Shown: positions 1 through 64,000 of the stretch, piece by piece
How positions within the stretch are numbered: the stretch's first letter is position 1
Layout: every line of letters starts with the position of its first letter
Source of the DNA: Gemmatimonadota bacterium
Lineage (GTDB): Bacteria > Gemmatimonadota > Gemmatimonadetes > Gemmatimonadales > GWC2-71-9
NCBI GenBank assembly: GCA_041486305.1
Contig: JBGPLG010000013.1
Coordinates: 153-64,152, forward strand
Reading direction: 5' to 3'
Length of the DNA stretch: 64,000 nt
The notes under the pieces: model-generated
Seen by the model: the letters and a program-made list of their open reading frames with translations, nothing else
Told to the model about the DNA's origin: nothing
Databases searched by the model: none
Translations under genes and position numbers: made by a program

Positions 1-2
1 CC

Positions 3-455
3 GACGTGAGCTGGAACTTCCGGGTCAAGCCGAAGATCCGGCCCTTCACCCCGCGCAAGCCGGACGCGCCGGACGGTACCTGGCGAATGCAGCAGGAAGA
101 CGTGGACCGGGTACAGGAATTCCGGAAGTGCATCGAGTGCTTCCTCTGCCAGGACGTCTGCCACGTCCTCCGGGATCACCACCTGCACGAAGAGTTCATC
201 GGGCCCCGGTTCCTGGTGCACGCGGCCAGCCTCGAGATGCACCCGCTCGATACCCTGGACCGTACCGACGAGCTCCGCAGGGCCCACGGGATCGGCTACT
301 GCAACATCACCAAGTGCTGCACCACGGTCTGCCCCGAGAGCATCCACATCACCGATAACGCGATCATCCCGCTCAAGGAGCGGGTGGTCGATCGCGCCTT
401 CGACCCGCTGGTCAAGCTGCTCGGCCTGTTCAAGGGCAAGCCAACCGAAGCCTGA
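3..455 (+). CDS. sdhB: Succinate dehydrogenase/fumarate reductase iron-sulfur subunit, C-terminal part (5' end lies before the window)
   Basis: CIECFLCQDVC and CNITKCCTTVCP Fe-S motifs plus FIGPR; the frame is open from the window edge. Confidence 0.9.
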   Translation, partial: DVSWNFRVKPKIRPFTPRKPDAPDGTWRMQQEDVDRVQEFRKCIECFLCQDVCHVLRDHHLHEEFIGPRFLVHAASLEMHPLDTLDRTDELRRAHGIGYCNITKCCTTVCPESIHITDNAIIPLKERVVDRAFDPLVKLLGLFKGKPTEA

Positions 456-463
456 GGTTCCCT

Positions 464-2026
464 ATGCGCTTGCGCCCCCTCGCGGCAATCACCTTGTCGC
501 TGCTCGTGGTTTTCCTCCCTCCTCCCGCCTCCCTGCTCCGTGCGCAGAGCCTGAACGCGCGCGTAGCTGCGGTGATGGCCCGGCCCGAGTTCGGCCACGC
601 ATTCTTCGGCGTCGAGTTCTACGATCTCGACGCGAAGAAACCGGTCTACCGTCTGAACGGAGACAAGTTCTTCACCCCGGCGTCGACCACCAAGCTGCTC
701 TCGGTGGGCACGGCGCTCGAGCTGCTCGGCCCCGACTACCGTTTCCATACCCGGGTCTATCGCACCGGGCCGATTGGGGACGATGGAACCCTCGCGGGAG
801 ACCTGGTGCTGGTCGCAAGCGGAGATCCCAACCTCTCGGGCCGAGCCCGGAACAACGGCACCCTGGCCTTCAAGGACGAAGATCACTCCTACGCCGGCGA
901 GGCGGTGGAGGGCGATCCGCTGGCCGTGATCCGCGAGCTGGCCGGCCAGGTGGCCGCCAAGGGCGTCAAGCGAGTGAGCGGCCGGGTCTTGGTTGACGCC
1001 TCGCTGTTCCAGGGCGGCGACCGCGAGGGCGGTACCGGCGTGGTGATCTCGCCGATCGCGGTCAACGACAACGTGATCGACCTCCTGGTGACGCCGGGGA
1101 GCAAGCCCGGGGACCCCGCCACCGTTTCCGTCTCGCCGGCCACCGCCTACCTGCGGCTCACCGCGCGTGCCACCACCATTCCGAAGGACTCGGCCGGCTC
1201 CGGCGATTTCACCAGCGACGTAACCAACCCCGACGGCAGCCACACCGTCACGGCGGTGGGCACCATCGAGGCCGGGGCCGGGACCCGGGTGGTGCCCTAC
1301 GCGGTGCCCGACCCGGTGCGCTTTGCCGAATTCGTGTTCACCGAGGCCCTGCACGAGCGCGGCATCGTGGCGGCCCCGCGGCAGGCTGGCGAGATCGTGG
1401 ATTTCAGCGCCCTCTCGGCCGCCTACACCGGCCAATCGGTAGTCGCCGAGCACGTCTCGCTTCCGCTCAGCGAAGCGGCCCGGGTCACCCTCAAGGTGAG
1501 CCAGAATCTCCACGCCAGCATGATGCCGCGGATCGTCGGCGCGGTGATCGGCAAGAAGGCCGCGCCCCAGGCCGGGTTCGATCTGGAGCGCGAGTGGCTG
1601 ATGAAGGCGGGGCTCGACGTGAACAGCGCCTCCCAGGGCGACGGCGCCGGGGCCAACGCGCACTACACCCCCGACTTCATCGTGGCGTACCTGGCCTACA
1701 TGGCGCAGCAGAAGAGCTATCCGGCGTTCTTCGCGGCGCTGCCGGTGCTCGGCAAGGACGGCACCCTGGCGAAGATCCAGGTCGACTCGAAGGCCGCGGG
1801 CCTGGTCCACGGGAAGACCGGCACCTTCGGCGAGGACGACCTGCTCAACCGGGGTCAGATGGTCACCGCCAAGGGACTGGCCGGGTATTTCACCCGGCTG
1901 GACGGCCACCACTTTGCCTTTGCCGTCTATGTCAACAACGTGTTCGTGAAGCGCGGGGCCGACGTGGGGAAGATCGTGGGGCAGGCGGTGGGGGAGATCG
2001 CCGCCGCGGGGTATCTGGCGAAGTAG
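464..2026 (+). CDS. dacB: D-alanyl-D-alanine carboxypeptidase/endopeptidase (PBP4, peptidase S13)
   Basis: Signal peptide; F(T)PASTTK (SxxK), SQN (SxN) and GKTG motifs; LVLVASGDPNL typical of S13. Confidence 0.9.
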   Translation: MRLRPLAAITLSLLVVFLPPPASLLRAQSLNARVAAVMARPEFGHAFFGVEFYDLDAKKPVYRLNGDKFFTPASTTKLLSVGTALELLGPDYRFHTRVYRTGPIGDDGTLAGDLVLVASGDPNLSGRARNNGTLAFKDEDHSYAGEAVEGDPLAVIRELAGQVAAKGVKRVSGRVLVDASLFQGGDREGGTGVVISPIAVNDNVIDLLVTPGSKPGDPATVSVSPATAYLRLTARATTIPKDSAGSGDFTSDVTNPDGSHTVTAVGTIEAGAGTRVVPYAVPDPVRFAEFVFTEALHERGIVAAPRQAGEIVDFSALSAAYTGQSVVAEHVSLPLSEAARVTLKVSQNLHASMMPRIVGAVIGKKAAPQAGFDLEREWLMKAGLDVNSASQGDGAGANAHYTPDFIVAYLAYMAQQKSYPAFFAALPVLGKDGTLAKIQVDSKAAGLVHGKTGTFGEDDLLNRGQMVTAKGLAGYFTRLDGHHFAFAVYVNNVFVKRGADVGKIVGQAVGEIAAAGYLAK

Positions 2027-2030
2027 TCGA

Positions 2031-2066
2031 GAGGAGGGAGGAGTTCCTCCTCGCTCCTCCCTCCTC
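2031..2066. terminator. 13-bp-stem hairpin between convergent genes, built from GAGGAGG/CTCCTCC heptamer-like units
   Basis: GAGGAGGGAGGAG (2031-2043) is the exact reverse complement of CTCCTCCCTCCTC (2054-2066). Confidence 0.55.
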
Positions 2067-2067
2067 C

Positions 2068-3312
2068 CTACTTTTTCTCTTCTTCTCCGATGCCGGACTT
2101 CGAAATGAGTTGGGCCGCCAGCACCGTCTGAATCACCGACACGATGTTGTTCGTCGCCGAGTTGGCGGCGCCGCCCCCCTCGTTCCCGGAAATCGTGACC
2201 AGCCGCGCCTTGGCCAGCGCATCCGCGATCACCGGCGCGATGTCGGGGATCATCTCGATCTGGCGGTACTTGAAGTAGTTCTCTCCCCCTTCGCGAATCG
2301 CCTCGTTCACCTTCCGGATGCTCTGCGCCGTCGCATCGGCGACGGTGGTGATCCGGATTGCCTCCGCGTCAGCCCGGGCACTGGCCTCGATCCGGACCCG
2401 TTCCGCGTCCGCCCGAGCCTGCGCGATCTGGGTCGCGTCCAGCTCCGCGATCCGCTGCAGGCCCACCGCCTCCTGCCGCTTGGCCTCCGCCTGGGCCACC
2501 AGCGCCGCGTTCGACGCCTTGGTCTGCTCCAGCTCGCGGTTGGCGTCCGAGATCGCCCGCTCCGCGGCGAGCTGCGCCTCCTTGGCTCGGCGTCCCTGCT
2601 GCGCCGTGGCGATGTCGGCATTGGCCTGGGCCTCCGCCGCCGACTGACGCCGCCGAGCCTCCGCGACTTCCGACTGCACCACCTTGATGTTGAGCGAGTT
2701 GAACACCAGGCCCAGGTCGGTCAGTTCGCGGGAGCACGCCTTCCGGATGATGATGGCCAGCGGATCGTCTTCCTCGCTCTCGGCGATCGACAGCTCGGTG
2801 CCCTCGCTGGTCATTGTGGCGGGCAGCGTCACCTTGACCCGCGGTGCCGTCTTGGCGGAGAAGAGCTGGTCCTGGGTCAGCAGGTTGATGGCGCGGCGCC
2901 CCGAGCTCGACAGCAGGTCGGTGATGGTGTTGAGCTGGTCGGATTCCGGCTTGGCGAAGTACCGGTTGGCCGCCGTCTTGATCATGGTATCGGTGTCGCC
3001 CACCGACACGATGGCGCTGGCCAGCACCCGGATCTTGATCGGCCGCGGGGTGCCGTTCTCGTCCATGTCCGCGGTCTGGTCGGTGATGTCCAGGTCCACG
3101 TTGATCACCTTGCTGGAGATCGTGGTGCCGGTGGTGAACAGTGGCAGCTCCTTGGACTTGCCGGGGCCCCGGTAGATCACGGTGGAGCCCTGCAGCCAGC
3201 TCACCAGCCGGATGGTGCCCGCCTGGACATCCCGGAGAAACACCGACACGAGGATCGGCGTAAGCAAGACGACGCCTGCCGCGATTCCCCCGATGACCAG
3301 CCACTGACTCAT
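2068..3312 (-). CDS. Flotillin-like SPFH (band 7) membrane protein
   Basis: N-terminal TM helix, SPFH-like region, Ala/Glu-rich coiled coil (AEAQANADIA..., AEADAEAIR), C-terminal flotillin-like tail. Confidence 0.85.
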   Translation of the reverse strand: MSQWLVIGGIAAGVVLLTPILVSVFLRDVQAGTIRLVSWLQGSTVIYRGPGKSKELPLFTTGTTISSKVINVDLDITDQTADMDENGTPRPIKIRVLASAIVSVGDTDTMIKTAANRYFAKPESDQLNTITDLLSSSGRRAINLLTQDQLFSAKTAPRVKVTLPATMTSEGTELSIAESEEDDPLAIIIRKACSRELTDLGLVFNSLNIKVVQSEVAEARRRQSAAEAQANADIATAQQGRRAKEAQLAAERAISDANRELEQTKASNAALVAQAEAKRQEAVGLQRIAELDATQIAQARADAERVRIEASARADAEAIRITTVADATAQSIRKVNEAIREGGENYFKYRQIEMIPDIAPVIADALAKARLVTISGNEGGGAANSATNNIVSVIQTVLAAQLISKSGIGEEEKK

Positions 3313-3950
3313 GGAAGTGCCTCCGGCGGGCCCTGGCCCGCAAACGAGACGGTACAGCGGTTGTGCGCGGCGTCGAAATCCTCGATCCGGAGCAGATCGC
3401 CCCGGCGGATCCGCCGCGCCTGGGACATCTCCTCCGGCGAGAGCGTGCCAAGGAGCTGAACGACCTGCCCGTCGAGCTCGAGCTTGATCAGCCCCTGGCC
3501 CTGGGCGTCAAAATCCATCATGGCCTGGGCCTCCTCCATCACCATGCTCTCGAGCATGGTCGCGGGCCGCGACTCGAACCGGAACAGAAACTTCCAGATC
3601 GGCCCCACGATGAACTTCTCGAAGACCACCCCTCCGCCCAGGGCGGCGGCCAGGAGCAGCGGCTCGAAGAGAAACGGGCGGGCCAGCAGACCGGTCGCAC
3701 CCACACCAACCAGGAAGGTGAACAGGAGTCTCGGGGAGAGAAGGCTGGCGACGCGGGCTGCTCCACTGAACTCGTGCGCGTGCCCGCTGTGCCCGGCGTG
3801 ACCGGCGTGACCGGCGTGCCCGCCATGCCCGGCGTGACCGACGTGGCCCGCATGCCCGTGTCCGCCGGCGCCATGATGCCCGAGACCGAACAAGGCCATG
3901 AACGTCAGGCCGGTGACACCGAGTGCCAGGCAGAATCCGTAGGGGCCCAT
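3309..3950 (-). CDS. NfeD/YqiJ-like membrane protein with a His/Gly-rich insert
   Basis: TM helices, C-terminal OB-fold-like segment (GQGLIKLELDGQVVQLLG...GDLLRIEDFD), 4-nt overlap with the flotillin gene, GHA-type repeats. Confidence 0.7.
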   Translation of the reverse strand: MGPYGFCLALGVTGLTFMALFGLGHHGAGGHGHAGHVGHAGHGGHAGHAGHAGHSGHAHEFSGAARVASLLSPRLLFTFLVGVGATGLLARPFLFEPLLLAAALGGGVVFEKFIVGPIWKFLFRFESRPATMLESMVMEEAQAMMDFDAQGQGLIKLELDGQVVQLLGTLSPEEMSQARRIRRGDLLRIEDFDAAHNRCTVSFAGQGPPEALP

Positions 3951-4007
3951 AGTCGCGGATGAAAGATACTGCGGAGGGGACTCGGCGGGTTCGGGCCGCC
4001 TAAACCT

Positions 4008-5762
4008 TCAGGTGACCGGTGTCGGCGTGCGCAAGCCCGCCTCCACTTCGCGAAAGGCATCGAGCAACCCGTCGATCCGCTGGCCGAGCTGCCGCGCCGC
4101 CTCGAGATCGGACGTGAGATCGTTCGGGCTGCCGGCGCCGACCTTGAGCCGGAGCAGGTCGAGCCGGAGATGCTCCATCGCGGCGAGGGTGGAGGCCAGC
4201 CGCTCGCCGTCCAGGTCCGCGCCGGACCCGCGCAGGCGCGCGGCCTGCGCCTCCAGCCGTTCCAGCACCCGCGGCACCTCGGAGAACCGGTCCTGCATGG
4301 CCCGCGGCATCGCCTCGAACAGCTCGTTGGCCCCGGCGGCGAGCGCCATCTCGGTCGGTTCGTTGCCGACCATACGGCGGCCTTCCTTGCCGCGCGCCCC
4401 GGCCATCCAGAGCAGCTTCTTCTCCAGGACTCTCCACCAGAAACGGGACCACCACCCCTTCCTGCCGGGCCGCATCACCCGCGTAAGCACGCCTCGCACC
4501 AGCACGATCGGGAAGAGGGTGAACGCCGCGAAAAGAAGGCCGTCGAGCAGGGGGCCGCGCTCGCTGCCGGACCACCAGACCAGCTCGGCGACCCAGGCCC
4601 AGAGCAGGAGGCCGGAGACCGCGATCCGCGCGGCCCAGGCGACGGTACGGCGGACGCCGCCGATCTTGACGATCACCTTGACCGGCTCCTCGTCCGCCTC
4701 ATCGGGCGCCTCCTCGGGCCGCAGCAGCGCCGCCCGCACGTCCGCCATGGTGTACCCCTCGCCCAGCAGCTTCCGGCCCCGGGCCATCAGCTGGCTCCCG
4801 CGCAGCGCGAACAGCCCCACCATGACGAACACCGCGTAGACCAGGATGTTCAGGAACAGGACTCCCTGCCAGTTCCTCAAGGCGAGCGACTCCGCGCCCA
4901 GCACTAGCACGATGGCGAGGTAGCTGGACACCTCGAGCCGGAGGGTCTTGAGCGCGTCCACGAACCGCGCCACCTGTTCCGGTACCGCGCTTCGATGGGT
5001 CAGCATCCCGCCCAGTGTCCCGGCCAGAGTCTCGGCGTCGGGGAAGCGATCGTCCGGCGCCGGAGCGGTGCATTTCTCCACGATCGCCAGCAGCCGGGGC
5101 GGCAGGTCGTTGCGGCCCTCGAGGGCGCGCCGCGCGGTTACGCCGAGCGAGTAGACGTCGCTGCGCCGATCCACCGGGCGGCCGGCCTGTTGCTCCGGAC
5201 TCATGTAGCGGACCGTGCCAACCACCTCACCGGAGCCCGTGCGGGCCTCAGCCGTTTCTACTTGGGCGATGCCGAAGTCGCTCACCAGGGCCCGGCCCCC
5301 GGCCCGCTCCAGCAGGATGTTCTCCGGCTTGATGTCCCGGTGGATCACGCCGTGCTGGTGGGCGTAGGCCAGCGCCCAGGCCACCTCCTGGAGCAGGCGA
5401 GTCGCCGGCTCGATGGCCAGCGGCCCTCGCCGCGCGATGCGCTCGGCCAGGGTTTCTCCGTCGATGTAGCCCATCACGAACAGCACGAACTCACCGTGCT
5501 CTTCGACCGAGTGGATCGGGACGATGTTGGGATGGGAGAGCCGCGCGGCGGTCCGGGCCTCCCGGAGGAAGCGCTCCCGAAGCCTCGGCACGGCGGCCAG
5601 CGCCGGGGGCAGCAGCTTGATGGCGACCGGACGATCCAGGCTGAGATCGCGCGCCAGGTACACGATGCCCATCCCGCCGCGCCCCAGCTCCCGCTCCAGC
5701 GCGTAGCGCCCGGCGAGGGCGCCCTGAAGCGCCAGAAAGGTGGGAGACGGAGTCCCGTTCAT
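4008..5762 (-). CDS. Membrane-associated Hanks-type Ser/Thr protein kinase
   Basis: GRGGMG, VAIK, HRDIKPEN, DFG, YMSPEQ; TM segments; start placed at ATG 5762 (MNGTPS), so the ORF-track N-terminal extension is ignored. Confidence 0.9.
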   Translation of the reverse strand: MNGTPSPTFLALQGALAGRYALERELGRGGMGIVYLARDLSLDRPVAIKLLPPALAAVPRLRERFLREARTAARLSHPNIVPIHSVEEHGEFVLFVMGYIDGETLAERIARRGPLAIEPATRLLQEVAWALAYAHQHGVIHRDIKPENILLERAGGRALVSDFGIAQVETAEARTGSGEVVGTVRYMSPEQQAGRPVDRRSDVYSLGVTARRALEGRNDLPPRLLAIVEKCTAPAPDDRFPDAETLAGTLGGMLTHRSAVPEQVARFVDALKTLRLEVSSYLAIVLVLGAESLALRNWQGVLFLNILVYAVFVMVGLFALRGSQLMARGRKLLGEGYTMADVRAALLRPEEAPDEADEEPVKVIVKIGGVRRTVAWAARIAVSGLLLWAWVAELVWWSGSERGPLLDGLLFAAFTLFPIVLVRGVLTRVMRPGRKGWWSRFWWRVLEKKLLWMAGARGKEGRRMVGNEPTEMALAAGANELFEAMPRAMQDRFSEVPRVLERLEAQAARLRGSGADLDGERLASTLAAMEHLRLDLLRLKVGAGSPNDLTSDLEAARQLGQRIDGLLDAFREVEAGLRTPTPVT

Positions 5763-5815
5763 GCTGTAGATTCCCCGGTTGACTTCTAAGTTACGCCGAC
5801 CTGACGGGATCAACC

Positions 5816-6997
5816 ATGCCGCTGTTTCATCGACCCGCGCTTCCGGTGCTGGTGGTCTTGGCCGCCGCCTGCGGCGGTTCGGCAACCACCGCCGCTCCCG
5901 GCTCCGCGACTCCAGTCTCGGCCTATTACCCACCGGCGGGAGATGCCTGGGGCCGCATGCGGCCGGCCCAGGAAGGATTTGATTCGGCCCGCCTCGCCGC
6001 CGCCGTCGCGTTCGCGCAAGCCAGCGAGATCGCCTGGTCGATGGACATGAAGGAGCAGCTCGGCACCAACACCGCCCGGGAGCCCTATCCCGATATCCTC
6101 GGTCCCTTCAAGGATCGCGGCCACCAGAACGGCATCGTCCTCCGGCACGGCTACATCGTCGCCGAATGGGGCGACACCCGCCGGGTGGACATGACCTTCA
6201 GCGTGGCCAAGAGCTATCTGTCGACCGTGGCGGGAGTGGCCTGGGACCGCGGGATGATCGAGGATATCGACCAGCCCGTGGGCAAGACCGTCATCGACGG
6301 CGGGTACGGCTCCGCCCACAACGCGCCGATCACCTGGCGCATGCATCTCAACCAGACCTCCGAGTGGGAGGGCAGCCTCTGGGACAAGCCCGATCGCGCC
6401 GATCGCCGGAACGGCTACGACCGAACCCTCGGCGCGCCCGGCACGGTGTGGGAATACAACGACGTGCGGGTCAATCGCCTCGCCCTCTCGCTGCTCCGGC
6501 TCTGGAAGCGCCCGCTCCGGGAAGTACTCAAGCGGGAAATCATGGATCCCATCGGCGCTTCATCCACCTGGGAATGGCATGGCTACCGCACCTCCATGGT
6601 CCGGCAGGGGCGGCGCCAGATCGAGTCGGTCAGCGGAGGCGGCCACTGGGGCGGCGGCGTCTGGGCCAGCACCCGGGACCACGCCCGCCTCGGCTACCTG
6701 CTGCTGCGCCGCGGCCGCTGGAAGGACCGGCAACTGCTCTCCGACCGCTGGGTCACCCTGGCCACGACCCCGGCTTCGATTCGCCCGGTGTACGGCTTCC
6801 TCTGGTGGCTCAACACCGATCAGAAGCAGTACCCTGCCGCTACGCCGCACTCGTTTTTCGCGCTGGGCGCCGGCGGCAACGTCATCTGGATGGATCCGGA
6901 GCACGACATGGTCGTCGTGGTGCGCTGGATGAGCACCGACAAGATCAACGAATTCATGCGGCTGGTGCTCGCGTCGGTCATCGGGCCGGGCCGATGA
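5816..6997 (+). CDS. Serine hydrolase, beta-lactamase class C/AmpC-like family, likely lipoprotein
   Basis: LAAAC lipobox-like signal; FSVAKS (SxxK); WEYND; HWGGG; YGFLWW. Confidence 0.85.
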   Translation: MPLFHRPALPVLVVLAAACGGSATTAAPGSATPVSAYYPPAGDAWGRMRPAQEGFDSARLAAAVAFAQASEIAWSMDMKEQLGTNTAREPYPDILGPFKDRGHQNGIVLRHGYIVAEWGDTRRVDMTFSVAKSYLSTVAGVAWDRGMIEDIDQPVGKTVIDGGYGSAHNAPITWRMHLNQTSEWEGSLWDKPDRADRRNGYDRTLGAPGTVWEYNDVRVNRLALSLLRLWKRPLREVLKREIMDPIGASSTWEWHGYRTSMVRQGRRQIESVSGGGHWGGGVWASTRDHARLGYLLLRRGRWKDRQLLSDRWVTLATTPASIRPVYGFLWWLNTDQKQYPAATPHSFFALGAGGNVIWMDPEHDMVVVVRWMSTDKINEFMRLVLASVIGPGR

Positions 6998-8064
6998 CCT
7001 TCCTCAACCTGCACGAGGTGGAGCTGCTCGCCCGGGAACGCCTCTCCGCCCAGACCTTCGACTACTACGCCGGCGGCGCCAACGACGAGGTCACCCTCCG
7101 GTCCAACCGGGGCGCGTTCGAGGAGCTGGCCATCCGCTACCGGGTGCTGGTGGACGTGAGCCGGCGGGAGCTCGGCACCACCCTGTTCGGTCGGGCGGTG
7201 ACCGCGCCCGTGGTGGTGGCCCCCATGGCTTTCCAGCGGCTCGCTCACGCCGACGGCGAGGCGGCCACCGCGCGCGCGGCCGCTTCGCTGGGGATTCCGA
7301 TGACGGTGAGCACCTTCGCGACCCAGTCGCTCGAGGAGGTGCGCGCCGCCACCAAGGGCCCGCTCTGGTTCCAGCTCTACGTGCACCGGGATCGGGGCAT
7401 CACCCGGGACCTGGTCGCCCGGGTCGCCGCCGCCGGCTTCGACGCCCTGGTGCTCACGGTAGACGTTCCCGAGATCGGCCGGCGCGAGCGGGACGAGCGG
7501 AACGAGTTCCGGCTCTCACCGGAGCTCAGGGTCGCCAACTTCACCCCCACGGCCAGCGCGCCGCTCCAGGGCGAGGCGGACGGCTCCGGGCTGACCAGCT
7601 TCATCAACGGGATGCGGGACGCCACGCTCCACTGGAAGGATCTCGAGTGGCTGAGCGAGCTGGCCCGCATGCCGCTGGTGGTGAAGGGGCTGGTGCGCGG
7701 GGACGACGCCCGCCGCGCCGTAGATCACGGCGCCGCGGGCCTGGTGGTGAGCAACCACGGCGGCCGCCAGCTCGACACCGCCATCGCGAGCCTGCGGGCG
7801 CTGCCCGAGGTGGTTGCCGCGGTGGGCAATCGCACCGTGGTGATGATGGACGGCGGCATCCGGCGCGGCACCGACATCCTCAAGGCCCTCGCGCTCGGCG
7901 CCCGCGCCGTGATGGTGGGCCGGCCGGTCCTCTGGGGCCTCGCGGTGGACGGTGAGGCCGGCGCGCGCCGGGTGCTCGAGCTTCTGATCGCGGAGCTGGA
8001 TCTCGCGATGGCCCTCGCGGGCGCTCCCCGCCTCGCGGACATCACCCGGGATCTCCTCGCGTGA
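6994..8064 (+). CDS. FMN-dependent alpha-hydroxy acid oxidase/dehydrogenase (lactate/glycolate oxidase family)
   Basis: [51 protein letters not shown]; ATG 6994 overlaps the upstream stop. Confidence 0.92.
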
Positions 8065-9761
8065 GCTGGGCCCAGCGCTACGATCCGCTGGGCTCGCCGG
8101 TATGGTCCACCGTGGTCGCCGCGCTGCCCATCGTGGCGCTGCTCGGCTCGCTCGCCTGGCTCCGCTTGCGGGCCCCGGTCGCGGCCCTGATCGGACTGGC
8201 CACCGCGGTCGCCGTGGCCATCCTGGTCATCGGCATGCCGGCCCGCATGGCGCTGGCCGGCGCCGCCCTGGGCGCCGCCTACGGCCTGCTCCCGATCGGA
8301 TGGATCGTTCTCAACGTCGTCTTTCTCTATCAGATCGTGGAGCGCCGCGGGCTGCTGGACGCGCTCCGCCGCGGCGTGTCCGGTGTCACCGACGATCGCC
8401 GGCTGCAACTGCTGCTGGTGGCCTTTTGCTTCGGCGCGTTCATGGAGGGGGCGGCCGGGTTCGGTACGCCGGTGGCCGTCACCGGCGGAATCCTGATCGC
8501 CCTCGGCTTCAAGCCGCTCGAAGCCTCGGGGCTCTCGCTCATCGCGAACACCGCGCCGGTGGCGTTCGGCGCCCTGGGCACCCCGATCATCGCGCTGCAG
8601 GGCGTCACCGGGCTCGATCTCCGTGCCCTCTCGGCGCAGGTGGGCCACCAGCTCCCGGTATTCTCGGTGATCGTTCCCTTCTGGCTGATGTGGGCCTACG
8701 CCGGATGGGGCGGCATGCTGGAGGTCTGGCCGGCCGCGCTGGTGGCGGGTGTGGCCTTCGCCGTGCCGCAGTTCCTGGTGGCGACCTTGCACGGGCCCTG
8801 GCTGGTCGACATCGTGGCCGCGGCCTGCTCGATGGCCTGTCTCGTCGCGTTCCTGAAGCTCTGGAAGCCGGCCCCCGCTCCGGCGCACCGGGCGATGACC
8901 CTTGCGGGCACGGATCATTCCGAGCCGGGTCCGAACGCCACTCGGACCCAGGCGGGAGTTCCCAATCTCAGTCATCGCGATGCGGCGGCTCCAAATGTCA
9001 GTCATCGCGAGGCGGCGGAGCCGCCGAAGCGATCCCTCGCCTGGGCGCCATGGATCATCCTCACCATCCTCGTCTTCGCGTGGGGCACGCCACAGGTCAA
9101 GGCCGCGCTCAATGGCCTCTCGGCTCCCAAGGTCCAGGTGGTGGGGCTGCACAACCAGGTGGAGCGCGCGCCCCCGGTCGTGGCGGCGCTCACTCCCGAG
9201 CCGGCCGTCTTGACGCTCAACTGGTTGTCGGCCACCGGCACCGCGATCCTGCTCACCGCGCTGGTGACCGCGCTGTTGCTGCGCTACGGGATCCGGGAGC
9301 TCGCGATGACGTGGTGGTCCGCGTTCCGCCGGGCCCGCGCGTCGCTGGTCACCATCTCGCTGATGCTGGCGCTGGGGTACCTAACCCGCTACAGCGGCGA
9401 GGACGCCATCCTGGGGCTGGCCTTCGCCCACACCGGGCTTCTCTATCCCTTCTTCGGCACCATGCTGGGATGGCTGGGCGTGGCGCTGACCGGGTCGGAT
9501 ACCTCGTCCAATGTGTTGTTCGGAAGCCTGCAGACCATCACGGCGCGGCAGCTTGGCCTCGACCCGGTGCTCATGGCCGCGGCCAATTCCTCCGGCGGCG
9601 TGATGGGAAAAATGATCGACGCGCAGAGCATCGTCGTGGCCGGCACGGTAACCCATTACGAGGGGCAGGAAGGAACCATCCTCCGCTACGTGTTCTTCCA
9701 CAGCGTGGCCCTGGCCTCCCTGGTGGGACTCTGGGTCATGATCCAAGCCTATCTGATCTGA
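8061..9761 (+). CDS. lctP: L-lactate permease
   Basis: [52 protein letters not shown]; adjacent to the hydroxy-acid oxidase. Confidence 0.92.
8961..9036 (+). repeat. Intragenic 30-bp tandem duplication ending in a REP-like hairpin
   Basis: 8961-8990 and 8991-9020 match at 25/30; stems ATCGC/GCGAT (9004-08/9029-33) and GGCGGC/GCCGCC (9011-16/9020-25). Confidence 0.7.
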
Positions 9762-9800
9762 GGCACTCATTGCGCCATCGCGCCTTGCGCCTTAGTCTCC

Positions 9801-9856
9801 TAGCCTCTTAGCCTCTTAGCCTCTTAGCCTCTTAGCCTCTTAGCCTCTTAGCCTCT
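9801..9856 (+). repeat. Perfect tandem repeat (TAGCCTCT)x7, intergenic
   Basis: Read directly; preceded by degenerate GCGCC(A/T)T heptamer-like units; the last base is the first T of the next TTG start. Confidence 0.97.
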
Positions 9857-10932
9857 TGAATTCACGACTCCTCGCGCTCCTGATCCTCGCCGCCTGTTCC
9901 GGCGGCGGCACGCCCACGACCGTGGCCACCCCGCTGGCGACGCCGAAGGTCACCCCCGCCGAAGTGATGACGCTGCTCCGCAGCTTGTCGGATGATTCCC
10001 TGCGCGGCCGACTGACCGGCGCCCCGGGGGCGCGCAAGGCGGCCGAGATGATCGCGCGGGAGATGCGGCGCATGGGCCTCGAGCCCGCCGGCGACAGCGG
10101 CTACTTCCAGCGCGTGGCGCTCTATCGCGTCACCGATACCGCCGGGCGGGTCCGCGTGCGGGTCGCGCCCGGCTGGGCCGCGCTCGACACCATTCCGCCG
10201 GATCGGCGGGTCTGGGCCGTCAACGTGATCGGCCGCCTTCCGGGCAGCGACGCCTCGCTGGCCCGGGAGCACATCCTGGTCGACGCCCACTACGATCACA
10301 TCGGGGCAGTGGGAGATCCCGGAAACCGGTGTCACGCCGTCGGCGCGGACACCATCTGCAATGGCGCCGATGACGACGCCTCGGGCGTGGTGGCCACCCT
10401 CAAGATCGCCCAGGCGTTGCGGGGCGGGGCGCGTCCCCGCCGGACCGTCCTGTTCGCGGCGATGACCGGTGAGGAGCTCGGCCTCCTTGGCGCGCGGTGG
10501 TACGTCGAGCATCCGGCGCTCCCGCTCGCCGGGCTGGTGGCCAACCTGGAAATCGAGATGATCGGGAGACCCGATTCCCTCGCCGGCGGACCGGGAAGGG
10601 CCTGGCTGACCGGCTACGACAAGTCCACGATGGGGGACATGCTCGCCTCGGCGGGGATTCCGCTGGTGCCGGACCCGCGGCCCGACCAGCAGTTTTTCCA
10701 GCGGAGCGACAACTACGCCCTGGCCCAGCGGGGCGTGGTGGCCCACACCCTATCCAGCTTCAATCTCCACGGCGACTACCACCAGGCCACCGACGAAGCC
10801 TCGCGCGCCGACGCTACGCACATGGCCGCCGTGATCGATGCGGCGGTGCGCGCCGTTCGCGTCCTGGCGGATGGGCCCCGCGCGGCATGGAAGCCGTCGG
10901 GCCGACCCGAGCCGGCCCGGCCGCGCCCCTGA
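9856..10932 (+). CDS. M28 family metallopeptidase, lipoprotein
   Basis: LAAC lipobox; AHYDHIG, NGADDDASG, GEELGLLG, NLEIEMIG, RSDNY, YHQATD. Confidence 0.88.
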   Translation: MNSRLLALLILAACSGGGTPTTVATPLATPKVTPAEVMTLLRSLSDDSLRGRLTGAPGARKAAEMIAREMRRMGLEPAGDSGYFQRVALYRVTDTAGRVRVRVAPGWAALDTIPPDRRVWAVNVIGRLPGSDASLAREHILVDAHYDHIGAVGDPGNRCHAVGADTICNGADDDASGVVATLKIAQALRGGARPRRTVLFAAMTGEELGLLGARWYVEHPALPLAGLVANLEIEMIGRPDSLAGGPGRAWLTGYDKSTMGDMLASAGIPLVPDPRPDQQFFQRSDNYALAQRGVVAHTLSSFNLHGDYHQATDEASRADATHMAAVIDAAVRAVRVLADGPRAAWKPSGRPEPARPRP

Positions 10933-10933
10933 T

Positions 10934-11917
10934 TCAGCTTTTCGGGCCGAGGCTGTTGGGTGTCTTCGAGAGAATGGCGGCCAAGCGCAACGGGTCGATG
11001 TTGCCGCCCGAAACGATGCAGCAGATGGTGCCGCCGCCCGCCTTGCCGGACAGCGCCGTCGCGACGGAGACGGCGCCGGCGCCCTCGGCGACGACATGCA
11101 TCCGCTGCACCAGGGTCCGGATGGCGTCGGCCGTCTCCTCCAGCGAGACCACGGTCACGCCCTCGATCAGGCCCTTCACCATGGGCCACATCTCGGGCAG
11201 CAGGCCTGACGCACCGATTCCATCCACGAAGCTGGGCTGATAGGAGATCTGCTGGGGCGATCCCGCCTTCATCGAGGCGCTGAGCGGAGCCGCGGTCTCC
11301 ACTTCGCACGCGATCACCCGCGCACCCGGGCCGAGGTACTTGAGCGCGCTCGCGATCCCCGAGACCAGCCCTCCGCCGCCGAACGGCACCAGCACTTTCT
11401 CGACGTTGGGAAGGTCCTCGATGATCTCGGCGCCGATCGTCGCGTTGCCCGCCATGACCGCAAGGTCGGACACCGGATGAATGAAGCGCCCTTCCATCTT
11501 TTCATAGCTCCGCTCCAGCAGGACCCTCCACCACCGGACGAACGGCACCGGCACGATCCGCGCTCCCAGCCGGTCGAGGGCCGCGAGCTTCGCCTCCGGC
11601 GCGTGGTCCGGCACGATGGCGGTGAACGGGATGTTCCGGCTCCTGGCGCACCAGGCCAGCCCGAGCGCCATGTTCCCCGCGCTCGCGGTGTAGATCCCCT
11701 TGGCGAGCTCGGCCGGAGCGATCATGCCGATCGCGTTCCGGGCCCCCCGGATCTTGAATGACCCGACCGGCTGCAGTGTTTCCAGCTTGAGCCAGATATC
11801 GCGAGGCCCCTCGTAGGGAAGCCGCACCAGCGGGGTGCGAATCGCCGAATCCTTGATTCGCTCCCGGGCCTGCCGGATCGCCTCCAGGGGAATTCGATCT
11901 GGCATCGTGACCGTCAT
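10934..11917 (-). CDS. PLP-dependent threonine/serine dehydratase family protein
   Basis: KLETLQPVGSFKIRGA (PLP Lys), ASAGN, PFGGGGL, AEGAGA, SGGN. Confidence 0.9.
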   Translation of the reverse strand: MTVTMPDRIPLEAIRQARERIKDSAIRTPLVRLPYEGPRDIWLKLETLQPVGSFKIRGARNAIGMIAPAELAKGIYTASAGNMALGLAWCARSRNIPFTAIVPDHAPEAKLAALDRLGARIVPVPFVRWWRVLLERSYEKMEGRFIHPVSDLAVMAGNATIGAEIIEDLPNVEKVLVPFGGGGLVSGIASALKYLGPGARVIACEVETAAPLSASMKAGSPQQISYQPSFVDGIGASGLLPEMWPMVKGLIEGVTVVSLEETADAIRTLVQRMHVVAEGAGAVSVATALSGKAGGGTICCIVSGGNIDPLRLAAILSKTPNSLGPKS

Positions 11918-14478
11918 CGCCGGCGTCCTCCTCGGTGCGGGTTGGTGTGTCGGTGGCGGTGCGGATGCGCCTTGGCGGCGGAATGCTTGAGCAGGGCGGA
12001 CAGCTCCTCCAGCGAATCGGCGCGCAATAGCGGCTCCCCTCCCCGGACCACACCGAAGCGGAGTGGCCGGTCGAGCGACGGCAGGTCATGCCGAGCGAGA
12101 CGCCTCGCCTGTCCCTCCCGAAGTCGGAGCCGAACCACGCCGGAACCTCCCGCTACTTCGTACTCCAGCGGCACCGCATCGCCATGCAGCCGTACCATTG
12201 ACGGCAGGGCGTCGAGGCGGCGCCGATCCGATTCCGGAACCAGTGCTTCCGGGTCCAGGGAGAGCGGCGTGTCCAGAAACTCTTTCCAGGAGCGCACCCC
12301 GCCGAGCTGCGTGTTGAGCACCGCCCGGATTGCCGATTCGGACCCGGAATCCAATGTGCCACCGGAGCGGCGCCACCATTCCAGCAGCATGGTGGCCCCG
12401 CGGCGGATCCGGTTCTGGTCGGAATGGCCGGTGTCGCCGGCGAGCAGGGCGCCGATCAGCGCCGCGCGGGCGGGTTCGAGCAGGTCGTCGGGGATCCGTC
12501 CGCTCAGCGGCTCGATGCCGGTTTCCAGCTGGAAGCCGAAGTACTCCAGCGTTCGCGCCACGGCGAGCTGCTGGTGCTTCCGGGTGCCGGTAACGGTGAT
12601 CTCCGGGGGTCCCAGCGTCGCGTTGCGTCGCACCAGCTCATAGGAGATCGTGGTGCCCTCGACCGAGGCTCGTGGCACGCCGAACCGATCGGCAAAATAT
12701 CGAACGTTGCCGGCCACCGCCCCCCAGGTACCCGCCACGGAGGTCTTGGCCACCCGAACCTCCTGGCCGTCGGCGGTGTGCTCGTCGATGACCAGGTCGA
12801 ACGGCATCACCTTCGCCACCAGCTCGATGAAGGCCTGGCGCAGATCGCGATTGGCGTAAGGCAGGGTCCGCGGCAATGGCAGCTCGAGCGAGCGATACAC
12901 CGAAGCGGTGCCCATGGCGGCGTCTTCGATCGCCTTGACCAGCACCCCGCGCCGCTGGCCCCAGTCGGCCAGCGCCTCCTCGAAGACGTGACGCGGCAGC
13001 CCATAGGCTTCTCCCAGGGACCCGTGCTGGTTCACCGCCTCGGCGTACAGATTGTAGGCCGTCAGGTGATCGCTCCCCTGCACCAGGGCGCCGTGGAGCT
13101 CGCGCTCCTCCCGCGTCATCCGGTGCAGGGAGTCGATGTTGGAGCACACCGCCGCGATCGGGATCACGCGCTCGTCCGCCTTCACCAGCAGCTCGGCCCA
13201 GGGCCGGTCCACCGGCATCGCCTCCACTTCGCGGCCGTAGTCGGTGAGGCGGCCGCGGGCCACCAGCCCCCGAGTCGTCAGCAGCTCCAGCGCGCGGCGG
13301 TAGGCCACCTTGTCGAGCGGTACCGGCAGGTCGAGATCCCGCGCGTCCACCCCGAGCGCGGCGCAGGTCAGCGCTACGCGTTCCGCGTCTCCCGCCAGCT
13401 GGAATTCCGGCGGCGTCGGGCGAAGGGATTCGAAGTCGAGCTGCCGGTCCGAGAGGATGGTAACTTCGCCGTTAGGCACCCGCCCATGCACCCGTCCCGC
13501 CATCTGCAGGATCTCGTTGGCGCCGAGGTAGAGGCGGTGGAGGACGTTCCGACCGCGATCCACCCGGTTCCCGTATCGCGCGTCGTAGATCACCACCGTG
13601 TCGAGACCGGGAATGTTGAGCGCCGACTGCCCTGCCGCGGTCATCGCGAGGAGGAACGGCTTCGGTACCGAACCTTCGAGAAACGGGCGGATCACCCGGA
13701 TCGGTTCCCCGCCGTGATAGAACGCCGCCGAAAGCTTGGGCCACTGATCACCCAGCTCGGCGGCCAGCCGCTCGACCTCGGCGCGGGTGGGAACGAACAC
13801 CGCAACGCCGCGACGCTCCTTGATCAGGTGCCGGACGAAACGATCGTCGAGGAATTCTTCCACGTCCTTGGCCACGACGGTCACCTGGGCCCGGAGCTTC
13901 GGGTCGAAGGCGCTGGTTTCCAGGATCTCGGCGCTGTTGAGGTACTTCGCGTAAAAGGTCGGGTCGACCGTGGCGGAGAGCCAGATGAACCGGCAGCCGG
14001 TGCGCTTTCCCAAAGCCAGGCAGAGCTCCAGCTCGGCGGAGGTCTGGTGGATCTCGTCCACCACCAGGGTGTCCCGATCGCTGATGAGATCGTCCTGGAA
14101 CCAGCGCCGCGCGATGCCGGTCGTGACGATGACGACGTTCCAGGACGGGGTCTCCGGTGTGGCTTCCCGCTCACGATTGACGACCCCGTAGCGAAGGGTC
14201 TCCTGGAGGATGGCCTGCGCAATGGGACGGATGCCGAGTGTCTTTCCCGTCCCGGTGCCAGCCACGATGCCGAACGCTTTGCCGCCCGCCGCCCACTCCC
14301 ATACCAAGGGGCCATGCTTCCGCTGGAGCAGGGTCTCGATCTCGGTGCCCAGCGCCAACTCGATGGTTTCGCAGGCCGCCCGGGTGGGCGCGATGACGAT
14401 GATCCGGCCGCGGGGATGTTTGGCTTTCCGGTAGGCGACCGGATCGAGGGGGAGATGGTGGTTGCGGGCCGGGTGCAT
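11914..14478 (-). CDS. DExH-box SF2 helicase, HrpA/HrpB-like, with an unusual motif order
   Basis: AGTGTGKT, DEIH, SAT, VFVPTR, TAAGQSALNIPG, QMAGRVHGR; HrpB-like C-terminus. Confidence 0.8.
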   Translation of the reverse strand: MHPARNHHLPLDPVAYRKAKHPRGRIIVIAPTRAACETIELALGTEIETLLQRKHGPLVWEWAAGGKAFGIVAGTGTGKTLGIRPIAQAILQETLRYGVVNREREATPETPSWNVVIVTTGIARRWFQDDLISDRDTLVVDEIHQTSAELELCLALGKRTGCRFIWLSATVDPTFYAKYLNSAEILETSAFDPKLRAQVTVVAKDVEEFLDDRFVRHLIKERRGVAVFVPTRAEVERLAAELGDQWPKLSAAFYHGGEPIRVIRPFLEGSVPKPFLLAMTAAGQSALNIPGLDTVVIYDARYGNRVDRGRNVLHRLYLGANEILQMAGRVHGRVPNGEVTILSDRQLDFESLRPTPPEFQLAGDAERVALTCAALGVDARDLDLPVPLDKVAYRRALELLTTRGLVARGRLTDYGREVEAMPVDRPWAELLVKADERVIPIAAVCSNIDSLHRMTREERELHGALVQGSDHLTAYNLYAEAVNQHGSLGEAYGLPRHVFEEALADWGQRRGVLVKAIEDAAMGTASVYRSLELPLPRTLPYANRDLRQAFIELVAKVMPFDLVIDEHTADGQEVRVAKTSVAGTWGAVAGNVRYFADRFGVPRASVEGTTISYELVRRNATLGPPEITVTGTRKHQQLAVARTLEYFGFQLETGIEPLSGRIPDDLLEPARAALIGALLAGDTGHSDQNRIRRGATMLLEWWRRSGGTLDSGSESAIRAVLNTQLGGVRSWKEFLDTPLSLDPEALVPESDRRRLDALPSMVRLHGDAVPLEYEVAGGSGVVRLRLREGQARRLARHDLPSLDRPLRFGVVRGGEPLLRADSLEELSALLKHSAAKAHPHRHRHTNPHRGGRRR

Positions 14479-14499
14479 GGGGTGGGCTAAAGCTAACCC

Positions 14500-14534
14500 G
14501 AAAAACGAACGGCCCCGTCAATTGGCGGGGCCGT
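14500..14534 (-). terminator. Intrinsic terminator candidate downstream of the RD-rich protein gene
   Basis: ACGGCCCCG (14509-17)/CGGGGCCGT (14526-34) stem, followed on the minus strand by TCGTTTTTC. Confidence 0.6.
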
Positions 14535-14627
14535 CCGACCCAGGCGGGGAGCCGTGGGTCTCATGGTGGGGCCGGGAAAGCGGAGCCAGAGAGGCTCAAA
14601 GGAAGGACGGCCCCACCCTTTTCGTGC

Positions 14628-15236
14628 TTACGGATTGCCGTGGTGACCTCGGCCATTGTCGTGCCCGTTGTCCCGACGGTTGTCCCTGCCATCCCGGTTG
14701 TCGCGCCGGTCGTCTCGACCGTCCCGGCGATTGTCGCGCCGGTCGTCCCGTCGGTCTTCACGCCGATTGTTGTTGAAGCGGCGGTCATCGCGCGGGTCAT
14801 ACCGGGGCCGCTCGTACCGCTGGTCATACCGGGGCACCTGATAGCGCGGCTGACTGTACCCATACCCGTACCCCGGGAAATCGTAGCCGTCGTCCTCGAG
14901 CCGGTAGTAGCGGCCGTCGCGCTCGAAGAGCCTGATTTCCAGGAGGCCAGGGCGGAACCGGTCGAAGTAGTAGCTGTCGTCGTCCCGATCCCAGAACACC
15001 ACGACCAGCCGGCTGCCCCGCTGGAACGAGCGCCACCAGTCATCCCGGCGGTAGTCGCGCGACCGCACCCACTCCACCCCCCGAATCGGGCGAGGGCGTC
15101 CACCTATGGAGATCCGGCCGGCGATCGGGCCCCCGCCGATGATGATATCCGCGCTGACCCGTTGAGCCTGCGCGGGCATGGCGGTAAAGAGCGGAAGCAG
15201 CAGTCCGAGGCCGAGTACTGAATTTCGAGCGTTCAC
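14628..15236 (-). CDS. Secreted hypothetical protein with an Arg/Asp-rich low-complexity repeat tail
   Basis: GTG 15236 preceded by GGAGG; signal peptide ending AQA; DRRDDRRDNRRD repeats. Confidence 0.7.
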   Translation of the reverse strand: MNARNSVLGLGLLLPLFTAMPAQAQRVSADIIIGGGPIAGRISIGGRPRPIRGVEWVRSRDYRRDDWWRSFQRGSRLVVVFWDRDDDSYYFDRFRPGLLEIRLFERDGRYYRLEDDGYDFPGYGYGYSQPRYQVPRYDQRYERPRYDPRDDRRFNNNRREDRRDDRRDNRRDGRDDRRDNRDGRDNRRDNGHDNGRGHHGNP

Positions 15237-15282
15237 GATGTCCTCCACGAAGAATGCAGCGCCTTCCTGCCCTGACCCCCGA

Positions 15283-15298
15283 AGCGAGCGCCGTGCCA
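15283..15298 (-). promoter_or_regulatory. Sigma-54 (-24/-12) promoter candidate
   Basis: Minus strand TGGCACGGCGCTCGCT versus consensus TGGCACG-N4-TTGCW, one mismatch; about 47 bp upstream of GTG 15236. Confidence 0.65.
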
Positions 15299-15446
15299 AT
15301 TCGTATCTTCTTATGCCGCAACGCAAACGCGTCGGGGCCCGCCCGGGAGTGTCCTCAAGCCGGGACACCCGGAGGGTCGGTTGAGACACCGGCCGACAGC
15401 CCGGCTATATTCGGCCCCTTGGCTTTCACCCGTGCGGAAGGCTTCG

Positions 15447-15947
15447 GTGTCACAGGGATTCAAGGTGTCGGTCTCCAAGGAGTACCTTGGCTTCTCGTCG
15501 GCGCACTTCATCACGCTGGCGGGTCACCAGTGCGAGTCCCTCCACGGCCACAATTACAGAGTCGGGCTGACGGTAGAGGGGGGAGTCGACCCGGAGTGCG
15601 CCTTCGTGGTGGACTTTGCGGTGCTCAAGCGGATTGTCCGGCCCTACGTCCATGCGGTGGATCACCGGGTGCTGTTACCCACCCTGAATCCCAAACTGGT
15701 CCTGACCACCGAAGGCGACCGGATGCTGGTGGAGTACCAGGGAACCCCTCGCTTTGTATTTCCGCTGTCCAACTGCGCCCTGATTCCGATCACCAATACG
15801 ACGGCGGAAATGATCGCGGAATACCTGGCGCGTCGACTGCGGGACGACCTCCGAGAGGAGGGCCTCCCGCACCTGGATGCGATCGAGGTGGAGGTCGAGG
15901 AAAGCGTGGGTCAGGCGGGGTACTTCAGACTGGGGATGAGCGAGTAG
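15447..15947 (+). CDS. queD: 6-carboxy-5,6,7,8-tetrahydropterin synthase / PTPS family
   Basis: FSSAHF, CESLHGHNY, VDFAVLK, VDHRVLLP, TTAEMIA, VEVEES; start taken at GTG 15447. Confidence 0.85.
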   Translation: MSQGFKVSVSKEYLGFSSAHFITLAGHQCESLHGHNYRVGLTVEGGVDPECAFVVDFAVLKRIVRPYVHAVDHRVLLPTLNPKLVLTTEGDRMLVEYQGTPRFVFPLSNCALIPITNTTAEMIAEYLARRLRDDLREEGLPHLDAIEVEVEESVGQAGYFRLGMSE

Positions 15948-15973
15948 CCCTCCTTCCTGCTCGCTGTTCGTTG

Positions 15974-16321
15974 CTAGCTGACCAACGGCTTCTTGGGTCC
16001 CACCAGGCTAGAATCCCGTCCGGGCTGCCAGGTGACCTGCTTCTCGATCAGTGCCGCTACCTCGAAGTCCTTGGTCGTAATTCCACCCGCGCTGTGGGTG
16101 GAGAGCGCGACGCCTACGCAAGGCCAGGTGACGGTCAGGTCCGCGTGGTGATCCGCCGCCTCGCAGATGAACCCGATGGCGTTCGCCACCAGCATAGACC
16201 CGCGCCAGCCGTCAGTCTTGTAGGTGCGCCGAATCGCCCCGTTTTCGAAGGCCCAGGCCGGTAGCGCCTTGAGCCGCGCCTGGATCTCGGATGGAGCAAG
16301 CGCCTGTTCCTTTTCCGGCAT
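15974..16321 (-). CDS. phhB: Pterin-4-alpha-carbinolamine dehydratase
   Basis: EAADHHADL, LSTHSAGGITTKDFEVA. Confidence 0.88.
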   Translation of the reverse strand: MPEKEQALAPSEIQARLKALPAWAFENGAIRRTYKTDGWRGSMLVANAIGFICEAADHHADLTVTWPCVGVALSTHSAGGITTKDFEVAALIEKQVTWQPGRDSSLVGPKKPLVS

Positions 16322-16330
16322 GACCCCTCC

Positions 16331-16370
16331 TAGCCTCTTAGCGTCTGAGCGTCTGAGCGTCTGAGCGTCT
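16331..16370 (+). repeat. Five-unit 8-mer tandem array TAGCCTCT/TAGCGTCT/(GAGCGTCT)x3 between the pfkA stop and the phhB RBS
   Basis: Read directly; CTCCTAGCCTCTTA (16327-40) is identical to 9797-9810. Confidence 0.92.
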
Positions 16371-17505
16371 AGTCTCCCAGGCTGATCCCCAGATTGCGAG
16401 CGGTCATGATGATTCCGCTGTCCAGCGGGACCAGCTTCGGCTGCCCGATGATCTGGATCAGGGGCACTCGGCTCACGGTGGGCGGCGTGTACACGACGCA
16501 GGAGCCGAAATCACCCGCGGCGATGGCGCGCACCGCGCCCGAACCGAATCGCAGCGCCAGGAGTCGATCGAAGGTGGTCGGAGAGCCGCCCCGCTGCAGG
16601 TGCCCGAGCACCAGGCACCGGGTTTCCTTACCGGTCCGTTCCCCAACGGCCTTCGCGACTTCCTCCCCGATGCCCCCCAGCCGCTCGGCTCGACCGCCGC
16701 CGGCCCGCTGGCGCAACACGATCTGTCCTCCGGCCGGCCGCGCGCCTTCGGCCGCCACGACGATCGAGAATCGGCGACCCCGCTGCTCCCGTTCGATGAT
16801 CTTCTGGCACACCTTGTCGATGTGGAAGGGGATTTCGGGTATCAGGATGACATCCGCGCTGCCCGACAATCCGCTGTGCAGCGCGATCCAGCCGGCATAG
16901 CGTCCCATCAGCTCCACCACGAACACCCGATCGTGGCTCTCGGCCGTGGTGTGAATCTTGTCCAGCGCGTCGGTCGCGGTGCTTACGGCCGTGTCGAATC
17001 CGAACGTTGATTCGGTGCCCGCCACGTCGTTGTCGATGGTCTTGGGGACGCCGACCACCGGGATGCCCTTCTCGAACAACCGATGGGCGATCCCGAGGCT
17101 GCCGTCGCCGCCGATGGCCACCAGCGCATTGAAGCCGTGAGCCCGGAACGCCGCGATGAGCTCGTCGGACCGGTCTTCCTCGGCGATGATCCCGTCCGGC
17201 TGGAGCCGGGGCCACTCAAAGGGATTGCCGTAGTTGGTGGTACCCAGGATGGTGCCGCCCAGATGGGTAATGCCCCGCACTTCGCGCGGCCCCAGAGGTA
17301 TCAGCCCCAGGTCGGGCTCGCCCGGAATCATCGGGATGGGACGATTGTCTTTGCGGTAGCGATCCTCGGGGGGGAACAGACCGTCATACCCTCGGCTGAT
17401 GCCGTAGGTCTCCCAGCCCCGTTGATGCGCCGACAGCACTACCGCGCGAATGACGGCATTGAGTCCCGGCGCGTCGCCGCCGCCGGTCGAAATTGCGATC
17501 TTCAT
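16369..17505 (-). CDS. pfkA: 6-phosphofructokinase (PfkA family, group III-like)
   Basis: GGGDAPGLNAVIR, GGTILGT, GGDGS, PKTIDND, ELMGR, GHLQRGG. Confidence 0.93.
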   Translation of the reverse strand: MKIAISTGGGDAPGLNAVIRAVVLSAHQRGWETYGISRGYDGLFPPEDRYRKDNRPIPMIPGEPDLGLIPLGPREVRGITHLGGTILGTTNYGNPFEWPRLQPDGIIAEEDRSDELIAAFRAHGFNALVAIGGDGSLGIAHRLFEKGIPVVGVPKTIDNDVAGTESTFGFDTAVSTATDALDKIHTTAESHDRVFVVELMGRYAGWIALHSGLSGSADVILIPEIPFHIDKVCQKIIEREQRGRRFSIVVAAEGARPAGGQIVLRQRAGGGRAERLGGIGEEVAKAVGERTGKETRCLVLGHLQRGGSPTTFDRLLALRFGSGAVRAIAAGDFGSCVVYTPPTVSRVPLIQIIGQPKLVPLDSGIIMTARNLGISLGD

Positions 17506-17515
17506 TCGATCCTTT

Positions 17516-17746
17516 TTAGGTCCGGAGGGCCCGGATCAGGCTGACGACCTCGCCCGGATTGGCATGCCGGCCCAGCTGTTTCTTGGAAAAGACCGCCGTA
17601 CCGTCCACCGTAACCTCGAATACCCCCCCCGAGGCCGGGATCAGCGTGATTCTTGCGTCCCTGAATTCCTGCTCGAGCTCCGCCGCCAGACCGGCGGCGC
17701 GACGCTCATAGTTTCAAACCACGCAGTACTGAATGCTGATCTGCAT
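17516..17746 (-). CDS. SelW/SelT/SelH (Rdx) family selenoprotein, 76 aa, Sec at codon 11 (TGA 17716-17714)
   Basis: Hand translation MQISIQYCVVUNYERRAAGLAAELEQEFRDARITLIPASGGVFEVTVDGTAVFSKKQLGRHANPGEVVSLIRALRT; CxxU, GGxFEV and FSK are Rdx hallmarks; absent from the ORF track. Confidence 0.9.
17681..17699 (-). promoter_or_regulatory. Bacterial SECIS element candidate
   Basis: mRNA stem CGCCGCC / loop GGUCU / GGCGGCG; the loop starts 22 nt after the UGA. Confidence 0.75.
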
Positions 17747-17834
17747 CGATTCACCGGGTTAGTGTGTGCAACCAGTCGGGAGAATCCTGCTTCCGGAGCC
17801 CGACGATGGCAAGGGACCCAATTAAGATGAAACT

Positions 17835-18908
17835 ATGCTGAACGCCCTACTGCTCGTCGCCACGATTACCGTCCCGGAAACCACCCCGGTCCGGGCGATA
17901 TACGTCAACGCCTGGACCTTCGGGACCAAGAAGTTCTACCAGTTGGCGCACCTGGCCGAAACAACCGAGGTCAACGCCCTCGTCATCGACGTGAAGGACG
18001 ATACGGGGTACCTGACCTTCCGGTCCGCGGTACCGGTGGCCCTGGAAATCGGCGCCAATGGGCAGCTCCGGGCCCGTGACGCCCGGGAGCGCGTGGCGCT
18101 GCTCAAGGCCAAGGGGATTCGCCCGATTGCCCGGATTGTCGTGGCCAAGGACCCCCTGCTCGCCGCGCACAAGGCGGCTTGGGCCATCCAGAACGGATCC
18201 GGTGGGGCGTGGACCGACCGGAAGGGCACCAAGTGGGTGGACGCCTTCAACGATTCGGTCTGGGTCTACGCCGCCGCCCTCGCCGCCGAGGCGGTGAGCA
18301 TCGGCTTCGAGGAGATTCAATACGACTACGTCCGGTTCCCCGACGAGTCGAGAGAGCGGATGGCCAAGGCGGTCTTTCCGGCCCGGCGGGGCATCGAATC
18401 CGCCCGGGAAGGAATCACCCGGAACCTGGCCCTGCTGGCCGCGCGCACCCGGGCGCTCAAGGTGCCGTTTACCATCGATGTCTTCGGGCTCACGACCACC
18501 GCCGAAGACGACATGGGAATCGGCCAGTACTGGGAAGACCTGGTGTCCAGTGCCGACGTGGTGCTTCCGATGGTGTATCCGAGTCACTACCGACGCGGCG
18601 TGTACGGGGTCGCGCGGCCCAATGCGTCACCTTACACCATGGTGAAGCGAGCTATCGAGGACGGGCTCCGCCGGAACAAGGCCCTGGCTCCCAGACGAAT
18701 CGCCGAGATCCGGCCCTATCTCCAGGCCTTCACACTGGGGCCGCCGCGCTACACTTCCTTTCAGGTGCGCGAACAGGTCCGGGCCCTCACCGACCTGGGC
18801 ATCCAGTCGTGGGTGCTCTGGAATCCGCGCTCGGCGTATGAGCGGGGGTACTTCCGGCCCGACACCCTGCCCGCCCCTCGTCCGGTCGGAGGGTCATCAC
18901 AGCCGTGA
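17835..18908 (+). CDS. Putative glycoside hydrolase (DUF4015-like TIM barrel), secreted
   Basis: NALVIDVKDDTG, ARIVVAKD, FEEIQYDYVRFP, PMVYPSHY, RPYLQAF. Confidence 0.75.
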   Translation: MLNALLLVATITVPETTPVRAIYVNAWTFGTKKFYQLAHLAETTEVNALVIDVKDDTGYLTFRSAVPVALEIGANGQLRARDARERVALLKAKGIRPIARIVVAKDPLLAAHKAAWAIQNGSGGAWTDRKGTKWVDAFNDSVWVYAAALAAEAVSIGFEEIQYDYVRFPDESRERMAKAVFPARRGIESAREGITRNLALLAARTRALKVPFTIDVFGLTTTAEDDMGIGQYWEDLVSSADVVLPMVYPSHYRRGVYGVARPNASPYTMVKRAIEDGLRRNKALAPRRIAEIRPYLQAFTLGPPRYTSFQVREQVRALTDLGIQSWVLWNPRSAYERGYFRPDTLPAPRPVGGSSQP

Positions 18909-20752
18909 GTTCCGTGGGACGATCGGCGGGATGCCTGGGCGGCAAGGCCGCCCTGGCCTGTGTTCTTCTCACCGTTCCGCTGATGGCCCAGCGGCGGCCC
19001 GCGCCGGCAGCCCCCTCGGGTCCGCCGCCGGGGGACTGGCAGTCGGCCGGACGAGACAACGCGCTCACCCGTTATAGCCCGCTGGACCAGATCACCACGG
19101 CGAACGTGGCCCAGCTCCGGCCGGCATGGACCTTCTCGACCGGTGCGCTCCGAGGCCACGAGGGCAATCCGCTGGTCGTGGGCTCCCTGATGTTCGTCCA
19201 TACTCCCTATCCCAACGCGGTCTACGCGCTGGATCTTTCGCTGCCCGGAGCCCCGATCAAGTGGAGCTACCTCGCCCCGTTGCCCGGTCCCGCGCCGAAG
19301 GGAGTGCCCGGTGAGCCGCCGCGGATTCCCCCGATGCCCACCGGATGCTGTGACGTCGGAAGCCGAGGTCTCGCCTGGCATTCCAGCGGCAAGATCTACG
19401 TGCCCCTCCTGAGCGGGGAGCTGGCCGCACTCGACGCCGCCACCGGCCGGGAGATCTGGCGGGTGAGAAACGCGGACCCCAAGCTCGGTGCGACGCTGGC
19501 GGCGGCGCCGCTGGTCGTACAGGACCTGGTCATCGCCGGCGTCTCGGGAGCCGAGTACGGTGTGCGCGGTTATCTGACTGCGTACGACGCGTTGACCGGG
19601 CGGCTGGTCTGGCGGGGGTACAGCACCGGCCCCGATTCCGACGTGCTGATCGACGCCGCCCCGAATCCCAACTACGTCTCGCACCAGGGCCGGGATCTCG
19701 GCGCGACGACCTGGGGTGGAGAGGCGTGGCGTCAGGGAGGCGGCACCGCTTCCGGATGGATCTCCTACGATCCCGGGCTCAACCTGGTCTACTACGGAAC
19801 CGACCAGCCCGCGCCCGGCAACCCGGCGCAGCGTCCGGGAGACAACAAGTGGACTTCGTCGATCCTGGCGCGGGAGACCGCGACCGGGAAGGTACGCTGG
19901 GCCTTTCAGATGACTCCGCACGACGAGTGGGGCTATGGCGGGTCCAATGAGAACATCCTGGTGGACCTCACGATTCACGGCGCCCCGGTCAAGGCGCTGG
20001 TGCACTTCGACCGGAACGGTTTCGCCTATGCGCTGGACCGCGCCACCGGGCGCGTACTGGTGGCTGAGCGCTTCGGCCCCGCCAACTGGGCCCGCGCCAT
20101 CGACCTGAGCAGCGGCCTTCCCCAGCGCGACCCTCAGTATGCCGCGCCCGCCCCCTCGGCCCCGCCGGGCGCGGGCGCGGCACGGCGCGCGATACCCGGG
20201 CCGGTTACCACCGGCGTCTGTCCGGGAAGCATCGGGGCCAAGTTTCTCGAGCCGGCGGCCTATTCGCCGCTGACCAACCTGTTCTATCTCCCGCTCAACA
20301 ACCTCTGCATGGAGCTTCGGATCAGCCCCGCAGCCTACGCCGCCGGGGAGCCGTATTCGGGCGTTTCCGTCAAGATGACCGCGGGACCCGGCGGTAACCG
20401 TGGCCGCTTCATCGCCTGGGACGCGGCAGCCGCAACCATCGCCTGGGAAGTGAAGGAACCCCTGGCGGTGGCGAGCGGTGCGCTCACCACCGCGGGGGGC
20501 CTGGTGTTCTACGGCACCCTCGATGGATGGCTCAAGGCGCTCGACCAGCGGACCGGCCGTGAGCTCTGGCGGTTCAAGACGCCCTCGGGCATCATCGGCA
20601 GCCCCATCGCCTTCTCCGGCCCCGACGGCAAGGAGTACATAGCGGTGCTGTCGGGCATCGGCGGTTGGTGGGGACTCGGCGCCAACGGGGCATTCGCGGA
20701 CATCGGTTCGGTGAGCAATCCTGGCGGCGTGCTGCTGGTCTTCGCCCTGTGA
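18905..20752 (+). CDS. PQQ-dependent methanol/ethanol-family dehydrogenase homolog with an altered active site
   Basis: RYSPLDQIT, GHEGNPLV, vicinal CCD, SGAEYGVRG, PHDEW, LVHFDRNG, GGLVFYGTLDG, W-docking repeats. Confidence 0.85.
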   Translation: MSSVGRSAGCLGGKAALACVLLTVPLMAQRRPAPAAPSGPPPGDWQSAGRDNALTRYSPLDQITTANVAQLRPAWTFSTGALRGHEGNPLVVGSLMFVHTPYPNAVYALDLSLPGAPIKWSYLAPLPGPAPKGVPGEPPRIPPMPTGCCDVGSRGLAWHSSGKIYVPLLSGELAALDAATGREIWRVRNADPKLGATLAAAPLVVQDLVIAGVSGAEYGVRGYLTAYDALTGRLVWRGYSTGPDSDVLIDAAPNPNYVSHQGRDLGATTWGGEAWRQGGGTASGWISYDPGLNLVYYGTDQPAPGNPAQRPGDNKWTSSILARETATGKVRWAFQMTPHDEWGYGGSNENILVDLTIHGAPVKALVHFDRNGFAYALDRATGRVLVAERFGPANWARAIDLSSGLPQRDPQYAAPAPSAPPGAGAARRAIPGPVTTGVCPGSIGAKFLEPAAYSPLTNLFYLPLNNLCMELRISPAAYAAGEPYSGVSVKMTAGPGGNRGRFIAWDAAAATIAWEVKEPLAVASGALTTAGGLVFYGTLDGWLKALDQRTGRELWRFKTPSGIIGSPIAFSGPDGKEYIAVLSGIGGWWGLGANGAFADIGSVSNPGGVLLVFAL

Positions 20753-21636
20753 GGCGTGCCTGGGCCTGGCTGGCGCTCCTGGTGTCCGCGCTCACGCTCG
20801 GTGGCGTCGCTCAGAATCCGACCCAGGCCGTGTCCCGGCGCACCGGCACCTTCAAGAATCCCCGGCTCGACGAGAGCTCGGGTGTGGTCGCCAGCCGTCG
20901 GCATCCCGGTCTGCTCTGGACCATGAACGATTCGGGCGGTGATCCCGTCCTCTTCCTCACCGACACCACCGGGGCGGCGCTCGGCGTCTACCCGGTGCGT
21001 GGCGCGTCGAACGTCGATTGGGAAGCCCTGGGCCGGGGACCCTGCGGCAACCGGGAGTGCCTGGTGATCGGGGACACCGGCGATAACGGCGAGCGCCGCA
21101 GCTCGGTGACCCTGTACCGGATGCCGGAGCCGGATACCGGCGCCGCGGCGAGACGGGCCGGCACCGGAGCGGAGTCGCTCACGCTGCGGTATCCCGACCG
21201 GCCCCATGACGTCGAAGCTCTCTACGTCGAGCCCGATGGCGCGATCGTCCTGATCACCAAGGGCCGTCGCGGGGGAGTGGTCACGTTCCGGGTGCCGGCC
21301 GAGGCTTGGGGAACGAGGCGGGTGGTGACGCCGGCCGAAGCAGACCGGCTCCCCATCCCGGCGAGCATGATGACCGGCCGCGTCGTGACCGATGCGGCCA
21401 TCGCACCCGACGGGCGGCACGTGGCCGTGCGCACCTACCGCGACGTGTATTTCTTTCTCCGGGGGTCCGACGGGCATCTCCGCGTGGACCCGAACCGGCC
21501 GGTCTGCGACATCGCCGGGAGGGAGCCCCAGGGCGAAGGCCTCGATTTCCTGGACCGGGATACCCTCGTGCTTACCAGCGAGCGCGCGACCTTTCCCGCC
21601 GGCATCATCACCCTGCTCCACTGCCCCGGCCAATGA
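20749..21636 (+). CDS. Secreted beta-propeller hypothetical protein (phytase-like/SdiA-regulated-like)
   Basis: GTG overlaps the upstream TGA; ESSG, NDSG, DWEAL, IGDTGDN, HDVEAL, QGEGL repeats. Confidence 0.6.
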   Translation: MRRAWAWLALLVSALTLGGVAQNPTQAVSRRTGTFKNPRLDESSGVVASRRHPGLLWTMNDSGGDPVLFLTDTTGAALGVYPVRGASNVDWEALGRGPCGNRECLVIGDTGDNGERRSSVTLYRMPEPDTGAAARRAGTGAESLTLRYPDRPHDVEALYVEPDGAIVLITKGRRGGVVTFRVPAEAWGTRRVVTPAEADRLPIPASMMTGRVVTDAAIAPDGRHVAVRTYRDVYFFLRGSDGHLRVDPNRPVCDIAGREPQGEGLDFLDRDTLVLTSERATFPAGIITLLHCPGQ

Positions 21637-22529
21637 GGCTCCGTCCCACGCGATGGTGGGTGGTGGTGCCACTGCTCGCCGTGCTCTGGATCGTGCTGGA
21701 CCGGCAGCGCCCCCGGCCGCCCCATACTGCGGAATGGCTCGATGCCGGCGGAGTCCTGGTGCGCGCGATTCGCGCCGGGAAGGGAGATACCACCCTGCTG
21801 CTCCTCCACGGATACGGTGAGTCGCTCACCACCTGGCGCGCGATCTTCGACCGGCTCGCCGCTCACTCGAAGGTGATCGCGATCGACCTGCCCGGCATGG
21901 GTGGAAGTGCCAAACCGGACCTGTCGTACTCGCTCCCTGCCATGACGGACCGGCTCTCCCGATTCGTCGACACCTGGATCAGCGGGCCCGTGGTGGTGGT
22001 GGGGCATTCGATGGGCGGAGAGCTGGCCGCGTCGCTCGCCCTGGCCCGCCCCGACCGTGTGAAGCTGGTGATTCTGATCGCGCCGGCGGGGTACCGGATC
22101 GGGCTCGGCGGGCTGGCCGACTCGATGTATCCAACCAAGGCGCGCCGGCTGGGGCGTTACCTGGCCTACCGCTCGTTCATCACCCCGATCCACGACCCGG
22201 GGTGGCTGGCCGAGCCGGACTCGGAGGCCGACTACGACCAGACCGGGGACACCGCATACGCCAAGGCGGCGGCGAGGATGCTGGAGGAGTTCGATTTCCG
22301 CGGTCTCAAGACCCGATTCTCGGAGCTCACCCAACCCACCCTGCTGATCTGGGGAGGCAATGACCCGGTGGTTCCCTTCGCCGTGGGAGACACGCTCTCC
22401 CGGCTGATTCCCTGCGCGCGGTTCACCGCCTTCCCGACCGCATTCCATCGGCCCCACGCCGAAATGCCGGATACCGTGCTCGCCATCATCCGGGCGTTCC
22501 TGGAGCACCCAGGCTGTGGGGGTCGATAG
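21633..22529 (+). CDS. Alpha/beta-fold hydrolase
   Basis: LLHGYGE, DLPGMGGS, GHSMGG nucleophile elbow, WGGND, FHRPH. Confidence 0.85.
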   Translation: MRLRPTRWWVVVPLLAVLWIVLDRQRPRPPHTAEWLDAGGVLVRAIRAGKGDTTLLLLHGYGESLTTWRAIFDRLAAHSKVIAIDLPGMGGSAKPDLSYSLPAMTDRLSRFVDTWISGPVVVVGHSMGGELAASLALARPDRVKLVILIAPAGYRIGLGGLADSMYPTKARRLGRYLAYRSFITPIHDPGWLAEPDSEADYDQTGDTAYAKAAARMLEEFDFRGLKTRFSELTQPTLLIWGGNDPVVPFAVGDTLSRLIPCARFTAFPTAFHRPHAEMPDTVLAIIRAFLEHPGCGGR

Positions 22530-22649
22530 GCGGTAACCTGTGAGTGGGAACCCATTTCCCCCTCGTCTCGCCACCAGGGTAGTGCGGGTGCTCGATGTCG
22601 CACTACCGCGTAGCAGCAGACGCTACTATTTTGCGGCGCTCTGCAGCAC

Positions 22650-23783
22650 GTGTCCCCCGCCAACCCGGGAGTCCATCTGGACCTGCCCACCTTTCACCGT
22701 GTTCCGGTAAGCTGGTTGCTCGAACACGGCAGCGAATCGATCCGCCTGCGAACCCATCGAGAGCTTGCCTACCCCGGTACCGTTTCGCCCGAGGCGCTGA
22801 TTGCGGACGAAGACCTGGTGGGCAAGTCCAAGATGGTGCAGGTGGTCGTCAAGAAGCAGAAGGACAACGGGGTCTGGGGCGGCAACCTGCTTGGACTGGC
22901 GGCATCGACCAAGGATGGCATCAAGGACGTAGGGACGATTCCCCAATACCGGCGTCTGCTGCAGCTTGGCCTCCCCCACTCGGCCCGCCCCTTCAAGCTC
23001 GCCGACCGGGTGCTGTTCCGAATGCTGTCCCGCGATGAGGACCCGTTCCTGCAGTTCGAATTCGCGAAGCTCTCCAAGGATTCGCCTGCGGCGGCCGAGT
23101 GGTCCCGGGAGCACATGCGCGAGGCGGCCGCCGCCGCGCTGGCCGAGGCGGGATACATCGAGGACCCCCGCCTCCGCGGCGCGGCACACAAGATCGCGTC
23201 CTCGGTATCGGCCTTCCTCCGGAGTCCGCTGGCGGAGAAGCCCTACATCCGGTCGGGCGCCAAGACCATCCTGAACCCCGAGGCCCATCCGCCCACCTGG
23301 TACTCGGTGGCGATGATCGCGGCCATGCCCAACCTCCAGCGCGAGCGCGCCGGCTTCACCGAACGGCTGGGCCAGTACCTCGGCCTGGCGATGTCGAAGA
23401 AGGCCTACGTCTGGCAGATCGGGAAGCGGGTCCACAAACCGGAGCTGCTGCTCCTGGGCGATCCGATCGTCGCCGACTCCAAGGGCAATGCGAAGGACAT
23501 TCCGCTGGCGCTGCATTTCATCGAGCTGCTGGCCCGGATCAGCGCCCTGCACACCAATCCGGTGGCCACCAAAGTCCTCGCGCGGTTGATGTCGGAGGTG
23601 GACGAGCACGGCGTGTGGCGGCCCAAGGCGCTCAAAACGGCGCCCCGCACGACCCACAAGATCACCTACCACGCCTACCCGCTCCACCAGGAGTCGAAGG
23701 GTCCCGACACCCGGGTCGTGGACGTGACGTTCCGGCTCGCGCTGATCGCGCGGCTCCTCGGCTGGCCGCTGGAGTACTTGTAG
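22650..23783 (+). CDS. Conserved hypothetical protein, possibly prenyltransferase-like (alpha/alpha)-toroid
   Basis: WLLE...IRLR, QKDNGVWG, EVDEHGVW motifs resemble QW-like repeats; good codon pattern. Confidence 0.55.
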   Translation: MSPANPGVHLDLPTFHRVPVSWLLEHGSESIRLRTHRELAYPGTVSPEALIADEDLVGKSKMVQVVVKKQKDNGVWGGNLLGLAASTKDGIKDVGTIPQYRRLLQLGLPHSARPFKLADRVLFRMLSRDEDPFLQFEFAKLSKDSPAAAEWSREHMREAAAAALAEAGYIEDPRLRGAAHKIASSVSAFLRSPLAEKPYIRSGAKTILNPEAHPPTWYSVAMIAAMPNLQRERAGFTERLGQYLGLAMSKKAYVWQIGKRVHKPELLLLGDPIVADSKGNAKDIPLALHFIELLARISALHTNPVATKVLARLMSEVDEHGVWRPKALKTAPRTTHKITYHAYPLHQESKGPDTRVVDVTFRLALIARLLGWPLEYL

Positions 23784-24469
23784 TGGCCCCGCTCGACCTG
23801 ACGACGTTTGGCTTCACGCCCACCGAGAGTCTGGTCTACGAAGTGCTGCTCCGCGGCGGCCCGGGCACCGGGTACGCCATCGCGCGCGCGGCCGGGTTGG
23901 CGCGCGCCAACGCGTATGGTGCGCTCGAGGGACTGGTGCAGAAAGGCGGCGCCCGGGTGGAGGAGGGCCGTCCCAAGCGATACCGGCCGGAGCCGCCTCC
24001 CGCCTTGATGGCGCGGATCCTGGACCGGCAGGGCCAGGCGCTGGACGACGTGAGCCGCTCGCTGGAGCAGATATCGGTGCCCGACACTCCCACGCTGGTG
24101 GAGCTGACCTCGGCGCGGGGCGCGTTGTCGATCGCCTCGCGCGAGGCGGCCCGGGCCACCGAGCGCATCCTGCTCCACGCGTCGCCCGATGCGTATCCCC
24201 CGCTGATTCCTTCCCTGCGGAAGGCCGCGAGCAGCGGGGTGACGCTCTCCCTCTCCGCTGTCGCCCCGATCGATCTGCCTTTCGCCTCGGTCGGCGTGGT
24301 CGAGCCCAGCGGCGACTGGCCCGGCCAGCCCTTCCTCCTGGTGGTGGACGGGCGCAGCGCCCTCCTTGCCGCGCGGGACGGCGAGCGGGTGCTGGGACAC
24401 TGGGGCACCGCCCCGACCCTGGTGGCGGCCGCCACGCTCGCGATCGGCAGCCTCAGAGGAGGAGCCTGA
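23783..24469 (+). CDS. TrmB-family transcriptional regulator
   Basis: FGFTPTESLVYEVLL...GYAIARAAGLARANAYGALEGLVQKG wHTH; LVVDGRSALL effector-like domain; GTG overlaps the upstream TAG. Confidence 0.8.
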   Translation: MAPLDLTTFGFTPTESLVYEVLLRGGPGTGYAIARAAGLARANAYGALEGLVQKGGARVEEGRPKRYRPEPPPALMARILDRQGQALDDVSRSLEQISVPDTPTLVELTSARGALSIASREAARATERILLHASPDAYPPLIPSLRKAASSGVTLSLSAVAPIDLPFASVGVVEPSGDWPGQPFLLVVDGRSALLAARDGERVLGHWGTAPTLVAAATLAIGSLRGGA

Positions 24470-24477
24470 CCGACGCG

Positions 24478-26064
24478 ATGGATGCGTTCTTCGAGAACCT
24501 GCGCCAGGAGTACCTCTCGGAAGCCTCGGCCCGCATGGGCGAGCTCCGGAAGGACCTTGCCGCCGCGTGCGCCGGAGAGGCCGACGCGGTTGCCTCGCTC
24601 AAGACCCGCTTCCACCGCCTCGCGGGGTCCGGCGGCAGTTACGGCTTCCCCGAGATCACCACCGCGAGCCGCGAGGCGGAGCGCTGGCTGGGCGAGCACC
24701 CGGTTCCGGACGACAACGGCTTCGCATACCTCGGGGCATCCATTGGGCGAATCGCCTCGGCGTTCGACGAGGCCGCCCGCGAGCTCGGCCTTCCCACGGC
24801 GCCGCAGAAGCGCCCGGCCTTCGGGTGGCGTGCCCACCTGATCGGCGGAGCCACCGACCTCGCCGCGCGGCTCACCTTCGCGCTGCGGGATGCCCAGTTT
24901 GCCGTCACCGCCGCGCCCATCGACACCGATCCCGCCGCGATTCCCGCCTCGGAACGGCCCGATCTCGCCGTCGTGATTCCGGGGCCCAACGAAGCGGCCG
25001 AGGCGGCGGTAGCGCACTGGACGTCGGGCGGATTCGAACGCCGCATCGGGGTGGCGTTGGTGACCGATCCGCGGGGCATCGATCTCTTGGCCGAGCCCTG
25101 GACCCGGCTCGACCTGCTGGTCCAGCTCTCCGAGGCCGATGCCGAGGTGTCGCGCTGGGCCCGAACGGTCGCGCGCACCGCGGCCTCTCCCGCTTCGGCG
25201 CTGGTCGTCCTGGCGGACTCCGCTGAGCTGGGCTCGGCGAGGGACTGGCTGGATGCCGCGGGTCTACGGGTGACCGCCGTCGCCACCGCGCACGAGGCCG
25301 GCGAGGCGCTGGCCCGGGAGCAACCTGACGTGGTGCTGCTCGACCTCACGCTGCCCGACGCCGCGGGACCGGCGCTGGTTCGGCTGATCCGGCGCACCCC
25401 TCGGCTGGCGCTCACGCCGGTCATCGCGGTTTCCGGCGGAAACACCGACGTCGAGCGGGAGGTGGCGCTGGAGTCCGGGGTGGATGAGCTGCTGGACCGG
25501 CCCCTGGTCCAGGCCCGGACCGTTTCCGCGGCGCTCCACCGTTCGGCCCGGGCCCGGCGGCTCGACGAGGCGCTGCGCCGGGATCCGCGATCCGGGTTCC
25601 TCACGGTGGGGACGCTGCTCGACGAAATGGAATCGGTCCTGGCCTACGCCCGGCGGGAGGGCGAACGGCTTTCCTTTCTCCTGCTCGACGTCGACCATTT
25701 CCGCCGGGTCAACGAGCAGCTCGGCCACCAGGTCGGCGATCACGTCTTGGCCCACGTGGCCTCCGCGATACGCGAGCGGGTCCGCGCCAGCGACCTGGCG
25801 GTTCGCATGGGAGGCGAGGAGTTCGGCATCCTGCTCCGGCACTGCGGGCCAGTCGATGCGCTGGCCATCGCCGAGCAGATCCGGGCCTCGGTGGTGAACA
25901 ATCCGCCGGTGGTCGAGGGCACGCCGATGCCGGTGCGGCTGTCGGGCGGAGTGGCCGGCTATCCGGAGCACGCGGTCGGGATGCGGGAGTTGCTGCTGGC
26001 CGCCGAGCGGGCGCTCCGGCAGGCCAAGGAGACCGGCCGGGATCGTGTGGCGGTGAGCAGCTAA
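24478..26064 (+). CDS. Hpt + degenerate receiver + receiver + GGDEF diguanylate cyclase
   Basis: FHRLAGSGGSYG (Hpt His), PDVVLLDLTLP (REC), DVDHFRRVN, RASD I-site, GGEEF. Confidence 0.88.
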   Translation: MDAFFENLRQEYLSEASARMGELRKDLAAACAGEADAVASLKTRFHRLAGSGGSYGFPEITTASREAERWLGEHPVPDDNGFAYLGASIGRIASAFDEAARELGLPTAPQKRPAFGWRAHLIGGATDLAARLTFALRDAQFAVTAAPIDTDPAAIPASERPDLAVVIPGPNEAAEAAVAHWTSGGFERRIGVALVTDPRGIDLLAEPWTRLDLLVQLSEADAEVSRWARTVARTAASPASALVVLADSAELGSARDWLDAAGLRVTAVATAHEAGEALAREQPDVVLLDLTLPDAAGPALVRLIRRTPRLALTPVIAVSGGNTDVEREVALESGVDELLDRPLVQARTVSAALHRSARARRLDEALRRDPRSGFLTVGTLLDEMESVLAYARREGERLSFLLLDVDHFRRVNEQLGHQVGDHVLAHVASAIRERVRASDLAVRMGGEEFGILLRHCGPVDALAIAEQIRASVVNNPPVVEGTPMPVRLSGGVAGYPEHAVGMRELLLAAERALRQAKETGRDRVAVSS

Positions 26065-26066
26065 AG

Positions 26067-27383
26067 GTGAATCGCGGGCCGAGGGTCTGGCTCGTGCGTG
26101 GTCTGCAATTGGTTCTCGCGGTTCTCCCAGCTCTCAGCACGGCCCTCGCCGCACAAGTACCACGGACGCCCCGCCAGGTTGCGGTCCTTTCCGGGAGAGT
26201 AACGGACACCAGCGGTACGCCGATTGCCCTGGTCGAAGTCAGAGTTCCCGCCATCGGTGCGGCAGCGAGCACCGACGCGTCCGGCTCGTTTCGACTGACC
26301 GGGATTCCCTTCGGCACGGTACATCTGGGCCTTCGACGGATCGGCTACCGGCCACTCGCCCTCGAAATCCACGTCACCCTGCCGAATCAGCAGCTCGATC
26401 CGATCGCACTCGCGCCGTTTCCGGCATTTCTCCCCGAGGTGAGCGTGGAGGGACGCCTCGAGCCTCCATCCTTCTTCCTCCGGCAGGAAGTCGATTTGGG
26501 CGGTGGTCGTATGCCGCTGCAATACCGCCCCTACGGCGCGGCCATGTCGAAGTACGAGATCTTCGCGGCCATCGCCACCCGCGCGGGGAGTGAGAAATTC
26601 CGGCACGTCAGTGTCAAGGGATACCAGGGCAATTTCGAGGGCACCAGGCAAGCCAGTGACTCGATGATCTGCCTGGACCGGGCCGAAACGCCGGTAGCGA
26701 CAAGTCTGGACGACACGGCCAGCGTGGTCCGCATACTGAATCGGGATGGGCAAGTCTGGGTGAATCGGCTGCAGGGCATGTTCGTGGAGCGAGACTGTTT
26801 CGAATCCACGCTTCTCAGTATCCCGGAGCCGATCATCTCGGCGAGCGCGGCACCCAACGGCTGGGCGGTGGTGTCGGCGGACTCACTCGGCGTGGTCCGA
26901 GTGCGCCTGTTCAACAACTTCGGGAGAGCGGTGCACTCGACCACCCTGGGGTCATTGTTCGGGCGGGAGGTGGCCGGCTCCGCCGTAACCCTGGCTCCCA
27001 GCTCCCGGGGCGTGATCCTTACCCTGGCCAGGAGCCCGTTCGATTGGGTCGAGGTCGACACGACGGGCGGGGCCGTGCTGCTCTCCGGTCCTTCTGACCG
27101 GGGAGGAAAACGCGCATTCCTGGGGGACGCAGGCGAAACGGCAGGGTGGCTGAGCTTTGCGGTCCTCCCGATCGCTCGAGGCTATCTCCAGACGCTCGAA
27201 TCCCGGGACCATACGAAACGGGTCTTGATTCTGTATGATATTTTGGGCCGGCCCAGTGGCAGGCCGGAACCGGCCGGTATCCCGGTGTGCATCGCGAGCT
27301 CGATTGAGAAACGGCACCTGCTCTGCATCAAGTACCGGAACCCCTGGGGTACCCTCTCCAGGGTGGGCGAATACGTATACTAA
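26067..27383 (+). CDS. Secreted protein with an N-terminal carboxypeptidase-regulatory-like domain and an uncharacterised beta-rich C-terminus
   Basis: LSGRVTDTSGTPIALVEV...TDASGSFRL...RRIGYRP. Confidence 0.65.
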   Translation: MNRGPRVWLVRGLQLVLAVLPALSTALAAQVPRTPRQVAVLSGRVTDTSGTPIALVEVRVPAIGAAASTDASGSFRLTGIPFGTVHLGLRRIGYRPLALEIHVTLPNQQLDPIALAPFPAFLPEVSVEGRLEPPSFFLRQEVDLGGGRMPLQYRPYGAAMSKYEIFAAIATRAGSEKFRHVSVKGYQGNFEGTRQASDSMICLDRAETPVATSLDDTASVVRILNRDGQVWVNRLQGMFVERDCFESTLLSIPEPIISASAAPNGWAVVSADSLGVVRVRLFNNFGRAVHSTTLGSLFGREVAGSAVTLAPSSRGVILTLARSPFDWVEVDTTGGAVLLSGPSDRGGKRAFLGDAGETAGWLSFAVLPIARGYLQTLESRDHTKRVLILYDILGRPSGRPEPAGIPVCIASSIEKRHLLCIKYRNPWGTLSRVGEYVY

Positions 27384-27534
27384 GGAATTGGCCGGGGTCC
27401 GGATCCCTCCGCCTCTCCCGTGTGGGAGGGTACACCCGATACCGTCTCCCACTCCGGGGCCGTAACCGTTCGGGTCCCCCTACAGCACCCCAAAGGCCGA
27501 CTTGGCACAACTGTCACAGGAGAAGGTATACACC

Positions 27535-28104
27535 ATGACTGCAATCCGTGCGCTTCGCTTGACCGCTCTCGCCGCCATCGCCCTGATCGGTGTGGCGCGG
27601 CCCGATTTCTCATATGCCCGCCAGACCCCAGGCGATGACCCCGGCGCCGGACCGGTCCTCGCCAAGCTCAAGGAGAAGGACGCCGGGATGGAGAAGGTCC
27701 TCGCCGACGCCGCCGGCTACGCGGTCTTCCCGTCGGTCGGCAAGGCCGCCGTCGGGGTCGGCGGAGCCCACGGCAAGGGTGTGGTCTATGAGCACGGCAA
27801 GAAGATCGGGCGCTCGACGCTCACCCAAGTGACCGTCGGCCTGCAGCTGGGCGGCCAGGAGTACAGTGAGGTGGTGATCTTCAAGGATCAGGCGGCGCTC
27901 GACAACTTCAAGAAGGGTCGCCTCAAGCTCAATGGCCAGGCATCCGCCATCGCGGTGAAGGAGCGGGTGTCGGTCGATCTGGCGTATCGGGATGGCGTGG
28001 CCATCGTGACGATGGCCAAGGGCGGCCTGATGTACGAGGCCTCGGTGGGAGGCCAGAAGTTCTCGTTCACGCCCAACCCGGCCGCGGTCGGACAAAAGCC
28101 CTGA
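27535..28104 (+). CDS. YSC84/SYLF lipid-binding domain protein, secreted
   Basis: YAVFPSVGKAA.GVGGAHGKG, GLQLGGQ, GGLMYEASVGGQKF; AGGAG RBS upstream of ATG 27535. Confidence 0.8.
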   Translation: MTAIRALRLTALAAIALIGVARPDFSYARQTPGDDPGAGPVLAKLKEKDAGMEKVLADAAGYAVFPSVGKAAVGVGGAHGKGVVYEHGKKIGRSTLTQVTVGLQLGGQEYSEVVIFKDQAALDNFKKGRLKLNGQASAIAVKERVSVDLAYRDGVAIVTMAKGGLMYEASVGGQKFSFTPNPAAVGQKP

Positions 28105-28124
28105 GCACTGAACCCGCGCAGCAG

Positions 28125-28163
28125 CCGGAGCCTCCGTCCCGACCTTCGGGACGGAGGCTCCGG
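28125..28163. terminator. Perfect 18-bp-stem hairpin between convergent genes (bidirectional terminator candidate)
   Basis: CCGGAGCCTCCGTCCCGA / CCT / TCGGGACGGAGGCTCCGG. Confidence 0.75.
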
Positions 28164-28167
28164 GGTT

Positions 28168-30207
28168 TCAGGCCCGCAGCACCACGATCGACGACACCTC
28201 CCGCAACGCGGTGGTGAGCTGCTCCAGCCATTTCACCACATCCTCGACCCGATCCGGCCCCAGGATCCCCTTCCCGCCCACTCTGCGCTGACTGATGGTG
28301 AGCACCCGCCCCACCTGCGCGTAGGTGAGCGTGAGTGTGCCGAACGGGCCGGTCAGCGCGACGTTCTTCGGGAGCTGGGCCTTCCAGCCCCCGGGCATCG
28401 TCACATTGAGCACAACCTCGCCGCTGGCGTTGCCTCCCACCAGGGCGGCATCGATCGGGAAGCGCCGCGGGGTCCTGGCCCGGAGCTCGGCGATCAGCGG
28501 CTTGACGTCTCCCGGCGCGCCCAGGAAGGGCAGCGAGAGAATCGCGGCCCCGCCGGCCAGCTGCGCGGCCCGACCGTTGCGGACCGTGAAGCCGATGCGG
28601 AACGGCCCGCCGTGGGTTGTTTCGTCGGTGAAAGTGAGGCTGTCGCCCTCGGATTCGTGGTAGACGCTGCTCGCGATGCGGCGCAGGTACTGCGCCTTCG
28701 CGGTGGAATCCATCGGCTCCCGTTCCAGCGCCGTGCGCATCGCATCGCCGGAGGAGCCGTTCATGGCCATCTCCACCTTCGCGTTGCCGAAGCCGGCGGT
28801 GTCGAGCACCGCCGCCACCGTCACCCGGCTGGCCACCTGACCGTCATCCTTCTCCGGGGTGACGACCTCCTCGGTCCTGCCGTCGGGACGCACCACCAGC
28901 ACGAACTGGCCCTGGTCGACGCCGGGAAGGCTGCCCCACGGCACATCTCCCGCGGTCAGGTCCACGAAAATCCGGCCACCGGGACGCTCGACCGCGGCAA
29001 TCGCGTGGTTGAACTGCGAGATCGTGGGCAGGCCGCGCTCCACCCGACCGCCCGCGGAGAGCAGCACCGGATAGGCGGTGACGCCCAGCCGCTTGGCCAG
29101 CGTGATGAACAGCGTCGCCTTGTCCTTGCAGTCGCCGTAGCCGGTGGCCACCACGTCGGCGGCCGAGCGGGGCTGATAGCCGCCCATGCCGAGCGAGATG
29201 GCGACATAGCGGACGTCCTGCGACACGTACTTGTGGATCGCTTTGATCGAGTCCTCCAGCGTACGGGCGCCCTGGACCAGCACGGCGAGCTTGCGGTCCA
29301 CCGCGGGGGTCACGGCGTAGCGGTCCCGGGCCAGGCCGGCGTACCAGCTCCCGATGTCCTGCCAGGACGAGGGAGCGCTGATGTTGATCGACATGTCCAC
29401 GCCGTTGGAGTCGGCGGCGAAGAGCTCGGGCTCGATCTTGGGGACATCCTGCGTCGCCCAGGTGACTAGCCGGCGCCCGGCGGCTTCGACGGTCACCGGC
29501 TTGAAGGTGAGGTTCTTGGCCACGACCTTGGGCTCGAAGCCGACCGGGGTGTCGAGCATCAGCCGGGAGCGGCGGACCAGCAGCCCCGGATTCACCCGCC
29601 AGGGAGCGAAGAAATCGCCGGCCCGGAACGGCTTGAGCTCTTCCAGGGTGTAGCTGTAGTCCACGATGGTGCCGGGCCGCACGTTGGGCAGTGAGATGCG
29701 GCGCACCTTCTGCTCGACGTAGGACGGATCGCCCATCGCGGCGGGGATATCGGCGTCCTGGGTGATGCCCGGCTTGTCGCTGATGACGGTGCCGTCCGGC
29801 CGAACCACCCTGGCCCAGTTGAGCGTGAGCTTCTGGTGGCGAGGCTCGAAGGAGAACGAGAGCTCGGCCCACTGGTCGATGGCGTCCTCCTTGAGGACCT
29901 GGACCACTTGCCGATAGGTGCGGCTGCCCCGGCCGTCGGCCTCGAAGCGCAGCACCCCGTCGTCCAGGAGGTATACGAACGGCTCCCGGGGGTACTTGGC
30001 CGAATCGACGGCCAGCGCGTATAGCGTGTCGGGGGCCAGGCGGACAGCCGGCCGCGGCGCGGAACGAGCTCCCGGTACGCCCGTAACACCGGTCAGTGCG
30101 AGAATTGCGGAAGTGGTACGCAGCACCAAAACGCTCCAATCGAGAATGACCCAATTTAACGGCTTGGCGGCGGGGCAGCACTTTCGCGCCACCACCGCCG
30201 CCGTCAT
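28168..30207 (-). CDS. DUF3857 + transglutaminase-like domain protein (start uncertain, possibly near 30129)
   Basis: GTIVDYSY, VRYVAISLG, GYGDCKDKATL (Cys), FNHAI (His), DLT (Asp). Confidence 0.82.
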   Translation of the reverse strand: MTAAVVARKCCPAAKPLNWVILDWSVLVLRTTSAILALTGVTGVPGARSAPRPAVRLAPDTLYALAVDSAKYPREPFVYLLDDGVLRFEADGRGSRTYRQVVQVLKEDAIDQWAELSFSFEPRHQKLTLNWARVVRPDGTVISDKPGITQDADIPAAMGDPSYVEQKVRRISLPNVRPGTIVDYSYTLEELKPFRAGDFFAPWRVNPGLLVRRSRLMLDTPVGFEPKVVAKNLTFKPVTVEAAGRRLVTWATQDVPKIEPELFAADSNGVDMSINISAPSSWQDIGSWYAGLARDRYAVTPAVDRKLAVLVQGARTLEDSIKAIHKYVSQDVRYVAISLGMGGYQPRSAADVVATGYGDCKDKATLFITLAKRLGVTAYPVLLSAGGRVERGLPTISQFNHAIAAVERPGGRIFVDLTAGDVPWGSLPGVDQGQFVLVVRPDGRTEEVVTPEKDDGQVASRVTVAAVLDTAGFGNAKVEMAMNGSSGDAMRTALEREPMDSTAKAQYLRRIASSVYHESEGDSLTFTDETTHGGPFRIGFTVRNGRAAQLAGGAAILSLPFLGAPGDVKPLIAELRARTPRRFPIDAALVGGNASGEVVLNVTMPGGWKAQLPKNVALTGPFGTLTLTYAQVGRVLTISQRRVGGKGILGPDRVEDVVKWLEQLTTALREVSSIVVLRA

Positions 30208-30231
30208 CGGTTACAGGTCAAGGCTCACTGC

Positions 30232-30282
30232 TTACCGATCTCTACCGCTACTGGCTATTCGCTACTCGCTAGCCGGTGGCTA
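30232..30282 (-). repeat. Degenerate heptamer tandem array downstream of the lon stop
   Basis: Minus strand ...CGGCTAG CGAGTAG CGAATAG CCAGTAG CGGTAG... Confidence 0.7.
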
Positions 30283-32826
30283 GTGATACCCCGCCGACAG
30301 CGGCTGCACGTCACGGGGACTCTCTTCGCCGAAGAGGAGGCGTCCCTCGCGGAACGAGGCGCCGCGCAGGGTCAGGGCGAGCACCTCGCCCAGCTCCTGC
30401 ACCGGGAAGATCTGCATCTTGGCCCGGACGGCCGCCGGCAGGTCTTCCAGATCGGCCTCGTTCTCCTTCGGAATCAGCACCCGGATGATGCCGGCCCGCT
30501 CGGCACCCAGGATCTTTTCCTTGAGTCCACCGATGGGCAGCACCCGTCCCCGGAGGGTGATCTCGCCGGTCATGGCGATGTCGTGACTCGCCGGCCGGCC
30601 CGACATGGCCGAGATGAGCGCCGTGGCCATGGTCACTCCCGCCGACGGCCCATCCTTGGGAATGGCGCCCGCCGGTACGTGGATATGGACGTCGCGGCTG
30701 AACATCTCGTCGGGAATCCGGAGCGCCGCCGCGTGGGAGCGGGCGTAGGTCCATGCGGCCCGCGCACTTTCCTTCATGACGTCGCCCAGCTGCCCGGTCA
30801 GGACCAGCTCGCCCTTGCCCGGCATGGTGGAAGCCTCCACGAACATGATGTCGCCGCCGACCGGGCTGTAGTACATCCCGGTGGCCACGCCGGTGGCATC
30901 CTGGCGCGCCGCCTTCTCGGGATGGACCTTGGGCCGGCCCAGGAGCTCGTTCATCATGGTCGCGTCGATGGCGACCTCCGAGGCGCCGTCGGCCGCGAAC
31001 CGCCGGGCGATCTTTCGGGCCACCTTCGAGATCTCTCGCTCCAGCTGGCGGACCCCGGACTCACGGGTGTACCCGCTGATGATTTCCCGGAGCGCCTCGT
31101 CGGTGATGCTGACCGGCCGGCCGATCAGCCCGTTTTCCTCCAGCTGGCGCGGGATCAGGTAGCGTCGGGCGATCTCCTGCTTCTCCGCCTCGGTGTAGCC
31201 CGAGAACTCCACCACTTCCATCCGGTCCAGCAGCGCGCCGGGGATGTTCTGGAGGAAGTTGGCCGTGGCGATGAACAGCACCTCCGAGAGGTCGAACGGC
31301 ACCCCGAGGTAGTGGTCGGTGAAGCTGTCGTTCTGGGCCGGGTCCAGCACCTCGAGCAGCGCCGAGGCGGGGTCGCCCTGGAAGGAGACGCCGAGCTTGT
31401 CCACCTCGTCCAGGAGGAAGACCGGGTTCTTGGTGCCGGCCTGCTTGAGGCCCTGGATGATCCGGCCGGGCATCGCGCCGACATAGGTGCGGCGGTGGCC
31501 GCGGATGTCGGCCTCATCGCGGGCGCCGCCCAGCGAGATCCGCACGTACTTCCGTCCCATCGAGCGGGCGATCGACTTCGCCAGACTGGTCTTGCCGACC
31601 CCGGGAGGGCCGACAAAGAGCAGGATCGGGCCCTTCGAGGACTTGGTTTCGGGGTCGCGCTTCGGGTCCACGGCCGGGGCTGGAGGAGGCGTGCCGGCCG
31701 CTTCCGCCACCGACGCGGGAACCGCCGCCGCGGGCGCGGCCGCGGGATGTTCGGCGGTGGGGTGCTCCGCCGTGGTCGCGGTGCGGGCGCGCTCCGCCTC
31801 CTGGCGCAGTTGTCGCACCGCCAGGAACTCGAGAATCCGGTCCTTCACGTCTCCCAGGGCGTAGTGATCGGCCTCGAGTATGTCTGAGGCTTCCTTGAGA
31901 TCGAGGTGTTCCACGCTCCGGGTGTTCCAGGGCAGCTCGGAGATGGTCTCCAGGTAGTTCCGGATGACCTGGGTCTCCATGGACTCGCGCCCGATCCGGT
32001 CCAGCCGGCCCAGCTCCCGATCCACTTCCTTGCGGGCTTCCGGGGTCAGCTCGAGCGACGCCAGTTTCTGGCGCAGCTCTTCCAGCTCGTCGGCCTCGTC
32101 CTCTTCGCCGAGCTCCTTGCGGATCTGTTTCATCTGCTCGCGGAGGAACATCTCCCGCTGCCGCTCGCCCAGCTCCTCCTGGACCTGGGACTTGATGTCT
32201 TCCTGCGCATCCAGCACGGCGATCTGGCGCTGGACCAGCACCAGCACCCGGCGCAGCCGCTCCTCGACCGAGAGGGCCTCCAGCAGGCCCTGCCGCTGCG
32301 GCGCGGGAATATCGATGTAGCCCGCCACCAGGTCGGCAAACCGGCCCGGATCATTGACACCGTTCAGTACCTGCTGGACCACCTCTTCCGGAAGCCCGGA
32401 CTTCTGCCCCAGCTCGGAGGCGCGCTGACGCACCTCGCGATACAGTCCCACGAACGCCGGATCCTCCGGTGACAGGGGCGCCATCTCTTCCGCCTCGCGG
32501 ACGATGGCCTCCATGTACCCGTTCTTCTCGGAAACGTGCATCACGATGCCGCGCCGCTCGCCGTGCAGCAAGAGCTGCATTCCGGCCAGCCCGCGCTGCA
32601 GCTGCCCGACCTTGGCGATGGTGCCGATCGTGTAGAGACCCTCGGAGGTGACCTGCTCGGTGTTCTCGCGCTGGCAGATGGCGAACACGAGGTGGTCGGG
32701 TGTGGCCAACGCCGCTTCGATTGCCCGCACCGTACCCGGCCGGCCGGCGCCGATCGAGGTCGTGACTCCCGGAAGGAGCACCACGTCGCGCAGCGGGAGG
32801 ACCGGGAGGGTCAGTCGTTCAGTCAT
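30280..32826 (-). CDS. lon: ATP-dependent Lon protease
   Basis: [51 protein letters not shown] (Ser), GGLKEK (Lys). Confidence 0.97.
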
Positions 32827-33184
32827 TTCGGTTGCCTTTCATGCTAACGGGACGTTCCATGGCCGGTGCGGCACACGGAGCGCCCCGAGGATGCCCGTGG
32901 AGGGGCATGGTCGATGCCATAGGTCCCTTCGCGGAGCAATGTGGGCTATCAGCCATCCGTTGATACACTTACGCCGCCCGGGAGACTGAAATAACGCCCC
33001 CAAGGGGCTCTCGGAGCCATGCCAAAACGACCTGGCGAGCCGACTTGGCATATTCCCGGGGTCCGCGGTGACGTCGTTCGGTTGGACCCGGCAGGGCTGA
33101 AACGTGGTTGCCCTGCGGACAATTATCCGACAAATTGGTAAGCTGTTGTACGAACATCGTTTCTGACGCGAGACCCATGGTCGA

Positions 33185-35125
33185 ATGACCGGTCCAACCG
33201 ACATTAACGAGCGGCCTCTCGCGCAGCGCCTCAAGGAGGCGCTGGGCGATGTTTACACACTCGAAGGAGAAATCGGCCGCGGCGGGATGGGCGTCGTGTA
33301 CCGGGCCCGCGACGAACGGCTCCATCGGCGTGTCGCCATCAAAGTGCTCCCGCCGGAGCTGGCCTTTCAGAAAGAAATCCGCGAGCGATTCACCCGCGAG
33401 GCGCAGACCGCCGCCAGGCTGTCGCATCCCCATATCGTCCCGATCCACGATGTCGGCCAGGGCGCCGGCATCGTGTACTTCATCATGGGGCTGGTCGAGG
33501 GCGAGTCGCTCGGCGGGCGCCTCAAGCGCCGGGGCAAGCTTCCCCCCGACGAGGTCCGGCGCATCATGAAGGAGACCGCCGATGCGCTCTCCGCCGCCCA
33601 TGCCGTCTCGGTGATTCACCGGGACATCAAACCGGACAACATCCTGCTCGAGGGCACCCGCGGCCGGGTCATGGTCACGGACTTCGGTATCGCGAAGGCG
33701 GTCTCGCAGACCTCGAGCGCCACGCTCACCGGGGTCGGAGTGGCCATCGGCACTCCCCAGTACATGAGCCCGGAGCAGGCCGCCGGCGAGCGGGAAATCG
33801 ACGGTCGCTCCGACCTCTATTCACTGGGCGTCGTCGCCTACCAGATGACCAGCGGCCAGCTCCCGTTCAACGCACCGACGGTCGCCGGCATTCTGATGAA
33901 GCAGATCACCGAGCCCGCGCCGATTCTCCACGAGACCCTCGACGGGGTTCCGGAGGATCTCTCGCTCGCGATTGCGCGGTGCCTGGAGAAGGACCCCGAG
34001 AACCGGTGGCCCACCGCCGACGCGCTGCGTCGCTCGCTGGAGAGCCGGACCGTCACTGGGTACCGGCCCACCGCCGCCGTGCCGCGCGCGCCCTCGCGCA
34101 AGAGCCCGGCGGGGACCCGCCCCCGGCCCAACTCGCCCTCGGAGCGGCCCCGGCTGCCGGCCGGCCCCGGCGCCCCGCTCGCCCCGCGGAGTCCGAGACC
34201 GGGGCCGGGCGGGCGCGGGTATGGCGGGATGGCGCGGGGAGGCAGCATTGCCGGCGGGAAGTGGGTGAGGAACGACCGGGGCGAGTGGGTCCGTGCCGAC
34301 GACTCGGGTGACCTGGGACTGACCGATACCGGCGAGCCGCGGGTGGTGCAGAAGGTCCGGGGCCAGTTCGCCAAGTGGGCCGCGGCAACCGGCGGCTGTT
34401 TCCTGCTCAACCTCGCCACCGGCATCACCAACGGGCCCTGGTTCCTGTTCGTGGCCGCCGGCTTCGGCTTCCCGCTGCTTAAGAGCTACTCCCAGCTCTG
34501 GCAAGCCGGCTACAGCTGGCGCGACGTGCTGAACCCGCCCCCCGCCGCCGACGCGATCAGGATTCCCGGGGCCAAGGGCCGCAAGGCGCTGGCCGCCCCG
34601 GTGGCCGCGGAGCTGGGCGTGTACTACGACCGGATGAACCACATCCTCGACGACCGGAAGAACATCCTCCGGATGATGCAGCAGCTGCCCGAAGCGGATC
34701 GGAAGCAGCTGCCGGAGGTCGTGGAAACCGCCGAGCGCCTCTACGAGTCGGCCTCCGACCTGGCCCGGACGCTCAACGATATGGACCAGAGCTTCGGCAC
34801 CGGCGCGACCGACCGGATCAAGGCCCAGCTCGACATGCTCACGCTTCGGGAAGACAGCGAGGAGCGCAACCGGCAGATCGGCATCCTGGAGCGCCAGGTG
34901 AAGACCGCCACCGAGCTTTCGGCCAAGCGGGACGCCCTGCTCCAGCGCTTCGAATCGAGCGAGCTGGCGATGCGGAACCTCCGGCTCGACCTGATCAAGC
35001 TGCGCACCGGCGGGATCGGCGCGCTGAACGACGTCACCAGCGCCACCCAGCAAGCTCGCGCGATCTCGCGCGACGTCGAAAACCTCACCGCCGCCGCGAG
35101 CGAGATTCGCGAGGCGATGGGGTGA
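33185..35125 (+). CDS. Membrane-associated Hanks-type Ser/Thr kinase with a 2TM segment and coiled-coil C-terminus
   Basis: GRGGMG, VAIK, HRDIKPDN, DFG, GTPQYMSPEQ; Pro-rich linker; 2 TM helices. Confidence 0.92.
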   Translation: MTGPTDINERPLAQRLKEALGDVYTLEGEIGRGGMGVVYRARDERLHRRVAIKVLPPELAFQKEIRERFTREAQTAARLSHPHIVPIHDVGQGAGIVYFIMGLVEGESLGGRLKRRGKLPPDEVRRIMKETADALSAAHAVSVIHRDIKPDNILLEGTRGRVMVTDFGIAKAVSQTSSATLTGVGVAIGTPQYMSPEQAAGEREIDGRSDLYSLGVVAYQMTSGQLPFNAPTVAGILMKQITEPAPILHETLDGVPEDLSLAIARCLEKDPENRWPTADALRRSLESRTVTGYRPTAAVPRAPSRKSPAGTRPRPNSPSERPRLPAGPGAPLAPRSPRPGPGGRGYGGMARGGSIAGGKWVRNDRGEWVRADDSGDLGLTDTGEPRVVQKVRGQFAKWAAATGGCFLLNLATGITNGPWFLFVAAGFGFPLLKSYSQLWQAGYSWRDVLNPPPAADAIRIPGAKGRKALAAPVAAELGVYYDRMNHILDDRKNILRMMQQLPEADRKQLPEVVETAERLYESASDLARTLNDMDQSFGTGATDRIKAQLDMLTLREDSEERNRQIGILERQVKTATELSAKRDALLQRFESSELAMRNLRLDLIKLRTGGIGALNDVTSATQQARAISRDVENLTAAASEIREAMG

Positions 35126-35934
35126 CCTCGCCGGGCACTCCATTCGACAACAGGGACTACTGGGAATCACGGCTCCGGGAGCACTATTCGCTCGCGGGGG
35201 TCGGTTACCTGCGACTGGGACGCCGGTTCAACCAATGGATGTACAACGTGCGGGGAGGGGTGTTCGATCGGGTCGTCGGAGGATTGGGGAGCGAGTGGAA
35301 CGGGGCTTCGGTCCTCGACGTGGGCGCGGGCACCGGTTTCTATGTGGATCGCTGGAAGCGGCTGGGCGCCAGGGTCACCGGGCTCGACCTCACCGACGTC
35401 GCCGTGGAGGAGCTGTCCCGCTGCTTTCCGGGCAGCCGCTTCGTGCGCGCCGATATCGGAGGCTCCGACCCGATCCCCCTGCGCGCCGCCTCGTTCGACG
35501 CGATTTCGGCCTTCGACGTGCTCTTTCACATCGTCGATGACGTTGCCTATGGACGCGCCTTCCGGAACATCGCCGCGCTCCTCCGGCCGGGTGGCTGGTT
35601 TCTCTGGTCCGACAACTTCCTGCGCCATGACACCGAACGGGTGAGACACCAGGCCAGCCGGCCGCTGGCCGAAAGCGTCCGATTGGTGGAAGCGGCAGGC
35701 CTTACCGTGGTGAATCGGGTGCCGATGTTCGTGCTGATGAACTACCCGGCCGACACGCGGTCCCGGATGGCCCGGTGGGCCTGGACCGCGATGGTCGCTC
35801 CCGCGATGCTGGGAGAGCCGCTTGGCTGGGCGCTGGGCGCGGCCCTCTACCCCATCGAGCGGATGCTGGTTCGTGCCAAACGCGAGAGCCCGAGCACCGA
35901 GCTGATGGTATGTCGCCGGGCCGGCGGCGCCTGA
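35122..35934 (+). CDS. Class I SAM-dependent methyltransferase
   Basis: VLDVGAGTG, GLDLT, ADIG, FDVLFHI; GTGA overlap with the kinase. Confidence 0.88.
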   Translation: MTSPGTPFDNRDYWESRLREHYSLAGVGYLRLGRRFNQWMYNVRGGVFDRVVGGLGSEWNGASVLDVGAGTGFYVDRWKRLGARVTGLDLTDVAVEELSRCFPGSRFVRADIGGSDPIPLRAASFDAISAFDVLFHIVDDVAYGRAFRNIAALLRPGGWFLWSDNFLRHDTERVRHQASRPLAESVRLVEAAGLTVVNRVPMFVLMNYPADTRSRMARWAWTAMVAPAMLGEPLGWALGAALYPIERMLVRAKRESPSTELMVCRRAGGA

Positions 35935-35949
35935 CGTGGAGACCACCGC

Positions 35950-37434
35950 ATGAATTGCCACCCTTGCCGGGTCCTGGCCCTGCTGGCCATGACCCCCGTC
36001 CTGCCGGCGCGAGCACAGACGCTGCCCGCCCGCCTCGATTCGATCGTCAGACAGGTCATCGCGCGGGAGCACGTGGCGGGCGCCTCGGTGCTGGTGCGCA
36101 GGAATGCCACCGTGTTGCTGCATCAGGGCTACGGATTTGCCGATCTCGGCCTCGAGGCGCCGTCCCGGAAGGAGACGGTGTACCACGTGGTGGGCCCGAT
36201 GCTCCCGTTCACGGGAGTAGCGGTGCTGCAGCTGGTCGAGCGCGGCAAGCTGGCGCTCGACGACGACGTCTCCCTCTACATCCCCGAGTTCCCGATGCAG
36301 GGGCACCGGGTCAGCGTCCGGCAACTGCTGAACCACACCTCGGGCATCGTGGACTACCACTATCTGGGAGACCCGATCGACGCCACCAGCCGCCAGCCCA
36401 AGGCGCTCGACGAGGTGATGGCGCTCTACGCCGGCAAGCAGTGGGTCAACGAGCCGGGAACCCGGTGGGACTGGTCCATTTCGGGGTTCCAGCTCCTGGT
36501 GACGGTCGTGGAGCGGGTCTCGGGGCAGCGCTTCGACGACTATGTCCGCCAGAACATCTTCGAGCCGGCGGGCCTCATCAGCACCACCTACTGCGACGAC
36601 TATTCCCTGGCGCGGAACCTCTCCCACGCGTACCGGCGGTTCGAGGGAGGATTCGTCCCGGCCAACGAGAACGACATGGCCTACAACGCCGACCTGCGTT
36701 TCTGCAGCACGGTGGAGGATCTGGCCCGCCTCTGGTCCGCCCTCCAAACCGGCAAGCTGCTCCGACCCGACATCGTGCGGCAGATGCAGACCGCCGAGGG
36801 TGCCGCCATCCTGATGAGCGCCCAGGATTCGATGGCCCACTACGGACTGGCCCTGACGATCAACCACGAGGACGCCCACGTCCGGATCGGGCAGCACGGC
36901 TCACTCTTCGGTTACAGCGGAAGCCTGTACGATTTTCCGGGAGACTCGCTCACTATCGTGGTCCTGACCAATACCGAGGGCCAGAATGCCTACGCCATCA
37001 CCCGCGCGCTGGCCCGCGCCGTCCTTGGCCTGGAGCCGCTCCCGGCGGCGCCGGCGGCGGCCGAGCGGCGCCTGGGGGATGCGCTGGTGCCTCCGGACGA
37101 GCGCAAGGGACTGAGCGGGACCTACGTGCTCAAACTCGACCGGCTCAACCTCGGGCTGCACGATTCCTACGCCCAGTATCGGCGGACCTATCGGGTGTTC
37201 GACGAGAATGGCCGGCTGATGATCCAGGTGCTGGGCGAAGGCCCCGAACGGCTGCTCAAGCAGGACGACGGGACCTTCGCGATCCGGTCCTCGCCGAGGA
37301 GCCGCTTCTCGTTCGAGAAAGAGCAGGGCCGGGCAGTGAAGCTGCTGCTGGACTCGCAGGGATTCGGGGTTCCGTTGTCCGGCGCCCGGGTGGGCGACGG
37401 TGATCCCGTGACCTTCCACCTGCAGCGGCCGTAG
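35950..37434 (+). CDS. Beta-lactamase-fold (serine hydrolase) protein lacking the catalytic motifs
   Basis: GYGFAD, GKLALDD, RQLLNHTSGI, EPGTRW; the SxxK position reads GPML and the YxN position reads WSI. Confidence 0.8.
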   Translation: MNCHPCRVLALLAMTPVLPARAQTLPARLDSIVRQVIAREHVAGASVLVRRNATVLLHQGYGFADLGLEAPSRKETVYHVVGPMLPFTGVAVLQLVERGKLALDDDVSLYIPEFPMQGHRVSVRQLLNHTSGIVDYHYLGDPIDATSRQPKALDEVMALYAGKQWVNEPGTRWDWSISGFQLLVTVVERVSGQRFDDYVRQNIFEPAGLISTTYCDDYSLARNLSHAYRRFEGGFVPANENDMAYNADLRFCSTVEDLARLWSALQTGKLLRPDIVRQMQTAEGAAILMSAQDSMAHYGLALTINHEDAHVRIGQHGSLFGYSGSLYDFPGDSLTIVVLTNTEGQNAYAITRALARAVLGLEPLPAAPAAAERRLGDALVPPDERKGLSGTYVLKLDRLNLGLHDSYAQYRRTYRVFDENGRLMIQVLGEGPERLLKQDDGTFAIRSSPRSRFSFEKEQGRAVKLLLDSQGFGVPLSGARVGDGDPVTFHLQRP

Positions 37435-37438
37435 TCGC

Positions 37439-40129
37439 TCAGTCGCTCCGCAGGGCGGTGTTGGGATCCGCGCGAGTGGCGCGGAGCGCCGGCACCGCGC
37501 TCGCCACCAGCGCCACCGCCACCAGCAGCGCGCCGACCGCGCCGTAGGTGGCGGGATCCCGGGCCGATTGCTGGAACAGGAGCGGCTGGATCCACTTTGC
37601 GGCGAACAGCGCGAGGGCCAGACCCACCAGCACGCCTGCCACGGCGAACCGGACCCCCTGCCCCACCACCAGCCGCACCACGTCCCCTGACTGGGCGCCG
37701 AGGGCAACCCGCACGCCGAGCTCGTGCATCCGCTGCGCGACGTTGTAGGTGATCACGCCGTAGAGCCCGACGGCGGCGACCAGCAGCGCGAGGACCCCGA
37801 ACGCCACGAACATCGTCGCCCCGACCTTCCAGGAGCGGCGCTGCCGATCCACCAGCTCCCCCATTGAGCGCACCGTGACGTAGGTCTCCCCCGGCATGAT
37901 GGCCTGGAGCGCCTTGCGCACCGGCTCGACCTGGCTCGCCGCGTCGCCCCGCATCCGGAGCAGCACGGCGAAACCCTCCGCCGGATGGAATTGCTCCATC
38001 GGGAGGTAATAGTGAAACTTGCTGTCGTCGATGAGGCTGCGCTGGTTCGCGTCCTCGGCGATACCGATGACGGTGGTACACGGCATGGTATCTGCCCCGA
38101 CCCGCATGCACTGGCCCAGGGCGTCCTTGCCGGGCCAGAGTGCCTTGGCCATGGCCTCACTGACGACGGCCACTCGCGGCGCGCCGGCCCGGTCTTCGGC
38201 GGTGAACGGCCGGCCGCGAAGGATGCGGGTCCCGAAGGTCAGGAAGTAGTCGGGCGTCGAGGTCTGGTAGGTGAAACGCCCGAGCTTTCGAACCGAATCG
38301 ATTCCCGCAACATGGAGGTTGGTGCCCGACGTGCTGTAGAAGGGGACCGCGCTTATCCAGGCGGCGTGCTCCACGCCGGGAATCGCCTGCGCGGCTTCCA
38401 GCATCCGGCGACCGAGGACAGCCTGCTCGCTGTCCCCCATCACCATCCCCCGAAGGTTGCGCTCGGCCAGGAGCACCGGTTCGGCGTCATAGCCCAGGGG
38501 CATGGTGCGCACATGCTCCAGGCTTCGAACGAAGAGCCCGGCGCCGATCAGGAGGATGACCGAGAGGGCGCCCTGGAGGACCAGGAGGCCGGCCCGGATC
38601 CGGGACCGGTGGTAGGTGCCTTCGCGCGCGCCCGCCTTGAGGCTGGTCGTGAGGTCTCCGCGAGTCGCCAGCAGTGCGGGGCCGATCCCGGTCACCACTC
38701 CGGCCACCGTCGCGACCACTGCGGCGACGGCCAGAGTGCGCCAGTCGGTGAGGATCTCCAGGCTGGAGCCGTCCCGGAGGAACAGCCGCCGCAGCGCGGC
38801 GCCGCCCCATTGGGCGATCGCGATGCCGGCCACGCCGCCGAGCCCCGCGAGCAGCAGGCTCTCGATGAGGCCCTGCGCCAGGAGACGCCGGCGGCTCACG
38901 CCGAGCGCCAGGCGCACCGCGGTTTCACGCCGACGGCGCAGCATCCGCGCAAACATCAGATTGGCCACGTTGGCGCAGGCGATCAGCAGCACGATTCCCG
39001 CCACGCCGGTCACCCAGAGCAGGGTCTTCGACTCGAGCCCGGCATTGGGTCCTGCTGCCTCCTTCAGCGGCCCGGCGATCGCGCGGGGCCTGGCCAGCGC
39101 AGCGGGCGTCCCGCTCGGCTCGATGTCCAGCTCCGCGTTCCAGCTCCTGGCGTGTGCGTTGCTCAAGTCGAGGGAGGCGGCCGCAACGCTCACGCCCGGC
39201 TTCCGGCGCACCATCACGCTCATCCAGCCCCAGTTGTAGCGGGTGAAGTAGGTCGTCGCCTGTCTATGGTTGGGCTCATTGCCGGCGAAGGTGGTGATCG
39301 GCATGAAGAGCGCAGGCGGCTCGGCATCGGCCACCCCGATGAAACCCTTTGGGGCAACCCCGATGACGATACAGGGAACGTTCCGAACCTGGAGGACCTG
39401 CCCCAGCACGTTGCGGCCGCCGAATTCGCTCATCCAGAACCGGTAGCCGAGTACGGCGACGGGAGCGCCCCGCGGCGTACTGTCCTCCGCGGCGACGAAG
39501 AACCGGCCCAGCGCCGGCCGCAGGTCGAAGAAATCGAAAAACGAGGTGTTGACCACGGCAACCGGGCGCTCCCGGGCCGCATCGCCCACTCCAACCGCGA
39601 GGGAGCGCTGGGCGAAGCCGGCGAATTGGGAGAACGAGCTGGTCCACCGCTTCATGTCGAGATAGCGGGCGTACTCGAACCCGGAGCTGATTTCGGTCCG
39701 CCCGCGGGTCTCGTTGATCAGGTAAATCCGGTGGACTCGACCCGGATCCCGAAGAAACGGAAACGGCCGGAACATCAGCCGGTCGATCACGCCGAACATG
39801 GCCGCGTTGGCGCCGATCCCCAGGCCCAGCGTCAGGACGACCGTGGCAGTGAAGCCGGGGGACCGCCGCAGCCCGCGCAGCGCGTAGCGGAGATCCTTCT
39901 GGAAATGATCGAGCCAGGGCCACGACCAGCGGTCCCGGGCTTCCTCCCTGAGGCGGGTGGCGTTGCCCAGGCGGCGCCGGGCGGCATACGGCGCTTCGTC
40001 GGCGCGAGCGCCTTCGGCCCGGGCATCGCGCTCGAGCTGCTCCCGGTGGAACCGGAGCTCGTCGGTCAGCTCCCGGTCGAGCCGGTCCCGGCGGAACCAG
40101 TCGCGAAGCCGCGCCAGCCATTCACGCAT
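37439..40129 (-). CDS. ADOP-like duplicated MacB/FtsX ABC permease with an N-terminal prefix domain (896 aa)
   Basis: DRELTDELRFH prefix, DLRYALRGLRRSPGF, LLIACANVANL, ELGVRVALGA, DPNTALRSD. Confidence 0.9.
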   Translation of the reverse strand: MREWLARLRDWFRRDRLDRELTDELRFHREQLERDARAEGARADEAPYAARRRLGNATRLREEARDRWSWPWLDHFQKDLRYALRGLRRSPGFTATVVLTLGLGIGANAAMFGVIDRLMFRPFPFLRDPGRVHRIYLINETRGRTEISSGFEYARYLDMKRWTSSFSQFAGFAQRSLAVGVGDAARERPVAVVNTSFFDFFDLRPALGRFFVAAEDSTPRGAPVAVLGYRFWMSEFGGRNVLGQVLQVRNVPCIVIGVAPKGFIGVADAEPPALFMPITTFAGNEPNHRQATTYFTRYNWGWMSVMVRRKPGVSVAAASLDLSNAHARSWNAELDIEPSGTPAALARPRAIAGPLKEAAGPNAGLESKTLLWVTGVAGIVLLIACANVANLMFARMLRRRRETAVRLALGVSRRRLLAQGLIESLLLAGLGGVAGIAIAQWGGAALRRLFLRDGSSLEILTDWRTLAVAAVVATVAGVVTGIGPALLATRGDLTTSLKAGAREGTYHRSRIRAGLLVLQGALSVILLIGAGLFVRSLEHVRTMPLGYDAEPVLLAERNLRGMVMGDSEQAVLGRRMLEAAQAIPGVEHAAWISAVPFYSTSGTNLHVAGIDSVRKLGRFTYQTSTPDYFLTFGTRILRGRPFTAEDRAGAPRVAVVSEAMAKALWPGKDALGQCMRVGADTMPCTTVIGIAEDANQRSLIDDSKFHYYLPMEQFHPAEGFAVLLRMRGDAASQVEPVRKALQAIMPGETYVTVRSMGELVDRQRRSWKVGATMFVAFGVLALLVAAVGLYGVITYNVAQRMHELGVRVALGAQSGDVVRLVVGQGVRFAVAGVLVGLALALFAAKWIQPLLFQQSARDPATYGAVGALLVAVALVASAVPALRATRADPNTALRSD

Positions 40130-40142
40130 GGACTGTCTCCCT

Positions 40143-42833
40143 TCAGTCGGACCGGAGGGCGGTGTTGGGATCGGCCCGGGTGGCGCGCAGCGCGGGCATG
40201 GAGCTCGCCACCAGGGCCACCGCCAGCAACAGCGCCCCGACGACACCATAGGTCACCGGGTCCCGGGCCGACTGCTGGAAGAGCAGCGGCTGGATCCAGC
40301 CAGCTACCAGCAGGGCCACTCCGAGCCCCAGGGCCACGCCCGCCATGGCGAAGGAAATCCCCTGCCCCACGACCAGCCGCACGACGTCCGTCGCCTGAGC
40401 GCCCAGTGCGATTCGTACGCCCAGCTCGTGCATCCGCTGCGCCACGTTGTAGGAGATCACGCCGTAGAGCCCCACCGCCGCCACCAGCAGGGCCAGCACG
40501 CCGAACGCCACGAACATCGTGGCGCCGATCTGCCATGACCTCCGCTCCCCGTCCACCAGCTCCTGCAGCGGCCGCACCGTGACATAGGTCTGTCCCGGCA
40601 TCACCCGCTGCAGCGCCCGGCGAACCGGTTCGACCTGGCTCGGTGGGTCTCCCTTCATGCGCACCAGCAGGAAGGAGCCGCCGGCCGGATGGTACTGTTC
40701 GATCGGGAGGTAGTAGCGGAGGCGCTGGTCGGTGAGCAGGCCGCGCTGGATCGCGTCCTCCGCGATGCCGATCACGGTGGTGCACGGCATCGTGTCGGCG
40801 CTGACCCGAATGCACTTGCCGAGGGCCTCCTGGCCCGGCCAGAGCACCCGCGCCATGGCCTGACTCACCACCACGACGCGGGGGGCGCCGGCGCGGTCTT
40901 CGGCCGTGAAGGGGCGCCCGCGCACGATTATGGTGCCCATCGCCTGGAAATAGTCGGGAGTCGAGGTTTGAAAGGTGAATCGCCCCAGGCGACGGACCGA
41001 ATCGATTCCGGCCACGAAGAGGTCGGTGCTCGAGGTACTCCAGAAGGGAACGCTGCTCACCCAGGCGGCATTTTCGACCCCGGGAATCGCCTCGGCCGCA
41101 TCCAGGAGACGCCGCCGGAGGAGCACCTGCCCGGCGCTGTCCATCTGGGTGCCCCGCAGATTGCGGTTCACGATCAGCACGGCGTCCGCGTCGTAGCCGA
41201 GCCGCATGCCGCGAACATGACTGAGGCTCCGGACGAAGAGCCCCGCACCGATCAGGAGGATCACCGACAGCGCACCCTGCAGGACCAGAAGCGCGGTGCG
41301 GGTGCCCGAGCGCCGGTAGGTCCCTTCCCGGGCGCCGGTCTTGAGGGTGCCGGCAAGGTCGCCGCGCACTGCGAGCAGGGCCGGGCCCACGGCCGTGAGC
41401 ACTCCGGCGGCGGAGGCCAGGGCCGCCGCGACCAGGAGGCTGCGCGAGTCGGTGACCACGTCGAGCGCGGTCCCGTCACGGATGAACAGCCGCCGGAGAG
41501 CGGCCCCGCCCCATTGCGCAATGGCCACTCCCACCACGCACCCGATACCCGCGAGCAGCAGGCTCTCGGTCAGCGACTGGGCGAACAGGCGGCCGCGGCT
41601 CACCCCAAGCGCCAGGCGGACCGCGTACTCCCGTTGCCGCTGGAGCACCCGGGCGTACATCAGGTTGGTGACGTTGGCGCAGGCGATCAGCAGGACGATC
41701 AGCGCGACCCCGGTTACCCAGAGCAGCGTCTTGGACTCGAGCCCCGGGTCGGGACCCGCGGCGGCCTTGACCGCTCCCGCGATCGCCGCCGGCCTCGCCA
41801 GCTCGGCCGGTGGCAGCTCCCGGTCCTCGATTCGTTCCACGTTCCAGCTCTTGAGGTGGGCCTGGCTCAGGTCGGCCGAGGCCGCCGCGTCACTCACGCC
41901 GGGTTTGCGCCGAACGATCGCGCCCATCCATCCCCAGTGATAGGTGGTGAAATAGGTGGTGGCGTCCTCCCGGCTATCCGCGTTCCCGGCATAGGTCGTG
42001 ATCGGGATGTACAGCGCCGGCGCCTCTCCCTCGGGAATCCCGATGAAGCCCTTGGGCGCCACGCCGATGATAGTACAGGGAATATTCCGGACCTGCAGCG
42101 TCTCCCCCAGCACGTTGCGGCCACCGAATTCCGATTGCCAGAAGGCGTATCCCAGAACGGCCACGGGCGCGCCCTTGGGCGTGACGTCTTCCGCGGGGAC
42201 GAAGAAACGGCCCAGCGCCGGCCGGGCATCGAAGAAATCGAAGAAGGACGCGCTCACCGAGAGGACCGGACGCTCGCGCGCCGCGTCCCCCGTGCCGATC
42301 GCCATGTTGCCTTCGGCGACGCCGGAATAGAGGTCGAAGGAGCTGGACCACTTCTTGAGATCCAGATACCGGGTGTACTCCATGCCCGAAGAGATCCGGG
42401 TCCGGTCACGGTCGGACGACTGGACATAGATCCGCCGGACCCGGCCTGGCTCGTGCAGGTAGGGATAGGGCCGGAACATCAGCCGGTCGACGACGCCGAA
42501 CATGGCGGCGTTGGCGCCGATGCCGAGCCCGAGGGTGAGCACCACCGTGGCGGTGAAGCCGGGCGATCGCCGCAGCCCCCGCAGCGCGTAGCGCAAGTCC
42601 TTCTGGAAGTGGTCGAGCCAGGGAACCGACCAGCGGTCCCGGGCTTCTTCCTTGAGGCGAGTCGCGTTGCCGAGTCGGCGGCGCGCCGCAAACGGCGCCT
42701 CGTCCTCGCGAGCACCTTCGCCCCGGGCATCGCGCTCGAGCTGTTCCCGGTGGAACCGCAGTTCGTCGGCCAGCTCCCGGTCGAGCCGGTCACGACGAAG
42801 CCAGTCGCGGAGCCGCGCCAGCCATTCGCGCAT
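40143..42833 (-). CDS. ADOP-like duplicated MacB/FtsX ABC permease, tandem paralog (896 aa)
   Basis: Same motifs and same length as 37439..40129; nearly identical N- and C-termini. Confidence 0.9.
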   Translation of the reverse strand: MREWLARLRDWLRRDRLDRELADELRFHREQLERDARGEGAREDEAPFAARRRLGNATRLKEEARDRWSVPWLDHFQKDLRYALRGLRRSPGFTATVVLTLGLGIGANAAMFGVVDRLMFRPYPYLHEPGRVRRIYVQSSDRDRTRISSGMEYTRYLDLKKWSSSFDLYSGVAEGNMAIGTGDAARERPVLSVSASFFDFFDARPALGRFFVPAEDVTPKGAPVAVLGYAFWQSEFGGRNVLGETLQVRNIPCTIIGVAPKGFIGIPEGEAPALYIPITTYAGNADSREDATTYFTTYHWGWMGAIVRRKPGVSDAAASADLSQAHLKSWNVERIEDRELPPAELARPAAIAGAVKAAAGPDPGLESKTLLWVTGVALIVLLIACANVTNLMYARVLQRQREYAVRLALGVSRGRLFAQSLTESLLLAGIGCVVGVAIAQWGGAALRRLFIRDGTALDVVTDSRSLLVAAALASAAGVLTAVGPALLAVRGDLAGTLKTGAREGTYRRSGTRTALLVLQGALSVILLIGAGLFVRSLSHVRGMRLGYDADAVLIVNRNLRGTQMDSAGQVLLRRRLLDAAEAIPGVENAAWVSSVPFWSTSSTDLFVAGIDSVRRLGRFTFQTSTPDYFQAMGTIIVRGRPFTAEDRAGAPRVVVVSQAMARVLWPGQEALGKCIRVSADTMPCTTVIGIAEDAIQRGLLTDQRLRYYLPIEQYHPAGGSFLLVRMKGDPPSQVEPVRRALQRVMPGQTYVTVRPLQELVDGERRSWQIGATMFVAFGVLALLVAAVGLYGVISYNVAQRMHELGVRIALGAQATDVVRLVVGQGISFAMAGVALGLGVALLVAGWIQPLLFQQSARDPVTYGVVGALLLAVALVASSMPALRATRADPNTALRSD

Positions 42834-42865
42834 GGTGACCTCGAGTGCTGGTGTGGTCCGCCGGA

Positions 42866-43201
42866 TCAGGCCGGCCGCATGACCCGGCGGATCGCCGCCA
42901 TCTGCTCGGCAAACCCCGCCTCCTGCGTCCCCAGCTCCCGGCGGCCGAGCGGGGTGATCGAGTAGTAGCGGGCCCGCTGGTTGTTGGGGGTCTGCTTCCA
43001 CTCGGACTTGATCCAGCCCTTCTGCCGCATCCGCTGCAGCGCGGGATACAGCGAGCCTTCTTCCACCTTGAGCATGTCCAGCGACAGTCGCCTGATGTGC
43101 TGGGCGATCCCGTACCCGTGCATGGACTGGGTGGTCAGGGTGCTCAAGACCAGCATGTCGAGGGTCCCGGGGAGCATGTCCCGCCTGGAGGATGGTGTCA
43201 T
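42866..43201 (-). CDS. PadR-family transcriptional regulator (ADOP-associated type)
   Basis: LPGTLDMLVL, MHGYGIAQHI, VEEGSLYPALQRM, RARYYSIT. Confidence 0.92.
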   Translation of the reverse strand: MTPSSRRDMLPGTLDMLVLSTLTTQSMHGYGIAQHIRRLSLDMLKVEEGSLYPALQRMRQKGWIKSEWKQTPNNQRARYYSITPLGRRELGTQEAGFAEQMAAIRRVMRPA

Positions 43202-43209
43202 GCCAAGAA

Positions 43210-43240
43210 CATAGCCTGTCTAGGGCCTAGACGCACTAGG
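43210..43240. promoter_or_regulatory. Two tandem imperfect 7-1-7 palindromes, PadR operator candidates
   Basis: CATAGCC-T-GTCTAGG (43210-24) and CCTAGAC-G-CACTAGG (43226-40). Confidence 0.55.
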
Positions 43241-43456
43241 GCCTCAAAAGGTTGCCTGGAGGCGGGGAACCGGCGGCCGGCGACCACGCGCAGGAAGCGT
43301 GACCGGCCTGCGGCGATGGGGGAGCCGGCCGAGGGAGCGCAAGGTTTCGCGCGGGACCCGTCCCCGCCGTGCGACAGTCCCGGGCCCGATCGCCCCGGCG
43401 GGCCCGACCCGGCGGCGGACCGGCGCCCCGGCGTGCAAGAAGCGTCAGTCCGAGGG

Positions 43457-43472
43457 TGGCATAGGTCCTGCA
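43457..43472 (+). promoter_or_regulatory. Sigma-54 promoter candidate
   Basis: TGGCATAGGTCCTGCA with correct GG/GC spacing; it would give only a very short leader to ATG 43489. Confidence 0.35.
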
Positions 43473-43488
43473 AACTCAAGCGGATCCG

Positions 43489-44127
43489 ATGCATACCGCC
43501 CTCACGCTCATTGCCCGGCTGCTGCCGGCCCTCGCCGGTGCGTCACCCGCCGTGCCCGACACCACGCCGGCGCCGGCGACCGCGAGCACGGCGTCCGCGG
43601 CGCCCCTGATCATGGCCTCCAGCATCGATTGGCTGGCACTCTCGGGTGAGCCTTCCCCGGCCGCGGATACGGCGCGGACCAGAAAGCGCACCCGCGCGGT
43701 CGAATACAGCGGGTTCTACCAGGCCCGCCTCAAGGTGCACCGGGTGCTCAGCTACTCGATGATCCCGCTGTTCATCGGCTCCTATGTCACCGGCGAACAG
43801 ATCCTCAAGCACCGGAACGATCCGCCGGAGTGGGCCACAAAGCTTCACAAGCCGTTCGCGATGGCCACCGGAGCGGTCTTCGCGGTGAACACGGTCACCG
43901 GCCTCTGGAATCTCTGGGACAGCCGGAAGAACTCCGTCGGACAGACCAAGCGCACCATTCACTCGCTCCTCTTCATCGCCGCCAGCGCCGGCTTCACCTA
44001 CGCCGGCACCAGCCTGGCCCACGACGCCAAGGACCGCGAGGACTGGAACCACTTCCACAAGACTGTGGCCATGGCGTCGATGGGCATTTCAGTGGTGAGC
44101 TGGGGGATGATGCTGTTTTTCAAATGA
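43489..44127 (+). CDS. Membrane protein with four TM His residues, possibly cytochrome b561-like
   Basis: Signal-like N-terminus; KVHR, KLHK, TIHS and HFHK each precede or enter a hydrophobic helix. Confidence 0.55.
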   Translation: MHTALTLIARLLPALAGASPAVPDTTPAPATASTASAAPLIMASSIDWLALSGEPSPAADTARTRKRTRAVEYSGFYQARLKVHRVLSYSMIPLFIGSYVTGEQILKHRNDPPEWATKLHKPFAMATGAVFAVNTVTGLWNLWDSRKNSVGQTKRTIHSLLFIAASAGFTYAGTSLAHDAKDREDWNHFHKTVAMASMGISVVSWGMMLFFK

Positions 44128-44168
44128 CGACGCGAGGACGCTCCGACGCTAGGTTGCCGGAAAACGCC

Positions 44169-46301
44169 CTACCACCGAAGTAGTTCTTCCATCGCCTTCC
44201 CGATGCCCTCGCTCTGGGGGAGAATCACGTCTTCCAGCTCCGGCGCGTAGGCCACGAACGTATCGGTAGCCGCGAGGCGCCGGACCGGCGCATCCAGCCA
44301 GGCGAACGTCTCATCCGCGATGCGCGCGGCGATCTCCGCGCCGTATCCCCAGGACAGCGAGTCCTCGTACACCACCAGCGCCCGGCTGGTTTTCCGGACC
44401 GAGGCGTGAATGGTCTCCCAATCCACCGGCGACAGGGAGCGGAGGTCGATGACCTCGATCGAGGCTCCGGTCCGCTCCTCCAGTTCCTTGGCGGCGACCA
44501 GCGACCGCTGCACGGTGGCCCCGTAGGTCACGACGGTCAGGTCGCTGCCTTCTCGCACCACCTTGGCCTTCCCGAACGGAATCATGAAGTTCGGGCCCGG
44601 GTTCGGCGCCTTGTTGTAGGTCTGGCGGTAGAGGTGCTTGTGCTCGAGGAAGATGACCGGATCCTCGCAGCGGATGGCGGTGCGGAGCAGGCCATTGGCG
44701 TCGAGCGCGGTGGCCGGGCAGATCACCCGGAGGCCCGGAACGCCGGTGAACACCGCCGCCCCGGTCTGGGAGTGATAGGGCGCGCCACCTTTTAGATACC
44801 CACCGTAGGTCACCCGGATCACCACCGGGGCCGCAAAGGCGTTGTTGGACCGCCAGCGCAGGATCGACAGCTCGTCGCGGATCTGCATGTAGGCGGGCCA
44901 GATGTAGTCGAAGAACTGGATTTCCACCACCGGCTTGAGACCCCGCGTTGCCAAGCCGATGGCCCGGCCCACGATATTGGCTTCCGCCAGCGGCGAGTTG
45001 TAGACCCGGGTGCTGCCGAACTGCTTCTGCAGTCCCCAAGTCACCTTGAAGACGCCGCCCTTGCCCTTCACCTGTCCGATGTGCTCCTCACGGCTCACAT
45101 CGGCCACGTCCTCGCCGAAGACCAGGATGCGCGGATCGCGCGTCATCTCGTCCTTCATGCAGACGTTGAGCAAGTCCACCATGGTGGTCGGCTCGCCGAC
45201 GAAATGCGGATCGTCCTCGGTGTCGAACTGCTCCGAGGCGGGATCGACGTCGGGGGAATAGACGAAGTGGTAGATCGTGCCGGGGGCCGGCTGGGGCGAG
45301 GCCAGCGCCGTCTCGGTGGCGATGGCGACCTCTTCCTCCACCGCCTGGCGGATCCGGTCGATCTCCCCCTCGGTGGCGACCCCCTCCGCCACCAGGTATT
45401 TCGGGAACTGGGTCACCGGATCGCGGGCCGCGTCGGCGTCGCGTTCCACGGTGGGCCGGTAGTGGGTCTCCTCGTCCGAGAGAGAGTGGCTGTAGGGCCG
45501 GATGACCTTGGCATGCACCAGGGCGGGACCCTTGCGGGCCCGGGCATAGTCGACCGCCTTGCTCAGGACGTCGAACGAGGCGAGCGGGTCGCAGCCATCC
45601 ACTTCCAGGATCAGAAGGCCCGGGAACCCGGCCACCAGCTTGGAGATCGAGCCGCCGGGAGTATTGACCTCGACCGGAACCGAGATGGCGTAGCCGTTGT
45701 CCTCGATCAGGTAGACGATCGGCAGCTTGAGATTGCAGGCGCTGCTGAGCGATTCCCAGAACTCGCCCTCGCTGGTGGTCCCGTCTCCCGCCGAGACGAA
45801 CACGACCTCGTCGCCCCGGATCCGTTCCGGGCGATCAGGGATCGATTCGTTCTGGGTGTAGCGGAGCCACGCCTCGGCCGCCCCCACCGCCTGGAGGAAC
45901 TGGGTGCCGGTGGGGCTGGAGGCGGAGACGATGTTGAGCTCTTTGTGCCCCCAGTGGGACGGCATCTGGCGGCCGCCCGAGTTGGGATCGTCGGCGGCGC
46001 CCACCGCGGAGAGCAGCTGCTCGGTGGCGGTCATGCCGAGGCCGAGGCAGAGGGCGCGATCGCGGTAGTAGGTGTAGAACCAGTCGTAGGCGGGACGGAA
46101 GACCTTGGAGGCGGCGACCAGCACCGCCTCGTGGCCGGCGCCGGAAATCTGGAAGAAGATCTTGTTCTGGCGCTTGAGCTGAATCTCCTTGTCGTCGAGG
46201 CGACGAGAGAGCAGCATGAGCCGGAACATCTCCAGCAGATCGGTCTTCTCCAGCCGTGCGCTTGGGCGGGTCCTGGTGGCCGGGGCCGGTCGTGTCGCCA
46301 T
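44169..46301 (-). CDS. 2-oxoacid dehydrogenase E1 component, fused alpha/beta subunits
   Basis: [24 protein letters not shown]...EDN TPP motif, [22 protein letters not shown]. Confidence 0.93.
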
Positions 46302-46348
46302 GGGGAAAATTTAGCCGGACCCGGCGGCGGGCGCGAGCGGAGCCGGCC

Positions 46349-47995
46349 TTACTGCTCGAACACCACCTTGCCTCCGGCCACGGTCACCTTGACCTTGACC
46401 TGATCGATGCCGCCGGCCGGGATCCGGGTCAGGTCGCTCTCGAACACCACCAGGTCGGCCCGGTATCCGGCCCGCAGCATCCCTCGCACCTCTTCGGCGA
46501 AGACCCCGTATGCGTTGGCCGCCGTGTAGGCCCTGAGTGCGTCCTCCAGGGTGATCTTCTCCTCGGGGACCCAGCCTTCGGGATTCTTGCCGTCCAGGGT
46601 CTGGCGGGTGACGGCGGCCTGAATCCCCACCCGGGGGTCGAGCGGGGCGACGGTCCAGTCGGAGCCGAACACCAGCCGCGCCTTCGCCGCGAGCAGGGAC
46701 CGAAAGGCATACGTCGTCCGGATGAGATCGGGCCGGATCCGCTTGGCGGCCCAGCGGCCGTCGTCGGCCAGGTGGTAGGGCTGCATGGACGGGATCACGC
46801 CCAGCGCCGCAAACCGGGGAATGTCGGCGGCGCGGAGGTGCTGGGCATGCTCGATCCGGAACCTCCGATCCCGCGGGCCGTGGGCTCTCGCGACGCTGTC
46901 GTAGATATCGAGCAGCAGTGCGTTGGCGCGATCGCCGATGGCGTGGACCGCCACCTGCAGTCCCGCCGAGTCGGCGGCGCCGATCCAGCGGCGCAGGGAA
47001 TCCTCGGGCGTGACGAACAGTCCCCGCGTGTTCGGCTGGTCGCGATAGGGCTCGAACATCAGCGCGGTGGTGGAGCCCAGCGACCCGTCCACGAACCCCT
47101 TCACGCCCGCGACCCGGATCCAGTCGTCTCCCGGACCGCGCACCCGGAGCGTATCGGCCACCGAGCGCCAGTCGGCCAGAGGAAGGAAGTTCGCGACCCG
47201 GAGCGTAAGCGCTCCCCGCTCCCGGGCGCGGCGCAGGGCGGCGATGTCGTTCCATCCGGTGCTGACGCTGGCCACCGCGGTCACGCCGAGCGACGCGGCA
47301 TGGCGCATGGCCCGGGCCAGGGCGGAATCCAGTTGCGAGGGGGAAGACTCCGGGATCGCGGCGTACAGCGGGTTCATCGCCTCGTCCTTGAACACGCCGC
47401 TCAGCTCGCCATCCTTGCGCCGAACGATGGTGCCGCCGGGGATGTCCTTGGTGCCCCGGTCGAGCCGGGCCGCCGCCAGGGCCAGCGAATTGGCCAGCGC
47501 CATGTGCCCATCGAGCCGGTTGACGAACACCGGGTTGTTCGGCGTCACCGAGTCGATCCAGACCCGATCCGGAAGCGGCGCGCCGGGCCACTTCTCGTGA
47601 TCCCAGTCACCGCCGATGATCCAGTCTCCGGGTTTCTGGGTGGCCGCGAAGGCCTTGAGCCGCCGGGTGAACTCCTCCGGGGACGCGGCGTCGCGCAGGT
47701 CGACGCTGGCCAGCTGAAACCCGCCGGAGAAGAGATGCACGTGATCGTCCATGAATCCCGGCGTCACGAACCCACCGGGAATCGCGATCCTCCGGGTGGA
47801 GGAGCCCACGAACCGGGCGACCTCCGCGCTGTCGCCGACGGCGAGAATGGTGTCGCCCCGGGTCGCGACCGCGGCGGCCCAGGGATGGGCGCCGTCTCCG
47901 GTCCAGACCCGGCCGTAGACGACGAGGTCGGCGCTGGGGCCTCGGGAGCAGGAAACGACCAGACCAAGCAGGACGAGCGCGCGGAATCGAGGCAT
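46349..47995 (-). CDS. Amidohydrolase (YtcJ-like, amidohydro_3), lipoprotein
   Basis: PGFMDDHVH, RLDGHM, KGFVDGSLGS, HAIGD, RIEHAQ, GSDW. Confidence 0.9.
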   Translation of the reverse strand: MPRFRALVLLGLVVSCSRGPSADLVVYGRVWTGDGAHPWAAAVATRGDTILAVGDSAEVARFVGSSTRRIAIPGGFVTPGFMDDHVHLFSGGFQLASVDLRDAASPEEFTRRLKAFAATQKPGDWIIGGDWDHEKWPGAPLPDRVWIDSVTPNNPVFVNRLDGHMALANSLALAAARLDRGTKDIPGGTIVRRKDGELSGVFKDEAMNPLYAAIPESSPSQLDSALARAMRHAASLGVTAVASVSTGWNDIAALRRARERGALTLRVANFLPLADWRSVADTLRVRGPGDDWIRVAGVKGFVDGSLGSTTALMFEPYRDQPNTRGLFVTPEDSLRRWIGAADSAGLQVAVHAIGDRANALLLDIYDSVARAHGPRDRRFRIEHAQHLRAADIPRFAALGVIPSMQPYHLADDGRWAAKRIRPDLIRTTYAFRSLLAAKARLVFGSDWTVAPLDPRVGIQAAVTRQTLDGKNPEGWVPEEKITLEDALRAYTAANAYGVFAEEVRGMLRAGYRADLVVFESDLTRIPAGGIDQVKVKVTVAGGKVVFEQ

Positions 47996-48034
47996 GTGCC
48001 AAACGTAGCGCGAGCGGAGGGGGCCGGCCAGCGA

Positions 48035-48802
48035 CTAGGGGTGGATCAGAGCGGCATTCACCTCATCGGCGGCCTGCTGGAACAGCAAGGCCCGGGAAGC
48101 CGGGATCTGGATCGTGGCCCCGGGAACCGACAGGACGGCGGGCGAACCGATCACCGAGCGATGGAAGAGTCCGCCGAATACCGTAAGGGCGGCCAGATAG
48201 GTGCCGGCCACGGAAGCGTGCAGGCCGTCGGCGGCGTACAGCACCAGCGCCGGGTCCCGGGCCCAGGCCGCGCGCCAGGCGTTGCCGGCCTGCAGAAAGA
48301 CTCCGTTCACATCCAGCGCGGCGAGCCGGTACGACTCACTCGAAGCGTCGAAGTCGCTGAAGTTCACCTGCTGGGGCCAGATCTGATACAGGGCCGGCTC
48401 GCCCCCTTTGCCACGGATCAGATCGGAAAACGTCGCCACCCACTGCCGCAGGTTGTCCCGGTTCGCGGGCACCGCCGACGGCCCCTGCTGCATCACCACG
48501 AAATGCCAGCCACCCTTGGCGATCACGCTCCGGGCCTGGCCGTCGTTCCAGTGGTCCTCGAGCGCGTAGTCGGGTTTGGCCACCTGGGCGGTCTGCACGC
48601 CCTGAATGCCGGCCGAATCGGCCAGGGCCCTGACCATGCCCGGCAGGTCATTGACATAGGTGAGGCTGTTGCCCACGAAGAGGATGCGGGTGGTGGCGCC
48701 GGGATCGGGATCGGGATCGTTGTCCGGTCCGGTGCCGCCCACGCCGCAGCCCGCGGGCGACAGGAACAGGGTGAGGGCGAGGAGCCAGCGCTGGACGGGC
48801 AT
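48035..48802 (-). CDS. SGNH/GDSL-like hydrolase, lipoprotein
   Basis: AGC lipobox, ILFVGNSLT, VMQQG, DGLHAS. Confidence 0.8.
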   Translation of the reverse strand: MPVQRWLLALTLFLSPAGCGVGGTGPDNDPDPDPGATTRILFVGNSLTYVNDLPGMVRALADSAGIQGVQTAQVAKPDYALEDHWNDGQARSVIAKGGWHFVVMQQGPSAVPANRDNLRQWVATFSDLIRGKGGEPALYQIWPQQVNFSDFDASSESYRLAALDVNGVFLQAGNAWRAAWARDPALVLYAADGLHASVAGTYLAALTVFGGLFHRSVIGSPAVLSVPGATIQIPASRALLFQQAADEVNAALIHP

Positions 48803-48839
48803 ATCATGCCCGACGGCGCGTGCCGGGGGCCGGTTTCAG

Positions 48840-49085
48840 CTAGCGACCGGCCAGTCTCCGCAGCGCCTCCAGCTTCTCGATCGCGCTGGTGCCCTTGGTG
48901 GGCGCCGCGGGCGCCACGGCGAAGAGATCGCGAATGTCGAGCAGAATCTCGAGCATGAGCTGATCCCGCATGTAAGCGTTGTCGAGGTCGGCCATGCGGC
49001 GCGGGTCCGCGGCTTCCTTGGCCCGGTCGAACGATTCGCGGTAGATGACTTCGAGATTGCCGAGGATCTTGTCGCGGGGGCGCAT
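48840..49085 (-). CDS. Small helical hypothetical protein (81 aa)
   Basis: ATG 49085 MRPRDKILGNLEVIYRESF...; GC3-rich codons; fills the gap between genes. Confidence 0.65.
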   Translation of the reverse strand: MRPRDKILGNLEVIYRESFDRAKEAADPRRMADLDNAYMRDQLMLEILLDIRDLFAVAPAAPTKGTSAIEKLEALRRLAGR

Positions 49086-49147
49086 AGGCACAGGGGTCAG
49101 GGGTCGGGGAGTCAGGGAATCGGGGAACCGCGGGCCGGCTCCGGAGC

Positions 49148-49165
49148 TCCCAAGTATACTTGGGA
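49148..49165. promoter_or_regulatory. Perfect 18-bp palindrome in a divergent intergenic region
   Basis: TCCCAAGTATACTTGGGA is its own reverse complement. Confidence 0.6.
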
Positions 49166-49206
49166 AGAACTTCCGGCCCTGGCCCCTGAATCCTGACCCC
49201 GATCCC

Positions 49207-49725
49207 ATGCTCACCAACAAACGCATCCTGCTCTTCGCCGCCGCCCTGTACGAGGACCTCGAGCTGTGGTACCCCAAGCTCCGCCTCGAGGAGGAAGGCG
49301 CCACCTGCGTCGTGGCGGGCCTGGGCGAAAGAACCTACCTCGGCAAGCACGGCTATCCCGTTACCCCGGATACCACGATGGACGAGGTCGATGCCGGGCG
49401 TTTCGACGCGCTGGTGATTCCCGGCGGCTTCGCACCCGACAAGCTGCGCCGGTACCCCAGGGTCCTCGCCATCACCCGGGAGATCTTCGCCGCCAACAAG
49501 CCGGTGGCCTTCATCTGCCATGCCGGCTGGGTACCCATCTCGGCGGGCATCGTACGGGGGCGGCGCGGGACCAGCGTCGACGCGATCAAGGACGACCTGG
49601 TCAACGCGGGCATGGTCTGGGAGAACAGTCCGGTCGTGGTGGACGGCAACATGATCACCAGCCGGACCCCGGCCGATCTGCCCCATTTTGCCAGGGCGAT
49701 CATCGCGGCGTTGGGAGCGGCCTGA
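49207..49725 (+). CDS. PfpI/DJ-1 family (type 1 glutamine amidotransferase-like) protein
   Basis: YEDLE, FDALVIPGG, PVAFICHAGW, VVVDGNMITSR. Confidence 0.92.
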   Translation: MLTNKRILLFAAALYEDLELWYPKLRLEEEGATCVVAGLGERTYLGKHGYPVTPDTTMDEVDAGRFDALVIPGGFAPDKLRRYPRVLAITREIFAANKPVAFICHAGWVPISAGIVRGRRGTSVDAIKDDLVNAGMVWENSPVVVDGNMITSRTPADLPHFARAIIAALGAA

Positions 49726-49726
49726 G

Positions 49727-50059
49727 ATGTCCCTCTCCGATTCGCAAGCGCGCGTGGATGCCTGGATCTCCCGGTTCGAGGAGGGCTACTTCCATCCGCT
49801 GACCAACCTCGCGCGGCTCACCGAAGAGGTGGGAGAGCTGGCCCGCGAGATCAATCACCGGTTCGGCCAGAAGACCAAGAAGCGCGACGAGCCCGAGGGA
49901 GACCTGGCGATGGAGCTCGCCGACATCCTGTTCGTGGTGATCTGCATCGCCAACCGCGAAAGGATCGACCTGCAGCAGGCGTTCGACCGCATGATGGACA
50001 AGGTGGACACCCGCGACACCAGCCGGTGGACCCTCAAGGACGGCCCGGCAGGCGGCTAG
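49727..50059 (+). CDS. MazG-like nucleotide pyrophosphohydrolase (YpjD-like)
   Basis: LARLTEEVGELAREIN, ELADILFV. Confidence 0.88.
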   Translation: MSLSDSQARVDAWISRFEEGYFHPLTNLARLTEEVGELAREINHRFGQKTKKRDEPEGDLAMELADILFVVICIANRERIDLQQAFDRMMDKVDTRDTSRWTLKDGPAGG

Positions 50060-50061
50060 CG

Positions 50062-52719
50062 CTATTCGGCCCGCAGTGCGATCAGGGGATCGATCCGGGT
50101 GGCCTTCCGGGCCGGGAAGTAGGCCGCCACCAGCGCCACGGCCAGCGTCACCACCACCGCCACCGACAGCGTCAGCGGATCCCCGGGCGCCAGCCCGTAG
50201 AGGAGGGTCCGGGCCAGCCGCCCCAGGAGCAGGGCGCCGCCCACTCCGACCGTCACACCCATGAGGACCGGAACGGCGGCGCGAACCAGCCCATTGCGGG
50301 TTATCGCGCCGGGCGAGGCGCCGACCGCGATGCGAAGCCCGATTTCGCGGGTGCGCTGGGCCACCGCGAACGCCACCACGGCGGTGATCCCCGCCGCCGA
50401 GAGCAGGAGCGCGATCGCCGCGAAGATTCCCAGGAGCAGCGAGCGGATCCGGGGGAGGGCCAGGCTGTCCTGCACGACTTCGTCCCACGCCTTGCCGGTG
50501 AACGGGAGGCTCGGGTCGATCGACGCGATGCGGGTCTTCAGGTCGGCCAGGACGACCGCGGCCGGCTGGGTCGAATGCACCACCACCGTAATTCCCCAGC
50601 CGGGCCGCTGGCGGTAGCTGTAGTAGATCGCCGGTTCCGGCTGGTTCGCGAATCCGTTCTGCCGGTTGTCTCCTACCACGCCGACGATGGTCGCCCACGG
50701 ATCCTCGCTCGAGTCCATCCCCGGAAACCGCACCCGCCGCCCCAAGGCGTCGGCCGAGCCAAGGTGTTTCCGGACGAAGGCCTCGTTGACGATCGCCACA
50801 TAGGGGGATCCTCCTTCGTCCGCCTCCTGGAACTCCCGGCCCTTGCGGAGCGGAATCCCGAGCGTGCGGAAGTAATCGGGGCTTACGATCCGGAAATCGG
50901 AGACCGCGGGCGGGCCGCCATTCGCCGACGGCGTGCCTTCGACCTGGGCGCTCCCGTTGGGATTGTCGGACCAGAACGGCAGCGCGCTGGTCGCCGCCGC
51001 CGCGACGGTTCCGGGACGCGCCCGCAACTCGGCGAGCAGCCGATCATAGGCGAGCGTCACCGCGGGCCGAGTCGGGGTTGGTGATCCGGGCCCGGTCCGG
51101 AACGGCACGCCGGCAGCGACCCGGCCCGCGACGGCGAACCCGGGATCGACGGCGGAGAGCCGCATCAGGCTGCGTCCCACCAGCCCGGCCCCGCTCACGA
51201 GGACCACGGCGAGAGCCACCTCGGCGCCCATCAGGGTATCGATCAGTCGGCGGCTGGAACGCCCCATCGTGCCCCCCCGCGACACCGTAAAGCCCATGAG
51301 GCCCCCGCTCGCCCGCCAGGCCGGGGCCAGCGACGAGGCCAGGCCCACCAGCACCGCGAGGGCCAGCGCGAATCCCGCCACCCGCAGGTCGAGCGGCAGG
51401 TCCCCGACGAACGGCAGCATTCGCTCAATCCACCGGCCCATCAGCCCCCTGAGGACTCCGGCCAGCATCAGGCCCGCCGCGCCGCCGGTCAGCGTGATCA
51501 GGAGGTTCTCGGCGGCAAACCGCCTGACGACGTCGCCGCGACGCGCGCCCAGGGCCAGGCAGATGCCGACCTCGCCCTGGCGGCGAACCGCGCGGGCCAG
51601 GGTCAGGTTGGTGAGATTCACCGCGGCGATCAGGAGCACCAGGAGCACGGCTCCCTGCAGCAGCAGGAGTACGATCCTGGTGTCTCCGATCAGCTGGGCG
51701 CGGAACGGCACCACCAGCGCTCCGGTGGCGACGAAGTCTCCCGCTTTTTCATGCTCGACCAGGTGGCGCGTCATCACGCTCAAGTCGCGCTGGGCCGCCT
51801 CGGTCGCCAGGCCCGGCGCTAGTCGGGCCACGACCCGCCAGTTGTGGGCGGTGCGGCTGGTGCCATCGTTGTAGGGCTCCGCCGGTCGCCACAGCTCCGA
51901 CCCGGTGGGGAACGCGAAGCCGCTGGGCATGACCCCGATCACAGTGGCCGGCGCACCGTCAAGCGTGATGCTCCGCCCCACCAGCGCGGGGTCGGCACCG
52001 AATCGCCGACGCCAGAGCCCCTCGCCGACCACGACCACCGGCGGGCCGCCCTTCCGGGCCTCATCCTCGCTGAACCAGCGACCCAGCAGCGGCTCCAGTC
52101 CCAGCACCGCCGCAAAGGCCCGCGAGACCACTGCGCCTCGCAGGTACGCCGGCTCGCTCCCGTCGGAAAGCACGGCCTGGCCGGACGCGAAGTACGCCAG
52201 CCTGGGGAACAGCCGGGTCTCGCTGCTCCAGTCGACGGCATTGGGGCCGGCGACCGCCATCCGGCTGCCGGACTGGGACGCTTCCCAGAGGTAGACCATG
52301 CGCTCCGCATCCGGATACGCGAACGGCCGCAGGAACGCAGCATTGAGTACGGTGAACATCGCGGTCGCCGCGCCGATGCCCAGCGCGACGATCAGCACAC
52401 CGCCCAGGGCGAAGACCGGCTGGTGCACCAGGGTCCGAAACGCGATCCGGATATCCTGCGTCAGTCGCTGCATCGATTCCTTCCTCCGGGTCTCACGACG
52501 GGCGCGGGCGTCGATGGCATGGACGGTCGCTCCAATGGCCCTGCGGTCGCCGAAGCGGCGCTCGGCTTCGCGGTGCGCCGCTGCCGGGGCCAGCCCCTCG
52601 CCGATCAGCTCCTCGGTCAGCAGATCGAGATGGAGCGCCAACTCCTCGTCGAGCTCGGCGGCATGGGTCGCGCGGCCGGTGGCGAGACGGAAGAGCCGGT
52701 CGCGGAGCCGAAGCGTCAC
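50062..52719 (-). CDS. ADOP-like duplicated MacB/FtsX ABC permease with prefix domain
   Basis: ELDEELALHLDLL prefix, RRFGD, LLIAAVNLTNL, REIGLRIAVGA, DPLIALRAE. Confidence 0.88.
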   Translation of the reverse strand: MTLRLRDRLFRLATGRATHAAELDEELALHLDLLTEELIGEGLAPAAAHREAERRFGDRRAIGATVHAIDARARRETRRKESMQRLTQDIRIAFRTLVHQPVFALGGVLIVALGIGAATAMFTVLNAAFLRPFAYPDAERMVYLWEASQSGSRMAVAGPNAVDWSSETRLFPRLAYFASGQAVLSDGSEPAYLRGAVVSRAFAAVLGLEPLLGRWFSEDEARKGGPPVVVVGEGLWRRRFGADPALVGRSITLDGAPATVIGVMPSGFAFPTGSELWRPAEPYNDGTSRTAHNWRVVARLAPGLATEAAQRDLSVMTRHLVEHEKAGDFVATGALVVPFRAQLIGDTRIVLLLLQGAVLLVLLIAAVNLTNLTLARAVRRQGEVGICLALGARRGDVVRRFAAENLLITLTGGAAGLMLAGVLRGLMGRWIERMLPFVGDLPLDLRVAGFALALAVLVGLASSLAPAWRASGGLMGFTVSRGGTMGRSSRRLIDTLMGAEVALAVVLVSGAGLVGRSLMRLSAVDPGFAVAGRVAAGVPFRTGPGSPTPTRPAVTLAYDRLLAELRARPGTVAAAATSALPFWSDNPNGSAQVEGTPSANGGPPAVSDFRIVSPDYFRTLGIPLRKGREFQEADEGGSPYVAIVNEAFVRKHLGSADALGRRVRFPGMDSSEDPWATIVGVVGDNRQNGFANQPEPAIYYSYRQRPGWGITVVVHSTQPAAVVLADLKTRIASIDPSLPFTGKAWDEVVQDSLALPRIRSLLLGIFAAIALLLSAAGITAVVAFAVAQRTREIGLRIAVGASPGAITRNGLVRAAVPVLMGVTVGVGGALLLGRLARTLLYGLAPGDPLTLSVAVVVTLAVALVAAYFPARKATRIDPLIALRAE

Positions 52720-52723
52720 GGGT

Positions 52724-55438
52724 TCATTCCTGCCGCAGCGTGGTCATGGGATCCACCCGGGCGGCGCGGCGGGCCGGCACGAAGCTCCCCAGCAGCGCGA
52801 TCCCGGCCAGCAGCACCGAGGCGCCGATCAAGGCCGCGGGGTCGTTTGGCTTGATCTCGAACAGCAGCGTCGCCAGGGTGCGATTGAGCAGGAGCGCACC
52901 ACCCAGCCCGAGCGCCAGGCCGCCCGCCACCAGCCGCATCGATTCGCCCAGCACCATGCGCACCACCTCGCCACCCTGGGCTCCGAGCGCCAGCCGGACA
53001 CCCAGCTCCGGAGTGCGCTGGCTCACGCTGTAGGCCATTACGCCATACAATCCGATCCCGGCCAGGACCAGCGCAGCGGCCGCGAACACGCCCAGGACCA
53101 CCACATTGAAGCGGCGCTGCGCGTAGGCGGCGTCGACCACCTCGTCCATGGTGCGCACCGCGCTGAGCGGGAGGCCGGGATCCATGACGCGCACCTCCCG
53201 GCGCACCGCCACCGCCAGCGCGCCGAAGTCTCCCGTCGCCGACACCAGCAGCGACATGCGCCGGCTCCCGGAGGCGCGGTGGGGAAAGTAGAGCATGGGC
53301 CGCTGCTCGATGGCCTCCACCGAGAGGTGGTGCACGTCGCCTACCACGCCCACCACCTGCGCCAGCGGACCCTTTACCACGTCGCCGAGGCGAATGGTGG
53401 CGCCCACCGGGTCGGCGCCGGGCCAGAAGCGTCGCGCCGTGGTGGCGCTGATCAGCACGACCGAGGCGGCCGCCGAGTCATCCTGCTCGGCAAAATCTCG
53501 GCCTCGAATCAGGGGAATGTTCATCAGGCGGAAGTACCCCGGAGTCACCACCCGCCAATCCGCGTCCGGTGTGGACTTGGGGTCGGGCACTGGCTGTCCC
53601 TGAATCGCGAACACGGTTCCCGCATTCGGTCCGCCGAGCGGAACGGAGGAGATCGCCGCGGCGCCCCGCACCCCGGGAACCGTCCGGACCCGGTCGAGCA
53701 GGTCGCCGTAGAATCGGGTAGGCGCCAGGCCGGGATACCCCGTCGCCGGGAGCGACAGGTCCACCGCGAGCACGTTGCGAGGCTCGAACCCGAGCTCCAC
53801 CGCCTGGAGCCGGATCAGGCTGCGAATCAGGAGCCCGGCGCCGGAGAGGAGCAGTACGGCGAGGGTCATTTCGGAGACGACCAGCAGGCGCTGGGTCTGT
53901 TGCCGCCGGCGTCCGGCGCTGGAGCCTCGGCCGCCCTCGCGCAGGGCCTGGGTCAGCGGGATTCGGGTCGCCCAGCGCAACGGCACCATGCCGAAGACGA
54001 TTCCGGTTCCCACCGAGAGCAGGCCGGCCACCGCCAGCACGATGCCGTTGACGCTCACCTGATCCAGCCGGGGGAGGTTGGGCGGTTCCAGCGCGTGCAG
54101 CAAACGAACCAGCCCGAACGCCAGCAATACCCCGATGGCTCCGCCCATCACCCCGAGCAGCAGCCCCTCGGCCATGAGCAACCGACCCAGCCGGGCGGAC
54201 CCGGCGCCCAGCGAAGCACGCACCGCCAGTTCGCGAGACCGCGCTGCACTCCGCCCCAGCACCATGGTGGCCACGTTGGCGCAGGCGATCAGCAGTACCA
54301 GGCCCACGGCGCCGAACAGAATCGTCACCGCGGCGCGAAACTGCTGGCCTACTACCGCATCGGTGAGACCGAGCACGGTCACGGTCCATCCGGTGTTGGA
54401 GCCGGGGTACTGCGCGTCGAGCCGGTGCGCGATCGTGTTCATCTCCTCCCGCGTCGCCGTGAGGGACACCGCCGGCTTCAGCCGTCCCAGCACCCGGAGG
54501 TACCGGTTGCCGCGATCCTGAGTTGGTGAGGATGCCATCCCGGCGTCGAGGGCGGGGTGCAGCCCGGCGTCGAGGCCGGTGAGCGGCATCCAGACCTCGG
54601 CGGAATTCCCCGGCACCGAGAAATCCTTCGGCATCACACCGATCACCGTCCATGGCTCGCCATTCAGCGTGAGGGTCCGGCCCAGCACCGCGGGGTCCTG
54701 GCCGAAGCGCCGGCGCCAGATCGACTGACTCAGCACCAGCGGTCGAGCGGCTTCGCCGGGGCGGTCTTCGCGCGACGTGAAGAGCCGCCCCAGCGCCGGC
54801 TTCACGCCGAGCAGGGCGAACAGGTCGGCGGAGACCCTCGCGGCCTGGATCTGCTCGGGCTCACCGCCGCCCGACAGCGTCACGTCCTGCTGTCGCTCGA
54901 AGGCGGCCACCTGTTCGAAGGATCGGCCTTGCGACCTCCAATCGGCGAAGTCCGGCGCGGACACAGAGAACAGCAGCAGTCCCCGGTCCAGCTTGGTGCT
55001 CCACATGCGGACCAGCCGATCCGGCTCCGCGAACGGGAGCGGACGGAGCACGACCCCCTCGAACACCGAGAAGATGGCGGTGTTGAGTCCGATGCCCAGC
55101 CCCAGCGTGAGGGCGGTCCCGACCGCAAAGCCGGGGCTCCGGCGCAAGGCGCGGAGGGCGTGGCGGAAGTCCCCCACCAGCGAATCCAACCATTCGGTTC
55201 GGCGCACGGCGCGCTCCTGTTCTCGGTCAATGGCAGTGACCGTCCGCTGGATGTCGGAGAGATTGCCGAAGCGGCGCAGCGCTTCGGCCCTGGCGGCGTC
55301 CGCGCTCATGCCCTCTGCCATGAGCTCCTCGGTCGCGAGCGCCAGGTGCAGCTCCAGCTCCTCCGCCACGTCAGCGGCGGCGGTGGAGCGTCCCGCGGCG
55401 AGGCGGAAGAGTCGGCGCAGGCCGGGAATCGGCTTCAT
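52724..55438 (-). CDS. ADOP-like duplicated MacB/FtsX ABC permease with prefix domain
   Basis: DVAEELELHL prefix, RRFGN, LLIACANVA, ELGVRLALGA; ATG 55438 overlaps the padR stop. Confidence 0.9.
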   Translation of the reverse strand: MKPIPGLRRLFRLAAGRSTAAADVAEELELHLALATEELMAEGMSADAARAEALRRFGNLSDIQRTVTAIDREQERAVRRTEWLDSLVGDFRHALRALRRSPGFAVGTALTLGLGIGLNTAIFSVFEGVVLRPLPFAEPDRLVRMWSTKLDRGLLLFSVSAPDFADWRSQGRSFEQVAAFERQQDVTLSGGGEPEQIQAARVSADLFALLGVKPALGRLFTSREDRPGEAARPLVLSQSIWRRRFGQDPAVLGRTLTLNGEPWTVIGVMPKDFSVPGNSAEVWMPLTGLDAGLHPALDAGMASSPTQDRGNRYLRVLGRLKPAVSLTATREEMNTIAHRLDAQYPGSNTGWTVTVLGLTDAVVGQQFRAAVTILFGAVGLVLLIACANVATMVLGRSAARSRELAVRASLGAGSARLGRLLMAEGLLLGVMGGAIGVLLAFGLVRLLHALEPPNLPRLDQVSVNGIVLAVAGLLSVGTGIVFGMVPLRWATRIPLTQALREGGRGSSAGRRRQQTQRLLVVSEMTLAVLLLSGAGLLIRSLIRLQAVELGFEPRNVLAVDLSLPATGYPGLAPTRFYGDLLDRVRTVPGVRGAAAISSVPLGGPNAGTVFAIQGQPVPDPKSTPDADWRVVTPGYFRLMNIPLIRGRDFAEQDDSAAASVVLISATTARRFWPGADPVGATIRLGDVVKGPLAQVVGVVGDVHHLSVEAIEQRPMLYFPHRASGSRRMSLLVSATGDFGALAVAVRREVRVMDPGLPLSAVRTMDEVVDAAYAQRRFNVVVLGVFAAAALVLAGIGLYGVMAYSVSQRTPELGVRLALGAQGGEVVRMVLGESMRLVAGGLALGLGGALLLNRTLATLLFEIKPNDPAALIGASVLLAGIALLGSFVPARRAARVDPMTTLRQE

Positions 55439-55779
55439 GTCTGCGCGCGCGCGGCCGCCATGATCTTGGAGACGGCGCTCACGTAGCGGGTCCAACTCGA
55501 CTCCTCGCGACGGAGCTGGTCCCGGCCGAGCCGGGTGATCTGGTAGTACTTGGCGCGGCGGTTGTTCTCGGTGACGCCCCAGTCGGATTCGATCCAGCCC
55601 TTCCGCTCCATGCGGTGGAGGGCCGGATAGAGGGCGCCCTCCTCGATCTCCAGGGCGTCGTCGGTGGTCTTGCGAATCCAGCGGGCGATGGCAAAGCCGT
55701 GCATCGCCCCCCAGGACACGGTCTTGAGGACCAGGAATTCGAGGGTGCCCTGGAGCAGGTCGACGGGTTGTGGCGGCAT
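55435..55779 (-). CDS. PadR-family transcriptional regulator (ADOP-associated type)
   Basis: LLQGTLEFLVL, MHGFAIARWI, IEEGALYPALHRM, NNRRAKYY. Confidence 0.93.
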   Translation of the reverse strand: MPPQPVDLLQGTLEFLVLKTVSWGAMHGFAIARWIRKTTDDALEIEEGALYPALHRMERKGWIESDWGVTENNRRAKYYQITRLGRDQLRREESSWTRYVSAVSKIMAAARAQT

Positions 55780-55787
55780 GGCTCTCA

Positions 55788-55835
55788 CCTAAACGGTTTA
55801 GGCTAAGCTACCGTCACTCACCTAAACCGTCAAGG
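55788..55835. promoter_or_regulatory. PadR operator candidates: one perfect and one imperfect 7-1-7 palindrome
   Basis: CCTAAAC-G-GTTTAGG (55788-802) and CCTAAAC-C-GTCAAGG (55821-35). Confidence 0.65.
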
Positions 55836-55849
55836 GGAGCCGCCCGGGG

Positions 55850-56761
55850 CTATTCCCAGTCCCGCGGTTCACTGCGGAGCTCCTCCAGCAGGATCAGGTA
55901 GCTGGCGTAGCGCTCGGGATCGACCGCGCCCGACTTGGTGGCCTCGCGAACCGCGCAGGCCGGCTCGTCGCGATGGGTGCAGTCGGCAAACTTGCAGCGA
56001 TCGATCAGGTTGCGCATTTCCGGGAAGCAGCTCGCCAGCTCGCGGGGCTCGATGCCCCAGAGCCCGACGTCGCTGAAGCCGGGCGTGTCCACCAGCCAGC
56101 CGCCGCCGGGGAGCGGCACCAGCACCGCCGCCACGGTGGTGTTCTTCCCGCGGCGGTTCTTCTCGCTCACGGCCCCGGTGCGCAGCGCCAGGCCGGGCTG
56201 GAGGCGATTGAGGATGGTGGACTTTCCCACGCCGGAGGCCCCGGTGAGCAGCGATTTCCCGCCCCGCAGCTCGGCGAACAGCGGCTCGAGGCCTTCGCCG
56301 GTCTTCGCGCTCACCAGGAACACCTCATAACCCGCGTGCCGGTAGCGGGCGGCGAGCCGCTCGGCGGGGCCGAGCTCCGACTTATTGATCACCAGGGCCA
56401 CCGGGATCTCGTTGGCCTCGGCGATCGCGCAGAGCCGGTCGATAAGCTGGGGAATCGGCTGCGGATCGGCGGCCGAGGTCACGACATAGACCCGGTCCAG
56501 GTTGGCGGCCACCGGCCGGTTGCTGCGCCCCGAGGGCGTCCGCCGTTCCAGCAGATTCCGCCGCGGCTCGACGCCGGTGATTCCCAGGGTGCCCTGCTCA
56601 TCCCCCTCGTCGAGGGTGACCCGGTCTCCCACCACCACGCGATCGTAGCGGCTCCGCTTGGCCTTGCCGCGGAGCACGGCCATGACCTCCCCCGCCTCCG
56701 TGGCGATCCGGAAGGTGCCGCCCTCCCGTTCCAGGACCAGTCCGTTCGGGGCGCTCACCAT
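55850..56761 (-). CDS. rsgA: Ribosome small subunit-dependent GTPase A
   Basis: VVGDRV, VAANLD, NKSE, GASGVGKS, DTPG, CKFADCTHRDEPAC zinc finger. Confidence 0.93.
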   Translation of the reverse strand: MVSAPNGLVLEREGGTFRIATEAGEVMAVLRGKAKRSRYDRVVVGDRVTLDEGDEQGTLGITGVEPRRNLLERRTPSGRSNRPVAANLDRVYVVTSAADPQPIPQLIDRLCAIAEANEIPVALVINKSELGPAERLAARYRHAGYEVFLVSAKTGEGLEPLFAELRGGKSLLTGASGVGKSTILNRLQPGLALRTGAVSEKNRRGKNTTVAAVLVPLPGGGWLVDTPGFSDVGLWGIEPRELASCFPEMRNLIDRCKFADCTHRDEPACAVREATKSGAVDPERYASYLILLEELRSEPRDWE

Positions 56762-57042
56762 TCCCCCGGATGAGCGGCGATGGCGGCGTCGAGCTCGGCC
56801 TTCACGTCGAACAGCGAGAACACCTTCAGGCGCTCCTCGGCTTCCCCGGGCGTCTTGCCCCAGGCCAGCGGACCCGATTCGACATGGCCTGCCGGGGCGT
56901 CGCCCGCCGGGTTCCAGCGCACGAAGAGCAGGGCGGCACCGAACCGTCCCCGCTCGTCCGGCTCCTCGTCGACCCAGATGGCCACCGAGTAGGCGTGGCC
57001 GTCGCTGCCGCCGAAGGCGGAGGCGCGCTCGTGCCGCGTCAT
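56755..57042 (-). CDS. Hypothetical protein (start uncertain; the frame extends upstream)
   Basis: Fills the gap between the proline dehydrogenase and rsgA with an overlapping stop; globular-looking sequence. Confidence 0.55.
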   Translation of the reverse strand: MTRHERASAFGGSDGHAYSVAIWVDEEPDERGRFGAALLFVRWNPAGDAPAGHVESGPLAWGKTPGEAEERLKVFSLFDVKAELDAAIAAHPGEW

Positions 57043-57056
57043 GTAGCCGCCGAGGG

Positions 57057-58001
57057 TCAGCTCGGGATCGATTGGCGCGATACGCCCTCCCGCAACACGC
57101 TGCCGAGAATGAACGCGATATTCGCGGGACGCTCCGCGAGGCGCCGCATCAGGTACGGGTACCACTGGGTGCCGAAGGGAACGTATACCCGCATGCGCCA
57201 GCCCCTGCCCCGAAGGCCGGCCTGCAGGTCGCGGCGGACCCCGTAGAGCATCTGGAACTCGAAGCGCTCGGGACCGATTCCGCCAGCCCGGGCAATGGCC
57301 TCGGCGCGCGCGAGGAGCTTCTCGTCGTGGGTGGCGATGCCGGGATAGTGCCCCTCGAGCAGGAGCCGCTCCATCAGCCGCACATAGTGGGCGTCGACGT
57401 CTTGCTTGCCGGGAAAGGCGACAGTGTCCGGCTCCCGGTAGGCCCCCTTGCAGAGCCGTACTCGTGCGCCGAGCCCGATCAGATGCTCGATATCGGCGGT
57501 GGAGCGGCGCAACGCCGACTGGATCACGACCCCGACGCGGGGGCCGAACTCGGGAAAGAGGCGCTGCTCGAAGAAATCCAGGGTGCGCTGGACATACTCG
57601 GACGACTCCATGTCCAGCCGGACGAAGCCGCCGAGCGAGCGGGCCCGCTCCAGGATGCGGCGCAGGTTACACTCGCAGAGTGCCGGATCGATATCGAGAC
57701 CCATCTGGGTGAGCTTGACCGACGCGTTGACCTCGACCCCGGCGCCGGCCATCCGGTCCAGCAGGGCCAGGTACTGGACGCAGGCGGCCTCGGCGGCGGC
57801 GGGTTCGGCCACGCTCTCTCCCAGCACATCGAGCGAGGCGGTGCTCCCCCGATCCTTGAGCGCAACCGCGGCCACGACGGCGGTGTCGACTGTCTCCCCG
57901 GCGACGAACCGGGAGGCGAAGTAGCGGGCCAGGCGATTACCCCTGAGAAACTTGAAGATGGCCGGCTGACGGGAAAGCCAGAGGAAAAACGTACGCAGCA
58001 C
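57057..58001 (-). CDS. Monofunctional proline dehydrogenase
   Basis: FVAGE, SVKLTQMG, RLDME, RLCKGAY, ATHD, EFQMLYG, YVPFG..WYPYLMRRLAERP. Confidence 0.93.
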   Translation of the reverse strand: MLRTFFLWLSRQPAIFKFLRGNRLARYFASRFVAGETVDTAVVAAVALKDRGSTASLDVLGESVAEPAAAEAACVQYLALLDRMAGAGVEVNASVKLTQMGLDIDPALCECNLRRILERARSLGGFVRLDMESSEYVQRTLDFFEQRLFPEFGPRVGVVIQSALRRSTADIEHLIGLGARVRLCKGAYREPDTVAFPGKQDVDAHYVRLMERLLLEGHYPGIATHDEKLLARAEAIARAGGIGPERFEFQMLYGVRRDLQAGLRGRGWRMRVYVPFGTQWYPYLMRRLAERPANIAFILGSVLREGVSRQSIPS

Positions 58002-58007
58002 AGCCGG

Positions 58008-59366
58008 CTATCTCCTGAGCCGGAGCCGCGCCACGCAGCCCTTGCGGTCGGTCCGGTTGTGCAGCGTGACGCCACCGCCATGGGCCTCGGCCACCTGGCG
58101 GCACAGCACCAGGCCGATGCCGGTCCCGTTGGGCTTGGTGGTGAAGAAGGGAACGAAGAGGTTGGCGGTGGTCGGCAAGCCGGGTCCCTCGTCGCGCACT
58201 TCCACCTCGAGTGTATCGTCCTTGACGGCCCAGGTCACTTCCGCCGCACCGCCGGTCACCTGCGCCGCCTCGGCGGCGTTCTTGATGAGGTTGATCAGGA
58301 CTTGATCGAGCTGGTCACCGTCAGCGCGGATGCTCACCGGCGGGCCTTCGATGAGGCGGACCGGGTTGGGGCTCTCGAGCCGCACCACCCGGCGCACCCA
58401 TTCGCCTACGTCGAGAGGCGCCAGCGTGGGCGGCGGGAGCTTGGCGAGGCGCGCGTAGGAGGACATGAAACGGTTGAGGGCATCGGAGCGGGCCCGGATG
58501 ACGTCGAGCCCCTTGTGGAGGTCGTCCTCCCAGTCGGGCGGCCGGGGCTCGCGATCGAGCAGGCTGGTCAGCGTGCCGGCCAGGGAGTTGATCGGGGCCA
58601 GGGAATTGTTGATCTCGTGCGAGAGCACCCGCACCAGCCGCTGCCAGACCTGGCGCTCCTCGGCGCGGAGCACCCGGCTGATGTCGGCCAGCACCACCAT
58701 GTCGAGCGGCAACCCGCCCTGGCGGAACGGACGCCGGCGCACTTCCCACTTCCCGGTGGCGGCACCGGGCACCGCCATTTCGAGGATGCGGGGAGTATCT
58801 CCCTCCAGGGTCTGCTCCAGCCCCAGCTGGGCCGCGGTGCGCCCGATCAGCCGCTCGGCGGGCTGGCCCAGCAGGCGCTCGCCGGCGCGATTGGCCAGGC
58901 GGAGGGCCCGCTCGGCATCGAACGCGAAGACCGCAACGTCGATCTCCTCCATGACCCGGCGGAGCAGCGCGTCGGCCTCGAGCGCGCCCAGTCGCTGTTC
59001 CCGCAGAGTCTCCTGGAGGGCGTTCACCTCGCGGCGGACCGCACCCAGCACGTCGTCGCTTTCCTCCTCGCGGGCCCGGAGGGTGAAGTGCCCTTCGCGC
59101 AGGCCCGCCAGCAGATTGGCGATGACCTGCAGGGGGCGGATCACCCGGAGCTGCGCCGCGCGCGCGGCCACCAGCCAGGCCACCAGCACGGCTCCCAGGA
59201 TGGTGCCGCGGAGCAGGCCCGAGGCCGGGACCAGCCAGAGGAGAACCGTTGCAGCGATCAGCGCGGGCAGGCCCGCGAGGAGGGCGAGGAGGAAGATCCG
59301 GCGGTCGTGGGCGAGCGTCACAGGAGGAAGGTAAGCGGGGAGCGGGGAGCGGCGGTGACCGCTCAC
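58008..59366 (-). CDS. Sensor histidine kinase (NtrY-like; start may be GTG 59321)
   Basis: 2 TM, HAMP, PAS-like region, LSHEINNSL, NLIKNA, DEGPG, PFFTTK, GTGIGL. Confidence 0.92.
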   Translation of the reverse strand: MSGHRRSPLPAYLPPVTLAHDRRIFLLALLAGLPALIAATVLLWLVPASGLLRGTILGAVLVAWLVAARAAQLRVIRPLQVIANLLAGLREGHFTLRAREEESDDVLGAVRREVNALQETLREQRLGALEADALLRRVMEEIDVAVFAFDAERALRLANRAGERLLGQPAERLIGRTAAQLGLEQTLEGDTPRILEMAVPGAATGKWEVRRRPFRQGGLPLDMVVLADISRVLRAEERQVWQRLVRVLSHEINNSLAPINSLAGTLTSLLDREPRPPDWEDDLHKGLDVIRARSDALNRFMSSYARLAKLPPPTLAPLDVGEWVRRVVRLESPNPVRLIEGPPVSIRADGDQLDQVLINLIKNAAEAAQVTGGAAEVTWAVKDDTLEVEVRDEGPGLPTTANLFVPFFTTKPNGTGIGLVLCRQVAEAHGGGVTLHNRTDRKGCVARLRLRR

Positions 59367-59376
59367 CGCGCACTCC

Positions 59377-60738
<1,362 letters not shown>

Positions 60739-60747
60739 GGCGAGCTC

Positions 60748-61413
60748 CTACTCCCGGACCATCCATCCATCCTTCACCTGCACGATCCGCTTGCTGAACT
60801 TGGCGTTGTCCTCCGAGTGGGTGACCTGCACGATGGTGGTCCCCTCCCGGTTGAGCCCGCGGAACAACTCCATGATCTCGCGCGCCTGCGCGGAGTGCAG
60901 GTTGCCGGTCGGCTCGTCGGCGAGGATCAGCTTGGGCTTGGCCACCACCGCGCGGGCCACCCCGACCAGCTGCTGCTGTCCGCCGGACAGCTGGTTTGGA
61001 TAGAGGTCCTTCTTGCCGACGATCTGAAACCGGTCCAGGATATCGGCCACCATGGCCTGGCGCTCTCCCTTCGGCACGTCCCGGTACGAAAGCGGCGTCT
61101 CGATGTTCTCGTAGACGGTCAGATCGTCGATCAGGTGGTACTGCTGGAACACGAATCCGATGAACTGCCGGTTGAGCTCGGCCCGCTGCTTCGGCTTGAG
61201 CTGATGCACCGGGTGCCCCACGAAATCGTAGAAGCCGGTCCACCCGGCGTCCAGCATTCCCATGATGCCGAGGAGCGTGGACTTTCCCGCGCCGCTGGGG
61301 CCCATGATGGTGACGAATTCGCCTTCCTCGATGGTCAGATCGATCTGGCGAAGCACCCAGGTCCGGGACGGGCCGGTCTGATAGAATTTTTCGACGTTCT
61401 GGAGCTGGATCAT
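60748..61413 (-). CDS. ABC transporter ATP-binding protein (MacB/LolD type)
   Basis: GPSGAGKST, FQQYHL, LSGGQQQ, LADEPTGNL, VTH. Confidence 0.95.
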   Translation of the reverse strand: MIQLQNVEKFYQTGPSRTWVLRQIDLTIEEGEFVTIMGPSGAGKSTLLGIMGMLDAGWTGFYDFVGHPVHQLKPKQRAELNRQFIGFVFQQYHLIDDLTVYENIETPLSYRDVPKGERQAMVADILDRFQIVGKKDLYPNQLSGGQQQLVGVARAVVAKPKLILADEPTGNLHSAQAREIMELFRGLNREGTTIVQVTHSEDNAKFSKRIVQVKDGWMVRE

Positions 61414-61431
61414 TGGGGCTCGATTATAGGT

Positions 61432-61447
61432 CGCTGAGACGCTGAGA
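61432..61447 (-). repeat. Two-unit 8-mer (CGCTGAGA)x2; a rotation of its reverse complement is CAGCGTCT
   Basis: Read directly; same unit family as the 9801 and 16331 arrays, on the opposite strand. Confidence 0.6.
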
Positions 61448-61496
61448 CGCCAAACCGGGCGGAATCTAACCCGGCCGGGCCCGGGATTCGGTCGCC

Positions 61497-63911
61497 CTAC
61501 TCGCTCCGCAACGCGATGATGGGATCCACCCGCGCCGCGCGCCGGGCCGGAAGAACGCTCGCGCCCGCGGCCACTACGGCCAGCAGCAGCGCGAGTGCGA
61601 CGAAGGTGACCGGGTCCGCGGGGCTCAGCCCGAAGAGCTGGCTCCGCAGCAGCATGCCGGCGCCGAGCGAGAGCACGGTACCCGCCGCGAGACCGAAAGC
61701 GGTGAGCCGGAGCCCCTGGCGCAGCACCAGCCCCACCACGCTCCTGCTGTCGGCGCCCAGCGCCAGCCGCACCCCGATTTCGCGGGTACGCTGATTCACC
61801 GAGTAGGACATCACCCCGTACAGACCGATGCCCGCGAGCAGCAGCGCCACGCTGCCGAACAGCGCCAGCATGCGCGCGCCCATCCGCTGCCCGATAGTGG
61901 CCGGGATGATCTGCTCGCTCATGCTGCGGGGATCCAGGAACGGCAGCGTGGGCTCGGCCGACGCCAGCTCTTTCCGGAGCGGCTCCACCATGCTGCCGGC
62001 CGGCGCGGCGGTGCGCACATGCAGCGCGAACTCGGAGCCATACCGCTGCGCGATCGGGTAATAGATGAAGGAATATGGCACTTCGGTGATCTGCCGGTGC
62101 TTGGAATCCTGGACCACGCCGATGACGGTGACCTTGGTCTCTCCTCTGGCAAACTGCCGTCCGACGGCATCCTGTCCCGGCCAGAACCGCTTGGCGAACG
62201 CCTCGGTGACGACCGCCACCGGGGCTGCGCTCGCGAGATCCTGCGGGCCGATCGGACGGCCGCTCCGGATCTCGAGTCCCATGGTCTCGAAATAGCCCGA
62301 TCCGATCCGGGCGTACTGGACCGACATGTTCTCATCCTTGGCCGGCGTGTATCCGTCGACCGAAATCCCGGACGAGGAGTTTCCGCCGAAGCCCAGCGGA
62401 ACAAAATCACCGGCCGACGCGCTCACCACCCCCGGCACGGCGCGGACCCGGCTCAGCACCCGCTGGATCATCGCGGGCCCCGCCGAATCGGGAATCCCGG
62501 CCAGATGCAGGTCGGTGGACACGAGCAGGAGCCGGTCGGGATCCTTGAACCCCAGGTCGACGTGCTGGGCTCGCGAGAGCCCCCGGAGAAACAGGCCGGC
62601 ACACACCAGCGCCACGAGGGAGAGCGCCACCTGGCTCGCCACCAGGGCCCCCCGAAGCCGGCCCCGGGCGGTGCTCCCGGTGCCGAGATCCTTGAGCACC
62701 GGCACCAGGTCGGGCCGCGAGGCGCGCAGCGCCGGCACCAACCCGAAGAGCACGACCGTCGCCAGGGTCACCACCAGGCTGAACCCCACGATCCGCGGGT
62801 TCATGCTGCTCTCGAAATCGATCGGGAACGGCGCGGGCGGGATGAAGCTCTTCATCGCGTTGCGTCCCCAGTAGGCCATGAGCAGCCCCGCCGATCCGCC
62901 GGCCATGGCCAGCAGCAGGCTCTCGGTCAGGAGCTGGCGGATGATTCGTCCCCGGCCGGCACCGATCGCGAGCCGCACGCCCAGCTCCTTCTGTCGCGTC
63001 GCGGCCCGCGCGAGCAGCAGGTTGGCGACATTGGCGCAGGCGATCAGCAGCACCAGTCCGGTGACGCCCAGGAGCGCGCCCATGACCGGGAGCAGGGCCG
63101 CGGACGCGCCCTGGGACTGGAGCGAGGAGAGCACCGGGTGATTCATGTCCTTCGGATAGAGGAGGTCGACCTCCTTGCCCACCCGCGCCATGTCTTCGGT
63201 TGCCGCCGCCAGGGTGACCCCGGGCTTCAAGCGGGCGATTGCGTCGAGCCACTGCCAGCCGCGCTCTTCAAATGGATTGCCACCGTCCAGCACGGTGCGC
63301 GTGGTGACCGGCAGGTACAGGTCCATATTGAGGCCGACGTAGGCGCCGCCGAAGCGCGGCGCGGCGACCCCGATCACGGTGAAATCGTGGCCGTTGAGAT
63401 TGAGAGTCCGGTTGACGATGGCGGGATCGCCGTGGAAACGGCGCTGCCAGTAAGAGTATCCCAGCACCGCCACCTGGCTGGCCTGGCGCTCCTCGTCGGC
63501 CCGGAACGACCGCCCCGCGATCATCGGCACGCCGAGCACATCGAAGTAGTTGGCCGACGCGGTGAGGCCCCAGGCCCGTTCGGTGCCGCCGTCGAGCCGA
63601 ACCCCGACCTGAGCCAGGTTGAAGACGGTCAGCCCGTCCAACACCCGCGCTCGCTGACTCCAGTCGCGATAGGACGGATAGGACAGCGACCAGGTGCCGC
63701 CGCCCGGCGAGCGGGTCTGTACGTAGGCGAGCCGCGACGCGTCCCGCACCACCGGCAACGGGTTGAGCACCCAGCGGTCGGTCCAGGCGAAGATCGTGGT
63801 TACCGCGCCGATCCCGAGCCCGAGACTGGCCACCGACACCGCGGTGAACCCCGGGGCGCGAGTCAGCGCCCGCATCGCGTAGCGCAGATCCTGAACCAGT
63901 GTTCCCATCAT
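61497..63911 (-). CDS. Duplicated MacB/FtsX ABC permease without the prefix domain
   Basis: Starts directly at QDLRYAMRALTRAPGF; LLIACANVANL; REIGVRLALGA; DPIIALRSE. Confidence 0.92.
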   Translation of the reverse strand: MMGTLVQDLRYAMRALTRAPGFTAVSVASLGLGIGAVTTIFAWTDRWVLNPLPVVRDASRLAYVQTRSPGGGTWSLSYPSYRDWSQRARVLDGLTVFNLAQVGVRLDGGTERAWGLTASANYFDVLGVPMIAGRSFRADEERQASQVAVLGYSYWQRRFHGDPAIVNRTLNLNGHDFTVIGVAAPRFGGAYVGLNMDLYLPVTTRTVLDGGNPFEERGWQWLDAIARLKPGVTLAAATEDMARVGKEVDLLYPKDMNHPVLSSLQSQGASAALLPVMGALLGVTGLVLLIACANVANLLLARAATRQKELGVRLAIGAGRGRIIRQLLTESLLLAMAGGSAGLLMAYWGRNAMKSFIPPAPFPIDFESSMNPRIVGFSLVVTLATVVLFGLVPALRASRPDLVPVLKDLGTGSTARGRLRGALVASQVALSLVALVCAGLFLRGLSRAQHVDLGFKDPDRLLLVSTDLHLAGIPDSAGPAMIQRVLSRVRAVPGVVSASAGDFVPLGFGGNSSSGISVDGYTPAKDENMSVQYARIGSGYFETMGLEIRSGRPIGPQDLASAAPVAVVTEAFAKRFWPGQDAVGRQFARGETKVTVIGVVQDSKHRQITEVPYSFIYYPIAQRYGSEFALHVRTAAPAGSMVEPLRKELASAEPTLPFLDPRSMSEQIIPATIGQRMGARMLALFGSVALLLAGIGLYGVMSYSVNQRTREIGVRLALGADSRSVVGLVLRQGLRLTAFGLAAGTVLSLGAGMLLRSQLFGLSPADPVTFVALALLLAVVAAGASVLPARRAARVDPIIALRSE

Positions 63912-64000
63912 TCGCTCCGCAGGGCCACGAGGGGGTCGATCCGCGCGGCGCGCCGGGCCGGCAACAGGGCGGCCCAGAGCGCCACGCCCAGGAACGCGAA
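63908..64000 (-). CDS. C-terminal fragment of another MacB/FtsX ABC permease (continues beyond the window)
   Basis: Translates FAFLGVALWAALLPARRAARIDPLVALRSE*; its stop overlaps the ATG of the next permease. Confidence 0.85.
   Translation of the reverse strand, partial: FAFLGVALWAALLPARRAARIDPLVALRSE

What the first reader, a model, noticed from the sequence alone, without database searches (positions are those of the whole stretch)
11914..14478. HrpB-like DExH helicase with motif Ia placed before motif I (permuted RecA1 domain)
Seen: the order is GRIIVIAPTRAACETIELAL (motif Ia-like), then FGIVAGTGTGKT (motif I), then directly ETLRYGVVNRE...VVIVTTGIARR (Ib-like), DEIH and SAT. No Ia segment lies between I and Ib. 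Established: SF2 helicases run I, Ia, Ib, II; in HrpB the KIILLEPRRLAAR element follows GxGKS/T. Inference: two consecutive beta-alpha units have been swapped, giving a rewired but possibly functional RecA fold. Motif VI is also atypical (QMAGRVHGR). I know of no description of this arrangement.
Basis: partly seen in the sequence, partly recalled or inferred. Interest (0 to 1): 0.7.

Follow-up and report, generated by a model that had tools for sequence, protein, structure and literature searches.

The report
HrpB-like helicase with rewired RecA1 domain
This gene encodes a conserved RNA-helicase-type motor in which one strand-helix building block of the ATPase core (the "motif Ia" RNA clamp) sits at the protein's N-terminus rather than after the ATP-binding loop, an arrangement I found in no paper and no curated family model.

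Summary
ORF 11914..14478 (-) encodes an 854-aa DEAH/RHA NTPase. Its order is strand-PTR-helix (res 24-44), helix, strand+GTGTGKT (68-80), helix, a 5-residue linker, Ib (YGVVNRE), Ic (VTTG), DEIH, SAT.

- **Missing unit:** GKT-to-DExH spacing is 55-64 aa in 321/321 family members and 89-90 aa in 32 canonical HrpB, so about one strand-helix unit is absent there.
- **Not an artefact:** the layout is conserved in thousands of homologues from Gemmatimonadota, Patescibacteria and Abditibacterium. It is single-copy in 139 of 201 Gemmatimonadota genomes.
- **N-terminal unit resembles Ia:** moved in silico to the canonical place, it raises the Pfam DEAD score by 7-19 bits over shuffled inserts in 6 of 6 members. 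It also restores contiguous alignments to HrpA/HrpB.
- **Overall fold:** the AF2 model (pLDDT 91) is HrpB-like over its whole length (Foldseek 6EUD, E 2e-27).

Two things remain open. The tool returns no model coordinates, so I could not read the strand's neighbours in the sheet. The unit's origin is also unresolved: it may be the relocated Ia unit or a copy of the protein's own motif IV unit, which it significantly resembles.

Verdict: a real, conserved, uncurated variant of a known helicase kind. Interest is moderate to high.

The parts
11914..14478 (-). Whole gene: 854-aa HrpB-like DEAH/RHA NTPase with a permuted RecA1 domain (stop codon 11914-11916)
14347..14409 (-). N-terminal strand (26-30), P31-T-R33, helix (33-44): a motif-Ia-like unit placed before motif I
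   Evidence: AF2 secondary structure with pLDDT about 90; P31 and R33 conserved; de-permutation tests; hhalign to HrpB Ia strand
14284..14334 (-). Helix alpha0 (res 49-65, invariant T49), equivalent to the N-terminal 'LPI' helix of canonical HrpB that precedes motif I
   Evidence: hhalign EIETLL with LPIxxvL; secondary structure
14239..14277 (-). Strand beta1 plus motif I / Walker A, FGIVAGTGTGKT (res 68-80)
14200..14238 (-). P-loop helix alpha1 (res 81-93), followed by only a 5-residue linker; the canonical Ia unit is absent here
14167..14193 (-). Motif Ib / hook-turn strand RYGVVNRER (res 96-104)
   Evidence: aligned to HrpA/HrpB VGYxxR
14104..14139 (-). Motif Ic strand NVVIVTTGIARR (res 114-125; T119 and G121 invariant)
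14038..14070 (-). Strand beta5 plus motif II, TLVVDEIHQTS (res 137-147)
13963..13992 (-). Strand beta6 plus motif III, RFIWLSATVD (res 163-172)
13444..13887 (-). RecA2 domain (res 198-345; Pfam Helicase_C)
13750..13821 (-). RecA2 motif IV unit KERRGVAVFVPTRAEVERLAAELG (res 220-243), the internal look-alike of the N-terminal unit
   Evidence: hhalign score 26.5, 0 of 150 shuffles reach it; slot-swap tests
13480..13506 (-). Motif VI QMAGRVHGR (res 325-333): Q, GR and GR invariant, one extra residue between the arginine pairs
12499..13386 (-). Winged-helix, helical-bundle (ratchet/HA2-like, GSDHLTAYN) and OB-like region (res 365-660)
   Evidence: phmmer to Prp16/Prp43/HrpA through about res 480; Foldseek; hhalign
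11980..12498 (-). HrpB-type C-terminal domain (res 661-833)
   Evidence: hhalign to the canonical HrpB C-terminus up to T777 of 852; pLDDT above 90
11917..11979 (-). Disordered Arg/His-rich tail (res 834-854)
   Evidence: pLDDT below 50; variable R/G/H-rich tails in homologues

Best explanation
The gene encodes a genuine, probably active RNA-dependent NTPase/helicase of the DEAH/RHA class. It is closest to HrpB but belongs to a separate family found in Gemmatimonadales, Patescibacteria and Abditibacterium.

Its RecA1 domain is non-circularly permuted. The strand / P-x-R / helix unit that normally follows the P-loop helix (beta2, motif Ia, alpha2) is missing there. An equivalent unit (res 24-44) is encoded at the N-terminus, ahead of the helix and strand that carry motif I.

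Inferred: the N-terminal strand inserts into the RecA1 sheet in the slot next to the DEIH (Walker B) strand. P31 and R33 would then contact the RNA backbone as P130 and R132 of HrpA motif Ia do. The 3D active site and RNA path would be canonical, and only the chain connectivity would differ.

Origin is left open. One route is a tandem duplication of the first ~95 codons followed by loss of the outer copies. The other is capture of a copy of the RecA2 motif IV unit followed by deletion of the original Ia unit.
For: **Shown**
- The order of elements and a 5-residue linker where Ia should be.
- GKT-to-DExH spacing of 55-64 aa in 321/321 members against 89-90 aa in 32 canonical HrpB.
- An hhalign 25-column gap in the query right after GKT.
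- Pfam DEAD matches only the second half of its profile (from about position 85-95 of 167) in the seven members scanned.
- Transplanting the N unit into the canonical slot gives DEAD 45-47 bits with profile coverage 11-161, against 27-31 bits for shuffled, reversed or deleted inserts. Five divergent members gain 6.7-19.1 bits.
- HrpB TIGR01970 rises from 60.6 to 68.9 bits, with the alignment now starting at motif I.
- phmmer against PDB improves: Prp16 40.7 to 49.8, HrpA 38.2 to 45.6, and HrpB appears at 34.3 bits. The Ia alignment becomes contiguous.
- The only hhalign hit of the unit profile on the canonical HrpB RecA1 profile is RviVIAPTR against rrIvmLEPRR (E 0.09).
- P31 and R33 are conserved as P-x-R, as are the catalytic residues K79, D141, E142, H144, SAT, Q325, R329 and R333.
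- In AF2 the N-terminal strand and helix are confident (pLDDT about 90), and the whole model reaches pLDDT 91 and pTM 0.81.
- RecA1 has a full set of strands (seven or eight by DSSP) with the N strand counted, and Foldseek's top hit is HrpB 6EUD at E 2e-27.
- The N strand is the most uniformly hydrophobic strand (0.97), as expected for a buried central strand.

**Weakly shown**
- In mean-field DCA the N-strand/DEIH-strand block is the highest of 28 strand pairs.
- The top couplings of the unit are all to RecA1: E37-R104, I29-C153, V28-P173 and V28-V140.

**Established knowledge**
- Helicase-type P-loop sheets have order 2-3-4-1-5, with beta2 next to the Walker B strand (PMC7758060).
- HrpA motif Ia residues P130 and R132 bind the RNA backbone (PMC8325345).
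Against: - No coordinates were available, so the sheet position of strand 26-30 was never observed directly.
- The DCA had low power (Meff 70-86). Control strand pairs expected to be adjacent (beta1-beta6, beta5-beta6) did not stand out.
- Whole-domain hhalign scored the de-permuted profile no better than the deletion (84.6 against 86.3), although above shuffles at 72.7 +/- 5.9.
- A narrow HrpB HMM gave only small gains, with a median z near 2.6.
- No biochemical data exist for any member.
- The alpha1-to-beta3 linker is short for the span it must cross, though AF2 models it confidently.
Confidence: 0.75

Rival explanations
1. Same final architecture, different history. The N-terminal unit is not the relocated Ia unit. 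It is a paralogous copy of the protein's own RecA2 beta2-alpha2 (motif IV) unit, which is structurally equivalent to Ia. The copy was fused to the N-terminus and took over the Ia slot, and the original Ia unit was then deleted.
For: - The N-unit profile's best match in the rest of the family profile is the motif IV unit (res 220-243). The score is 26.5 at E 2e-4, and 0 of 150 column shuffles reach it (mean 11.8, sd 2.4).
- This is stronger than its match to the HrpB Ia unit (score about 12).
- The canonical HrpB Ia unit shows no such match to its own motif IV unit (10.8, not significant).
- The two units are interchangeable on Pfam profiles. The IV unit in the Ia slot gives 42.5 bits, and the N unit in the IV slot gives 32.9 bits, equal to the native 32.9.
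Against: - The similarity is concentrated in 'hhVhhPTRA'. It falls to about 22% identity in Patescibacteria, so it may reflect parallel selection on two RNA-backbone clamps.
- The N unit fits the Ia slot about 5 bits better than the IV unit does.
- This history requires a non-tandem, in-frame transposition of about 75 bp to the 5' end of the gene.
Confidence: 0.3
2. The Ia unit was simply lost. The N-terminal strand-helix is a family-specific accessory extension, either an edge strand or a separate mini-module, and its PTR is coincidental. RecA1 then works without a motif Ia.
For: No direct 3D evidence places the strand in the Ia slot. Whole-domain hhalign does not prefer the de-permuted order over the deletion.
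Against: - Beta2 is an interior strand next to the Walker B strand (PMC7758060), so its loss without replacement would leave a gap in the sheet.
- AF2 nevertheless models a compact, confident RecA1 with the N strand assigned as E.
- P31 and R33 are conserved across three phyla.
- Profile gains of 7-19 bits appear in 6 of 6 members.
- The strand is fully hydrophobic.
- The top couplings of the unit go to the DEIH strand and the Ib loop.
Confidence: 0.12
3. The order is canonical after all. 'VVNREREAT' after the P-loop helix is a degenerate motif Ia, as an earlier first-stage note on a relative suggested, and what is missing is Ib.
For: There is a loose resemblance of TREhEAT to TQPRRVAA.
Against: - HMMER and hhalign place YGVVNRE on VGYxxR (Ib hook-turn) and NVVIVTTG on the TxG of Ic, with canonical spacing and no helix between them.
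- The native order never yields a DEAD-profile alignment from motif I onward.
Confidence: 0.04
4. Assembly, frameshift or gene-calling artefact unique to this contig.
For: None found.
Against: - Full-length homologues keep the same order: more than 4,600 proteins, 80 genome loci, and 139 of 201 Gemmatimonadota genomes as a single copy.
- Patescibacteria and Abditibacterium homologues have the same order.
Confidence: 0.01

Closest known systems
HrpB (E. coli DExH-box NTPase; PDB 6EUD, 6HEG; TIGR01970)
   Same: - It is the best Foldseek hit over the whole length (E 2e-27).
- Profile-profile probability is 99.1 over RecA1, RecA2, WH, helical bundle, OB and the HrpB-type C-terminal domain.
- The length is similar, and it has the same motifs I, Ib, Ic, II, III, V and VI.
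   Different: - Sequence identity is only about 16-24%.
- The TIGR01970 score is 58.5 bits against a cut-off of 546.
- The Ia unit lies N-terminal of motif I.
- The motifs read DEIHQTS rather than DEFHERS, and motif IV reads FVPTR rather than FLPG.
- Motif VI is one residue longer.
- It co-occurs with a canonical HrpB in some genomes (G019, G021, G023), so it is a paralogous family and not the HrpB orthologue.
HrpA and eukaryotic DEAH-box helicases (Prp43, Prp16, Prp22, DHX37)
   Same: - Same domain architecture and tunnel-forming fold.
[quoted passage not shown]
- One long Patescibacteria member scanned (P0292) carries the HrpA-type DUF3418.
   Different: - These helicases have the collinear order I-Ia-Ib-Ic.
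- The hook-turn reads RE here, not RF.
- Pfam HA2 and OB_NTP_bind are not detectable by sequence.
Circularly permuted GTPases (RsgA/YjeQ, YlqF, YqeH) - analogy from my own knowledge
   Same: They are a conserved P-loop NTPase family whose motif order in sequence differs from the canonical order, while the 3D fold is kept.
   Different: Those are circular permutations (G4-G5-G1-G2-G3) of a GTPase domain. Here a single internal strand-helix unit is relocated (non-circular) in an SF2 helicase RecA1 domain.
HPr kinase N-terminal strand insertion (as described in PMC7758060)
   Same: It sets a precedent for an N-terminal extension supplying an interior strand of a P-loop sheet.
   Different: There the strand is antiparallel and lies between beta1 and the Walker B strand. 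It is not a nucleic-acid-binding motif unit.
Z5898-like (MrfA/DUF1998) bacterial helicases
   Same: This is the third bacterial group listed alongside HrpA-like and HrpB-like (PMC8325345).
   Different: The group is defined by a Zn-binding DUF1998 domain (PMC7797055). The Pfam scan of this protein, run up to E=1, listed no DUF1998 or similar domain.

Membership tests
SF2 DEAH/RHA helicases | Walker A (GxGKT), DExH, SAT and the motif VI arginines are present | tested here: met
   GTGTGKT, DEIH, SAT and Q325/R329/R333 are invariant in 85 sequences. Motif VI carries a one-residue insertion.
SF2 DEAH/RHA helicases | Collinear motif order I - Ia - Ib - Ic - II | tested here: not met
   The order is Ia-like, I, Ib, Ic, II. 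No unit lies between I and Ib.
SF2 DEAH/RHA helicases | C-terminal winged-helix, helical-bundle (HA2/ratchet) and OB domains that form the RNA tunnel | tested here: met
   Foldseek aligns 660-880 columns to HrpB, HrpA, Prp43 and DHX37. phmmer runs through WH into HA2. Pfam HA2 and OB models do not hit.
HrpB (TIGR01970 equivalog) | Score above the curated cut-off of 546 bits | tested here: not met
   The score is 58.5 bits. True HrpB of the same phylum score 900-1070 bits.
HrpB (TIGR01970 equivalog) | HrpB-type C-terminal extension | tested here: met
   hhalign covers the HrpB C-terminus to T777 of 852, including the '...VP.GS.I.vDY...lAVRLQE' block. Pfam HrpB_C is not detected by sequence.
HrpB (TIGR01970 equivalog) | Orthology, meaning one such gene that replaces HrpB | tested here: not met
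   It co-occurs with a canonical HrpB in G019, G021 and G023. Overall 139 of 201 genomes carry the permuted gene and 52 of 201 carry HrpB.
RNA-dependent NTPase/helicase activity | RNA-stimulated NTP hydrolysis and unwinding | not testable with these tools
   Only conservation of the catalytic and RNA-contact residues was shown.
Permuted RecA1 fold | The N-terminal strand occupies the beta2 (Ia) slot beside the Walker B strand | tested here: inconclusive
   No coordinates were returned. The support is indirect: DSSP assigns E, pLDDT is about 90, the strand is hydrophobic, and weak DCA gives V28-V140 and I29-C153.
Anti-phage defence helicases (PADLOC) | Match to a defence-system model | tested here: not met
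   There is no PADLOC hit for this protein. Only weak generic Cas3-helicase hits appear for two relatives. The neighbours are housekeeping genes.

The most novel reading that the evidence does not exclude
This family would be a fourth, mechanistically distinct bacterial DEAH/RHA subfamily. Its motif Ia RNA clamp is no longer wired between the P-loop helix and the hook-turn but hangs from the N-terminus. This would decouple the clamp from ATP-site movements, or make it a detachable gate for RNA loading or regulation. The unit may even have been recruited from the other RecA domain (motif IV). That would be a natural case of modular strand-helix replacement inside a RecA core.
Probability: 0.2. 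Interest if true: 0.8.

Novelty: new variant of a known kind. Interest (0 to 1): 0.6.

Why it matters
SF1 and SF2 helicases are defined by a fixed order of motifs, and their mechanisms are explained through that connectivity. In DEAH proteins the P-loop helix, the Ia strand and the Ib hook-turn form a relay for RNA translocation.

A family that is conserved, apparently under purifying selection, and nearly universal in one bacterial order keeps every catalytic and RNA-contact residue while wiring the Ia unit differently. That makes it a natural experiment on three points:
- how far the RecA fold tolerates changes in strand order;
- whether covalent coupling of Ia to the P-loop helix matters for translocation;
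- how permutations arise, by duplication and deletion or by capture of a paralogous unit.

There is also a practical consequence. The permutation explains why Pfam matches only the second half of its DEAD profile and why NCBIfam has no model that reaches its cut-off. Sources therefore label these proteins 'helicase-related', 'HrpA' or 'hypothetical'. A family-specific model would fix annotation in Gemmatimonadota and Patescibacteria. The Abditibacterium utsteinense record, named for a described species, gives an experimental entry point.

Tried and rejected
- **Tracing strand connectivity.** Structure prediction returns only pLDDT and secondary structure, and no model file appears in /data.
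- **Covariation (mean-field DCA).** I used 391-398 sequences with Meff 70-86. Power was too low for proof, and known-adjacent control strand pairs were not enriched.
- **HMM of 32 Gemmatimonadota HrpB.** It is too narrow, and gains on de-permutation were small.
- **Whole-domain hhalign.** The de-permuted order scored about the same as the deletion and above shuffles, so the test did not decide.
- **Phage or mobile-element origin of the distant relatives.** There was no hit in the phage collection or in IMG/VR. They turned out to be Patescibacteria chromosomal genes.
- **Functional link to the downstream PLP enzyme (ATGA overlap).** The synteny is kept in only 4 of 80 loci, so I rejected it as an operon clue.
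- **Defence-system reading.** Rejected.
- **Z5898-like identity.** Rejected, because that group is the DUF1998/MrfA type.
- **Intermediates with two Ia units.** None were found among 321 members.
- **Abditibacterium gene context.** The look-up found no record.
- **Literature.** Five searches found no description of a permuted SF2 RecA1. Absence from this open-access library is not proof of absence.


Full report
**What is there.** The ORF at 11914..14478 (minus strand) encodes 854 aa. Curated libraries see only fragments of a helicase. Pfam DEAD matches residues 113-172, which is only the second half of its profile, and Helicase_C matches 217-331. NCBIfam HrpB reaches 58.5 bits against a cut-off of 546, and HrpA reaches 24 bits. 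PDB sequence hits are Prp16, HrpA and Prp43 at E 1e-9 to 1e-4, and the alignments start only at residue 80 or 117. The neighbouring genes are housekeeping: a PLP enzyme, an M28 peptidase, PTPS, pterin dehydratase and PFK.

**Checking the observation.**
- Two AF2 models give the same secondary structure (12-sequence alignment, pLDDT 68.6; 85-sequence alignment, pLDDT 91.0 and pTM 0.81).
- That structure is E26-30, H33-43, H50-65, E69-73 (GTGTGKT follows), H83-91, E97-100, E115-119, H120-128, E137-140 (DEIH), H148-160, E163-168 (SAT).
- Only five residues link the P-loop helix to the strand that HMMER and hhalign align to the Ib hook-turn (YGVVNRE with VGYxxR). NVVIVTTG aligns to the TxG of Ic.
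- GKT-to-DExH spacing is 55-64 aa in 321 of 321 family members and 89-90 aa in 32 canonical HrpB from the same phylum. About 27 residues, one strand-helix unit, are missing at the canonical place.

**Not an artefact.**
- More than 4,600 homologues were found. The closest are full-length 'helicase-related proteins' of Gemmatimonadales.
- The best 80 of 569 genome loci all show the gene.
- It is single-copy in 139 of 201 sampled Gemmatimonadota genomes. That covers essentially all Gemmatimonadales families and one further family.
- Relatives at 30-45% identity, 600-1450 aa long, start directly with RVVVIAPTRSTC and are Patescibacteria proteins from Uhrbacteria, Ryanbacteria and Falkowbacteria.
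- A record labelled Abditibacterium utsteinense carries it too.
- Across 85 sequences T49, G76, G78, K79, T119, G121, D141, E142, H144, SAT, Q325, G328, R329, G332 and R333 are invariant. R25, A30, P31, R33 and C36 are at least 90% conserved.

**Is the N-terminal unit a motif Ia unit?** The tool returns no model coordinates, so I tested this by sequence.
- I moved res 22-44 between res 93 and 94. Pfam DEAD rose from 30.8 to 45.4 bits, and the alignment then spanned profile positions 11-161. Shuffled, reversed or deleted inserts gave 27-31 bits.
- The same test in five divergent members gained 14.4, 9.3, 19.1, 13.9 and 6.7 bits over a shuffled insert.
- TIGR01970 rose from about 60.6 to 68.9 bits, with the alignment now starting at motif I.
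- phmmer against PDB improved: Prp16 40.7 to 49.8, HrpA 38.2 to 45.6, and HrpB newly detected at 34.3 bits. It gave a contiguous alignment of 'lgirpiaqailqe-prgriiviaptraacetiela' with HrpA '[34 protein letters not shown]'.
- The unit's profile has a single hit on a canonical HrpB RecA1 profile, and it falls exactly on the Ia strand: RviVIAPTR with rrIvmLEPRR, E 0.09.
- P31-x-R33 matches the P130/R132 RNA-backbone contacts of HrpA motif Ia (PMC8325345).
- Weaker tests did not decide. A narrow HrpB HMM gave a median z of about 2.6. Whole-domain hhalign scored the de-permuted order like the deletion, both above shuffles.

**Where does the strand sit?** This part is inferred.
- Helicase-type P-loop sheets have the order 2-3-4-1-5, with beta2 beside the Walker B strand (PMC7758060). 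The canonical beta2 is absent here.
- The N-terminal strand is assigned E by DSSP with pLDDT of about 90.
- It is the most uniformly hydrophobic strand of the domain, at 0.97.
- Mean-field DCA (Meff 70-86) ranked the N-strand/DEIH-strand block highest of 28 strand pairs, at about the 97th percentile of random blocks.
- The strongest couplings of the unit are all to RecA1: E37-R104 (Ib loop), I29-C153, V28-P173 and V28-V140.
- Control pairs expected to be adjacent were not enriched. I therefore count this only as a hint.

**What kind of protein.**
- A family profile aligns to canonical HrpB from Q40 to Q790 (probability 99.1, E 6e-19). The alignment includes the HrpB-specific C-terminal domain and has a 25-column gap right after GKT.
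- With the good model, Foldseek's best hit is E. coli HrpB 6EUD (E 2e-27), followed by HrpA, DHX37 and Prp43.
- It is not the HrpB orthologue. True HrpB (900-1070 bits) occurs in 52 of 201 Gemmatimonadota genomes, and several genomes carry both genes. The window's own genome has only the permuted one.
- It is not the third described bacterial group, Z5898-like, which is DUF1998/MrfA-type (PMC8325345, PMC7797055).
- It has no PADLOC match, and it is not phage-borne.

**An unexpected twist on origin.**
- The N-terminal unit's best match inside its own family profile is the RecA2 motif IV unit (res 220-243, RGVAVFVPTRAEVERLAAELG). The score is 26.5 at E 2e-4, and none of 150 column shuffles reaches it.
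- The canonical HrpB Ia unit shows no such match to its own motif IV unit.
- On Pfam profiles the two units are interchangeable. The IV unit in the Ia slot gives 42.5 bits against 47.3 for the N unit. The N unit in the IV slot gives 32.9 bits, equal to native.
- Motif IV's strand-helix is the RecA2 counterpart of Ia. This is my own knowledge of the Ia/IV, Ib/IVa and Ic/V correspondence.
- Two histories therefore remain. (a) A tandem duplication of the first ~95 codons, followed by loss of the first alpha0-beta1-alpha1 and the second beta2-alpha2. (b) Capture of a copy of the motif IV unit at the N-terminus, followed by deletion of the original Ia unit.
- The similarity is strongest in the 'hhVhhPTRA' core. 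It is lower in Patescibacteria (22%) than in Gemmatimonadota (33%), so parallel selection on two RNA clamps is also possible.
- No intermediate forms were found.

**Mechanism proposed.** I propose an RNA-dependent NTPase or 3'-to-5' translocase of the DEAH/RHA type.
- ATP would bind between motifs I, II and VI.
- RNA would be threaded under the WH, bundle and OB domains across RecA1 and RecA2.
- On RecA1 it would be held by P31/R33 (N-terminal Ia-like unit), R102 (hook-turn) and T119 (Ic). The motif IV and V equivalents would hold it on RecA2.
- The Arg/His-rich disordered tail (res 834-854) probably adds non-specific RNA affinity.
- Shown: motif conservation, fold class and the permuted order.
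- Inferred: the sheet position of the N strand, catalytic activity and the RNA contacts.

**Novelty.** Five literature searches found no description of a permuted SF2 RecA1. No Pfam or NCBIfam model covers the family. The nearest precedents are circularly permuted GTPases and the N-terminal interior strand of HPr kinase. I rate this a new variant of a known kind.

Noticed in passing
window 13750-13821 (-) versus 14347-14409 (-): The N-terminal strand-PTR-helix unit and the RecA2 motif IV unit of the same protein are significantly alike (hhalign 26.5; 0 of 150 shuffles reach it). They are interchangeable on Pfam profiles. Canonical HrpB shows no such internal similarity.
   Followed up: partly
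window 11914-11917: The helicase stop overlaps the start of a PLP-dependent (threonine/serine dehydratase-like) gene at 10934-11917 (-) as ATGA. The pairing is kept in only 4 of 80 related loci, so it is probably not a functional operon.
   Followed up: yes
window 14628-15389 (-): A 253-aa ORF upstream of the helicase has a signal-peptide-like stretch and a long Arg/Asp-rich repetitive tail (RRDDRRDNRRDGRDDRRDNRDGRDNRRDN...). It has no Pfam family. A 62%-identical copy lies at the same place in locus L001.
   Followed up: no
window 11917-11979 (-): The helicase ends in a disordered His/Arg-rich tail (HPHRHRHTNPHRGGRRR). Homologues carry variable R/G/H/D-rich tails, as earlier first-stage notes on relatives also remarked.
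   Followed up: partly
window 13480-13506 (-): Motif VI has a family-wide one-residue insertion between the two arginine fingers (GRVxGR rather than GRAGR), with a QM start that recalls Ski2-like helicases.
   Followed up: partly
window 14332-14334 (-), residue T49: T49, at the start of the helix that precedes motif I, is invariant in 85 sequences from three phyla. It may act like a Q-motif or 'LPI' element in nucleotide recognition, or as a helix cap.
   Followed up: no
Patescibacteria relatives P0130, P0142, P0145, P0292 and others: Many Patescibacteria members carry 300-800-aa C-terminal extensions rich in coiled-coil-like sequence and CPVC zinc-ribbon-like motifs. One (P0292) hits HrpA's DUF3418.
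   Followed up: no
window 15381-17505: A 6-pyruvoyl-tetrahydropterin synthase gene, a pterin-4a-carbinolamine dehydratase gene and a phosphofructokinase gene lie upstream. This trio recurs near the helicase in about a quarter of related loci (PTPS in 20 of 80).
   Followed up: partly

What the first reader, a model, noticed from the sequence alone, without database searches (positions are those of the whole stretch)
17516..17746. Hidden selenoprotein gene (SelW/Rdx, CxxU) with a SECIS-like hairpin, missed by ORF calling
Seen: ATG 17746 gives MQISIQYCVV-TGA-NYERRAAGLAA..., which continues in frame for 65 more codons with Rdx hallmarks (GGVFEVTVDG, VFSKK, GRHANPGEV). A 7-bp stem with a GGUCU loop follows the UGA (loop at +22). 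Established: bacterial SECIS elements lie just 3' of the UGA, and the E. coli fdhF loop contains GGUCU. Inference: the organism recodes UGA as Sec. The gene lies 10 bp upstream of pfkA on the same strand, suggesting co-transcription and possibly Sec-based redox control linked to glycolysis.
Basis: partly seen in the sequence, partly recalled or inferred. Interest (0 to 1): 0.75.

Follow-up and report, generated by a model that had tools for sequence, protein, structure and literature searches.

The report
SelW-like selenoprotein gene upstream of pfk
This is a genuine small selenoprotein gene of the well-known SelW/Rdx family, hidden from ordinary gene callers because its 11th codon is a UGA read as selenocysteine, so it is real but belongs to a known kind; its fixed position directly in front of the phosphofructokinase gene across Gemmatimonadota appears to be new.

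Summary
Window 17516-17746 (-) encodes a 76-residue Rdx/SelW-like protein (MQISIQYCVV-U-NYERR...) with an in-frame TGA at 17714-17716, followed by a 7-bp hairpin with a GGUCU loop.

The Sec reading is strongly supported:
- Pfam and NCBIfam scores are above their cutoffs, and the predicted fold matches SelW-related crystal structures.
- The UGA aligns with the second Cys of CxxC in solved homologs.
- The genome (a Gemmatimonadales MAG) carries selA, selB, selD and a tRNA-Sec(UCA).
- TGA is otherwise the commonest stop codon.
- All 110 orthologous loci examined keep the TGA.
- The hairpin shows clear compensatory covariation.
- Genomes that lack the gene mostly lack selA too.

Bacterial SelW-like selenoproteins have been catalogued since the mid-2000s, so this is a new member of a known kind.

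The pfk gene follows directly in 30/30 close relatives and 55/63 further Gemmatimonadota loci, so an operon is likely. Redox control of PFK is not supported:
- There is no linkage-specific cysteine in PFK.
- Sec-less relatives keep pfk without any Rdx gene.
- In other phyla the gene precedes unrelated enzymes.

Side finding: a MerB-family gene elsewhere in the genome also carries a conserved in-frame UGA with a GGUC-loop hairpin.

The parts
17516..17746 (-). SelW/Rdx-like selenoprotein CDS (76 residues plus TAA stop), codon 11 = UGA read as Sec
   Evidence: Translation. Pfam PF10262 E 3.2e-22, 78.9 bits against a 22.6 cutoff. NCBIfam NF041051 97.9 bits against 88, and TIGR02174 65.9 against 34.2. 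AF2 pLDDT 95.3 and TM 0.88-0.90 to 2fa8.
17714..17725 (-). CxxU redox motif codons: TGC GTG GTT TGA (Cys8-Val-Val-Sec11); TGA at 17714-17716
   Evidence: U11 aligns with the second Cys of YCTQC in 2fa8 and 2obk. YC[VL]V-TGA is invariant in 30 relatives, and TGA is at the aligned codon in 80/80 further loci. The motif sits at the beta1/alpha1 junction in the model.
17680..17701 (-). bSECIS-like hairpin inside the coding sequence: C16-G37 pair, unpaired G17, 7-bp stem (17693-17699 with 17681-17687), GGUCU loop (17688-17692)
   Evidence: Fold. Covariation on 100 distinct sequences: 93.3% of cells paired, 5 of 8 pairs with double changes, 75 double-change cells, 0/500 shuffles reach this, slide controls 17-65%. 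Same loop letters as E. coli fdhF, 3 nt further from the UGA.
17506..17515 (-). 10-nt spacer AAAGGATCGA between the selW-like stop and the pfk ATG, with an AAGGA Shine-Dalgarno-like element (17510-17514)
   Evidence: Sequence. No terminator-like site between the genes. Gaps of -10 to +19 in 30/30 relatives.
16369..17505 (-). 6-phosphofructokinase gene (378 aa), the conserved downstream neighbour and probable second cistron
   Evidence: Pfam PF00365 E 1e-101. NCBIfam NF002872 359 bits against a 253 cutoff. Adjacent in 30/30 and 55/63 Gemmatimonadota loci.
17747..17834 (.). 88-bp divergent intergenic region shared with the DUF4015 gene (17835-18908 +); presumed promoter region of the selW-pfk unit
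   Evidence: ORF layout. DUF4015 assignment. No sigma-70 consensus match found, so the promoter is inferred, not shown.

Best explanation
Window 17516-17746 (-) is a functional gene for a 76-residue SelW-like (Rdx family) selenoprotein of a Gemmatimonadales bacterium.

Translation starts at ATG 17746. At codon 11 the UGA is not read as stop. SelB.GTP carrying Sec-tRNA(Sec, anticodon UCA) is recruited by the hairpin that starts 12-14 nt downstream (7-bp GC stem, GGUCU apical loop), and selenocysteine is inserted.

The product is a minimal thioredoxin-like fold (beta1-alpha1-beta2-beta3-beta4-alpha2). It carries a Cys8-x-x-Sec11 pair at the beta1/alpha1 junction. This pair presumably cycles between a selenolate/thiol and a selenenylsulfide, acting as a thiol-disulfide-type oxidoreductase on still unknown substrates.

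The gene is the first cistron of a two-gene unit with pfk.

What is shown: the gene, the family, the fold prediction, the Cys/Sec alignment, the machinery, the conservation of the UGA, hairpin covariation, co-loss with selA, and the conserved adjacency to pfk.

What is inferred: actual Sec insertion, SelB binding, redox chemistry and co-transcription.
For: Family and fold:
- Pfam Rdx and NCBIfam SelT/W/H score above their cutoffs.
- PDB sequence hits to six SelW-related structures, best 2fa8 at E 2.3e-13, with U11 on the second Cys of CxxC.
- AF2 model pLDDT 95.3, and TM 0.88-0.90 with rmsd 1.1 A to 2fa8 and 0.73 to mouse SelW 2npb.

Sec machinery in the same genome:
- selA 518.8 bits, selB 315.5 bits, selD 391.6 bits, tRNA-Sec 69.6 bits, all above cutoff.
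- ARAGORN calls tRNA-SeC with anticodon tca.

TGA is otherwise a stop: it ends 1091 of 1815 long high-GC3 ORFs.

Conservation:
- 38/41 close relatives have the gene, each with an in-frame TGA, and a 39th is cut by a contig end.
- 129/201 genomes across the phylum have it, and all but one full-length match has a TGA.
- The TGA is at the identical codon in 110/110 loci.
- Codons upstream of the UGA vary at third positions only (TAC/TAT, TGC/TGT, GTN), so the 5' part is translated.

Hairpin: compensatory changes at synonymous sites. Pair 18-36 is GC30/CG27/AU25/UA2, and 0/500 shuffles reach the observed values.

Co-occurrence with selA: among genomes with the gene, 36 have selA and 3 do not. Among genomes without it, 3 have selA and 17 do not. 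Fisher p = 3.8e-9, not corrected for phylogeny.

Independent support that this organism decodes Sec with GGUC-loop hairpins: a MerB-family gene with a conserved UGA on the active-site Cys and a GGUC hairpin at nt 23.

pfk adjacency.
Against:
- The hairpin of the single sequence is not significantly more stable than shuffles (z = -1.66).
- Part of the stem conservation is confounded with the conserved peptide RAAGLAAE.
- Rfam has no matching model.
- No promoter consensus was found.
- Three genomes have the UGA gene but no selA above cutoff. They are fragmented MAGs, so this is probably an assembly gap.
- The biochemical function of bacterial Rdx proteins is unknown, so 'oxidoreductase' rests on fold and motif only.
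Confidence: 0.94

Rival explanations
1. Nonsense pseudogene or sequencing or assembly error: the TGA is a real premature stop, or a miscalled base, in a former CxxC Rdx gene.
For: A single in-frame stop in a short ORF is what a pseudogene looks like in one sequence. Database entries for the family are mostly truncated.
Against: The same TGA is at the same codon in 110/110 independent assemblies at 42-80% protein identity. There is amino-acid conservation and synonymous-site variation on both sides. No TGC/TGT form appears among the loci. The gene is lost entirely, not degraded, where selA is absent.
Confidence: 0.01
2. The UGA is decoded, but not as Sec: either genome-wide or local reassignment to Trp or Gly, or near-cognate readthrough. 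This is what the database entries reading CVVW imply.
For: Three database proteins print W at this position (P0002, P0007, P0008). Readthrough of UGA-A contexts exists in bacteria (general knowledge).
Against: TGA is the most frequent terminator of long coding-like ORFs in this genome. The aligned residue in solved homologs is a redox Cys, for which Trp or Gly would be non-functional. A covarying hairpin of SECIS geometry follows the UGA. Presence of the gene tracks selA.
Confidence: 0.03
3. Only the C-terminal part is made, from an internal start downstream of the UGA, as gene callers annotate (43-59 aa fragments). The first 11 codons are untranslated leader.
For: Many public annotations are exactly such fragments.
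Against: In this window the first ATG/GTG/TTG after the UGA leaves only about 30 aa, and no ORF of 40 aa or more is listed. The fragment would lack beta1 and the whole CxxU motif of a 95-pLDDT single-domain fold. Codons 1-10 are conserved as protein with third-position wobble.
Confidence: 0.02

Closest known systems
Bacterial SelW-like selenoproteins (Rdx family PF10262; TIGR02174 CXXU_selWTH; NF041051) as catalogued in prokaryotic selenoproteome surveys (e.g. Zhang et al. 2006, PMC1794560)
   Same: Same family by HMM, same CxxU motif position, same size (about 75 aa) and same SECIS placement just 3' of the UGA. As that paper notes, the family exists almost only in the Sec form in Sec-using organisms. 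Here there are 0 Cys forms among 110 loci, and the gene is lost rather than converted where selA is lost.
   Different: The host phylum (Gemmatimonadota) and the phylum-wide fixed position directly upstream of pfk were not found in the searched literature. This genome has no Sec-FdhA, the usual 'anchor' selenoprotein.
Cys-containing bacterial Rdx proteins with solved structures (Agrobacterium Atu0228 2fa8; 2obk, 2oka, 2ojl, 2p0g, 3dex)
   Same: 41% identity and TM 0.9 to 2fa8, with identical topology. CxxC aligns with CxxU.
   Different: Those carry Cys-Thr-Gln-Cys and are about 100 aa with extensions. This one carries Cys-Val-Val-Sec and is a minimal 76-aa domain. None of those has an assigned function either.
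Mammalian selenoprotein W (mouse SelW, 2npb) and MIEN1 (2ljk)
   Same: Same fold family (TM 0.73-0.74) with the CxxU motif at the same structural position.
   Different: The eukaryotic SECIS is in the 3' UTR and is read by SBP2/eEFSec. Here the SECIS is inside the ORF and is read by SelB. Sequence identity is only 27-30%.
E. coli fdhF SECIS (the SelB-binding apical hairpin)
   Same: The hairpin lies immediately 3' of the UGA within the coding sequence. The apical loop letters are GGUC(U), encoded as Gly-Leu (GGU CUG) in the same frame. There is one unpaired base below the upper stem.
   Different: The loop begins at nt 25 instead of 22 from the U of UGA. It is a pentaloop on a 7-bp all-GC stem rather than a GGUC tetraloop on a 4-5 bp stem. 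The unpaired base is G, not U. SelB binding was not tested.

Membership tests
Rdx / SelT-SelW-SelH family (PF10262, TIGR02174, NF041051) | Scores above the curated HMM cutoffs over the full domain | tested here: met
   PF10262 78.9 bits against 22.6, model positions 1-73 of 74. NF041051 97.9 against 88, and TIGR02174 65.9 against 34.2.
Rdx / SelT-SelW-SelH family (PF10262, TIGR02174, NF041051) | CxxC/CxxU redox motif after beta1, aligned with that of characterised members | tested here: met
   YCVVU aligns with YCTQC of 2fa8 and 2obk. C8 and position 11 are invariant in alignment A4.
Rdx / SelT-SelW-SelH family (PF10262, TIGR02174, NF041051) | Thioredoxin-like beta1-alpha1-beta2-beta3-beta4-alpha2 fold | tested here: met
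   AF2 pLDDT 95.3 with elements E2-8, H14-27, E32-38, E43-47, E50-54, H66-75. Foldseek top 21 hits are all SelW-related structures at TM 0.83-0.90, followed by MIEN1, mouse SelW and then thioredoxins. This is a prediction, not an experimental structure.
Rdx / SelT-SelW-SelH family (PF10262, TIGR02174, NF041051) | Redox activity of the CxxU pair | not testable with these tools
   Needs purified protein.
Bacterial Sec-decoded (selenoprotein) gene | In-frame UGA that aligns with Cys in homologs | tested here: met
Bacterial Sec-decoded (selenoprotein) gene | UGA conserved in orthologs, with coding conservation on both sides | tested here: met
   110/110 loci. 129 genomes in the phylum sample, all but one full-length match with a TGA. 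Third-position wobble upstream of the UGA.
Bacterial Sec-decoded (selenoprotein) gene | Stem-loop (bSECIS) within about 16-37 nt 3' of the UGA, with G in the apical loop, supported by covariation | tested here: met
   G at loop position 2 in at least 90% of sequences. Loop GGUCU in 68 of 110. The distance rule is taken from established bSECIS descriptions (own knowledge).
Bacterial Sec-decoded (selenoprotein) gene | selA, selB, selC and selD present in the same genome | tested here: met
   The genome is a 92%-complete MAG with 3.6% contamination, so that all the genes lie in one cell is assumed. This is supported by the same co-occurrence in relatives.
Bacterial Sec-decoded (selenoprotein) gene | Selenium actually incorporated at the UGA position | not testable with these tools
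   Needs 75Se labelling or MS.
E. coli fdhF-type SelB-binding SECIS | GGUC-containing apical loop on a short upper stem, with one bulged base below it, about 11 nt after the UGA | tested here: inconclusive
   Loop letters are the same, and the stem starts 12-14 nt after the UGA. However, it is a pentaloop, the unpaired base is G rather than U, and the loop is 3 nt further away. Binding by the cognate SelB is untested.
selW-pfk operon (co-transcription) | One transcript spans both genes | not testable with these tools
Only indirect support: a 10-nt gap, no terminator and conserved adjacency.

The most novel reading that the evidence does not exclude
The SelW-like cistron is functionally tied to the kinase gene it precedes, in one of two ways.

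(a) It acts as a selenium-dependent gate. Failure to decode UGA at codon 11 would release ribosomes about 200 nt before pfk. In many relatives the two frames overlap or abut (gaps -10, -4, -1, 0, +1), so pfk translation or transcription would fall when Se is scarce.

(b) It is a dedicated redox partner of PFK-superfamily kinases. The gene directly precedes PFK in Gemmatimonadota and a DAGK_cat-type kinase in Actinomycetota, and I recall, but did not test, that DAGK/NAD kinases are distant structural relatives of PFK.

Two genomes keep selA yet lack both SelW and the orthologous pfk, which hints that the pair is lost as a unit.
Probability: 0.1. Interest if true: 0.65.

Novelty: new member of a known kind. 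Interest (0 to 1): 0.3.

Why it matters
Practically, this is a clean example of systematic misannotation. Public protein sets hold this family as 43-59 aa fragments or with Trp at the Sec position. Gemmatimonadota proteomes therefore lack a gene that about two thirds of the phylum carries.

Biologically, three points are useful to selenium biologists:
- A large, mostly aerobic soil phylum maintains the whole Sec machinery without a Sec-containing formate dehydrogenase, at least in this genome.
- The SelW-like gene exists only in the Sec form, and it disappears together with selA rather than converting to Cys.
- Its invariant position in front of pfk gives a concrete, testable handle on the still unknown function of bacterial Rdx proteins.

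None of this changes the understanding of Sec decoding itself.

Tried and rejected
- Rfam, at gathering threshold on the whole window and at E <= 10 on 17500-17800: no SECIS-type match, only a chance snoRNA hit.
- Sigma-70 promoter and intrinsic terminator scan of 15900-18000: nothing relevant.
- Sec-FdhA in the own genome: not found. Matches were below cutoff and had no in-frame stops. selD has no in-frame stop.
- Crude genome-wide selenoprotein screens. The first was far too noisy in a 68.5% GC genome (2292 raw candidates, 276 after filtering). Among strict CxxU/UxxC candidates only SelW looked real. The second, loop-based screen dropped SelW itself through my GC3 threshold on its short 5' part, but it turned up the MerB-like candidate. 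These screens cannot establish absence of further selenoproteins.
- Test of 'redox control of PFK': a search for cysteines conserved only in SelW-linked PFKs found none.
- Search for a Cys-form or remnant Rdx gene upstream of pfk in Sec-less relatives: none found.
- Literature searches for a SelW-pfk link or for Gemmatimonadota selenoproteins: nothing found. The 2026 review PMC13188914 does not mention SelW, Rdx, Gemmatimonadota or PFK.
- The search of earlier findings: nothing on this genome or sequence.
- Early scripts failed on file layout and strand choice, because the antisense frame is open in this GC-rich DNA. This was fixed by choosing the strand by similarity.

Full report
**1. What is in the sequence**

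On the minus strand, ATG 17746 opens a frame reading MQISIQYCVV-TGA-NYERRAAGLAAELEQEFRDARITLIPASGGVFEVTVDGTAVFSKKQLGRHANPGEVVSLIRALRT-TAA.
- The TGA is codon 11 (17714-17716) and the stop TAA is 17516-17518.
- An in-frame TAA lies four codons upstream of the ATG with no other start in between, so the start is unambiguous.
- After the UGA the RNA reads UGA AAC UAU GAG CGU CGC GCC GCC GGU CUG GCG GCG GAG. Nucleotides 18-24 (CGCCGCC) pair with 30-36 (GGCGGCG) around the loop GGUCU (25-29). C16-G37 adds an eighth pair, leaving G17 unpaired.
- pfk (378 aa, PF00365 E 1e-101) starts 10 nt after the stop, behind an AAGGA element.
- The plain ORF list has nothing of 40 aa or more on this strand here.

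**2. Is it more than chance?**

Taken alone, not clearly. In a 68.5% GC genome the hairpin is only 1.66 sd more stable than shuffles, and an interrupted 76-codon frame proves nothing. The case rests on comparison.

*Family.*
- Pfam Rdx 78.9 bits (cutoff 22.6). NCBIfam 'SelT/SelW/SelH family (seleno)protein' NF041051 97.9 bits (cutoff 88), and TIGR02174 65.9 (cutoff 34.2).
- Six solved SelW-related bacterial proteins match by sequence, best 2fa8 at E 2.3e-13. In the printed alignments (2fa8, 2obk), the UGA position falls on the second Cys of their YCTQC motif.
- An AlphaFold2 model from 27 homologs has pLDDT 95.3. Its topology is beta1-alpha1-beta2-beta3-beta4-alpha2, with CxxU between beta1 and alpha1.
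- The model superposes on 2fa8 at TM 0.88-0.90 and rmsd 1.1 A, and on mouse SelW at TM 0.73, ahead of thioredoxins.

*Machinery.*
- The window's genome is a 4.7-Mb, 211-contig MAG at 92% completeness. Related records identify it as Gemmatimonadales.
- It has selA (518.8 bits), selB (315.5 bits over the frame), selD (391.6 bits) and a tRNA-Sec (69.6 bits), all above curated cutoffs. ARAGORN calls the tRNA as tRNA-SeC with anticodon tca.
- TGA is not reassigned. It terminates 1091 of 1815 long, high-GC3 ORFs.

*Conservation of the UGA.*
- Of 41 genomes of the same genus and order, 38 have the gene, each with an in-frame TGA. A 39th, G020, has it cut by a contig end.
- All 30 loci fetched read YC[VL]V-TGA-[NHS]Y.
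- Eighty further loci from the species-representative collection all have TGA at the aligned codon, and none has TGC/TGT. They are mostly Gemmatimonadota, but also Actinomycetota, Acidobacteriota, Myxococcota, Chloroflexota and one Bacillota.
- In an even sample of 201 genomes of the phylum, 129 have it. All but one full-length match has a TGA.
- Upstream of the UGA the codons vary only at third positions (TAC/TAT, TGC/TGT, GTN), the signature of a translated region.

*The hairpin.*
- In 30 close relatives 98.3% of stem cells pair. Two pairs show compensatory double changes, both at synonymous third positions (Arg CGN with Ala GCN). None of 500 shuffles reaches this, and sliding the partner by 1-3 nt drops pairing to 23-72%.
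- With 100 distinct sequences, 5 of 8 pairs show double changes in 75 cells. Pair 18-36 occurs as GC (30), CG (27), AU (25) and UA (2). Again 0/500 shuffles reach this, and slides give 17-65%.
- The loop is GGUCU in 68 of 110 sequences. The second loop base G is at least 90% conserved.
fdhF reads UGA CAC GGC CCA UCG GUU GCA GGU CUG CAC, with GGUCU from nt 22 against nt 25 here, and in both cases it is encoded as Gly-Leu in the same frame.

*Co-loss.*
- Among the 39 genomes with the gene (38 plus G020), 36 have selA above cutoff. Of 20 genomes without it, 17 lack selA, and all 17 are at least 95% complete. This includes all eight genomes of one genus. Fisher p = 3.8e-9, uncorrected for phylogeny.
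- In Sec-less genomes pfk is still there, but nothing Rdx-like lies upstream, neither a Cys form nor a remnant.
- This matches the literature statement that SelW-like proteins have few or no Cys homologs in Sec-using bacteria (PMC1794560).

**3. What it is and how it works**

The best explanation (confidence about 0.94) is a real, expressed SelW-like selenoprotein gene.
- SelB carrying Sec-tRNA(Sec) binds the apical part of the hairpin 12-14 nt downstream of the UGA and delivers Sec to the ribosome at codon 11.
- The product is a minimal thioredoxin-fold protein whose Cys8/Sec11 pair can form a selenenylsulfide.
- The first of these two steps follows the established E. coli mechanism. It is inferred here from geometry, covariation and the presence of selB. 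The chemistry is inferred from fold and motif. No bacterial Rdx protein has an assigned substrate, to my knowledge.
- The stem is laid over the conserved peptide RAAGLAAE. The RNA and protein constraints are therefore superimposed, and covariation is visible only at wobble positions and at Ala/Thr/Ser/Val exchanges.

The rivals each fail several independent tests listed above: pseudogene or sequencing error, UGA read as Trp/Gly or simple readthrough, and translation of only the C-terminal fragment.

**4. The pfk link**

- pfk follows directly in 30/30 close relatives, with gaps of -10 to +19.
- It also follows in 55 of 63 further Gemmatimonadota-labelled loci. The commonest gaps are +1 (15 loci), -10 (6) and -4 (4). 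Three of the eight exceptions simply run out of contig.
- None of 15 loci from other phyla has pfk. There the same position is held by a DAGK_cat kinase (Actinomycetota), proline dehydrogenase (Acidobacteriota) or TrpRS (one Anaerolineaceae genome).

A two-gene operon in Gemmatimonadota is therefore likely, but it is not shown.
- The only cysteine conserved in these PFKs (C233) is equally conserved in Sec-less lineages.
- pfk functions without the gene in Sec-less relatives.
- The partner gene changes with phylum.

Two observations keep a specific link alive as a minority reading:
- Many relatives have overlapping or abutting frames, which suggests translational coupling.
- Two genomes (G039, G080) keep selA but lack both SelW and the orthologous pfk.

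**5. Comparison with what is known, and novelty**

Bacterial SelW-like selenoproteins are in every prokaryotic selenoproteome catalogue since the mid-2000s, and NCBI has curated models for them. This is a new member of a known kind.

I did not find the following in the searched literature:
- its near-universal presence in Sec-using Gemmatimonadota;
- its fixed position ahead of pfk;
- its strict all-or-nothing coupling with selA.

Public protein collections hold the family as truncated fragments or with W at the Sec site, so 'missed by ORF calling' is true well beyond this window.

**6. Side finding**

A loop-based scan of the genome found a second likely selenoprotein at G000:C35:24546-25232 (-).
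- It is a 229-aa MerB-family protein (PF03243, E 1.3e-30) with TGA at codon 151, in the context IGFT-U-RTMLFFRSEE.
- The U aligns with the active-site Cys of MerB2 (5c17).
- A hairpin CUUCUUCC-GGUC-GGAAGAAG follows, with the loop at nt 23-26.
- The in-frame TGA is conserved in all nine congeneric genomes that have the gene (36-64% identity). In the six loci fetched it sits at the same codon and the hairpin is conserved.
- It is not the published MerB-like selenoprotein SaoL. That one has a CU motif and occurs in anaerobes (bioRxiv 10.1101/2022.07.06.499078), and this protein scores 49 bits against its 140-bit cutoff.
- It independently shows that this lineage uses GGUC-loop SECIS elements.

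**7. Verdict**

- Observation: confirmed.
- Interpretation: right for the gene and for Sec decoding, plausible for co-transcription, unsupported for redox control of PFK.
- Interest 0.3. This is a solid, well-documented instance of a known phenomenon, with a modestly new comparative-genomic pattern attached.

Noticed in passing
L149 (G000:C35:24546-25232, minus strand; TGA at C35:24780-24782); relatives L150-L154: Second candidate selenoprotein in the same genome: a 229-aa MerB-family (alkylmercury lyase, PF03243) protein. It has an in-frame UGA aligned with the active-site Cys of MerB2 (5c17) and a conserved GGUC-loop hairpin 23 nt downstream. The TGA is conserved in all 9 congeneric genomes that have the gene. 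It is distinct from the published MerB-like selenoprotein SaoL, having a TU motif rather than CU and scoring below the SaoL cutoff.
   Followed up: partly
L111:1216-2133, L117:3245-4156, L125:4033-4755; L114:3255-4160, L116:3216-4136, L128:3243-4172; L120:3246-4235: Outside Gemmatimonadota the SelW-like UGA gene is also the first gene of a tight pair, but the partner differs. It is a DAGK_cat-type kinase in Actinomycetota, proline dehydrogenase in Acidobacteriota and TrpRS in an Anaerolineaceae genome. From memory, DAGK/NAD kinases are distant structural relatives of PFK. The window's PFK itself gives a weak NAD_kinase hit.
   Followed up: partly
whole genome G000: The genome keeps the full Sec machinery, but I found no Sec-containing formate dehydrogenase alpha subunit, and selD has no in-frame stop. 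The selenoproteome may be small (SelW-like, MerB-like and whatever my crude screens missed).
   Followed up: partly
genomes G039 and G080: Two nearly complete Gemmatimonadales genomes retain selA but lack both the SelW-like gene and the orthologous pfk. G080 has only a 36%-identical PFK. This suggests the pair can be lost as a unit.
   Followed up: no
window 16369-17505 (-): The PFK scores above cutoff only for the broad subfamily NF002872. It is below cutoff for TIGR02483 'PFK_mixed' (409 against 430.55) and for the ATP- and PPi-specific equivalogs. It has GGDG together with PKTIDND and an N-terminal insertion of about 25 aa (residues ~44-70), so its phosphoryl donor is not obvious from sequence.
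   Followed up: no
window 14628-15389 (-): A 253-aa ORF with no Pfam match. Its C-terminal third is an Arg/Asp/Asn-rich low-complexity run (…RRDDRRDNRRDGRDDRRDNRDGRDNRRDNGHDNGRGHHGNP). It is unclear whether this is a real gene.
   Followed up: no
window 15381-16321 and 17835-20752: Neighbours of the selW-pfk pair: pterin-4a-carbinolamine dehydratase (15974-16321, -), 6-pyruvoyl-tetrahydropterin synthase (15381-15947, +), a divergent DUF4015 putative glycosyl hydrolase (17835-18908, +) and a PQQ-dependent dehydrogenase (18905-20752, +).
   Followed up: partly
database proteins P0002-P0024: Public protein collections hold this family as 43-59 aa C-terminal fragments or as full-length entries with Trp printed at the Sec position (CVVW / CVMW). 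This is systematic misannotation of the family.
   Followed up: yes
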